A stretch of DNA of 63,722 bases, the filler included, from Reticulomyxa filosa (taxonomy: Eukaryota > Protista > Foraminifera): NCBI GenBank assembly GCA_000512085.1. It is 19 parts of 19 records of this genome, joined end to end, with 100 filler letters (N's around TTAATTAATTAA, not from the genome) between each part and the next. Parts side by side here need not be neighbours in the genome. Positions count along the whole stretch, not along the records: positions 1 to 11,032 come from ASPP01005468.1; 18 more parts are not named here. The stretch is one strand, 5' to 3'. Position 1 is the first letter of the stretch. Each line of letters begins with the position of its first letter. Below, one piece after another: positions 1-63,722 of this stretch. The position numbers and the translations under genes are program-made. The notes beneath the pieces were generated by a model, which worked only from the letters and a program-made list of their open reading frames with translations, ran no database searches and was not told the origin of the DNA.

Positions 1-123
1 AAAAAATAAAAAAAAAAAAAAAAAAAAAAATTTTTTTTTTTTTTGGATTAGTCTCTTGTATGCTTACAAGAAGCATACAAGAGTCTGTAACACGTATACA
101 AAAACAACAACACAAAATAATAG

Positions 124-1395
124 ACAAAAAGTCGAATTGGTGAGAAAGCAAGTCAAATTTGTGAGAGAGCATGGGTAGATTTATTAAAAATAGCGGACAA
201 TGATGAATCGGCATTGGAAATATTAGCAAACCTTTTGGAAAATCCTCAATGCGAACATTTTAATTTTGTGAGTAATCTCAACAAGCACAATTGGGAGGGT
301 TGTCTGTACTGCTTTTGCAAGCAATGGAGAAAAGCCAACAAACTTTTGATTAAATTGGCAATGCGCACATTTCCTTACATTTGGAAGTATTTTTTGTTGA
401 AAAAAGAGATCAATATAGGAGAACAAATTTCAAAATTAGAATTGGATTGCACGTGGATGGAGTTGAATGAAGTGGGGCTCATTTCCGTTTGTGCAAATAA
501 GATCAAGTTTGACGTCCCTATATTGCTGTTGTTGAGTCTAGTGCACGAACAGCATGACAATTGTCTACTCATACGACATCTCCCAGCCATTTGGCAATTC
601 ATGAAAGACCCCTCCCCACAGAATATGGAGAAAATGGTGATCTCACTAACAGTGTTACGTGTTAGTGCATATGAGAAGGAGGAGGAGGAGGAGGGAACGT
701 CGCAAAGCTATAACGAAGTGTTCAACGTATGTAACATCCCAGAAAACAGCAAAGACCTTTTAGAGTTACAGGTGATGCCAAAGGAGCTGGAGATTACTCA
801 CCGACATGCAAAGTTTGATACAGAAAAGTCCAGGTTGAAAGGTGAAGATCCGATGTGTTTCACGTTCACTGACGACAATCCAAGTTTCGATGGATTGATT
901 CGTTTGTCCGGAAAGTGGGAGGGACGAGATGTCGCCGTGTGGACCTTTTTGGAAATTAAAAGTATCAATTGGTGTAACATTGTAACTCGTGCCACTGACT
1001 ATGTGAATACAATTGAAGACTTGCAAGCGTTTGGAAAAGACGAGCCATTTGGATCCGACTGGCACGTACCTAACAAAGATTTTGATTTTTCCGATCAAAA
1101 ACAGCAAACTGCTGAAAGTCAAGGGTACAGATTGATGAAAACGAAATCTACACTTGATGGACGGAAAGTATTTCTTGCTGTTCCATTCAGTAGCAAAGCC
1201 AAATCTTCCAAAATCTACTTGTCAAAAGGATTCATTGATGGAGGCTTAAAGAAGTTTATTCAAGTCATACTCTGTGGAATGACAAACTGTAAAATTTCAG
1301 AGCGAGTGAAACAAAATAATCGCCAAATGCATGCACTTTTTGAGTCCAAACATTGTATTTGGTTTTATAACACAAAACCAAGGGGTTTTTTCTGA
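124..1395 (+). CDS. 3' terminal exon of an unknown protein (about 420 aa)
   Basis: The 214..1395 frame is open back to a TAG at 121-123 that follows an A-rich, intron-like tract (probable acceptor): TKSRIGEKASQICERAWVDLLKIADNDESALEILAN... No family recognised. Confidence 0.7.
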   Translation, partial: TKSRIGEKASQICERAWVDLLKIADNDESALEILANLLENPQCEHFNFVSNLNKHNWEGCLYCFCKQWRKANKLLIKLAMRTFPYIWKYFLLKKEINIGEQISKLELDCTWMELNEVGLISVCANKIKFDVPILLLLSLVHEQHDNCLLIRHLPAIWQFMKDPSPQNMEKMVISLTVLRVSAYEKEEEEEGTSQSYNEVFNVCNIPENSKDLLELQVMPKELEITHRHAKFDTEKSRLKGEDPMCFTFTDDNPSFDGLIRLSGKWEGRDVAVWTFLEIKSINWCNIVTRATDYVNTIEDLQAFGKDEPFGSDWHVPNKDFDFSDQKQQTAESQGYRLMKTKSTLDGRKVFLAVPFSSKAKSSKIYLSKGFIDGGLKKFIQVILCGMTNCKISERVKQNNRQMHALFESKHCIWFYNTKPRGFF

Positions 1396-1839
1396 CATTA
1401 CTCTCTCTTTTAAGGCAAAAAAAATAAGCGTATTGGTCTTAATATTTAAAAAAAAAAAACAACTTATATCTATCACATAAACTATCAACTCAATAAACTT
1501 AGAGCCACCTTATATCTTTGAAACTCTACTTAAAAATTCGAAAAAAAATGTACAGTACCAAATTTGATAATATTATAATGTTGACTTAAGTTGAATTGGA
1601 AAAAAAAACATAAATAAAGGCGTATGGACAAACGGAAAGCATCAAAACGTATACAATGTAAGGTCCGAGGAGTCAGCTATCGAGCGATAAAGGAATTTTT
1701 TGAAGTGATTAGTTTAGAAATAATTAATGGATTGTTTTCTTCATTTGTATCTCTTATTTATTATTATTTGAGTGTAGAAAATTCAACGAAGCTGTTCCAA
1801 ACAGCAAAAAGCTTTTTTTTTTGGTTGTATATTCGTATT

Positions 1840-3114
1840 TGGTCTTGTTCCTTTATCAACAAGAATTCAGCAATTGCATCACTTAAAGGTTAGTGTACCA
1901 AATAAGCTATCTTAATCTGTTGTGACTGTCCAGTCCACGATACCTTTTAGGTTTTGGTGGATGTATCGTTAACACTGAATTACAACAGCATTTTTTACAA
2001 AATATAAAATAATTTAATATCTCTTCAATTAGTAAATATCTTCTACTTGAAATTATTGACGACAAAACTCGTAAAGTTCGTCAAAGTGTAGAGAGGAGTG
2101 GGAAGTAATGTTCATTAGCTAAAAAAAAATAAAATAGGTACTTGTTTTGTGCTTTCTTCATCAGAGCCAATTAAACTTCGGTTGAATTTTTACCATGAAA
2201 GCTTAGATGAATGTGATGACAAGCCATATCACAAATTGCAGAGACTATGAATCCTAGAAGATATTAGAAAAGGGGTTGGCATTCTGGTAAAAGATCAATT
2301 GTATCGATTACCACAACAATAATTTTTTCGCTTTGAGCTTGTATTATGGCCTGAAAAGTTGTCATGTGTGATCAATTGAATGAATCGAAAAAATTAGCGT
2401 ACTTTCTGATGTGCTTGTACAATTATTGCAAGAATTAATTGAAAAAGCTTTAGCATGGCGTGCGAAGCAAAAATATATTACAAGTCAGTTCATGAATGCT
2501 GTATCAGCCAAATACACAAGCTCATTCTTCCGAATTGAAGACTTACAGTTTCCATTTGGAAGAAAAAGAGTAATTGAAACAAATATGCTCCATTTTGTGG
2601 CCATTGTATCAAGCGCAAAACAATGGAACTACGAACAAGATCCAAAATTTTTGAAAAAAGCATTAATTTTCAAATCAATGTACTAGGACAAATGTTAGTG
2701 CATGCCAAATTCAAAGAAATAAATGAATCAATTGATTGTTATAAAGCTAATTATTATTTGAACCATAAAGGCTTAGACAGTTTAATGCTAGAAGTGCAAG
2801 CTCAAATATAACGCTATATTTTTGCAATGAAAAAAATATCATGTGCTATTTGGAGTCAGTTATTAGTCCGTGCATGAGCTGTCGATTGTGTTCAGAGTTC
2901 AGAGCTATTGGAAATACGTAGAAACTTACTTGTTATCCATGAATAGAAAAATATATTTGCGGCAGAGCTAGAAACACATGGCAGGACCAATTTGAGTACT
3001 ATTGTTGATCGACCTGATCTGCGTAAAGATTGGTTAAACAAGTGCAAAGAAATTAAAGCTATAATTCACAATAGTATACAAAAATTGAAAATCGAAGCAA
3101 AAAAAACAAAATAA
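1840..3114 (+). pseudogene. Degraded coding sequence, possibly dynamin/Mx-like middle plus GED region
   Basis: Protein-like segments in shifting frames with stops: GLVPLSTRIQQLHHLKV, EDIRKGVGILVKDQLYRLPQQ*FF, LMLEVQAQI*RYIFAMKK, AAELETHGRTNLSTIVDRPDLRKDWLNKCKEIKAIIHNSIQKL. The last resembles the helical pattern of a dynamin GED. The family call is weak. Confidence 0.3.
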
Positions 3115-3823
3115 ATATTTCCTTTGATGTTTCGAAATAGCATAAATTATTTGCATTTAAAATTATTCAATGAAAAGAATTACATAATGGACATACTTCA
3201 ATGGAAAATGATTATTTTTGTGTATTAGTTTGATGCTATTATTAATGTCACCTATATGGCAAAGAGTTTTTATTAATTTTGTTCGTAATAAAAGAGATTA
3301 CAATGTAATTGACTGGTTTTTTCATTCAACTATGTACATTTTTTTCATTAACCAATAAAGAATACCATAGAAAAAAAGGTACATTAATTCTGTATCAAGT
3401 TTATTGACTAGTTTTTGGAAAAGAAGAAGTAGTTTGTATTTTATTTAAGACGTGAATAATAAGTATACCTTCACTTTTATCTTTCCACAAAAACAAAAAA
3501 AGACATTAATCCAAAGTTCAAATTCGTGTTTCGTTTTTCAAAAGGCTATTCACGCTTTTTATTTTTTCAAGGAAAGTTAAAACTACTCAACACTAATAGC
3601 ATGGATAATCAAATACAACACAAAAATATCGCAAAAGACAAATTAAACAAAGCCGACATAAAATTACTTCAATTTCCATTCAAAATTTAATGAAAAGCAA
3701 CAAAAACAGCAATGAAAGCATTTCGTTATCTTTTAATAAAAATGCTAAACATTAATGATAAAACAAACAAAAAAATATCAAATCGCTTCACACACAACAA
3801 CGCTATGCATCCAAATTTAAAAC

Positions 3824-3931
3824 AAAAGCAAAGGAAGGAAAAAGCGAAAAAAAAAAGGATTAAATCAGGCGGCGCCTTCAGGCGCCGCCCGAACTAACCC
3901 TTTCTTTTTGCTTTTGTCTTCCTTTGCTTTT
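3824..3931. repeat. Long imperfect palindrome/hairpin with GC-rich apex
   Basis: GGCGGCGCC(3868-76)-TTCA-GGCGCCGCC(3881-89) is a perfect 9-bp stem. Outer AAAAGCAAAGGAAG(3824-37)/CTTCCTTTGCTTTT(3918-31) is a perfect 14 bp. The arms between are largely complementary. Confidence 0.9.
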
Positions 3932-4254
3932 TTTTATTTTTTCTATTACGGTGCGTTTTTGTTGACCAGACAGTAACAATACTTTTTAGCAGCATACTCA
4001 AATATGACAGCATCTAATGAAAAACTAATGTGATTTAGGGCAAGAGTAAGACTTGGGCTACATGATCATGTGGTCATAAGAATATGTATACATATATGCA
4101 AATATATACGTATTCTTTTTCATCAATCCCCCTACTTATTTCTTGAAAAGAGAAAGTTTTTTTAAATGATTAAATATATATTATTATTATAAATTATTTC
4201 TACCAAGACATAATCATAATAAATATATGCATATATTTGTTAATATTATTATCA

Positions 4255-4500
4255 TTGAAGTTGATCGAATCTTTCACAATGGTACGCACATGCTTGTGCA
4301 ATGAGGTATATTGCGCTTAAAGTGGAGAAATGGAAACTCTTCCACGGAAATGGATCAGCCTTTGGTTGCTGAACAGGTGTATCAAATCAATGTCGACATT
4401 AAAATGATGAACTATATTTTAATTGCAAACACAAAATTCGATTGAGCATTTCTTCCAATAATTGGTCGATGTTTTTTGTGAATTGGAACAATGACAAACT
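4255..4500 (+). pseudogene. CocE/NonD-family (PepX_C-type) hydrolase C-terminal domain fragment
   Basis: KLI/IFHNGTHMLVQ*GILRLKWRNG...PLVAEQVYQINVDIKMMNYI.../HKIRLSISSNNWSMFFVNWNN matches the CocE C-terminal pattern (DGIxRxxxR, PxxxYxxxIDx, HxIRLxISS). One stop and two frameshifts. Confidence 0.6.
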
Positions 4501-4663
4501 GGTTATCGATGGAAGCTATGCTTTAAAAAACATTGAACGAAGCTTTAAAAATTTTTTAAACAGCAAGTAAAAAAAAATAAATTAAAGTTTGCATTCAATA
4601 TATACTTTAATTACATTTTTCAAACAAAAACACTTTTCATTTATTATTTGATAAGAAAGTAAA

Positions 4664-5110
4664 TTATCCCCAAATACGAATGTGACCATTTGAACAATAA
4701 CATAAATTAATTACATACTTATCATTTTTTTTTCTTTTTTAGCTTAATGAATTTAAGACAGGATATTTTGTATCCTTTATCATTTCCTTTGATTGCATAT
4801 AATTCTTTCTTAATAAATCAGATATCCCAAAAACAAATTTCATTATCAAACGAAAGCGAAGATATAACATTTGAATTACCAATAAAATCCTTTATTACAA
4901 ATGGTGAATATTCAACACATAATATTCGCTCTTTATGTTTATATGATATAACAGCTCCAGTTTGTTCTGACTTATCTGTATATTGTGATTGTAGTATATT
5001 TGTAGATATTAGATCTACTATATTTACTTGAGATATAAATGTTTATTATTGAATTCAACTAATATCAAATTGGTCCAACATATCCATATGAATAACGTAT
5101 TTATCAATCA
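4664..5110 (-). pseudogene. WD40-repeat family pseudogene, 3' part
   Basis: The reverse strand reads ...CVEYSPFVIKDFIGNSNVISSLSFDNEICFWDI*...NDKYVINLCYCSNGHIRIWG*, homologous to the C-termini of the WD40 genes at 48364-49700 and 54151-54834. Stops and frameshifts are present. Confidence 0.85.
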
Positions 5111-7466
5111 TCAGAATCATCTGAACTTAGTGTAAAATATAGTAATTTTTCTTTTTGCTGTTCTGATGGTAATGCTGATGATAGTAATGATAATAATGAT
5201 AATCTTGACTAGAATAGTGACGATGTCTGTTGTGATGTAGTTGTTGTGATAATTGATATTGTTGTAAAGATAATGGTTTCAAATCAATATTTTGTTTATC
5301 AATGATTTCATCATCTAACTATAAGGGTGAATACCTTAAGTTGGACTTCTTCAGATGCTGATAAAGATAATTGAGAATATTTTATAGAATCATCATTATC
5401 ATTTTTATCATCATTATCATCTTTTCCATAATCACTATCTTTGTCATTTTCTTTTTTGTATCATTTTCTTGTTTTTCGTCTTTATTGATAAATTAGGACG
5501 TCAAACATCTGAAGAAAATACTTTTTTGTAATACTCACAAACAAGAAAATAAAATAAATATATTTATATTATAATAAATATATATTACGTACAATATACA
5601 AATCTTTATAATCACTGGAAACATTCATCTTGAAGTCCTAATAAAGAAATTGCTTTTTACAATGTAATAAAACAGCAATAAGATATAACACTTGAATATG
5701 TATTATACAAAATTTCAAACATGTAAAATATTATTATAAACTATACTTGATTTTTTCTTTTTTTAATATCAATAAATTAAAATTATAACTTGTAATCACA
5801 ACAATTTATATATAATAGCATTGTGAAAAAATAAAATTCAGGATCCAGTTATTCTATTATTTGCCGAATCCTTAAAATCAATTTTCTCTTTAATTAGATT
5901 TTTTCTTCATTATTTGCAGAAAACCAAATTTGAACGTTTAAAAATATATGATTTTTTAATTATTTAAAATCTAATTATCATGATATAGAAAAGTGAAATT
6001 TAGCACAAATAACATTTAAATAGAAATGTTGTGATCATTTGCAAATTGTTAAATTTGTTGTATTGAATATGTAGTAGTATCAAGATTAAAAATATTTATC
6101 ACAGTTAATGCACTTTTAGTTTTATTTGATCTTTTCATTGATTGTTTTATATTAAGTTCTTTTTTTCATAAGCTTTATGAATCCTTGATTTCACTTTTAT
6201 ATAATTATGCAAATTAATAGAAAAATGATTTAAAGTATTCCACAAATTATACAATATCAATATAAATATTTTTCTAAATATCACTAAAAGAAAAAAACTA
6301 TATGTATACATTATCTAAATCCTGAGTTTTTATATATAGTAAAATTTATAACGAAAAGTTTTTTAAGGATTTGTACAACTTGTTATAATGACTTATGCTT
6401 TTGATAATTAAAAATGTCAAATTATTTATTCAACAAATACTAGCGTGAAATACAATCAAATAATATGGATTCTAACATAGCAAGACTAATATTGCGCATT
6501 AGATCAAGTTGATATTTATAATAACAGTAATTTTAAAAAATTATTCGAAAAATTACATTAAGTTGAAAAGAAAATTGAACGAATAAAACATATCTTATGA
6601 TGATAATTGGTTTTATCAATGAAAAATCAATTATAATCATAAGATATGTTTTAGGCGTTCAGTTTTCTTTGCAACCTACTGTACTTATGTTGCAATATAC
6701 AAAAAATTTTTTTAGGTTAAAAAATAGTGATAAAAAATTTGGACGTTCTGATAGTGATAAAAGTGTGATATCAATTAGCCAACGTTTTTTAGATTAAAGA
6801 GCAATGTATGCTATCAAGCAATTTAAAAAAGAATCACACATCATTCGACTCGACTGGTTCTTTATCTCAATTGTGATGAGACATCTGTACCTTTACTTTT
6901 TATTATTTCGTTTTTTTTTATTTTTGGCTATGTTTTTTAAATGAAAAATGACAGAAAGTAAAACACAAAAAAAATTGGAAAAAAGTTATTTAACACATTG
7001 GGAGGTTAGCCAACTATGATAGTGATATAATTTTACTTTAGTCATATTTAAAATTTTCACCAAGGATATTCTTTGCGATTTTACACCATCTCCGACCATT
7101 TTTGAGGCTTAGTATTTTCATTTCAACATACAATAATTCCATTTTACTTTGTTTTTTTATTGAAAATAAGCATATTAATTTGTTAATATCAATATGCAAA
7201 ATACTATATACAAAACTATCAATTTGTTTTAACAAAGTTTTCAATGATATTTACAATGTGTCAAATTAGTACAGATTCGCATTACAATTGTCACTATCTT
7301 ATTAGTTCAATCTTGTTCTATTTACTTATTACAAAAAAATTTAGTTTTTTATCATCCAATAAAATATATAATTCAATATCATTTATACATCATCATTATC
7401 ATGTATGTATTTGTATAATAAAAAATAAATATTTTTTTTACTTTTTTTGTAATTTGCTAAATCTTA

Positions 7467-8298
7467 GTGATACTTTTGGAAATTGAAGAAAATGATTTTA
7501 AACAAAGTGAAGTGCAAAGTATCGTACAAAGTGATTTACAAAGCGACAAACAAGATGATGTACTAAGTACATACAAAGTGACGGATAAAATGATAAACAA
7601 ATTGATTATCAACAAAATAAAAATAAAAAATTTGACAATGAATATATTGACAATGATGAAAGTATTAATGAATAAATTGACGAACAAAGTAAAAAAAAGT
7701 CAAAAAATAAAATTTTCGACTGCAAGCAAAACTTTATTTTTAACATATCTATAATGTACGTTACAACTGAAGTGCTTGAAACATTGGAAAACAAACTTAC
7801 AATCAATAAATATTTGATCGCTATGGAAACTCATATACAAAAAGGACGACACCTGCATTACTATATTAATTGTAAAAATAAAGTGGATATAAGTCTATTA
7901 CATAGATTAGCCTTGAATATACTTAAGAGATAGTTTACGTATATCAAAGTATAAAAAGACTGTCAAAAAGTAATACTGAAATAACTAGAAATTATAAATT
8001 CAAAACTGTAAATGGAATATCAAATTGGAACAGATCAAAACATGTGTTATGGTTACATGGAAAAACTAACACTAGACGAGACTACAGCAATTAACGTAAA
8101 ACATGGACACGTTGAAATAAAAAAGGACTTCCAAGAGTATTTACAAGCAATAATACTATTTTCAAAAATGACGCATCAATAAAAAGAAGAATACTGTACA
8201 TTAAAATAGATGAATGTATAAGAGATATTAGTGGAAAAGAATCAGAAAATAGCAACAATTGTGAAGTTACCGATTCAGTTTTTGAAAATGAAGACTAA
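7467..8298 (+). mobile_element. rep: Decayed CRESS-DNA (geminivirus/plasmid-like) Rep: HUH endonuclease plus SF3 helicase; endogenous viral or plasmid element
   Basis: Motifs occur in the correct order across frameshifts: motif I KTLFLTYL*C (FLTY 7737-48); motif II YLIAMETHIQKGRHLHYYI (HLH 7850-58); start of Walker A WNRSKHVLWLHGKTNT (8026-8073); LDETTAINVKHGHVEIKK/GLPRVFTSN (motif C, 8072-8151); Arg-finger-like ASIKRR; stop at 8296-98. Motif III, the GKT of Walker A and Walker B appear deleted. Confidence 0.88.
7503..7612 (+). repeat. Degenerate 12-bp tandem repeat (CAAAGTGANNNN) encoding Q-S-D-x tetrads at the Rep N-terminus
   Basis: caaagtgaagtg caaagtatcgta caaagtgattta caaagcgacaaa caagatgatgta ... 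caaagtgacgga taaaatgataaa caaattgattat. Confidence 0.75.
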
Positions 8299-8304
8299 AT
8301 TTAA

Positions 8305-8720
8305 TGGAATAAAAGAAAAAATACAAATAACTTTGAGCTAATAACTATTTTTTTCTTAAGTTTTGCATTAAGAGAATGTGAATATGTCTGACTACTCATT
8401 GCTTTGTCATTTACTGACAATGGCAAAAATAGGCTATTGCTTTTCAACAACTTCAAATTTAGAAATTTGTCCAACAGTAACATCCAAATTTTATTCGATC
8501 ATATAAATCACAATCGTAGCTTTATTCATAAAATTAAAGAAATTAATTGGGCTTACACATTAAGTGTTGACTAATCAAGGATAAAAGCAACTTCAAAATA
8601 CTGAATGCAAAGTCCATCCTAATGTTGGAAGACGACAATTATTTACAAAATAATCTTTTTAAGCCCAATCGTGGTTTACAAAGACCACATAATTTATTGG
8701 CACAATTAGAAATGTCATAG
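8305..8720 (+). pseudogene. Second decayed ORF directly downstream of Rep, function unknown
   Basis: Frame 1 reads WNKRKNTNNFELITIFFLSFALRECEYV*LLIALSFTDNGKNRLLLFNNFKFRNLSNSNIQILFDHINHNRSFIHKIKEINWAYTLSV. It continues in frame 3 from 8571 as LIKDKSNFKILNAKSILMLEDDNYLQNNLFKPNRGLQRPHNLLAQLEMS*. This is unusually open for such AT-rich DNA. Confidence 0.4.
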
Positions 8721-8745
8721 TATTAATATTTTTTTTTCACTTAAG

Positions 8746-8886
8746 TTAATTAAAATTTTTTTAAAAAAATCTACGAATCAAATGAAAGATTAAAATTTTT
8801 GAAAAATTGTAAAAACTTAATAAAAAACCAAAATGATATTTAAAAACTACGCGATTCGTAGATATTTTTTTTTTAATTTTGATTAA
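8746..8886. repeat. Inverted repeat downstream of the Rep cassette
   Basis: ATCTACGAATC(8769-79)/GATTCGTAGAT(8853-63) is a perfect 11 bp, extended by A/T tracts and TTAATTAAAATT/AATTTTGATTAA. A nested mini-hairpin CTACG-CGATT-CGTAG lies at 8847-8861. Confidence 0.7.
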
Positions 8887-10944
8887 ATGTTGTTTTTTCA
8901 TGGAGAAACAAAATCATCTCTATAATGTGGCAACTTTCTTTTTTATCATACTGTATTTCAATTATTTTTTTCATTATTCATAACAGTGTTTAAAAAAGGA
9001 AAAAGGCAAATATCATAATTTAAAACAAGTTTGATCAAACCTGATCATAAAAGAGCGACAGACTTTGAGACTTTGGCTTCTTTGTCAACAATACGAAATT
9101 GCCGTTTGTGGAAATATACAATGCTTATTTCGACTTGATAATAATCTACAATCAACATACATATTTAATTAGATATCTATATTGCCTTCCAGTAAAATCA
9201 CATCATTTAAACTTGCCCACAAAATGAGAAACAGTAATTGTTTTAAAAAATATGTAAAAATATGTTACAAAATCCGAAATTAAGTTTTTTCAGTAAGAAA
9301 CTGAAAGAAGGCAAGAACGATTTCCTTTGAACTGAACTTCCCAAAAACTCATTAATTGTGACTAGTGTTTGAAAAATATTGAACATTTTTTTAATTGATA
9401 CGAATTTCTTACTTCTCAAAAGTATCAATAACAAACTTCAGTTTTATGGCAAATTATTTCTCACATATCTTAAATGATAAAATTCCAAAAAATAAATTAA
9501 ACAACAATCCAAATTATAAATTGAATAAATTCAAAAATGAAAATTAAAACAAAATTTTATTCACACATATTCAATCAAAAAGTTTAAATATTTTCATGCT
9601 TAAAAAAAAATTTTGAATAAGTATTAGTTTTCCACGAATAAACACAAGAATGTTCAATACCTCCAAACTTTGTCACAATTCTCTTTTATCGCCATACTAT
9701 AATGAAAATAAGTATCATTTCCATTTTTTTGATACAAACGTTTCGTCAAGCTGCAAAAGGAAAGTTTCTCAAAGCTGGCAAAAAATATTGTTTTGGATAA
9801 TTCTGGGAATAAGTATATATAATCGTAAAACAATACATCTCAAGTGCATCACATAGCAAGTTAAATAAATCATATTCACAAATTTTTTAATTTAGGTTAT
9901 TCATTGTTCTTTATTTTTTTTAATCATATGGTGAACATTCACAAACGAACACTGTATCATTGGTCCAAAAATATGTATTGTTTCATGTGATAATACATCT
10001 GTCTTTATGTTTGATCAATTACAATTATGATGATTTTAGATAAAATAGATTGTATTATCTTATCAAAAGTATTTATTCCCTTTTATAAAAAACCAAATAT
10101 CATTAAAACAACATTCCACATTTTAACACAATTAAATTGAAAAATAGAACCAAACACGGTTAAATACTAACACAAATTAACCAATGAAATAATTTGATTA
10201 ATTAACATGAATTGTTTTATAATTGCATTAGTCTTTTGAATTCTAGTTTGATTGATTTTTGTGTCCTTGCTAAATTAGATTTCAACCACACATAGATTCA
10301 ACTCTTTCCAATTATTTGGAAAATTTTAATAATAGAATACACAAAAGAATCATTGAATCCATATTTAATGGCTTTGGGTCAAGGAATACAATATGCAAAA
10401 GAGTGATGAATATATCAAAAATATTAAAAATGAATGGTAAAGATGTATTATTACATAATATTTACAAAAGATAGAAAGAGGCAATTCATTTGTGAATACT
10501 ATTTTATAAAGTAATAGAGAATAGTTATTTGATTGGTTTAAATCAACAAATTTATTTTAATGAAAAGAAAAATATAGATGAATTAATATTAAATGATAAA
10601 AATTTAACAATATTTATAAACATATGGTGATACTTTTCTTACTAGCTTCTTCAATTCTTCTTTCTTCCAATTCAACTATTTCCATTTAATTCTTTTTTAT
10701 TTTTCGTATATTTCTGATTCCTTTTATTTTTATTCAAATTTGTGTTTTGTTCAACTCTTGTTGCTTAAATAAATTAATTCGTTTTTCCACTTAAGTTGCA
10801 ATAAATTTGAATTATTTCAAATTTAAAAATAAGTAAAATCAAAAATTCATAAGATTACAAATTTATAATGAAATTCATTTAATAATTTTAAATCGAGTTT
10901 CTGAAGCTTCAAAAGTAAAAAAAAAAGGTTACTTCATCATTATC

Positions 10945-11032
10945 ATGCTTCAACAAACGTTCCCTAAGATAGATGAAGAGATCATTTCAGAGGCATTGAA
11001 ATGGCTTAATCAAGATGTTGAAAAGACAAAAA
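10945..11032 (+). CDS. CUE-like domain, 5' fragment cut by contig end
   Basis: MLQQTFPKIDEEIISEALKWLNQDVEKTK fits the CUE pattern LxxxFPxxDxxxIxxxLxxxxxxVE. Confidence 0.5.
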
Positions 11033-11132
11033 NNNNNNNNNNNNNNNNNNNNNNNNNNNNNNNNNNNNNNNNNNNNTTAATTAATTAANNNNNNNNNNNN
11101 NNNNNNNNNNNNNNNNNNNNNNNNNNNNNNNN
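11033..11132. other. Artificial contig-joining linker N44-TTAATTAATTAA-N44 (first of 18)
   Basis: Identical 100-bp spacer with stops in all six frames at 11033, 14679, 18019, 19665, 25517, 27829, 32120, 37404, 42112, 44412, 46097, 50231, 52869, 54051, 57233, 58370, 59907 and 62623. Genes are cut at these points. Confidence 0.99.
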
Positions 11133-14059
11133 CACACACACACACACACATTTGTTTTTCTGTTTGTCTTGACCTCGTCCAATCCATTTCAAGATACACA
11201 CACACACAAATAAAAAAAACCTTGATTTTGGTTGTTTCAGTTCGACGGAGAGCGTTCGGGTCGTTCGTCTCGTCTTTGCGGCGTCCTTTTGTAATGGCAT
11301 GAAGGAAATGCTGACGGCACTATTGGGGCATTGGCATTTGGATTAGCATTCACACTTGGATTAATATTCACACTTGGATTAATATTCACATTTGGATTGG
11401 CATTGAAATTGACTAATGACTTTTTTTGATTCATTGGCGAAATAGACACGCTTGAAGAAGGATCAGTTGAGGAGGGATTTGGATTCAACACAGATGGCTT
11501 TTCGTCAACTGCGTTGACTTTTGGCGAAGCATTATTGTTTAGTGGTGCATACACACGAAAGTAGTCATCTTTAGGCGATATCTCCGCGGGGGAAGATTGC
11601 ATGTGCTTATTCAAAATCTCGGGATATGCCTTGTCCAACATCCCTGTCGTTCGTTTTAATACATTCACATCCATTTCAGGAATTTCCATTGCATCAATGT
11701 CTATTTCTTCGTCTTCATCTTTCTCTTCTTCTTTGTCTTCTTTTTCTTTTTTTTTTCCTTTTCTTTGGCTTTCGCTTTCTCTTCTTTTGCATCTGTTTTC
11801 ACTAGCACTTTTTCAGTGACTGATGGCACGGGCCTTGCCGTTGTTGTTGTCGTAGTTGCCATTACAGTCACCTTTGACTCTTTCATCGTTTATCGGCAAA
11901 CGGCCCTTTTTTGGGACCTTTGAAAGACAGACACAGCGTACACATGCGAACGCGCGTGAAGACAGAGAGCAATAGACAACACACACACACACACACACAC
12001 CTGATAGGGAACAGAGATGGGATAGTCGGACTTTTCGTCGGTGGAAGCATCGGCGATACCGCCCATGACAGATCTGCGTTGCCAATATCCTCGTCTCTCT
12101 GAAGCTTTGGGCGGAATGGGCTCTGCGGGAGATGGCTCAACTTGTTTTGCTTGTTTTTCTTGTTTTTCTTGTTTTTCTTGTTTTCTTGTTTTCTTGTTTT
12201 CTTGTTTTTCTTGCTTTTCATTGGCTTCGTCATCACTTGATTTTTGTTCTTCCTTTTCCTCTTCGCTGCTATTTTCATCCTCACTGTCGCTTGCATCGTC
12301 GTCATTGTCGTCGCTTTGTTTCTGTTTTTGTTTGGAAGATGACGACGGACCAGAAAAAAAATCGTCCAAATCAAACACTGTTTTGCTTTGCTTGCTGTCT
12401 TTGGGGACGTTGTTGTTGTTGTTGTTGTCCATTGCCACATTGTGCTCATTGCCATTCACATTGCGCTGTGATGGCTCTTGTCTGTCTTGTCTTTCCTTTG
12501 TCGCATCTTGTTGCTCCTCTGGCTTTGACACAGCAGAGATGATATTGGGCAACGACAGTGGACGCTTCTCGTGTTCGTCCACCTCCGATATTTCGTCGTC
12601 ACGATCGACCTGATAGGGCGACTCCCCGGCGGTCAGAGTCTTCCCGCGTTCGTAGCCGCATAACAAGCACCCATTTGTATTCGACGTGTTCAAGTACGAG
12701 CATGATGGACAAGACCACGTCTGTTCTTGTTTCACTTGCAAATGCTTCTCACTCTTTTTTTTTTTTTTTTTTTTTATATCATTTATTTATTTGATGTTAT
12801 GTGTGTGTGTGTATTGCGTATATACATACATGTATACATACGTATACATACATATATGTACATATATATTTGTATGCTCCTATGTGCGCATGAAAAGCAG
12901 AGGATCCAAACTGTAATACGAGTGACGGGAATAGACACTCGAGCTTTGGGTCGATGAGATAAACACATTTGACACAATTCGTCTGTTTCGTCATTTACAA
13001 ACGAACAAGTTATACATATCCAATCCTTTTCGGATGGCTTCCACACTTGACATCTTCGACAAAACTCTTCCTTGTGCTCATTTATGGTCCCACATGCATT
13101 GCATTCCCAGCCGTCCATTTGCTTTTTATATGTGTGTATGTGTGCGCGCGTACATGTTTTGAGAAAGTACATAATACATACAGTCGTGAAGTCATATACG
13201 AAAACACAAAATTAGTAAAGACAACAATCTACACACGAAGACACACTTGTTGGGCCGGTTCCGATTTATGGTCCTCACTGTTCGAGTCACTCTCCTTGTC
13301 GCTTTCATCGTCTTTTACATGCATAGTGGGCGAACGAACATGCACCCCTTTGTCAATCTGCTCGTCGTCGTTTTTCGCAATGACAATTGTGACCTCCTTC
13401 TCCTCCTTTGGAAGTGCACTTGAAACGAGTTGGATTGAACTCTCTTGACGCAATCTCAGTTCTGTTTCTTGTCGCATCACTTGTGCAAATATACGTGCTT
13501 CCACATCGTCTCCTTCATTTGATTTTTTTTTTTTTTTTTTTTGTGTGTATTGATTTCACAAACAAACATGAGTATATTGTACACACCCCCGTTATTATTC
13601 TCTTCTTCTTCTTCTTCTTCTTTTTCTTTTTGCTCAAGTTGTTGTCTTGACGCATTACTATTTGAATAATCTCTTTCATTCCTCTCAATGTCGTTTTCAA
13701 TTGTCTTATTTTGCTGTTTTTTATTTTTTGTTCGCTCTCTTTCATTTTCTTTCCGCTCTTGCTTTCTTCATTTTTCAATTCATTCACACTTCGTCCTGCT
13801 TCCTGCCTTTTCATTTGCTCATACTCTTGTTTTGCTTTTTTAAATTCATCCGAAATTAACCTTTTATTTTCATTTTGTTTTGTGTCATTGGCTTTTGTAC
13901 TGCGATAAATATGCTTTCTTTGCTTTCAAAAGAATAAAAGCACAGATCTAGTGCTGACCATTCAATTGCAAAATCTTTATTTCCTCCCGTCAATTCTAAC
14001 GCCTGTTCTACCCAAAAACGCTCAAATCCTAAATTACAAAGCTCTTCTTGAGCGGTCAT
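11133..14059 (-). CDS. Multi-exon protein with UBA domain, coiled coil, three RanBP2-type zinc fingers and low-complexity regions (3' truncated)
   Basis: UBA: EELCNLGFERFWVEQALELTGGNKDFAIEW. Three W-x-C-x2-C-x3-N-x6-C-x2-C fingers (WECNACGTIN, WICITCSFVN, WSCPSCSYLN). EKQ 9-bp and NPSVNI 18-bp repeats. Introns carry (TG)n and poly-A. Confidence 0.85.
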
Positions 14060-14934
14060 ACCTCCACCCAATGAAGTTGTATAATATTTCCAACTTTAAA
14101 TTAATAGATAGCCCCTTCTAAGTCGTGAACAAAAATAATTTTCTATTATCCACACGCTCCGTGCATCGATAAAAGCATCTTCCATTGCTTTCAACCAATA
14201 CTTGCATAAAATAAATATAATTTTACATTCATGTAAAACAGTTGGCTAATTTTTTAATATTCATTTTATCATTGGTTCCAAAAAGAAAGTATAGCTTAAT
14301 GCAAATTAACCAGCGTTTTTTGTTTTTAAGATTGTTTATTTATTTCTTTTTTATTTCAATTTTTACTTTATTTAAAAAGATAAGTGAAAAACAAGCTGAT
14401 AAGTATGATATTAGTAATATATTTAATTGTTACTTTTTGTTAAATGTTATTCTTTTTTTTCCTATCAACCAAATCAATGTGAAGATTGGTACTTTGGTAA
14501 AACTTTCAACATAATGAAGTAGACGCTTGACTCTTATATTTTTTTGGATAGAGAAATTGATTAGTTCAAATCCTTCAACTTTTTAAACTGTTCTAAAAAA
14601 GCGGTAATTTAGAAAAAAAGAATACTATTGTACGAGATACAGTATGTTGCAAAGAAAACTGAACGCCTAAAACGATATNNNNNNNNNNNNNNNNNNNNNN
14701 NNNNNNNNNNNNNNNNNNNNNNTTAATTAATTAANNNNNNNNNNNNNNNNNNNNNNNNNNNNNNNNNNNNNNNNNNNNTTTTTATTAATTATTAAAAAAA
14801 GAAAATAAAATAGATCACACATAAATGTATATATATATATATATATATATTTCTATATATTTGTATTGAATACTATGCATATATCACGTCACATATACAT
14901 ATATGTATAAAATGGGTGAATGTGTTGCATGTAG

Positions 14935-15735
14935 ACATAGATATAACGTCGGTGGGGTCGTGCTCGCCGTATGAAAAGTTCAATAACACGAGGTTGTACC
15001 CTTGTGGGATGGTGGCGCAGACTTTTTTGACAGATCGGTTTTATGTAAGCGTGGGCAACACGTCGTTGTGTCCGACCAACTGCGTGAACGAAGGGAACAA
15101 CACCAACGCGTGGAAAGAACACTGGGAGAACTGGTCAGAAGAACCAAACTGGTCGATTGATGGCATCGCCTGGGAATCGGACAAGAAAGACAAATTCATT
15201 TACGATACCGGTTACAAAGAGAGCTCGCTTACTACCGTTGGCAAATATCAACATAGGGCCGGTAATTTAAAATAATTATAAAAAAAAAAAAAAAAAATTG
15301 TCAAATTATTTCGAAATGTGTGTTGGACCCTTTCTACCAATTTTTTGTTTTGTTTTTTTTTTTTAAAAAAAAAAAAAAAAAAGGTTGCAATTACCCAAAC
15401 TGAATAATAGCGATTTAATAGTTTGGATGAGAAATGCAGCGTTGCCGAAATTTCGCAAGTTGCATCGTATCATCAAGGAAAAACAGTTGGACGAGGGAAC
15501 CAAAGTGAACGTGACAATATTTAACTGGTTTCCTGTGGACCAAACGAATAGTCAGAAATATGTTGTCTTGACCACGACCAAATGGATCGGTGGACATAAC
15601 TACTTCTTGGCCTGGGCCTTCATTAGCGTTGGCTGTGCTTTCATCGTTTTAGCCATCACCTTTGCCATTATCTTGTTGATTGGAAAGAGAGCTCTCAAAA
15701 CTACTATTCAAACCAAAACCACGGAAGTATCGTAA
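14935..15735 (+). CDS. CDC50: CDC50/LEM3 family P4-ATPase flippase beta subunit (3' exons)
   Basis: YPCGMVAQTFLTDRF, GIAWESDK, DLIVWMRNAALPKFRKL, WIGGHNYFLAWAFISVG plus a TM helix. Intron at about 15262-15383. Confidence 0.93.
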
Positions 15736-16422
15736 TTGCTTTTTCTTGTTTCGTTGCCACGCTCCTCCGAAGTCAAATATGACTTACGCACACATACAGA
15801 AAAGGATATATGAGAAATCAACAAGAGAAACGGAAACAATAAATAAAAGTGTCAATATTTATGTGATCCAATCATTTTTTTTGTTATTTGTTGGGGATTT
15901 TTGGGAACTTTGTGTCACCAGTGATAGAGTTGGCTATTCTTTTTTTGTTTTTCCTTTTTTTTTGTGGGATATACATCCTTGCGTGTTCATTGGTTTGGTG
16001 AAGCCTTGTCTTTACTGAAAAAAAGAAAAAAAGAACCACTATGTTTCTCCTACCTTGCCCTCTACCTTTTGACACAACTTTTTTTTTTTGCAAAATACCG
16101 TTTTGTGGTTTGTTACAGTGAAAAAAATTCAATTAGCAACACTCCATTTCGTTCATTGTCCAACAATCAATTTCCTAGCCATTTGTGGGCACTGATGCAT
16201 ACTTTTCAAAAATTAGAACGTGTCAGCACACGCCCGCATCAGGACTTTTTGAAAGAAATCGTAGAAAAGGTCTAGAGTAATAAATGTTAAAAAAATTTTC
16301 TAATGTTGCTGCCAAACAGTTTAACACTGTTGGAGAAAATATTGGAAAATAACTAACTGCACCAATTGAAAACGTTTGTTTCATTTTTTATTTTTTGCGT
16401 GTATTCTTCACAAAAATGCAAT

Positions 16423-18018
16423 TTATTTTAAAGTTTCGCAAGTGAAGTTGCCACCAGTTTTGATTTCGCCAGAAATGATAAATTCTGGGTAGAAATCGAG
16501 AATAATATTAGTGGAGGCTTGTTCACTGAAAAAGAGCTTATCGAAACCGATCAATCGCTTCAGCGGCAGTCCGTTAACTCCAGGTTCTGCCGGAGCCCAA
16601 AATACCAAAACTGGGGTTGCCCCTGGGATGTTCTTTGTGTTGCTGACTTTAACAGTGACAGTTGTGTTCGTATAGCTCTCAATCGCACAAGAAAAGGAAG
16701 TATAGCTCAGCCCATAGCCAAATGGATAATTGAGGATCCAGTGAAATAGCGATAGCCTCTTCCAGGACTGGTGCTATTATCTGAAGAAGGTCTCATATTC
16801 ATATTGGTCATTTCTACCTGCCTTACATAACTGTCCAAATACCACGTTTGTGTTAACATTGCACTTGGATTGGCTGTTCCAAATATCACATCGAATATGG
16901 CTAAGCCTCCAAACATTCCAGTATATCCTGCCCACAATATCGCACCAATTCTCGGGTCGTTTTGCCATCGATGCACATCCACACAACCTCCTGACAGCAA
17001 TATCAATATCACCGGCCCAGAGGATGCATTTGCAACTGCTTCGATTAACCCGTTTTGTATTCCTGGCAGCGCCAGCGACGTTCGATCATGGCCTTCACTT
17101 TCTTGCGTCTATTTTTTGTTGTTATTGTTTTTCAAACCAATCAATTAATCAACCAATCAACGAACAAACAAAGAAGATATCCGAACCTGATCTAATCCCA
17201 TGACCATGAAAGTCACTTGTGCTCGTGTGGCATGGTTCACGGCGATTGGAATTCCAATGATACTTTTGCTACTAATTGTGCAACCAGGTGAAAACAACAC
17301 CAAGTCTGATGGTATATATTCATACAAGCCTACAAAAAATAAAAAAAAAAAAAAAAAAAGCAAAGCAATATTACATCAAATGCATGTACACATGATGTAC
17401 ATGCACACATAAATACCAAAGCACTGTAAATGAATGGCGGATCACCATAATAATTTCTGTGAAATTCAATTGCACAAATACAAATACACATTAAATGATA
17501 TAATTACATATACATATATATATGTACATATATATATGTGTATGTATATGTGTATATATGTGTATATAAAGTTGGATAGAAATAGTAACGCACCCAGCCA
17601 TAACCGTTTCACTATTAGCATTGGGACCGGTGATGGCAACCAAGTCATAGGAGCTAGCAGTTAAGGGCAATAACCCATTTTGGTTCTTGAGCAAGACGAC
17701 GGATTGTTGGGACGCTTCGTACGAGATTTGCAAATGATCTGAACTGATGACGAGATCGATGGGATATGTGGTGAAGGGCACCTCGTCCTGCGGGTCGAAC
17801 ATTCCCAGTCGCATTTGCACCATGGTCAAGTCGTACATTGCCCTTTGCAGATCCTCTATGGCCAGTTCCCCACTGTTCACCGAGTCGACCACTGACTCTT
17901 GCAAAAACGAGCCGCAATCGATATCCGTACCCGCCTTCAGTGCAACCGAGTCGGTTTGGCCGGCGTCGGTGGTATAATTGTGTGGGTCCAATATATTCTC
18001 GACCGCATCGCAGTCCCC
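16423..18018 (-). CDS. GH3 beta-xylosidase/beta-glucosidase (5' truncated)
   Basis: Nucleophile motif GDCDAV at the contig edge, ALKAGTDIDCG, VLLKNQNGLLPL, AILWAGYTGMFGGLAIFDVIFG, YRYF...YPFGYGLSYTSF (after a one-base frameshift near 16734), and an FnIII-like end KRLIGFDK. Confidence 0.93.
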
Positions 18019-19764
18019 NNNNNNNNNNNNNNNNNNNNNNNNNNNNNNNNNNNNNNNNNNNNTTAATTAATTAANNNNNNNNNNNNNNNNNNNNNNNNNN
18101 NNNNNNNNNNNNNNNNNNAGCTCAAGTATAAAAAAAAAATTAATATTTATCACCTTCACATTAATATTAACTTTAAAAAGTTGTATTTTGGTCAGTTGTT
18201 TAAGTGTACCAACTGAGATAGTAACTCTTTTACTGGCAACGGGCTGCTTGTATGAGAGTGTATCAATCCTTGTTTAACAAAAAAAAAAAAAAACCTTGTT
18301 TAACCTTAAAAGTGTTAGACGCTTTCGAAGCAAATTCGTGTTTGGCAGAACTCTGATGGTCGGGTAATTTCTAATGAACCTCGGGCAAAACCAAAACCCA
18401 CTCGCTGATAACAATGCTTGTGAAGGCGATCCGGACGGCCGGGGCAAGGTGTCTTTACATTAATCGGCTCTACTGCAAAAATCCAATCTAATGGTATTAA
18501 CTACACTTTCGGAAATGTCTGCAACTAGTGAATTATCAAATGCCAGTATGCATGGTGGCATTGGAAATGATATGGAGTTAGAATGGAATTGGTATGGTAT
18601 TGAAAAAAAATATATATAAACCCATTAGCGGCACTCAAAGCCAAAATAGGGGTAAAAACGCCAACGCTAAAGGGAAAGGACGACATGTCCAAATACATTC
18701 TCCCATGGCAAAAAAAAACAAACTAAAATGTCAAAAATGGGCGGAATCCAAAAGCTTCAGAGCGCGAAAACAAAGAAAAACATTTAAATGTGTTTTTTTT
18801 GTCATTAACATCTTGGAAACCCTCAAACTGAAGAGTATCGTCAATAAAGTAAATTAATTGTTTGTTCCATTGATGTGTTTTGAATAAATGTTTATTTTAT
18901 AATTTTCATTCGTTTTAAAGTTTTTGTGAAGGCAGCCAGTTGAAATAAATTCACGTGTTTGTCTCTTTGGTTGGTAAGTAAGAGTGCATAAGTATGCATA
19001 ATATTGTATTTATTGATTACTTTGTAAGGTATTATAATCTTAGTACTGTATTCCGTGTGAGTGAGGTGCTTGGTTAAAATACTTTTTCCCCTTTTCTTTT
19101 CGTTCTCAACTAAAAAAAAAACACAAATGACACAAGGCGAATAAGTGAAGTTGTACCACAAGTGTATCAGACGGTCAGGTCGATTCAATGGTCATAATCT
19201 TGTATTGGCATACAAGATTTGGAATGAATCAAGACCAAAGACACATCTAAATTATATCTACTGGATTAACAAACTATTGACATTATCCCGTGGATGCTGG
19301 AGTGCCGATAGTTGAATGATTGTATAAAAAAAATCTATATTGATCATCGATCATTATCGAAAAAAAGTTACAAGATTTGGAAGATTAACGATCAAGTGAC
19401 GTTAGATCAACAAGATACCTCGTGACATTTCGAAATCGTCGAAAAAGTCAAGTAGTTACAAACCAACAAAAATCATCAAGACAAAGTCCGGAAAATTTTT
19501 TTTACTAGTAAATTATATTGATTAAAAAATTTTTTTATAGTAGTTGGATTTTTGTGATATTGTGAGTGGAGTGTGGTTTTCAAATTTTAGTGTTGCAATT
19601 TATTTGGTAGTGGGTATCGTCGTCGTTCAGCATATCCCCCCACACCTTTGAGGCACGCGCAGTTNNNNNNNNNNNNNNNNNNNNNNNNNNNNNNNNNNNN
19701 NNNNNNNNTTAATTAATTAANNNNNNNNNNNNNNNNNNNNNNNNNNNNNNNNNNNNNNNNNNNN

Positions 19765-20855
19765 GGAACCATCCTTCATTTTCAGTCCATGCCAATGGCT
19801 GTCCGGGATACTTGGCCGAGTGCACTTGAGCGTAGTTCCAACAATTGTTCCCATTGCAAGTGTTGATTGTATTATTTGCCGACATGCCGTTGCACATCAC
19901 CCAAGGGATTTCAAAGTTCAAACTCGCTGCATATTCACCACACCATTCGACATATGCCTCTGACCCTTGGTACTCATTTTCGATTTGGGCCAATATTATC
20001 GGTCCACCGTTTTCGCTAAATACGGCTCGACTTGGACTGCCAAATCATTCACCCACGTGGACACATAATCTTCCCATGGACCATTGTCATCTCGGAATGA
20101 TATACCTTCCACGTGCAATAGCCACTGTATATGTATATCACAGTGTCACAACTAACACTCGCTTTGTCATTCACTTTTGACTTTTATGTCTGTTGCGTTT
20201 TTTGTACGTATACGCATGTGTATCCATACATAAAAAATAATAATAATAATAAAAAATGCACAAAGTTCACTTATTGTTGGAAAATACTTACCACAGGCAA
20301 ACCGCCCCAGTCCCATTCCCTATTTTATATAATTTCGATTCAATTGAACGTTTTTTTTTTTTTTTTTTTTTTTTTGAAAGGAAAAAAAAAATTGGAAATT
20401 TCTGGATTTTGCTTTGAGTAAGTACTAAACGCACAGACATAAGGACCAATTCGGAGATTAACGAATAAATCATTTTCTTTACACTTTTGCAAAAACAAAG
20501 GAAGGTTAGCTCGGTCAGTCCAAATGTACACGTGGTTTCCACTGAAATCATATGTCGGTTCGTGCAAATTCCAAAATACATACACCTCCACATGATTTAA
20601 ACCATCGTCTCGTGCTTTCGTCAATATATCATCCCATTGCAACACACTCAAACGTGGGTAGTGCACACTCCCTCCCAACAGTAGTGTCCTTTGTCCGTTT
20701 ATGATAAACGATCGTTCATCATACGTTACATTGTATGGCTGTCCTTTCAATGAATTGTAGTACAAGAAAGGCCCTGACGGCACTGTGTCTTTAGGCTTAC
20801 TTGCCTTTGATACACACAAAAAGATGGCCACCAAGCCTAATAATGATAACAACAT
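19765..20855 (-). CDS. GH35 beta-galactosidase with signal peptide (3' truncated)
   Basis: VTYDERSFIINGQRTLLLGGSVHYPR, YVFWNLHEP, LRIGPYVCA|EWDWGGLPV|WL, GGPIILAQIENEY (acid/base), WTENEGWF (nucleophile). Two GT-AG introns. Confidence 0.95.
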
Positions 20856-22899
20856 TATTGAGTCCAAATGCAATGTACAATCACAACTAATAATACAAAT
20901 GGTCTTCTTCGGCTTTACAGCTTCGTCCTTTAAATTTAGAAATATTCCAACACTATTGTGATTAAACAACTTTGGAGCACTATCAAAGATAAGAAGATAT
21001 TAGTTGTTCGAGTTTGGAATTTCATTTGAACAAAAAAGAATGTACAAAGTGCTATTAATTATAATATTGATAGTGTAAATAAAAAACTGTATCTTTCGAT
21101 GGAAAAATGAAAGAAAAAAAAACATCAATGACTTGAGTTAATCGTATTTAATAAGTTGTACAGAGTAATGATTTTTTTTGTTAAAAATGTTTAGAATAAT
21201 TATATTATCGATAACAGCAAAACAACAAACTGAACTTGAACTTTGTACTTTTTTACTTTCATTTCTCTTACAAAAAAAGACAGACTATTCCAGAAGATAT
21301 CACGTGAACAAGCAGTCAACAAAGCTTGCAGTTGATTTTAAAAGACAAACATTACAAATACGAAAAAAAAAAAATGGAACCAAGCCCCCTTGTAACACAA
21401 CGTTTTAGTTTATTATTTTCTATAATTTTTATTTGACAAAATAAATCAATAACAAATAACACTCTTACTTGATATCACTGAATCCAAAAAAATATTTTGC
21501 TATTTACTTAAACAAAAATTGTTATTTTTAAAAACATGTTCAAAAAAATAAAAAATAACACAAAATTTTAATTATTCGTGAACACCAAAAATTATTCGTT
21601 TATAAAAATAGTTGAAGTGAAATTTGACCAGATACATGATTATTGAAAACAACTTCATCTGAATCTTTTAATCTTATTACATAGTGTCGCTTGCCATTTG
21701 TCTATTTAGATCCTTTTGAGAGAATTTTGTACCGTTCTAAACTATCAACACTAACTTTACAATTCAGCTTCAGTAAAGTCTATCGATTTCCAGTCTTTAA
21801 AATTATTTTTTTTTGATCTCATAAACATACTACAGTTGTATTCCTTAAAGCTTTGTAATACCAAAAAAATTTTATCTCACGAATGCCTGCAAAAAAGAAA
21901 TCTAATAAGCATTAAAGAAAGCTACGAACTATTTTCAAATATTATCAATCGAAAATGTTCTCAAAAAGGGGGTAGTCCCATATTTTCCCCTTTTTTTTCT
22001 ATAATATTGCAAGTCTTTTGCCACTGCAAGGACCAATAACGCGAACTCTATTATTTGCAAAATTTAATTATGAAATAAGTCAAAGCTACTTGTTGTTATT
22101 TCATTTTTGTCTCAGTTTATTCGAAAATCTTTTCTAGAATCGGATTTATCCAGTCCATTATGGAAACAAAGTTAATTAGTCATAATAGCAATGCTTTGAA
22201 TGCAGCATTCAAAGTGAATGAAATTATTACGACTATTAATTCGAATAAAGTTTTAAACAAGAAACTTAGAAGATTGTAATTTTATTATCGCAATAATTCT
22301 GAAACTAGCATTTGTGCTTTCTTGATTTCGCTTTTTTTTTGTAAAATATTATATACTGATATTATATTTGAGAAATTCAACTCAAAGATGACAAAATCGT
22401 CCGGCTAGTTTCATTGTCTAAACGATCGCAAGATCGAGTTCCTCGTTCATGTGCACCGTGCGTGCAGTATCAATCATTATTGTAATGTACATATATCTAA
22501 TGGTGGAGTTCAGTCCAATTAAACAGATTTGTCCAGTTGCACTGCTCACAATAAAGGGAACATTAGCACGACGGCATATTCAATTTACTTTCTCTCCATT
22601 CATCTTTCTGATACTATAGGAAAGGATATCAAAGTCAGTGCTTTTAAAGTACTGAAAACATCCGGCATCGCTTACCGTCCAACTGTTTAGTCCCAGAAAA
22701 AACACTATTGTCAACCCAAATGTTACATACAATCCCCAAAGATAGTACTTTTTATTCTAAATAGTGATAACTCAAACACAATCACTACACGTACATATTT
22801 ATGTGTATATATTTGTTACGTATAATCCTCGTTTTGCTTAAAAAAAAATTGATGTAATTACGTATATGTACATACGCTTTACATTTTCACACCTAATCG

Positions 22900-23235
22900 C
22901 TTCAGCCAAAAAAATGCCGCACTCAGGTACATTAACATCAACAAGGAACTAATCAAACAATATAATGCTTGGCAACCTACAATATTGTGCACCCACCAAT
23001 CTTGTCCTGTGCCGAGAAAAAACAAAAACTCGGATCACAACGCTACCCACATCATGACGTAGTAAAATAAACATATGGTTTGTAGACATTTCCTGGCTTC
23101 CACAAGTGATAAAAACTATATATACAACAAAATGACTCTGCTACCAACATTACACAGAGAAGAATTATACGTCCCGAAAGGACCACACATTGCATGTAAC
23201 GCTGCGCAAAGTCGGGGCATAAAACGAGTGTGATG
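22900..23235 (+). mobile_element. Possible relic of a non-LTR retroelement ORF1 (degenerate CCHC zinc knuckle)
   Basis: EELYVPKGPHIACN/RCAKSGHK..EC across frameshifts resembles the Y-x-P...C-x2-C-x4-H-x4-C of LINE ORF1/gag. No reverse transcriptase was seen nearby. Confidence 0.35.
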
Positions 23236-36374: not shown

Positions 36375-37256
36375 ATGTTTGGTTGTTTTGGAGCCAGATT
36401 TGAACAAAAGCGTTCATCAAAAGGTGTTTCTGCTGCTTCAGTTGGGAGAAAAAAAAAAGTAGGACAAACGTTGAAGAGACGTTTGCAAATAGCGATTGGA
36501 AATGAAAAACAATAACAACAACACACAAAAAAAAAAAAATACAACAAAAAACGATACGCTCAGGAGAAGACAAACACAACACCAGTGTCAGAGTCAGAAT
36601 CAGTGAAAAAGAGGAAATTATCAACGAAGAAAAAGAACAGCAAAAAGGACAAGATAGAAGAGACAAGAGTAGGAAAGGGGAAACAGGAGTTGAATAGTAA
36701 GAGAGTGTTGGAATGGAGCGAAGACCAAGTGAGTGAATGGTTTGCAGTGATAGGTTATCCGAATTATAGCGCGACAGTGTTGGAGAACCATATCACAGGG
36801 AATGACTTGTTGGAATTGAATAAAACAGATTTGCAAGACATGGGTATCACAGTGATAGGACACATTAAAAACATATTGCGGCATATTCGTGTGCTGCAAG
36901 AGGCCAGTCATTACCGTCCTTTCGCAGCCACCACCACTGCTACTGCACTCCATTCGAAATCGAATCATTCTCAGCGTCGTCTTGCGCACTCCTCTTCGAC
37001 TTCATTAAACCCCAATGGACCGCACGTCGAGTCATCTCACATCACTGATCGCAATCACGACAAATCTCCCGTCCTTATTTCCTCGACCACTGTTAACCAT
37101 CCACCAATGCCAAATTTGACCGATGCCAACGATGTCGATGCTAATATTGATATCGATATGCAGTATACCACGTCTGGACAAGGGCAGTCCGACAAAGTGC
37201 CCAATGTAAGCAACCAATCCCATCACACTGTTACACTCCATTTTTTTTTTAAATAA
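36375..37256 (+). CDS. SAM-domain protein (3' truncated)
   Basis: VLEWSEDQVSEWFAVIGYPNYSATVLENHITGNDLLELNKTDLQDMGITVIGHIKNILRHI is a canonical SAM domain. The start at 36375 is inferred. Confidence 0.85.
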
Positions 37257-37503
37257 TAATAAATAATAAAAAAAGATAGGGGGAGGGGAGAAGATTCAAA
37301 TACTCTCACTTGCTTATTTGTGTTTGTTTGTTTGTTTGTTTCTTCCCTGTTCTTTTTTCGTCCCTTTGCGATATTTTTAAAAAAAAAGTTGGGAAGTTAA
37401 GAGNNNNNNNNNNNNNNNNNNNNNNNNNNNNNNNNNNNNNNNNNNNNTTAATTAATTAANNNNNNNNNNNNNNNNNNNNNNNNNNNNNNNNNNNNNNNNN
37501 NNN

Positions 37504-39046
37504 CTTCTTCTTCTCTCATTACCGCCACCATTGCTGACGAGCAACTATCTTTGTCCACTCCCAGTTGATTTTTTTTTTTCTCCACATTTTTCTGATTGGA
37601 TATCTCTCTTTGTCTGTTTGTCTCTGTTACAAATGAAAGAAAAACGCAGACCTCCAATCCGTCAGAGCTGGAATGTCCTTCATAAACCTGTTTCACCTGT
37701 TCATCATACCGCGATTGAATTCAACAGCTCGAGTCAAACGGCAACGAACAGCATTGCCCCATTGGAAGGCACATGGAAACCTCCCACGACAATGCAGGGT
37801 GTAAGTGAGAGATGTAACAGCGAGTGGATTGGCAAGACCAATGACAGTGACACATTCCCGTCATCTCATCGCGATAGCAATGCAACATTGGCCATACCCC
37901 TCATTAACTACATTGAAAGAAAAACAGAGATCGAACAAGGTACCAAAGAAAGCCATATTGATCACAAAAACAACATACGAGCCAACACCTGCATTTTATC
38001 GTCTAAACATGTGTCAACTCCCAATACTTCATTAAACTATTCATTTTCGGTTTAGTTTCTTTGTTTTTTTGTAAAATCTATATCAGTATATACATATATA
38101 ATGACGAAATGATGGAATTGTGTAATTGCATTAGGGAGAGCCCAAGTTATCACCACAAACAACGCCAACAACAATAACAACTGAAACAACCACACAAACG
38201 ACAACAATGAATGGAGGTTTGCCAATGCAAATTTGTCCAATTGTTGTGAATGTGAACGGCTTACCTTTGCAAAAGCCTTTGTCGCAAGTGCAAACTATTG
38301 AATCAATGTTTCAGCCGTATTTGCTTGATTCCTCCGGTGTGTTTCGGCCTGTTCAGTTGTCGACCACCGATTGGGAACGGATTCAATTGCAATTGCAATT
38401 GCAACAACAACAGCAAATGATAGCCTTTTCTCAAACTCATTGGAAACATTTCCATGTTACAGACACAACGCAAATGCATTCATCCATTCCAGATCAAAGG
38501 CCGCAAGCTACTCTGTTACACACTAATCCAATGCTAGTGTTAGGAAATAGTAATAATTATGGCCATGGCATATTTGTAAACAAGACCATACCGACAATGA
38601 CGCCGCTTAATTTTGAAAGTCCTCCAACTCATGTTTCACCCTCTTCTTCCTTGTCCTCACTTGCAAATCTGCATTCTCTCTTTTCTGCGACTTCCAATAC
38701 AAGTTACATATTTTATTTTTTTTTTCCTTAATACTTTCTTAAACAAGCGACATAATCTCCTATCTTTGTGTGTATATGTATATAATACCTTTGTTCAATG
38801 ACCTTTCTTCTTCCTTGCCAAGACTTTGCTCCTGTCAATCGTATCCCGAGTATTGCTCTACCAACAAACACAAACGTGGTTACACCAGTTGGTCACGACA
38901 GTCATTTCCACGCTTCAAACGGCAGCTTCCCAATCCATGTCACACAAATGTCTTTCCAAATGCAACCACAACCACAATTTACTTGCAAATCTAATCCCTT
39001 TTATATGCCACTCCCCCAACAAAGGTATCTTTCTCAAAATCTTTAA
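37504..39046 (+). CDS. Unknown low-complexity S/T/Q/P-rich protein, 3' exons
   Basis: Chain of same-strand ORFs (37531, 38207, 38798) separated by GT..AG AT-rich gaps. It may be the continuation of a gene from another contig. Confidence 0.5.
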
Positions 39047-39548
39047 CCTCATCCAGTCACAGTCAAAGATGACAGTAACTGGATATCGCTTTCAATCTGT
39101 AATTTTGCTGCTGAGAGTGAGAAGCGAAGCAGAGGTTGTTTTGTTTATTTTTTTATTATCGTGATTACAATTGGAGGAAACATATTATTATTTGCCTTTT
39201 TTTTGTTTGTTCAGTTAGCTTACTTAGTAGTTTGTTTATCCGGTTTATCATTTTGTTTTATTTACTTTTGTGTTGTACTTTCGGGATAGAAGAACGAAAC
39301 AAAAAAAGGCAGTATCTTTGAAATTTACTTTCTTGTCTATTGTCTGTGTATGAACTATCCTTACTCCACTTGTCATGTATTCTTTTCGATAATTTTTGCT
39401 TTTTTTAACTCATTAGGTCTTTTAAGAACTTTTAATTGAAACAATGTTGGACTTTCTTCTAAATTCAAGTACATTCTTTAAAATGGATTGTAAAAATGAA
39501 CCCAATCTAACAATACTAAGTATAAAAAATGAGAAAAAAAGCGCACAT

Positions 39549-40955
39549 TTATTTGTAGATGCGAATGGGTCCATTGCAAGTGCCATAAATTAACTGTTGA
39601 CCACGATCCTCCTTGGAAGTTTGAAAGTAGATGGACAATATTCCTTTGTCATCATTTCCTCCGTTGATTACATGCAGTTGTTTGTTGACTCGAGTATCCC
39701 AAAATCGAATGGTGTTGTCAATCGATCCAGAACATATTGTGTTTGCACGTTCATACTCAACAGCCCACACAGCTTTTGTATGCCCCCTGAGTATATGAAT
39801 ATTTTTTTTGGATCGAATATCCCACAGTCGGACAGTTTTATCTTCTGATCCAGAACATAGGGTAGTTCCAGTGGATGAATACTTTACGCTATACACGTAA
39901 TTTTCATGTCCTTTGAAAACAGCCAATTCTTTGGCTTGTTCGACATCCCATTGGCGAATGGTATTGTCGTGCGACGCAGAACAAAGTGTGTACCCCGCGC
40001 CGCCGACTACACCATTACCAGTGCATTGATCGTCATTTGTATCGCCCTCGCTTTGCACCGGTGAAAATTCTACGCGCCAAACACAAGATGTGTGTCCATT
40101 GAAAACAGACAGCATTTTACCTGTTTTGATATCCCACAAGCGCAGAGTTTTATCCCATGATCCAGAGCATAAATACTGGTTATTATTAAATGGAGAGAAT
40201 TGGATGGTGCAGACAGACCCCTTATGTCCGCAGAGTTCCTGGAACTTCTCCGATGTTTCGAAATCCCACATGTAAATCTTTTCGCAATTCGACGCCGAAC
40301 AGATTGTAGGACGTAGTTTATTCATGCCATGGTAATGCTGGTAAAATTGCAGTATTTCGCATCGTACACAGCGCCCGGGGGTTCGTATACTTTGAGCTGT
40401 GTCGCAGTCGTTGCGTTCCACACGCGTATTGTTCCATCGTACGAAGCGGAACAAATAAACTCCTCGCTGTCCAAGGAAAAATATTCTACGTTATATACCC
40501 AATTCGAATGTTTAATGCAATTTTTTATGATTTTGCAAGAGGGACTACATAAATCAAACGTGCTAGTGGAAGAGTCACTCACATCGGCAAGACTCACCAG
40601 TGTCATCATATTTGTCTGCTTTTCCTCATTCTCATCTTTCTTCGATTGCACCTGCAGTCGTAACTTTTCGTTCTCCAATTTCAAACGTTGGATCTCCTCC
40701 TATTTTGATATATGTTAATCTTTTTAATCTAAGAAAAAAATGTATGCACATACATATATGTTTATATGTGGTATTGAAACACAACGTCTGCGCTCTTTTG
40801 GTGTCCTCAAATTTTTGGTTGACTAGTTTGACGTGCAGTTTCGTGTTTGACACCAAGTGATTGTCCAAGTCTTGAGGAAGACATGTGTAAGAGCATCCAA
40901 ATGGCTTGTACAAGCAATCGACTTTGGAATTGTCAAGGAGTAGCATTTTTGACAC
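39549..40955 (-). CDS. TRAF-like Zn motif plus coiled coil plus WD40 repeat protein
   Basis: CLYKPFGCSYTCLPQDLDNHL, then GH...CSGSxDxTxRxWD repeats and GVVGGAGYTLCSAS. One-base frameshift near 40350. Confidence 0.88.
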
Positions 40956-41373
40956 AAATTTTTTGGGATTTTTAAGTTAGTGGGGACAGACGTTTTTTTT
41001 TTACAAAACTTTTTTGTTTAAGTTGTACATGTCAGCAGTTTCATTTTAACAACGAGTGCGTTAGATTTTAAAAAATCCAGCTAAAAAAATCAATTACACG
41101 ACGATTTTATAAGTTTTTGTCAGTAAATTATTTGTTTGTCGTTGCACGCTGCACGTTAGGTGGTCAGAGCTAATTTATTTCTTGGTGTTAAAAGTGTTTT
41201 TGAAGCGTGCTCGGCCTTACAAAATCGGAACGAGAAAAAGGAAAAAACAAGGCGAAAACATAGAAAGTTCACGGGTGAATTTCCTGCAATCATACGCAAA
41301 TCATTTTACATTCAATCTATTCAATCAACAAAATATCGATTAGAGGAGAGAGTGGATAAACAACAAAAAAAAA

Positions 41374-42111
41374 ATGGCAAATGAGGACCATATCCTCATT
41401 CTCAACCAAATCGACGAAGCTCTTCAAAACTGTTTACGTTTGAACAACAGCATTTGTGTTTTTTGGAATACTTTTACACACACCAAAAAAAAGCATATCT
41501 ATGTATATGTGTGTATATGTGATATGTACCACTTACAAAAGATCATCGAAACGGAGCCCAAACCCTGGAATTGAGTTTCAAAGAAGTAAATTTTTTGTCT
41601 CGTTGTGCTCGTTACGTCGATGATAGTTACGCAATATACCCTTTTCACACAGACCCATTTATTTTTTTTTGCAACGTTTATAAAAAATGCGTGAATGATT
41701 TTTTGTTGGTGCAGATCGCAAAAACTCGTTTGAAGAAAGTTCAAAATATGGTGGTGAAATTGTATGCAATTCATATACAACGCCAGTGGCAAAGAGTAGT
41801 CCATCGTCGGCGCATGGCGACATAGTGAATGGAAGCGACAACGAGGACGACAACAAAAGCGTGAGTGAAAGCATTGAAAATTCGAATGTGACGTCCAAGC
41901 CGAGCAAGATTTTCCTTCCTACTTTGCACAAAAGACACACCCAAAGCATAAGCAGTGAATGGGGCAGAAAAAGCTGTCGAGATACGCCGGCCAGTGAACG
42001 GAGCTTTCGTAGTTCGGGGACCTTTTTTTCGAGACGAAGTCATAGCACTGCTTTCGACAGCGATGAAAAAAACGCAAATATGGGTATATCATACCATTGT
42101 TTTTTTTTTTT
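41374..42111 (+). CDS. Unknown multi-exon protein, 5' part
   Basis: MANEDHILILNQIDEALQNCL... with exons separated by GTT..AG introns; divergent from the WD40 gene. Confidence 0.5.
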
Positions 42112-42325
42112 NNNNNNNNNNNNNNNNNNNNNNNNNNNNNNNNNNNNNNNNNNNNTTAATTAATTAANNNNNNNNNNNNNNNNNNNNNNNNNNNNNNNNN
42201 NNNNNNNNNNNGCCTTTCCGTAATAGGTCTGTACATTGTTTTGTTTTTGTTTTTTTTCCTTTTTCCTTCTCTCTCTCTCTTTCCTTGTTTGATAATTAAA
42301 TGGAAGGGAAAACTTGTTGTGCCAG

Positions 42326-44411
42326 ATGAATTGGACGGCATTCCACTGTGTGTGTCGCTATCAAAGCGCAAAGAACATCCACTTGTTCTGCGAACACTTG
42401 TCGTGCTATGCCGACCGCGGCGAGTCGCTGTGGACGTTGACCACAAACGACTTCAACAGAACACCTCTCCTGTTGGGCTGCGAAAATATCCAACCTGGAA
42501 GTTTTGCTGCCATTATCTCCCATTTGCCAAAGGAGAATCTCGATGTATGGAACTTGCAAGACGAAGTTTTGTTTCATGTTGCATACACACATAAACATGC
42601 CATTCACATGCAATGTTGAAAACACAACACATCATCATAATCACCACCACCACCACCACAACCACAAGCGTGGTACCAACGCATTCGCAAGTGCGCTGTT
42701 CCATCAAGAAGACTTATCCTTTATGTCGGACCCGCGAGTCATTGCAATCAAATGGTTGACTGAAGAATTTTGGAAAGGAATCAAAGACAAACGAGTTTGG
42801 TTTGAGACATTATTATTATTCCATTTATTCACTTGTTTTTTTTTTTTTTGTTCTCTTTGGCAAACACGTATGCGCAAACACGTGAACACGCAGGGAAACA
42901 ACGTGTTGCACTTCGTACTGAGTAATGAGAGCCAAAGTAACAGTATACGTCATCGTAAGTTGCAACAGCTGTTGGAGGTGTTGCCTTTGACATTGCTGAA
43001 GGAGTTTGTGGAAAAAGAAAATCGAGTTACATATACATATACATATACATATATGCATATTATGCGAGTTTATGTAAATGTTTATGCAATGAAATAAAAA
43101 AAAAAAACAGGAAGGAAAGACAGCGTTCCGATTGTTAAACGCAGACATGAAAGCGACTCTGTTGACAAGGTTCGCCGACATGAGACAACAACTGGAAGGG
43201 TTGCAAGAAGTGTTGAACGGCGAGAATTTGCTGGTGCGAGAAAACAACCCCACCACATCAGAAGACGGGGAACCCTTGGACGACATCCTCATCGAACACG
43301 ACTTTGAACACATTACAGGCGGCCAAATAGGAGAAACGCAAGGTGAAGAAGAAGAAGAAGAAGAAGAAGAAGATGATGATGATGATGAAGAAGGAGAGGA
43401 AGAAGGAGAAGAAGAAGAAGGAGAAGATGACGAAGAAGAAAAAAAAGAAGAGGACACACTTGAGGACAAGCAAGGAAAAATCGAAGCAGAAAAGGTTTGA
43501 AACAGAAAGTTCACAACAACAACAACAACAACAAAATATAATAACTTGATTTGTAATACCTATCATGTGCAAATACCCTTTCCAAAAAAAAAACAACAAA
43601 GGATTCAAGCGCGTTATCAAAAACAGAAGAGCTGTTGGCCGCAGAGAGTTTGTGGATTGAAAATGTGAAAGAAGAAAAGGAAGCAAAATCTCGTTTTTCA
43701 CCAGTTTCATATGTATATATATATATATATGTATATATTAAATACATATATACAAATTATTTAATGTTTGTGCAATATTGAAAAGAAAACGAAAATGAAG
43801 GCTTATTTTCCAATGTTCGGCAATAAATCGTCACAATATCAATCTCCTCCTTCTTCGCTGGGCGAGTTTCCTTCGAAAACAAAGTATGTGCCAAAGTCTT
43901 CGGCATTATTGAAAAATGTAAACGAAAGCAAAATCTCGAAACCGAAATCAGAATCAAATTCGAAAGCGAAAGTGAAATCGAAATTGAAATTGAATTCGAA
44001 TTCGAAGCCGAAGGAGGTGGTTGCGGAAAAGCCTCTAACCTCGGAGCCCTCGCTCATGCGCACGCAGTCCAGTGCCAACTTTGAACAAGAGTTACACCAA
44101 ATGGCGCAGTGTGGCATGACCAACTATCGATTAAATGCTCACGCCTTGTCCATGGCCAGCGGCAATGTCCACCAAGCCATTCAAATCATACCCACATTGA
44201 CAAAGACATCCTCGCTCGCCTCCAAACGGAGTTCCTCGACTTTCACATCGTCGCTATTGTCAGCACCGTCATCGGCAATGTCATCATCAATAATGCCATT
44301 AGAAATGTCATCAGCAATGTCATCATCAACAATGTCATCAGCAATGCCATTTGCAATGTCATCAACAAAGCCTTCAGCAATGTCATCAGTAATGTCATCA
44401 GCAATGTCATC
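42326..44411 (+). CDS. Ankyrin-like repeat protein with acidic tract, UBA-like domain and SSAM repeats
   Basis: NWTAFHCVC, NRTPLLLGC, GTNAFASA, GNNVLHFVL and GKTAFRL are ankyrin-like starts. Poly-E/D tract. FEQELHQMAQCGMTNYRLNAHALSMASGNVHQAIQII resembles a ubiquilin-type UBA. Confidence 0.7.
44270..44411 (+). repeat. 12-bp coding minisatellite (TCATCAGCAATG)n = SSAM
   Basis: About 11 degenerate copies running into the contig end. Confidence 0.85.
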
Positions 44412-44569
44412 NNNNNNNNNNNNNNNNNNNNNNNNNNNNNNNNNNNNNNNNNNNNTTAATTAATTAANNNNNNNNNNNNNNNNNNNNNNNNNNNNNNNNN
44501 NNNNNNNNNNNAAAAAAAAACAAACATTTTTTGTATACGTATTTTTTTTAATAAAAAAAAATTGATTAG

Positions 44570-45713
44570 ATGAGGGTGGCCTAGTGATTGCATGTTTAGA
44601 AGCCAAAACGGCGATCATTGAAGAGAATTTGTTCGATGGGGACTACCTGAACAATGCTGTGTACTCAGCAAGGCATTGTTGAAAGCTGCAAGGTCGCGTT
44701 GTAATGCATTAAGCGTGCAGAAGAATTTGGATTAAAAATCGAAGGAAAAGTTACTGCCGACTTCCAGAAGATGATGGAAAGAATGCGAAAAATAAAGTTC
44801 ATTTTTTTTTTAATAAAGAAAAAAGAAAAGCAATAAATAATTTATACGCTCTAAGCATTTTACAAATATATATGTACATATATTGTATACACACAAAAAG
44901 ATTGAACACTTTTGAATGAAAGGGACAGTGGTTGGAATGAAATGTGAATATAACAGAGTTCTCTAATCACGATGTTTGTGAACGTTCACGTGGAAAATTT
45001 ATATCAAAAAATAAGATAAAGGTCCGCGATAATGTATTGGAGTTTGCACGGGATTGATTGCAACAGGTGGACAGCAGTCAGTTCCGCCCATCCTGTGAGT
45101 GGACACCATAGAATACTTGAACAATCATTCGTTGTGAAATTTGATGGAGTTGCCGGCCAAAATAGCAATGATCGGATCCGGGACGATTTGCTGCGAAATC
45201 TTTCAAGAGCTTGCGCTGTTTGGTTCGCACGTGCTTATTCTCAATCGAAGAGATTGAATACTGGGAAAAGAGGATTTCAAGTGGTAAGTGAATCGACGTC
45301 GATCCGATCAAATGAAAGGCTGGTGGCATTAAAATTGTCGTTGAACGTGCGAAAAGAAAAAAAATGGAAAAACTCATCGTCGACGAAGTACTTATCGCGA
45401 CATTGAGAAAGCCCAATATTGAAAATATGTGATTGGAAAAGGCATGTGTTAAATTTGATGTTTATAGAGGAATTGAAGTAAATGACTATTTGCAAACTTC
45501 CAATAGCAATGTATACGCCATTGGTGATTGTTGCACAAGATATCAGTTCACTCATATAGCCGATGCAATGGCCAGAATGGTTATTCGCAATGCTATGTTC
45601 TTTCATTATTAAGTAGCGCAAGTACGCATTTCCAGAAGTGGCACATGTGGTGTTGTACGAATGAGGTCTACAAACCAGTCGCATCGACTATGATGTGATT
45701 AAAGTAGACTTAG
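44570..45713 (+). pseudogene. Pyridine nucleotide-disulfide oxidoreductase (MerA/lipoamide dehydrogenase-like) pseudogene
   Basis: AIIEENLFDGDYLN (decayed GGDCLN), DEVLIATLRKPNIENM*LEKA, GIEVNDYLQTSNSNVYAIGDCCTRYQFTHIADAMARMVIRNA, PEVAHV. Stops, frameshifts and loss of the redox Cys. Confidence 0.85.
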
Positions 45714-45830
45714 GTAATGAATCCTCTGGAAAGTTTGTCGTTATTTTTTTTTTACGTGCTTCTGTATGGTACTGTCTTTTTTTAAACAAAAAAAAACGTG
45801 TAATGTATTCATATATTGAAAGAGTGAAAG

Positions 45831-46037
45831 AAGCAAAAAGTGGAGATAAAAGTTATAAGTAAAAAGATAAAATCAAGAAACATAATCTTATCATTACAGT
45901 TCGCACAGAAGTAAATGCATTGAAGATGCTACATCATCACAGACACTTGGTTCGTTTGCTAGAAGTGTTGGATAGCAAACAAATGTTATATATTGTGTTG
46001 GAATTGGTCGAATGTGGAGAATTGTTCAACAAAATAA
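45831..46037 (+). pseudogene. CAMK/SNF1-type protein kinase N-lobe fragment
   Basis: KVEIKVISK.../VRTEVNALKMLHHHRHLVRLLEVLDSKQMLYIVLELVECGELFNKI (subdomains II-V). One frameshift; the contig ends soon after. Confidence 0.7.
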
Positions 46038-48363
46038 GTACAAACACAACTTTGTGTGTTCAATTCCATTTAGGAGATTGGACCTAATTGCTAAAANNNN
46101 NNNNNNNNNNNNNNNNNNNNNNNNNNNNNNNNNNNNNNNNTTAATTAATTAANNNNNNNNNNNNNNNNNNNNNNNNNNNNNNNNNNNNNNNNNNNNAATT
46201 TATTCATATCTTAAAGGAAAATAATGCATCATATTTGCACTTGATTTTTTCACATTTATCATTAAAGAAATACAGCAATTTATTTTAATTTAATCTTACT
46301 CCAGTTTTTACATAGCTGAACAAAATTAAGAATTTATAAGATATAAGTCGCATCAAAAAAGGAACAAAAACGAAATCTTTGTGATTTAACAAGTTAAAAT
46401 GAAAGCAAGTGTTTCATTTTTTGCCTGAAATGTAAAAATGGAGCAAATGACGCAAACACCAGTGTCAAAAAGAACACAAAATACAAAGAAACAACCTTAA
46501 GCAACTTAAAAATTTACTCACTTTTTCAAAATCATAAATCGCATTTACAAAAGATGTGGATGAACAAGTTTAGATTTTTGGTCCAAAGATACATACAGTT
46601 CATTGTTGCAGTGAACTAGACTGCTTCATGTATTCTTAATAGTAATTCAGAGTCAGACTATTTAATAACTAAAATCAAATTTAAAATGGAGTACATAAAA
46701 ATGTAAGAAATCGCAAAAACTGTTTTAATTGAGTAAATAACTTAATTATTTAGAACTTTGCAAACACTGTCTTGATATTTTTATAAAAGATAGAGTGAAA
46801 ATAATAAGATGTACTTTAAGAAGGGGGGGTTGTATACTAAGCATCGACAAGATCTGATTTCAATATACCAAACATGTGAAGTGATTGCCAATACATTTGT
46901 AAAAAAAAATTTATAAAATAAATATTTTTTCAAACACGATTTTCTTTGCAAGAGCCTTTTTGTCACAGCAAGCAAACAAATTAGTCAAGGTATTTGAGTG
47001 ATAACAATAATAAAAAAATACAAGTTATGTTTGTTTTTGACTTTATCAATGTTGGTTGTACTTTCATGTTTTATCTATTGTTTCGTTCAACCGACAATAG
47101 GTATTTTGAACATATTTTGCTTATCTTTCATCTCAAGCTTCATAACAATACTTGCACATTCGGGCTCCAGTGTAATGATCAATTGATCAGGGATGGAGCG
47201 ACTCCATAAATTAGCTTGTTGAACCTATTAGTTCATTTGTCCTTTTGCCTTTTCATTTCAAATTGCTGGCACTGTTACACCCATTGGATGTTTTCCTCTT
47301 TGTTGAAATATTTCATTGCTTCACTTTTGCATCATTTCAAAATTCCCACAAATACAATGTCGTGCTTGACTTTTGTATCATTCACTAATTTCAATTGAGC
47401 ATTATCTTCGTTGGTGATGGTTGATTTAACATCATCTTTGGAGCCACTTTTGTCTGTATGTGTGTGCATGCTTCATGTTATATAACATGTAAACAACAAT
47501 AAAACATAATTATACGTGGACATAATAAGTGCATATGAAATAAAATACCATGTAAAGCCATTTTGAAGTTGTCAACTAAAATGATAAATCTTTTTGTTAT
47601 TATTTTTCATATATATATATATATATTTGTTTGTTAAATTGTTGTCATTACAACTTTCAAGTTGTTTTGAAAAATATAGTGATAATTTTGTTCATTTTAT
47701 ACAAAACAAGTTTCATTCCCAAATGCAATCGTGTTATTCTCGTGGTTCAATAAAACAGCACTTTTCGTTTTCTCAATTGTCATCGCATTCTATTGTTAGC
47801 ATAATCCTTCGAATGGATTACAATTGCAATTACAATTCCATGAGTCCATTTAATTTTAATAGTCTTTCGATCTCAAAGTTTTATTAATCGTGTTTTTTTT
47901 TATGTTTCATCCAGTTTAAATGGATTACTTCTAAACTTTTCTGTTGATTCTATTTAGTATATATTTGCACACACATCCCTTTTTTGTTAAAACCTCTTTG
48001 ATACTAATCTTCTTTCATATTATTTTAATATCAATTAATCTTAATCATTTTTTTTAAAAAAATGTACAAAAAATACAAATCTTTACTTTTGAGAACAGAA
48101 CTGAGTGTTTTCAAAATCCATGAAGGATAGAAGAAAACATTGTTATCGTTTTTTAAAACAAGACAAAATTATGTTTCAAAGTTTTTATTGAAAATCTTTT
48201 GAAAAAAACTTGCCATATACGAAATTCTTTTTAAAAAAATTACATGTACTATTTTATGTTGACAAAGATATTTTTGAAAACCCCTTTCCTTACACTCGAA
48301 AGGAAAAAAGTTCAATATCTTACATTTTACATTATCAAAAACGATCTTAAGAGAAAAAACAAA

Positions 48364-49700
48364 ATGACAACTTTTGCCAATGAGAAGCAGACGTCAATAC
48401 AATTAGCATTGGTAAGCTTTAGTACAAGCTTTCAGAAAATCTATTGTTTTTTTAATGTTTTGTTTATCGTATGTAAATTGTGATTCAAACAGTCTGAAGA
48501 AGAAAAGATTCAAGTAATTATACGACATTGGATTCGAACATTGCAAATCAAATTTGGATGGATTAATGAGTTTGACAAACTCATTGTCAACTATGTTAGT
48601 CTGTTTGTCTTTTTTCTTTTAAAATATTTAAATGTTTATTTAACATAGATATATAATCTATTTATGTTTGATACATTTCAAGCATCATCAAAATTAATCA
48701 ATTCATTCATTGGACATCCTAGTTGTGTATATAGTATTGATTATTCAACATTTGATGATTGTCAATTCATTTGTTCTGGATCAAATGATAAAACAGTTAG
48801 TGTATGGGATATTGATAACAACAAGCAAATTCAATCATTCAACGGACATTTCCGTTCTGTAACTTGTGTAAAATTTTCATCATATCATTATCGTAATCAT
48901 CATCAAAATGTTATTTTCTCTTCATCACATGATAAAAATATTCGTTCTTGGGATTTCAAACATAATAAACCATTACAAATATTAAATGGACATACAGACT
49001 TTATCAGTTGTATTAAATTTTCATCATTTAATGGTGGTAGATATTTATGTTCTGCATCATATGACAGAACAATTCGTTTATGGGATGTTGAAACATCAAA
49101 ACAATTACATGTTTTTAATGGACATGAATGTGGCATTTGGTCTATTGATTTTTCATCATTACAAAGAAATTATAACAATGATAATAATATTGGTGTAATT
49201 GGTGGAAATGGATATAAAATTTGTTCTGGATCAGGTGATAATACCATTCGAATATGGGATATTGAAACATATAAACAATGTAATGTATTTAAAGGACATG
49301 AAGATATTGTGATGAGTGTAAAATATGGATCAAATGAATTATTGAATACAATATTATCCTGATCATGTGATAGAAGTATTTGTTTGTGGGATATTCGATC
49401 TGGTCAACCAATATTAAAGTTGAATGGATATAAAGAGCAATATTATCCGTTGAATATTCGCCATTTGTAATAAAGAATTTTTTTGGTAATTCAAATGTAG
49501 TATATTCATTATCATCATCTAATGAAATTTGTTTTTGGGACATTCGATTACTTAATAAAGAATTGCATTCCATCAAAGGATATTCTAACGATGAAATATT
49601 ATGTCTTACATTTATGGAATTGAAAAAGAAATAGAATGACAAATATGTTATGAATTTATGCTATGGTTCAAAAAAAGGTATAATTTGTATTTGGGAATAA
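48364..49700 (+). pseudogene. WD40-repeat family gene with premature stop
   Basis: MTTFANEKQ...IQVIIRHWIRTLQIKFGWINEFDKLIVNY leader, then WD40 repeats. TGA replaces Gly at 49360 (ILS*SCD), with a further frameshift and stop. Ends LCYGSKKGIICIWE*. Confidence 0.9.
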
Positions 49701-50370
49701 TTTACTTTTTGTTTGGAAATTTTGATTAAATAAAATAAGTTGATATTATATTATTGAATGTAAGCATTTAATTATTTGTTTCATTTTACTTTTGTTAGTT
49801 AAAAAAGCTTCGTTCAATGTTTTTTAAAGAATTTCGATATTCAGAATATTAATGATACACAAAAAGAACTTCTACCACAAAACGGATGACAATCTGCAAA
49901 CCTTGCTGTATTGTTATTCCGATAATAATGTTGGTAATTTTTGAGATTTTTTTCGCAGTTAATGCTATAGAATAATTGCTATGTTGGCGTTTATTGCTTT
50001 TGACAATTATTGGACAATACTATTTTTTAAAGGTCTTCATTTGACTTACAAATGTTCAGTCTAAAATTAAAAAAAAATCATTGTTAAACAAACAAATTTT
50101 CAATACAAACCAAAACATACAAAAAATTGAAACTTTTTTTACAATCCAATATTTTGTTCACGATTAGCAGCCTATTTACAACCCAGTTTCATTTTGTGCT
50201 AGGCAAATATTCACTTTCAAAACATGAACANNNNNNNNNNNNNNNNNNNNNNNNNNNNNNNNNNNNNNNNNNNNTTAATTAATTAANNNNNNNNNNNNNN
50301 NNNNNNNNNNNNNNNNNNNNNNNNNNNNNNTTTTTTTTTTTTTTTTTTTTTTTGCGTCTCTTCATAAAGT

Positions 50371-51280
50371 CTACAACGTATAACAAAACTTCAAATAGTT
50401 ACGAGGAGTCGCACAGGTAATTTGGTTTTGTGAAACTTGCCACGTCCAAAAGAAAATCTCTTTGTCACTGTGCGTAACCAATTCGTATACTTCTTCAACG
50501 ATGGTTTGCTCTTTTGCGGATTTTGAAACGATGTATAAGTTAGAAAATGTAATGAATCGGTGAGTCAGTTGAAGCTTCTTTCGAGGGATTTTTGTTTGCA
50601 AGACCATCTCTATATTCATCTTTGACTCCGATGTCGTATCTACAACTACATGATAGATTACGACATGTTGAGCAATTACCGGCACGGATACAGAGTGAGT
50701 GTTGCAAGATTCATATTCATTCATTATGCATCCAATATATTCATTGTTATCACTTATACACATTGCCTTCATATATTTGCATTTAAACATTTTTTTCTAA
50801 CCTAAAATTCGGAGGGAGAATAAACTTAGGAGGGTTTGTATCACAAATATCTCCGTTTCAAAAAAAATTGTAGGTTTTTTTTTTGACCTGAATAACATAG
50901 TTTTCTGGGGCACAAGAAGAACAGAGCAACGACGCCGATGTACTATCCCAAATAGCAATCATTCCATTACTTGACTTTCCACCGTCGTCAGCGGTGATAA
51001 TAAATTGCTTGCTTTTTGACACAAGACAATTGCAAATGGCATTTTTCTATTTTTTTTTCCCCCAACCTCTGTTATAAGGTTAAAATTTTGTCAGCAAAAA
51101 ATCTACAACTAATCGTACATGTGCTTGCAAAAATATTTGATTTTTTGTAAGGTTGTCATAAATTACTGCAATGTTAGAAACAGGGTATAACATTCTTTTG
51201 TGCTCTCCAGTTAGCTCTTGTGACAGAAGATGTACAGATTCATAAAGATTTGTGTTCATTCCGAATATCCAGCTCAAAGT
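50371..51280 (-). CDS. CFAP251: CFAP251/WDR66-like axonemal WD40 protein, 5' exons
   Basis: LSWIFGMN...MLYPVSNIAVIYDNLTKNQIFLQAH|KNAICNCLVSKSKQFIITADDG...IAIWDS matches the WDR66 N-terminal pattern (WxFGxN, LYxxxHxxxIY, QxxLQGHxNxI, TADxG, IWDS). Confidence 0.7.
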
Positions 51281-51846
51281 CTTGTTTTATTGTAACAAAA
51301 GTTTTGACAAGTTTTCAAAAACGGGAAAAGAAAAACAAAACGAGAGGCTCCAAAATTTTTTGGTCGGTTTGCATCTTTAATTGATAGTTATTCAGACGGT
51401 CAGTGTGTATAGGTCGACAAATGTTTTTTGTCTATGTGTGAACTGACGTCAAAAACTTCGCAAATAATCTTTAAAAAGCATTTAAGAAAAAACTGTTGTG
51501 TCGAATAATATCATTTCTTTACATGGAAAATATAAAAATATACATCTCGTTTTTTCATGCATTTTGGAGGTTCTTGACCATGAATTTCATAGCAACTATT
51601 TTTCTAATTATTAGCACTAAATCAAACACTTTGAGTTTTTGCAATTTTTTTAGGTAAATGATAAAACAATTGTTTATAACATAAAAATGCAAGGTTAAAA
51701 ATTTGTCCAGTAAGACCATTTTGTCAAAAAAAGCGCTACAGATTACGGATGAAACAAATAAACGTGTGGCTTCAGGGGTAAATATTTCTGGCTCAGAACA
51801 ATTTCCAGTTTGCATTGATTCCTTTGTGCGATCAAATTAAAAGGAC

Positions 51847-52868
51847 ATGGTATGTTTTTCCCATATCTATCCTTTTTTTTTTCGAATTAAGCAGAATTGT
51901 GTTGAACTTAAAAACAACATTAGCCGCCAAAAAAAGAACAAAAGACAAAAGAACAAAAATTAGCCGCAGCCTTGGCAGGAGGTCGTCGAACGAAGAAAAG
52001 AGTTATACAAATGACAAACAGATTAAAACAAATCTAAACAAATAAAATAAAAACAGACAAAACATAACAAACAAAAAAATCGCACTTGTGAAATATTTTT
52101 ATGCGTTTACGCGTGGCCAAAAAAAAAAGATAAAACAAAAAGTAAAATAATTAAAAACGATACAGAAATGGGCAAAAGGAAAAGTCCGAGAAAAGAAGGA
52201 CAACAGCGTGATATTTTTCGAAGAGTCGTATGAATCGGCAATGAAAGAAGTCCCAAAAATGAAAACAGTGACAGTAGCAACAGTAAGTGAAAAGTTGAAA
52301 ATTACAGGATCTTTGGCACGACGATTCATTTTGAAATTAGCCAAAGATGGTCACCTTGTGAAGAAATATGATTCACAACGAATGCTGATTTACACAAAAC
52401 TGCCCAAATCAAAAGAGGAAGAAAAAGAAACAGGTAAAGGCGGTAAAGGTGGTAAAGGTGGTAAAGGTGGTAAAGGTGGCAAAGATAAAGGCAAAGACAA
52501 AGACAATGACACAGAAATGAAAGAAAAGGGGGCTAAAGGTGACAAGGGAGGCAAAGATAAGGAAACCAAAGGAGGAAAAGATAAGGAAGGCAAGGGAGGA
52601 AAAGATAAAGAAGCAAAGGGAGGAAAGGACAAAGAGGCAAAAGGAGGAAAAGATAAGGAAGCAAAAGGAGGAAAAGATAAGGAGACAAAAGGAGGAAAGG
52701 AAAAAGAAAGCAAAGGTGGTGAAGAAAAAAAGGCGAAACAAGGCAAGGAGAAAGGAGAAAAAGAAGCCAAGTCTAAAGAGCAAAAAGGAGGAGCCCAAGA
52801 GAAGGCACCAAAAGCTCCTAAAGAACCCAAAGAGCCTAAAGAACCCAAAGACCTAAAGAACCCAAAGA
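51847..52868 (+). CDS. RPS25: 40S ribosomal protein eS25 with long repetitive C-terminal extension (3' truncated)
   Basis: Exons: ATG 51847-49; 51924-52001 (PPKKEQKTKEQKLAAALAGGRRTKKR); 52166 onward (KWAKGKVREK...EVPKMKTVTVATVSEKLKITGSLARR...IYTK). Both introns are GT-AG and in frame. Confidence 0.95.
52430..52868 (+). repeat. Coding tandem repeats GGK (9 bp), GGKDKE[A/T/G]K (24 bp) and PKE (9 bp)
   Basis: Read directly in the RPS25 tail. Confidence 0.9.
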
Positions 52869-53399
52869 NNNNNNNNNNNNNNNNNNNNNNNNNNNNNNNN
52901 NNNNNNNNNNNNTTAATTAATTAANNNNNNNNNNNNNNNNNNNNNNNNNNNNNNNNNNNNNNNNNNNNTATTTGAGTAATCCAAGTGTTCCTCTTTCCAA
53001 AATACCACTTGGCTGGCTTGTGTGATGTTTAGTCTTGGAGCATTGTAATGAATGATGAATCAAGGACTAATGAATTTATTGATTTTATTCATTTAGCAGA
53101 TAGAATATAGAGCAATGATATGTTAAAATTGTTGATATTTTTCAATTCTTTTAAAATTAAAAAGTGTTATTGCTTTTTTTTTTTAAAAAAAAAAGGAAAC
53201 AGGCGCCAATGCTGCCACAGAGTGAACAGTTCTGCAAACATATTACTGACTGCTGTCAGAGTTTTGCGTTGCAACTACTGAAGACAATTGAAATGAGTGC
53301 AACATTTCAAAAGTCGTTAGCTTTCGTGTGTGCAAGAATGTTCGATTTTGTGCAAGGAATAGAATTTGGTGAATCAATTATGTCGGCTATGCTATCTAA

Positions 53400-54050
53400 G
53401 TAAATTTAATTGAATGATTTGACTGACCCTTTGCAGGAAATTGGGCTTGATAATGCCCTCTATCTTTGTATTAGAAATGACGAAGGCTCCCAATTCGATT
53501 ATTTTTGTATCCTTTTTCACAGATTCATGTTGTAAAGCATCAATTTTTTTCTATTATGTTTCAACAATTCAAGCATTAATGAATTGAAATCGAATAAATA
53601 TTTGAATAAAATTGTGTACATTAAGCTGTTGAATTTCTGTGTTACTTTTCAAATGCGTCTCTTTTAATATATTTTTGTGTTATTTTCCCTTTTCTTACAA
53701 AAAAATGAATATTATAAAAACACAAAAATAACAAAACTGTTTTCAATTTTTCAGTTTGCAATTGTAATTGTAACTCTTTGACCAATGCGATAATTTGTTG
53801 AGTTGAAATTAATTGGCATGACTTATCCGAATGATCTTTCATTTTCTTTATTTTTCCTTTATAATTGCATTGGTTTTCGTGTTCTTCTTTTTCTTTTAAT
53901 ATTGTTCCCTCTTTTGATTGTTTCTTTTTCAAATCATATTGTCGAGGGCAGATTACCAATAAATCTGAAACTTATTGCCTTGTAACTTTACTTTTCGAAA
54001 ATTCGTAATGTTCGTGTTGTTGAATTGGACATTTGCCATTGTTTTGTTTC
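53400..54050 (-). pseudogene. RING/TRAF-type zinc finger plus coiled-coil family fragment
   Basis: KQNNGKCPIQQHEHYEFSKSKVTRQ*VSDLLVICPRQYD...QCNYKGKIKKMKDHSDKSC, with an in-frame TAA. Confidence 0.6.
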
Positions 54051-54150
54051 NNNNNNNNNNNNNNNNNNNNNNNNNNNNNNNNNNNNNNNNNNNNTTAATT
54101 AATTAANNNNNNNNNNNNNNNNNNNNNNNNNNNNNNNNNNNNNNNNNNNN

Positions 54151-54834
54151 TCTGGTGATACTACTATTCGTTTATGGGATGTTGAAACATCAAAGTCATT
54201 GTATGGTTTCAATGGGCATAGAGATACTGTCAGATGTGTAGATATTTCACCATTGCAAAGTAGCAGCAACAATAAAAGCAATAGTGTTGGTGTGATTGGT
54301 GGAAATGGATATACAATTTGTTCTGGATCAAGAGATAAAACCATTCGAATATGGGACATTGAAACATCCAAACCGTCCATTATACTTAATGGACATGAAA
54401 ATTGGATTATGAGTGTAAAATATGGATCAAATAAATTAGTGAATACAATATTATCTGGATCATCTGATCAAAGTGTTCGTTTGTGGGATATTCGATCTGG
54501 TCAACAAACTCAAGTGTTCAACGGACATAAAAATTGTGTGAAGGCTGTCGAATATTCACCATTTGTAGTGAAGAGTAATAGTGGAGTTAGTGATAGTTCA
54601 AATGTAATATGTTCTGGATCGTTTGATAATACAATTCGCTTTTGGGATGTTCGATTAAATAAGGGTGAATTGTATGCGATAAAAGAAAATTATAAAGGAC
54701 ATGTTGCAATATATTGTCTTAAATTTGTATCATTGAAAGGAAAAGAAAGTGACAACAAGAACACAAAAAACAGTACTTTTAGTTCAAATTTGTGCTATGG
54801 TTCTTCAGACGGTTTCATTCGTGTTTGGGGATAA
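54151..54834 (+). CDS. WD40-repeat family protein, 3' part
   Basis: The frame is open from the contig start: SGDTTIRLWD...GVIGGNGYTICSGS...LCYGSSDGFIRVWG*. Confidence 0.92.
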   Translation, partial: SGDTTIRLWDVETSKSLYGFNGHRDTVRCVDISPLQSSSNNKSNSVGVIGGNGYTICSGSRDKTIRIWDIETSKPSIILNGHENWIMSVKYGSNKLVNTILSGSSDQSVRLWDIRSGQQTQVFNGHKNCVKAVEYSPFVVKSNSGVSDSSNVICSGSFDNTIRFWDVRLNKGELYAIKENYKGHVAIYCLKFVSLKGKESDNKNTKNSTFSSNLCYGSSDGFIRVWG

Positions 54835-55108
54835 TTCATGTTTTCAATAAGAAAATGAAAGTATTTTTGAATTGAAAATAGTTTAAACAAAATAAAATTT
54901 TTGATTTAAGATGTTAGAGTAACTCGGTTCTGTTGTTTAATTATACCTTTGTGTGAACTTTCAGCTATTTTTGAAATTAGAAAAAAGAGAAACAAGACCA
55001 AGTCCTGAATTTTTAATTATTGCAATCAATGATCAAAAAAAGAGTACAACAAAAAATATGTGCGCATGTACACGTGTATATATTTAAAACAAGTCAACAA
55101 AGGAAAAA

Positions 55109-55219
55109 GGTATTGTCGACTTTTGGAGCGAGGCGACAACGATATTGCGTGTGAGTGACGGCATGTTGATCGTAGTGAATTGTGTACAAGGTATGCACAT
55201 GCAAACAGAGGCCTTGCTC
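55109..55219 (+). pseudogene. Isolated EF-2/EFL1-type GTPase fragment
   Basis: GIVDFWSEATTILRVSDGMLIVVNCVQGMHMQTEALL versus the EF-2 consensus [37 protein letters not shown]. No flanking coding sequence. Confidence 0.75.
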
Positions 55220-55468
55220 TATAGACATCGATTGTCAGTACTCGAATAGCATTGCAATTATTCTTAACGCAAAGGGTTTTAAAGAGAATTTTTTTAAAAA
55301 AAAGGAAGAAAGTGTGAAAAAAGAAAGATGCTGTAATTAAATTGTTGTTTTATTTTTGAAATGTGAAAAGTTTTGAAAACGTTATTCCACCGCAATTGAT
55401 AAAAACATTTTTTCATTAAAAAAAAAAAAAAAGAGAGTTTTCAATTGATATTTGCTAAAGAACTAACA

Positions 55469-56101
55469 TTATTTGCCATACTTTTGAAACTCCCAATCTC
55501 GGTTATCTGTGTACCAATTTTTTTCATCACATACCCAAACAGCATATTCCATCGTATATACATACATATACATATATAAATGTATATGTGTATATATGTA
55601 TATGCATATATGTAATAAAGAATCGCTGTTCGACGAACCTAAGGGACAGACATGTCTTGTCTTGAGCCATCTCGAGATGCAATGGAAATGAAAGGCGTGA
55701 TTGCACATTCCCCAAGCGACCGTACAGTCGTCACTGGAACTGGAATTGGCTTGGCACTCAATGCACAAATCCATTATGTGATTGCGGCAGATCGCGCAGT
55801 TGTCCACTTCTATGCTCCACTGCCATCTGAGTGTATTATGTTTTATTTTCAGACATTAGTCATACCCTCCTCTTTCACATAGCTTTCATGGCCGACTTTT
55901 TCTCGGTATGATACAACAAACACATAAAATTTCAGTTTTGGAGAACTGAGCAACGGCGTTCCATTTGATTATTTCAAACTTGTCTTTCTTTTGTGAATTC
56001 GAATTGACTGTCTTGCCTTGTGCTGAAACCGTATCACTGTTGCTAGGCTTTGATGGTGATGTTGTGCCAGTGGCGCTTTCACTTACTGAAAAAGCGGACA
56101 T
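55469..56101 (-). CDS. RBX1: RING-box protein 1
   Basis: [12 protein letters not shown]|[27 protein letters not shown]...[29 protein letters not shown]|[12 protein letters not shown]. Two introns. Confidence 0.97.
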
Positions 56102-56456
56102 TATAATTATTTGGTTTTTTTTATCTAAAAATAAAGGGGACACTGTACAAATTCAACGAGTTTTACTTTTAGTTAGAGATTCGTTAAGTAAAAATTACTA
56201 AACTTTTAAAATAAAAAAACTCGAGTATAAACATTGCTATTAGCAATATACCTTAAAAATAACATGATTTATGTCGCATTGTTTACATCTAAAACTTTAT
56301 CCAAAAAATAAATTAGTAATCCACAATCTTATCATTTTGTATTTAAACCTTAAGCTACTGAGAACTTTTTAAAAGAAATAGACGCTTTAATGCAATTGAA
56401 ATATTTCTTTCGTGTTAGCTCGAAAGAAAAAAAGGGGGGAAAAAGTTGATATATCA

Positions 56457-57176
56457 TGAATCGAACAGATAACACAAAGCCACGAAAACGAGGTGAAAGT
56501 GAGTCTGTTTTGCATAGCAATATGGAAAATAGACGATATTAAAAAAAAAAATAAATATCGACAATAGAAACAGCGGAAAGAGACCCGCTGGAAGTCCAAA
56601 TCGACGAAGCAGGATTGCGTCGTTATTTGCACGATGAGCACATGAAAGAGGTGTACGGACGAGTGTTTGGTGATTTGAACTCATGGACACGCCTGAAGGG
56701 TTTGGACCCACGAATCAAGGGAATCGAATATTCGATGACGAAGACAAAGTCGAAAAAACGCGTGGAAACAGTGTCAACACAACGCGAATTTTTGGAAAAA
56801 ATGGAATCGAATCACGCGTTTGTAGGATTGATGTTCAAACTAACGAATCCAATTGCAAGCAATAGCAATGGCAACGGCAACAGCAACGGCAATGGTAACA
56901 ACAATAACAACGCGAATGGGAATAACGGGAATGTCAATGGCAATGCAAGTGTAACAGGAAGTGTGACGGGCACGGCCAATGCGAATACCGTTTTGAATGC
57001 AAAAGACAAAGAGGAACAAAGCAAATACAACTCGGCTTTTCGCACGATGGAGATCTTGGCCAATTTGCATAGACACACTTGCTTTGCGGTGTTGGACGCC
57101 GCGAATTCCTTCTTTCTTGTTAAGCGTTTGCATCTTTGTACCTTCCCTGTCATCGTCGTTTCTCTTGACAAAAAAG
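56457..57176 (+). CDS. Possible phosducin-like/thioredoxin-fold protein with N/G-rich insert (3' truncated)
   Basis: MEILANLHRHTCFAVLDAANSFFLVKRLHLCTFPVIV resembles the PhLP3/TXNDC9 pattern (LAxxHxxTxFxxxxAxxxxFLVxxLxxxxxP). The start is inferred. Confidence 0.5.
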
Positions 57177-57332
57177 TTGAGTTTTTTTTTTTTAACAAAA
57201 AAAAAAAAGGGGGAAGTTAGATTTTTATTTTTNNNNNNNNNNNNNNNNNNNNNNNNNNNNNNNNNNNNNNNNNNNNTTAATTAATTAANNNNNNNNNNNN
57301 NNNNNNNNNNNNNNNNNNNNNNNNNNNNNNNN

Positions 57333-58369
57333 ATTTTCAATGATTTTTTATGATATTCAATTGCTCTATCATATTCATCTTTATCTTCATAAACAAGTCC
57401 CAAATTGTTGTATAAACCAGCGATATCAATGTGATCAGGCCCCAATTTATTTAATTTAATTTTCAATGATTTTTTATAATATTCAATTGCTCTATCATAT
57501 TCTCCTTTACTTTGATAAACAATTCCCAAATTGTTGTATGAACCAGCAACATCAATGTGATCAGGTCCCAATTTATTTAATTCAAGTTTCAATGATTTTT
57601 CATGATATTCAATTGCTATATCATATTCCCCTTTTTTTTCATAAACAGTTCCCAAATTGTTGTATGAACTAACGACATCAATGTGGTCAGGTCCCAATTT
57701 ATTTAATTTAATTTTTAATGATTTTTCGTGATATTCAATTGCTTTATCATATTCTCCTTTATTTTCATAAACATTTCCCAAATTGTTATATGAAGTAGCA
57801 ACACTAATGTGATCATGCATCAATTTACTTAATTTGATTTTTAATGATTTTTTATGATATTCAATTGCTCTATCATATTCCCCTTTAGTGTTATAAACAT
57901 TTCCCAAACTATTATATGAAGTAGCAATATCAATGTGATCATTTCCCAATGTATTCAAACTAATTTTCAAATCTTTTTCATAATATTCAATTGCTTTATC
58001 ATATTCTCCTTTATCTTTATATGTTCTACCTAACCAAAAATAAGATACTGCAACACTATTATGATAATCATGTAATGTTTGCAATTTAAAACAAAGTATA
58101 AAACGAAATAATTGAATTGCCTCATTCATTTTTGAGATATCTAATGAATTCCTTCCCAATTTCATTAAATTTTCTATATCAATAGGCCAAGAACAAGTAA
58201 AAACATGAGAACGGAAGTGACAACGAATAACAGATGGATTAGTAGGAATAAGTTGTTGAGTAATATGACAATTTCCAAATCCATCAATAATACAATCAAC
58301 AGCATAAACACACCCATCAATTGTGATATTATCAAATATAACTTTTTTTGAATGGAATGAAGAAACAGA
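57333..58369 (-). CDS. TPR array protein (42-aa kinesin-light-chain-like repeats), internal fragment
   Basis: The whole contig is one open frame: ...ITIDGCVYAVDCIIDG... then six DHIDVAxSYNNLGxVYxxKGEYDxAIEYHxKSLKIKLNKLGP units. Confidence 0.95.
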
Positions 58370-58469
58370 NNNNNNNNNNNNNNNNNNNNNNNNNNNNNNN
58401 NNNNNNNNNNNNNTTAATTAATTAANNNNNNNNNNNNNNNNNNNNNNNNNNNNNNNNNNNNNNNNNNNN

Positions 58470-59906
58470 TCCATCACTATTTTACTTCGATCTTTTAATT
58501 CATTAAATTTGCGAATTTGCCCAAAAAATCCACCAAACGTTGTATTAAATTTCATTTCAAATTCATAAGTACTTGTGATGTCTGTCTGAATTAAGCCCTT
58601 TGGATACCATGAATTAAATGCCTGCGGCAAATCGTACAACAGCTGATGCAATGCTATCGATAAAATGTCTTCGTTCAGCTGTGTGATCTTTCCCAACAAG
58701 CGGAAATATCCAGTTGCCTGTCTCCTCAAAAACTCAGTCACTTCTACCGACTCTGTTTTTTTCAAGAGCTTTTGGAGCTGAGCACAACCTTCAGGGATAG
58801 CTGTATCCCTGATCAATAGCGACAAATGTATCAATAAACGTATCACTGTGCAGGCTATCTCGCGAATATTTCTTATTTGTATGCGCCCATCATACCTCCA
58901 GAACGCATCTGCAACTGACAACTCATCATCTGATCCATCCAATATATACCTAATGAAAAGAAAAAAAAAGCCAAAATATACGTATACACTCCTCTATTTA
59001 TTTATGTACTTATTTTTGTAAAACAAGCAGCATACCCTTTTGGTATTTCTAATTGTCTCAGTCCTGTATTAGATTGTTCATGTGATGTGCTGCCGACTTC
59101 TTCACCACATCCATCAATCGGCAAATTACTTTTTCCATCGGATGGCCGCATTTAGTGATGATAAATGGATGCATGTTTCGACAGTAACGAACCGTGTAAG
59201 TGCCTCCATCTGTGCCTTTCATTGTACGAATTACGTTCATAATTAGATTTTCTGGCATTGCCGGAAGATGCTCATTCAAATAATAATCGGGATTTAACAC
59301 CAGCACTTTAAATGGATTTCCTAAAAAAAAAAAAAATAAATTAACTTGACAATTTTTAAAAAATTTGTCGATTTTCTTTTCAAAAAAAAAAATCAAGGTA
59401 ACTGTTCATTAGTTGAAGTATACCCAAGAAGTGAAAACACAACCTTGGAATGAAAGCATCAGAAGCATCGCTTTTGCTGTGTAGTCTCATGAAACCAAAA
59501 GTTGGGCGAAGGTCCTTACTTAATAACACTTTAACAAAGTTTTGTTCAATATCCGAAATAAGTACGTTGCTTCTTATTATGTACTCTGTTACTTCTATAA
59601 TTGTTTAAGTATACGTTGCAAAACTCACTCAAAGAAAAAAAATATATATGTACATATATAAGTTTCTGTAACTTTCAAAATGTTGGCTCAAATATGATGC
59701 AGAGAGATTAGCCAAAGACAAAGTTGCTGCTAACAATGGGACAAAATCTTTCTTATCTCCCATATACCCTATATTGTCTACAGAGCCAGATTGGATTCCC
59801 TGCCTAATTTTTTGACTGAAATTAGTGTACTTGGCTTGGTAAATACCAATAAACGGATCAATAGAAGAAAAATTTTGTTGTGGATATTTTAAATTGTAAA
59901 AGGCAC
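58470..59906 (-). CDS. RNF213 (mysterin)-like protein, RZ-finger/E3 region (internal fragment)
   Basis: HLPAMPEN...YCRNMHPFIITKCGHPMEKVIC(P)IDGCGEEVGSTSH...GYILD...VIRLLIHLSLL parallels RNF213 FLPTMPED..CPNGHP..ECGRPME..C..C...GG..H...LIRLLTHLALL (recalled from memory). One-base frameshift at about 59120. Confidence 0.8.
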
Positions 59907-60006
59907 NNNNNNNNNNNNNNNNNNNNNNNNNNNNNNNNNNNNNNNNNNNNTTAATTAATTAANNNNNNNNNNNNNNNNNNNNNNNNNNNNNNNNNNNNNN
60001 NNNNNN

Positions 60007-61077
60007 AAAAAAAAAAAAGTTTTCCAAATGACGTATACTCATCAAATTTGAACCACCCCTTTCCTTGTGGTAGTCGATATCTCTTTCAAGCTTTGTTTTT
60101 TGTTGTAAAGTCGCTGCTAAAAAAAAAAAAAAATAACTTGTGGAATTGTAAAGAGTGGCGGGCACGGTTGGCAATCGAGTGGGCCATGGTGTGGTGGGCG
60201 ATTGTGTTGGGCGTTTGGTTGGGGGGGTAGGGGCGTACGTTGGGAGTGTTGGTGATAAAGTAGGCTGGTCAGTAGGCGGATTGGTTGGCCTGAGGGTTGG
60301 GCTCGGAGATGAGCAGTTGGACTGATCACTTTGACATATGTCAATTTGCGCAGGGACAGAGTTGGCTTGAATGTCAAATGTGTCGCTGTTGTTGCTTTTC
60401 CAATTCACCGTCGCAGCTCTTGTAAAGTCTTGTCCAATGCCCATAGCTGAACCTCCTGACATAGGCTTGCTTTGCACCACATACGTCGAACTACAAGGGG
60501 AAGTCGAGATGAACACCTGATATCCGTCATTACTGTACACTTCGTACATGTAATATTTTATATCCATTGAATACACATACTCATAGATCCATGTGCCTGT
60601 TGTTGGTCATTTGTATATACATACGTTTATGTACATGGTTGTACTTTTTTTATAAATTTTTTTTTTGGATCATTTGCTGTCGCTTGTTACTTGGCTTTTT
60701 TTTTTTTTTTTGGAAAAAAATAAACATAAATTACCATTCCAATAACAATTAGTATCATTTGTACAATTTTGCTTACCACAACCACTATTTTGATTTGTTC
60801 CCAGTGCCGTGTTTTTTACATAGAAACCCGAAAGATGTGATGCCGTCGAGTTTGTTATCGTTACTTTGTAGTCTGTCATCACAAATACGTAGACGATATT
60901 TTTCTAACTTCGTCATCTCTTCTTTGTGTCCCATTTTTTCGAGAACAACAGAAAAAGTGCAACGTTACAAGTGTATGGGCTCAGGTTTGGGCTTCGGGTG
61001 AAAGAGGCAAGCAATCCATTCGACGCCCACAATATGCAGAAACTCACCGCTAGACAAAGACGTTGTGAGAATTTCAT
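60007..61077 (-). CDS. Secreted/surface protein with PTxxPT mucin-like stalk (3' truncated)
   Basis: Signal peptide MKFSQRLCLAVSFCILWASNG, Cys-containing exons and SPTLRPTNPPTDQPTLSPT repeats. Confidence 0.7.
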
Positions 61078-61501
61078 TTCCTCCTTTTGTCAGTAAGGCA
61101 AACTAAAAAAGAAAAAAACAAGCGGACTGCAAATTCTAATGACCACTCCGGCAAAATTGCACAAGAGAAGCTTTTTCCACACGCTAAACGTAGTTGTTGC
61201 GAAAACAAAAAATGTCCATTTTTTTTCTTTTCGTTAAAATATAGTCTTTGAAGTTATTTGAAGAATTTATTATTTTAAATTGTTGGACAAGAGTTTATCC
61301 TTATATAGCCGTGTTTTGACTAAAATTTGTCAAGTACATACATATGCTTTTGTAAACTGTTCAGTACCGTCAAGAAAACAAAACTAGCAGAACACAAAGA
61401 ACGCAAGGAGGTAAAAAATATTTTTTTTTTTTCAGTGAGCGAACAGTTTTTGAATAGTGCAATATCTGAATTATTTGTCTGGTTTTTTTTTTTGTTTTGT
61501 T

Positions 61502-63722: not shown

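What the first reader, a model, noticed from the sequence alone, without database searches (positions are those of the whole stretch)
7467..8298. Hidden endogenous CRESS-type rolling-circle Rep (HUH + SF3 helicase) in a probable foraminiferan genome
Seen: five Rep landmarks in the correct order, split across three frames so the ORF track misses them: FLTY, ExH...GxHLH, LWLHGKTNT, INVKHG...GLPRVFTSN and ASIKRR. Known: this architecture defines Reps of CRESS-DNA viruses and related plasmids. FLTY plus xHLH point to the gemini/genomo-like clade, which also includes phytoplasma and red-algal plasmid Reps. Inference: this is a germline fossil of an ssDNA virus, plasmid or Rep-driven transposon that replicated in this rhizarian lineage, which would link a host to an otherwise orphan CRESS group. 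It sits among host pseudogenes on the same contig, which argues against contamination. I cannot confirm whether it has been reported.
Basis: partly seen in the sequence, partly recalled or inferred. Interest (0 to 1): 0.9.

Follow-up and report, generated by a model that had tools for sequence, protein, structure and literature searches.

The report
Dead viral-type replication gene in foraminiferan
This is a broken copy of a rolling-circle replication gene of the kind used by small circular single-stranded DNA viruses, lying among host-type pseudogenes; its intact sister gene is already on record from the foraminiferan Reticulomyxa, and the pair likely descends from a small, possibly capsid-less DNA element that lived in this protist lineage.

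Summary
Window 7476-8298 is a decayed CRESS-type Rep gene, collinear from start to stop with one intact 516-aa protein, 'rep [Reticulomyxa filosa]' ETO15557.1 (E 4e-36; 138 of 180 aligned residues identical). It has at least six frameshifts, two stops, and two deletions that remove the catalytic-tyrosine motif, the Walker A GKT and Walker B, so it is dead. It sits on an 11-kb gap-free contig with a WD40 pseudogene and a MITE-like repeat that recur on other contigs; no reads were available to confirm the join. It keeps the arginine finger, so it is not Gemini/Genomo/phytoplasma type; the intact paralog is already filed as 'P. pulchra-like' (within CRESSV6) in Kazlauskas 2019 supplements. New here: a second, host-flanked copy; ten unnamed environmental Reps as nearest kin; a 192-aa N-terminal extension like those of fungal Smittium Reps; and contigs of near kin mostly too short for a capsid. 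Best reading: a host-resident, probably capsid-less rolling-circle element that integrated and decayed. An ordinary endogenous virus plus duplication is a close rival. New member of a known kind.

The parts
7476..8298 (+). Decayed Rep gene, 823 nt against 1551 nt for the intact paralog; start region to ancestral stop codon
   Evidence: Collinear blocks against P0002/ETO15557.1; E 4e-36
7476..7710 (+). Remnant of the low-complexity (Q/S/D-rich) N-terminal extension, shortened and frameshifted, stop at 7673-7675
   Evidence: Frameshift-aware score 87 vs max 80 in 40 shuffled queries and max 38 in 76 other windows; moderate support because of low complexity
7711..7766 (+). RCR motif I region (NFRLQAK in frame 1, FLTY in frame 3, stop at 7752-7754)
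7769..7918 (+). HUH nuclease core with motif II (ETHIQKGRHLH 7826-7858)
   Evidence: 70% identity to P0002 222-271
7918..7920 (+). Junction of deletion 1: P0002 residues 272-337 absent (second half of the GRS-like stretch and motif III with the catalytic Tyr)
   Evidence: motif table
7920..8073 (+). Linker/oligomerisation region and first half of Walker A (LWLHGKTNT 8047-8073)
   Evidence: 64% identity to P0002 334-389
8073..8075 (+). Junction of deletion 2: P0002 residues 390-441 absent (Walker A GKT and Walker B)
8075..8298 (+). Helicase C-terminal part: INVKHG (motif B'), motif C FTSN, arginine finger IKRR, acidic tail, stop 8296-8298
   Evidence: 83% and 76% identity to P0002 442-459 and 458-516
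4518..4936 (-). Context, not part of the element: WD40-family pseudogene remnant
   Evidence: 74% nt identity over 429 nt to 49430-49832 and 69% to 54546-54878 on other contigs, whose ORFs are WD40 by Pfam
6551..6686 (.). Context, no link to the Rep shown: 137-nt imperfect palindrome, MITE-like
   Evidence: 85% self-complementary; one arm recurs at 14638-14678 (95% over 41 nt) on another contig

Best explanation
Window 7476-8298 is a broken copy of a CRESS-type Rep gene (HUH nuclease plus SF3 helicase) whose intact sister is recorded from Reticulomyxa filosa, and it was likely left in the chromosome by a host-resident, probably capsid-less rolling-circle element descended from CRESSV6-type viruses. 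How the living element would work (from established knowledge of CRESS Reps, not tested here): Rep nicks its origin with the motif III tyrosine, stays covalently bound, the SF3 helicase unwinds, host polymerase copies the circle, and Rep seals the product; now and then a copy is joined into host DNA by Rep or by repair. Shown: homology, collinearity, loss of the catalytic motifs, host-type neighbours, tree position. Inferred: that the source lacked a capsid and lived in the host for a long time (the 192-aa extension was gained and kept open while all catalytic motifs stayed intact), that this copy integrated or was duplicated after that, and that it then decayed neutrally.
For: One hit, P0002 = ETO15557.1, Gemini_AL1 E 8e-18, all Rep motifs intact. 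Fossil + P0002 sisters 100/100 on a 0.52 stem, end branches 0.20 vs 0.07. N-terminal extension of 80 aa or more in 5 of 6 eukaryote-genome Reps (P0002 and 4 of 5 Smittium) vs 5 of 154 others; 192 open codons at this base composition has P about 2e-8; its remnant is in the fossil. Longest contigs of 20 of 26 nearer environmental Reps leave under 750 nt beside Rep vs 4 of 31 in a farther clade; Logan only, 18 of 20 vs 2 of 22 contigs under 1.8 kb; P0002's own contig leaves 681 nt. L080, a 1978-nt circle grouping with the Smittium Reps, has no second ORF over 61 aa from an ATG. No capsid remnant on the 11-kb contig (0 credible hits from 1487 ORFs; 23 capsid-candidate profiles, best E 0.044 inside the Rep region). 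The published cluster of P0002 holds capsid-less red-algal plasmids (PMC6668415).
Against: The best-scoring relative with DNA, L155, is a 2060-nt circle with a geminivirus-like capsid, and 59 of 61 circular loci in the tree have a second ORF of 150 aa or more. No DNA of the 26 nearer Reps could be fetched, so short contigs may be fragments: P0101 and P0201 of one cluster lie on 2198 and 1793 nt, and 4 of the 11 closest have 910-1196 nt spare. Missing capsid remnants mean little: 37 of 38 Blastocystis EVEs were Rep-like (PMC9615429 passage). The extension count rests on about two independent lineages and five environmental Reps also have one. No origin stem-loop and no element ends were found. 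No episome is shown.
Confidence: 0.42

Rival explanations
1. Ordinary endogenous viral element: an encapsidated CRESSV6-type virus of a foraminiferan integrated its Rep gene once or twice; host duplication gave an intact and a dead copy.
For: L155 and most related circles are Rep + capsid viruses; EVEs are mostly Rep only; the contig is full of duplicated host pseudogenes.
Against: A 192-aa open extension shared by both copies is rare in environmental Reps (5 of 154); nearer kin mostly on contigs too short for a capsid.
Confidence: 0.3
2. Rep-helicase transposon: a chromosomal copy-and-paste element that uses the CRESS Rep as transposase, amplified independently in foraminiferans and in Smittium fungi.
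For: At least 2 copies tied to this host and 8 Smittium accessions in the published cluster; short contigs are what collapsed repeats give; long extensions in both hosts; one clade of the two host groups is rejected, p-AU 0.023 (group chosen after seeing the first tree).
Against: No element ends, terminal hairpins tied to the gene or second copy in the window; only one intact R. filosa protein found in three searches; Replitrons, the known eukaryotic Y1-Rep transposons, lack a helicase.
Confidence: 0.13
3. Domesticated host gene: the intact Rep has a cellular job (for example in the genome rearrangements of foraminiferans or in antiviral interference) and this locus is its pseudogene.
For: Intact motifs on a long stem, host-like low-complexity extension, short end branch of the intact copy.
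Against: No orthologue named from another foraminiferan; the intact copy lies on a 2232-nt contig without known host neighbours; no expression data.
Confidence: 0.1
4. Contamination or chimeric assembly: viral or food-organism DNA joined to host sequence.
For: No reads could be laid; fragmented assembly of short contigs.
Against: A gene without catalytic residues cannot be a live virus; contig 1-11032 has no gap; base composition is continuous across the flanks; WD40 remnant and MITE-like arm recur on other contigs.
Confidence: 0.05

Closest known systems
Reticulomyxa filosa 'rep' ETO15557.1 / X6MQ48 (P0002)
   Same: Collinear over the whole length, same stop position, 138 of 180 aligned residues identical; sisters in both trees.
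   Different: The window copy is 823 nt vs 1551 nt, with frameshifts, stops and two deletions of catalytic motifs; it has host-type flanks, while P0002's contig is only 2232 nt.
'P. pulchra-like' Rep cluster within CRESSV6 (Kazlauskas 2019, PMC6668415; CRESSV6 is now, as recalled and not checked, family Geplanaviridae)
   Same: P0002 is a listed member with 3 red-algal plasmid Reps and 8 Smittium proteins; GRS-like stretch plus kept arginine finger.
   Different: In my tree the foraminiferan pair groups with ten unnamed environmental Reps, not with Smittium. No labelled CRESSV6 or P. pulchra sequence was in my trees.
Geminiviridae / Genomoviridae / phytoplasma pCRESS9 Reps
   Same: Gemini_AL1 nuclease domain; geminivirus-type Rep nuclease structures are the best PDB matches; pCRESS9 Reps match the nuclease part at 30-42%.
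   Different: Arginine finger kept rather than replaced by Asn; pCRESS9 matches cover only 12-19% of P0002 and fall far off in the tree.
Protist CRESS EVEs (Entamoeba, Giardia, Blastocystis, Histomonas; PMC9615429 passages)
   Same: Rep-only remnants in a protist genome used to infer the host of an unclassified lineage.
   Different: Different Rep lineage and host group; linkage there was confirmed by PCR or long reads, here not.
Replitrons and Helitrons
   Same: HUH Rep in eukaryotic chromosomes.
   Different: Replitrons have no helicase, Helitrons a Y2 Rep with SF1 helicase; this Rep is Y1 + SF3 and no transposon ends were found.

Membership tests
CRESS-type Rep (HUH + SF3) | Motifs I, II, III, Walker A, B, motif C, Arg finger in order | tested here: met
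   All present in the intact paralog; the window copy keeps I, II, half of A, B', C and Arg finger and has lost III, the GKT and B by deletion
CRESS-type Rep (HUH + SF3) | Functional open reading frame | tested here: not met
   At least six frame changes between motif I and the stop, stops at 7673-7675 and 7752-7754
P. pulchra-like / CRESSV6 | Clusters with P. pulchra plasmid Reps | tested here: inconclusive
   Published for the intact paralog; the fossil is its sister; no P. pulchra or labelled CRESSV6 row in my trees
P. pulchra-like / CRESSV6 | GRS-like motif with kept arginine finger | tested here: met
   RLDLDGFHGNYQGCRS and SIKRR in P0002; SIKRR at 8173-8190; criterion
Geminiviridae / Genomoviridae / pCRESS9 | Arginine finger replaced by Asn | tested here: not met
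   IKRR kept
CRESS virus (encapsidated) | Capsid gene linked to Rep | tested here: inconclusive
   None found on contig 1-11032, but sensitivity for decayed, divergent capsids is low; L155 has one
CRESS virus (encapsidated) | Origin stem-loop with nonanucleotide | tested here: not met
   0 sites with a stem of 7 bp or more in 1-11032; the same scan found sites in 8 of 21 related loci
CRESS virus or plasmid | Circular extrachromosomal ssDNA form | not testable with these tools
   No reads listed, no genome held
Endogenous element | Flanked by host sequence on a gap-free contig | tested here: met
   (assembly level only)
Endogenous element | Junctions confirmed by reads or PCR | not testable with these tools
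Replitron | Y1 Rep without fused helicase | tested here: not met
   SF3 helicase motifs present
Rep-driven transposon | Many copies with shared defined ends | tested here: inconclusive
   One copy in the window, no ends; whole genome not available

The most novel reading that the evidence does not exclude
Foraminiferans host a family of capsid-less Rep + SF3-helicase replicons (nuclear plasmids or a new class of rolling-circle transposons) that escaped packaging, grew a long N-terminal extension in parallel with the Smittium elements, and correspond to an unnamed environmental clade of 1.3-1.8 kb Rep-only circles; this locus is a dead insertion of one.
Probability: 0.3. Interest if true: 0.78.

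Novelty: new member of a known kind. Interest (0 to 1): 0.45.

Why it matters
Most CRESS lineages have no known host. The intact R. filosa Rep sat on a 2.2-kb contig that could be dismissed as contamination; a decayed sister among host pseudogenes is the evidence that the lineage really entered a foraminiferan genome, and it points to protist hosts for ten unnamed environmental Reps at about 50% identity. If the short contigs and the long extension reflect loss of the capsid, this would be a further virus-to-plasmid or virus-to-transposon transition in eukaryotes, testable by rolling-circle amplification and genome-wide copy counts.

Tried and rejected
Whole-genome search for more copies: no genome held. 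Sequencing runs: none was listed, so no read test. Pfam on the separate pieces and read-through: no Rep family. Plasmid tblastn with the read-through: 2 hits at E 2, chance. A scan for genomovirus references with a phytoplasma Rep gave 4 weak unrelated loci, so no geminivirus or genomovirus row is in the trees. Second FLTY at 9457-9468: no profile support, taken as chance. Capsid remnant: none. Targeted hypermutation as described for Bigelowiella natans (T/A>C/G at TpA; abstract): not seen; of 28 unambiguous single-base differences 18 go towards A/T, 9 away, 1 neutral, unpolarised. Deletions as spliced introns: cannot be tested without the intact gene's DNA; left open. Link of the 6551-6686 palindrome or the 3820-3914 hairpin to the Rep: no partner end found. 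ESM Atlas for ORF 124-1392: not answered. Earlier findings of this scan: nothing in 3 look-ups. Zhao, Lavington and Duffy 2021 (J Evol Biol 34:1901), the survey most likely to list this EVE, is not held.

Full report
Setting. The window is a chain of short contigs joined by N-TTAATTAATTAA-N spacers; the finding lies in the first, 1-11032, which has no gap and 27% GC. Other contigs encode a Rab-type GTPase, WD40 proteins, GH35 and ribosomal S25, so the source is a eukaryote. No whole genome is held and no sequencing run was listed.

Observation. Pfam does not recognise the separate pieces, but a read-through of 7927-8295 with X at two stops found one protein among 44 candidates: P0002, 'rep [Reticulomyxa filosa]', ETO15557.1, 516 aa, E 4e-36. 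A 60-aa piece found the same protein at E 7e-18 among 1.84 billion representatives; the only other hit was weak. P0002 carries Gemini_AL1 at E 8e-18 and has motifs I (NLFLTYPQC), II (HLHCY), III (YCTKE), Walker A (GKTNTGKT), B (IVFDDM), C (FTSN) and the arginine finger. A profile made from 12 environmental Reps without P0002 hits only 7695-8262 in the window and gives 67.9 bits against at most 4.8 in 100 shuffles.

Anatomy. The window copy is collinear with the whole of P0002, from the Q/S/D-rich N-terminus (about 7476) to the same stop (8296-8298), but is 823 nt against 1551. In five ungapped blocks 138 of 180 residues are identical. There are at least six frame changes between motif I and the stop, stops at 7673-7675 and 7752-7754, and two deletions: P0002 272-337 (with motif III and its tyrosine) and 390-441 (the Walker A GKT and Walker B). 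It can neither nick nor hydrolyse ATP (inference from the established roles of these motifs). Differences lean towards A/T (18 of 28 unambiguous, unpolarised), which fits neutral decay and not the T/A>C/G signature reported for integrated viruses of Bigelowiella natans (abstract and one passage seen).

Flanks. A WD40 pseudogene remnant at 4518-4936 is 74% identical over 429 nt to a stretch of another contig; a 137-nt palindrome at 6551-6686 has an arm that recurs at 14638-14678. GC runs 20-30% across gene and flanks without a step. No capsid remnant was found with 1487 non-Rep ORFs from related loci (4 weak hits, none credible) or 23 capsid-candidate profiles; no nonamer stem-loop; no element ends. 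Integration is therefore supported at assembly level only.

Relatives. P0002's core finds eight unnamed environmental Reps at 47-53% identity over 96% or more; an alignment search adds more and the Smittium proteins. In a FastTree tree of 193 rows (225 full-length rows, 33 near-duplicates dropped, plus the fossil) the fossil and P0002 are sisters (100) inside a 12-row clade (98) with ten environmental Reps. An IQ-TREE tree of 48 chosen rows repeats this (100/100; 12-row clade 93/84; bootstrap not settled; deeper forks open). Holding the foraminiferan pair with the five Smittium rows is rejected at p-AU 0.023, with the caveat that the group was chosen after the first tree. No labelled CRESSV6, P. 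pulchra, geminivirus or genomovirus row was available. The best-scoring relative with DNA, L155, is a 2060-nt circle (54-nt terminal overlap) with Rep and an ambisense 294-aa ORF that the ESM Atlas places among cressdnavirus capsids (0.96; Gemini_coat in 22% of the first cluster); its closeness is supported in the FastTree tree (95) but unresolved in the IQ-TREE tree. Of 61 circular loci in the tree, 59 have a second ORF of 150 aa or more; L080 and L151 do not.

Two patterns bear on the kind of element. First, 5 of 6 Reps from eukaryote genome assemblies (P0002 and 4 of 5 Smittium; the partial P0112 left out) have an N-terminal extension of 80 aa or more, against 5 of 154 others; these are about two independent lineages, so the Fisher p of 2e-6 overstates it. 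The extension is real coding sequence (192 open codons, P about 2e-8 by chance) and its remnant is in the fossil (score 87 vs at most 80 in 40 shuffles and 38 in 76 other windows), so it predates the split of the two copies. Second, the longest contigs of 20 of 26 nearer environmental Reps leave under 750 nt beside the gene, against 4 of 31 in a farther clade; within Logan alone 18 of 20 vs 2 of 22 contigs are under 1.8 kb; the smallest second ORF among the 59 circles was 212 aa. Completeness of those contigs is unknown, one cluster shows 2198 and 1793 nt, and no DNA of these could be fetched.

Mechanism. Best reading (0.42): a host-resident, probably capsid-less rolling-circle element derived from CRESSV6-type viruses; intact Rep would nick, unwind and reseal small circles using host polymerase; one copy entered the chromosome and decayed. 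Rivals: ordinary EVE of an encapsidated virus plus duplication (0.30), Rep-helicase transposon (0.13), domesticated gene with pseudogene (0.10), contamination or chimera (0.05). That the locus is a real decayed Rep of this lineage in host-type DNA I put at about 0.95.

What is known. Kazlauskas 2019 (PMC6668415; main-text passages and supplement passages of files 6, 7, 9 seen; files 13-14 not searched) lists ETO15557.1 in the 12-member P. pulchra-like cluster, places that cluster within CRESSV6, and notes that it keeps the arginine finger which gemini-, genomoviruses and pCRESS9 replace; the main text does not name Reticulomyxa. The Replitron preprint (10.1101/2022.12.15.520654; passages) names the R. 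filosa Rep in a figure legend; the PNAS version's main text does not. Kinsella 2022 (passages and 1 supplement) and Kinsella 2023 (2 supplements only) do not mention it. Nine searches (listings seen) found no paper on foraminiferan CRESS EVEs or on a decayed second copy, but Zhao et al. 2021 was not readable and may list it; bioRxiv supplements are closed. The family name Geplanaviridae for CRESSV6 and the Tc1/mariner-like look of the palindrome's ends are recalled, not from calls.

Verdict. Real, well supported, a new member of a known kind. The intact gene is already catalogued; the added value is the host-flanked dead copy, the link to an unnamed environmental clade, and a testable hint of capsid loss. 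Interest 0.45.

Noticed in passing
window 1-63722: The window is 19 contig pieces joined by N44-TTAATTAATTAA-N44 spacers; only 1-11032 is physically linked to the finding.
   Followed up: yes
window 6551-6686 and 14638-14678: 137-nt imperfect palindrome with TA|CAGT-like ends, probably a MITE of a DNA transposon; one arm recurs at the end of another contig.
   Followed up: partly
window 3820-3914: Palindromic stretch with a GC-rich hairpin core (GGCGGCGCC-TTCA-GGCGCCGCC) in AT-rich DNA, single in the window; may be the end of another mobile element.
   Followed up: partly
window 9457-9468: A second FLTY in a motif-I-like context, without profile support; taken as chance.
   Followed up: yes
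window 124-1395: 423-aa open frame with higher GC and no Pfam match; followed by broken coding-like pieces to about 3100. Unidentified; the Atlas look-up did not complete.
   Followed up: partly
window 52151-52868: Ribosomal protein S25 with a long C-terminal run of 8-aa K/E/G repeats.
   Followed up: no
window 57333-58369: Tandem 126-nt (42-aa) TPR-like repeats, 68-90% alike.
   Followed up: no
L080 (2077 nt) and L151: Circular contigs with a Rep but no second ORF above about 66 aa; L080 groups with the Smittium Reps: candidate capsid-less replicons.
   Followed up: partly
L001 239-1159, L004 393-1208, L002 933-1754, L008 543-1289, L156 888-1502: Long (205-307 aa) open frames overprinted on the Rep gene in another frame in several related viruses.
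   Followed up: no
P0107, P0115, P0140, P0202 (Smittium): Fungal genome Reps with 92-178 aa low-complexity N-terminal extensions, on contigs up to 27 kb; P0140 has degenerate nuclease motifs.
   Followed up: partly

Follow-up and report, generated by a model that had tools for sequence, protein, structure and literature searches.

A Decayed Rep Gene of Reticulomyxa filosa with a Likely piggyBac-Type Transposase Remnant as Its Neighbor

The window analyzed in this study is a 63,722-nucleotide stretch of DNA from the foraminiferan Reticulomyxa filosa (assembly GCA_000512085.1), consisting of 19 parts from 19 records joined by filler letters. The locus of interest lies on the first contig of the window (positions 1–11032) and comprises a decayed Rep gene, a second degenerate frame on the same strand (referred to here as ORF2), an inverted repeat, and a short downstream piece that resembles part of a transposase domain (Table 1). 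This contig is considered to be host chromosome because a decayed WD40 piece on its minus strand (4746–4937) resembles, with 57% identity over 68 residues, a host WD40 ORF on another contig of the window. The surroundings of the Rep locus are AT-rich and contain other repeat remnants, and a scan of 6300–9600 against Rfam returned no matches.

Several other features were observed along the contig. A near-perfect foldback of 136 bp (6551–6686; z −12.5) has a 95%-identical piece (14638–14678) at the end of another contig; its outer ends are TA-CAGT-like, and the foldback is presumably a multicopy miniature element of the Tc1/mariner type. Upstream of Rep, two motifs of 9 and 10 bases occur twice each with their order swapped (6750–6783 and 7006–7027), and these are possible iterons or subterminal repeats. 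The second-strongest inverted repeat of the window is a hairpin that is GC-rich, has a loop of 4 bases, and is set in AT-rich DNA (3846–3911). A hairpin with a perfect stem of 16 bp and a loop of 5 bases (50–86) lies just upstream of a 423-codon ORF (124–1392) for which no Pfam family was found. Further downstream, a 66-aa frame on the plus strand (10274–10471) had a weak match to a helix-turn-helix transposase family (PF12759, E = 0.0054) and is possibly another transposon remnant.

Table 1. Features of the Rep locus, with positions counted along the window.
Feature	Position	Strand	Remarks
Decayed Rep gene (HUH endonuclease + SF3 helicase family)	7476..8298 (start approximate)	+	Frameshifted, two large internal deletions; block matches to ETO15557.1 (P0005), Rep profile matches 7668–8256
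Remnant of low-complexity Gln/Ser/Asp-rich N-terminal extension	7476..7700	+	Common to P0005, by block alignment
12-bp-period tandem array	7502–7606	+	Aligns to Gln/Ser/Asp-rich N-terminus of P0005
Rep motif I (FLTY), then in-frame stop	7737..7748	+	P0005 block 202–219
Rep motif II (HLH)	7850..7858	+	P0005 block 222–271
Deletion junction	7918..7920	+	~62 P0005 residues (272–333) gone, catalytic Tyr motif III included; block alignment
Deletion junction	8072..8074	+	~52 P0005 residues (390–441) gone: end of Walker A, all of Walker B; block alignment
Rep stop codon	8296–8298	+	Otherwise intact
ORF2, likely decayed core of piggyBac-type DDE transposase, over three frames	8304..8720	+	Motifs LSVD*S (8560), DNY (8634), GTIR (8699)
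Imperfect inverted repeat with TTAA at each outer end; arms of 34 bp around a spacer of 73 bp	8746..8886		Likely part of insertion inside transposase remnant
Likely C-terminal piece of piggyBac-type transposase domain	9674..9823	+	Pfam PF13843 DDE_Tnp_1_7, E = 0.03, 14.1 bits (cut-off 22.4), profile 297–347

A Rep gene extended by repeats had been proposed at this position from the sequence alone, and comparison with an intact paralogue bore out both parts of that description. A search with one window frame read through its stops gave one protein among 621 candidates, ETO15557.1 (P0005), which is annotated as “rep [Reticulomyxa filosa]” and is an intact protein of 516 aa encoded on a 2,232-bp contig. 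The window copy is 70.6% identical to this protein over 201 aligned residues, with individual blocks at 61–83%, against 38–52% identity to the nearest environmental Reps. The N-terminal 200 residues of ETO15557.1 are of low complexity and rich in Gln, Ser, and Asp, and it is with this region that the tandem array of the window copy aligns. HUH motifs I and II, helicase motif C, and the Arg finger are retained in the window copy, the frame changes repeatedly along the gene, and the two deletions are 150–190 bp each. Because the catalytic Tyr, Walker B, and the last part of Walker A are gone and the frame is broken, the window Rep cannot be active; judged from its sequence it is a genuine but dead gene copy. 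The window frames searched on their own against Pfam had no Rep family match, and a Rep profile search of the window gave no match beyond the Rep locus.

ETO15557.1 has all three HUH motifs (FLTY, HLH, and YCTK) with one Tyr, and matches the Pfam family Gemini_AL1 (E = 8e-18). [quoted passage not shown] The combination of HUH motifs I–III with a fused SF3 helicase is that of a CRESS-type Rep. The SF3 helicase also upholds the earlier distinction of this family from Helitrons and from helicase-less HUH transposons. Helitrons have a Y2 Rep fused to an SF1B helicase (PMC10288648), unlike ETO15557.1, which is a Y1 Rep with SF3 motifs. Replitrons, as described by Craig (2023, PMC10288648), are similar in being mobile elements of eukaryotes whose Y1 Rep is related to CRESS Reps and has a long disordered N-terminus; they have no helicase, their motifs are mostly HUQ and GYxxK, and they carry short direct terminal repeats, in contrast to the HLH, YCTK, and full SF3 helicase of ETO15557.1. 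A Replitron reading of the locus based on an apparent GYMEK was rejected, as this motif arises from reading the Walker A region out of frame.

A third copy of the gene (RFI_31564; P0122), one of seven matches among 203 candidates, lies on a 6,928-bp contig, is 57% identical to ETO15557.1, and has decayed separately with different breaks. There are therefore at least three Rep copies in R. filosa, and the sequence is multicopy. No young family is seen, because the copies are diverged (57–71% protein identity) and have copy-specific breaks. The suggestion that the locus represents an undescribed class of element did not survive comparison with the literature: ETO15557.1 is listed in the “P. pulchra-like” Rep cluster beside CRESSV6 (Kazlauskas et al. 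2019, PMC6668415), and both annotated R. filosa Rep copies appear in Lee et al. 2016 (PMC4814812). The accessible text of these sources also places eight Smittium-type accessions in the published set of the family, and describes “P. pulchra-like” Reps as having HUH motifs and an SF3 helicase with an arginine finger and as coming from eukaryote genomes and red algal plasmids (PMC6668415). The member of this cluster is the intact paralogue, whereas the window copy is dead. The window Rep is a fossil of an already catalogued Rep family and is itself ordinary-looking.

Relatives of the Rep numbered 113 proteins at E ≤ 1e-5 among 3355 candidates. In a FastTree analysis of 48 rows, for which 7 of the 19 loci had no usable Rep ORF and P0041–P0118 were left out, two R. 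filosa Reps and seven environmental Reps formed one clade (99 SH-like); the join was weak (19) in a quick tree that held a long-branch row. The low-complexity N-terminal extension is missing from these seven nearest environmental Reps in the alignment. The environmental clade (P0007–P0013, P0130) is unnamed, and its contigs are mostly 1,556–1,669 bp long, with two identical in length. For six of the seven nearest environmental Reps the contig has 579–680 bp outside Rep, compared with 0 of 16 in the clade holding the capsid-bearing circles, this band having been picked after viewing the data (rank test p = 0.021). The contig of ETO15557.1 has 681 bp outside Rep. Based on the contig room outside Rep, the environmental clade is a candidate group of capsid-less circles. 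No relative of ETO15557.1 was found in prokaryote genomes, where a Rep alignment gave Walker-A-level matches only, and a plasmid search returned 11 records with short matches, all below 60% identity and annotated as phytoplasma plasmids.

At the sensitivity of our searches there is no capsid gene near Rep, in keeping with what had been noted from the sequence. Pfam gave no capsid match in six frames of 5500–7470 and 8299–11030, and 11 profiles built from the partner ORFs of relatives had no match outside Rep in 1–11032; heavy decay could mask one. Circular relatives at 36–41% identity bear capsid-like genes, mostly on the opposite strand to Rep and sometimes on the same strand, and 6 of the 9 partner ORFs tested match capsid families at E ≤ 0.1. 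In one of these circular contigs (L080, 721–2666), Rep and a capsid-like gene are co-oriented and accompanied by a third ORF of 114 aa. The tandem layout of the R. filosa locus had been considered an argument against a virus, but, as L080 shows, a same-strand arrangement is compatible with one. None of the capsid-bearing circles fell within the nearest Rep clade (FastTree). A search of 6600–9300 for a nonanucleotide origin gave four one-mismatch nonamers, one of them at 8718, with no stem evident by eye.

ORF2 had been described as a decayed co-oriented ORF ending at 8720, and this proved partly correct. Its ATG lies 5 bp past the Rep stop, an in-frame stop ends at 8720, and by its motifs the region is likely a decayed gene; as an open frame, on the other hand, it has 13 internal stops and does not exceed chance: against 2000 shuffles, p = 0.23 for the longest run free of stops (60 codons) and p = 0.125 for the longest run containing a single stop (89 codons). 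A codon-usage test of ORF2 was without power, as in-frame Rep controls were also near zero. The three motifs of ORF2 (Table 1) are what we take to be the DDE motifs of piggyBac-type transposases (PF13843), in the order of the family. The chain of three occurred in 0 of 20,000 shuffles and in one of 485 window tiles, ORF2 itself, and the single motifs in 11, 405, and 70 of 20,000 shuffles, figures that overstate the significance because the patterns were written and fitted after the sequence had been viewed. What is presumably a fourth piggyBac-type motif is at 9758. From the second Asp motif to GTIR there are 65 nt in ORF2, in agreement with the 21 residues that separate the like positions in a PF13843-matching transposase, the comparison being with one distant sequence from one of 401 genomes. 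There was no direct match between this transposase and ORF2 by tblastn. One ORF2 frame had no relatives among 1.84 billion representative sequences, ORF2 frames and pieces had no relevant match in Pfam, PHROGs, or PDB, and a 60-aa piece in Atlas (recognition 1912) gave only unnamed or unrelated leads.

The sole Pfam match for the piggyBac-type transposase is that to PF13843, which lies ~1 kb past ORF2 and is below the family cut-off. It comes from an ORF at 9617–9853 (plus strand), one of nine window ORFs scanned, and has E = 0.062 when a shorter piece is used. The 145 other window ORFs of at least 85 aa had no transposase match at E ≤ 0.001. From these motifs and matches, ORF2 is very probably a decayed piggyBac-type transposase, and the gene likely extends to ~9820 and is interrupted by the inverted repeat. 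The unexpected feature of the Rep fossil is its neighbor, likely a transposase of the piggyBac type.

The inverted repeat begins 25 bp past 8720, as reported previously, and its arms (8746–8779 and 8853–8886) are 79% complementary. None of 150 local shuffles, and none of 500, matched it, but its fold is no better than shuffles (z −0.30), and it ranks 10th of the 16 window inverted repeats scoring at least 21 bits; no second copy was found within the window. It falls in the stretch that separates the motifs of ORF2 from the PF13843 piece downstream, which is ~800 bp longer than the piggyBac motif layout predicts. Because it would lie inside the likely transposase with this excess DNA, the repeat is likely an insertion and not the element end for which it had been taken. 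Searches for other ends were also carried out. For the best inverted match over long range, 3 of 60 shuffles did as well, and for a candidate left end 72 of 200 did; the only direct match to exceed chance was a simple ATC-type repeat. No pair of TTAA-flanked piggyBac terminal inverted repeats was above chance between 5500–7470 and 9830–11030, and no terminal repeat was found between Rep and ORF2. The hairpin at 6551–6686 was rejected as a left element end, as its second copy is beside host genes on another contig and there is no Rep profile match elsewhere in the window.

We tentatively favor the interpretation that the locus is the fossil of a two-gene mobile element formed of Rep and a piggyBac-type transposase, the two genes being on the same strand with the ORF2 ATG immediately beyond an intact Rep stop. 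In an active element of this kind, Rep would nick an origin and amplify a circular form via rolling-circle replication, and the DDE transposase would excise the element and insert it into chromosomes. As the transposase would handle insertion, the element could spread within the host lineage without a capsid. Once inserted, the window copy would have decayed through deletions, frameshifts, and stops, and the transposase gene likely took up ~800 bp of other DNA, the inverted repeat included. Rep-driven rolling-circle transposition, the mode envisaged in the sequence-only reading, gives way here to integration that is likely DDE-type, since ORF2 is likely a cut-and-paste DDE transposase. Counting against a two-gene element, the 681 bp and 579–680 bp outside Rep on the contigs of ETO15557.1 and six of the seven environmental Reps are too short for a whole transposase, no matching element ends were found, and the large deletions at the locus could have joined separate insertions.

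That possibility of joined insertions is at the center of the main rival explanation, which we consider somewhat less likely: the locus would consist of two unrelated fossils, a Rep endogenised from a plasmid or CRESS-type virus and a piggyBac transposon of separate origin that inserted nearby, with deletions having removed the left end of the latter and juxtaposed the genes. Deletions of 150–190 bp do exist in Rep, the region is AT-rich with other repeat remnants such as the foldback at 6551–6686, no common element ends were found, and a transposase would not fit on the contigs of the nearest environmental Reps. However, this explanation requires a co-oriented insertion and a deletion that stopped a few bases from an otherwise intact Rep stop, in a window where recognizable transposase remnants are uncommon (0 of 145 ORFs).

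It is improbable, in our estimation, that the locus is an integrated small capsid-less Rep circle, plasmid- or satellite-like, of ~1.6 kb, or ~2.2 kb if the long N-terminus is included. The 588 bp past the Rep stop would then be the non-coding part or a small unknown gene, which makes the ORF2 motif chain and the PF13843 match both coincidences. The grouping of R. filosa Reps with seven environmental Reps (99 SH-like) is in favor of such a circle, although the join is weak in the quick tree, as are the 579–680 bp outside Rep (6 of 7 versus 0 of 16, the band chosen after viewing), the 681 bp on the ETO15557.1 contig, and the finding that two separate proteins of one cluster are each on a 1,556-bp contig, the environmental contigs being putative circles. 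Capsid-less relatives have been published, namely red algal plasmids (PMC6668415) and HthCRESSV1 of a marine oomycete (10.64898/2026.04.22.720165). The latter is a two-gene Rep replicon of a protist that lacks a capsid and has integrated copies; compared by description only, it is unlike the R. filosa locus in being mitochondrial and in having a predicted membrane protein as its second gene.

A Rep-mobilised rolling-circle transposon with the inverted repeat as its right end, as first proposed, is very improbable: there are at least three Rep copies, eight Smittium-type accessions in the published family set, and a repeat that exceeds local shuffles, but the copies are 57–71% identical with copy-specific breaks and no young family, and the repeat is ordinary for the genome, single in the window, and likely interrupts the transposase. 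We give equally little credence to an ordinary endogenised CRESS virus with its capsid gene deleted or decayed past recognition, since, despite the capsid-like and sometimes co-oriented genes of circular relatives at 36–41% identity, neither Pfam nor the 11 profiles gave a capsid signal, the nearest clade has no capsid-bearing circle, the environmental Reps in the alignment have no 200-residue low-complexity N-terminus, and the DDE motifs are left unexplained.

The two-gene element that we tentatively favor has partial parallels in known systems. Teratorn is reportedly a fusion of piggyBac and a virus, with a herpesvirus genome. As in Teratorn, a likely piggyBac-type DDE transposase would give integration to a virus-type replicon; unlike in Teratorn, the partner in R. 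filosa is a small rolling-circle Rep, and TTAA-flanked terminal repeats were not found. The geminivirus-like transposon of Tuber melanosporum (Liu et al. 2011, PMC3198968) has Rep, a transposase, and 37-bp TIRs, with 42 Rep genes or remnants. It resembles the R. filosa locus in having an interrupted Rep-like ORF and broken transposase ORFs in a eukaryote genome, and its transposase could also be of the piggyBac type. Its copies are >95% identical and have TIRs, in contrast to the R. filosa copies, which are old and for which no TIRs were found. The accessible text of the “P. pulchra-like” Rep literature (PMC6668415, PMC4814812) has no mention of a transposase partner, and our literature search, with most subscription journals outside its reach, returned no report on a Rep–piggyBac pairing or on this locus.

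More speculatively, R. filosa may have harbored a foraminiferan family of self-amplifying transposons, in which a CRESS-type HUH–SF3 Rep and a piggyBac-type transposase in tandem would have arisen from capsid-less ~1.6-kb Rep circles by transposase capture, coupling rolling-circle copying to cut-and-paste insertion. If the pairing fails in other copies, the locus would be an unremarkable fossil from a Rep family that is already catalogued. If it holds, the locus would add another independent example of a cut-and-paste transposase, here of the piggyBac type, being acquired by a small rolling-circle replicon, and so of a way in which a capsid-less plasmid could become a self-amplifying transposon, in a group of eukaryotes that is poorly sampled. 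The pairing would in addition suggest a type of host for the unnamed environmental Rep clade on ~1.6-kb contigs.
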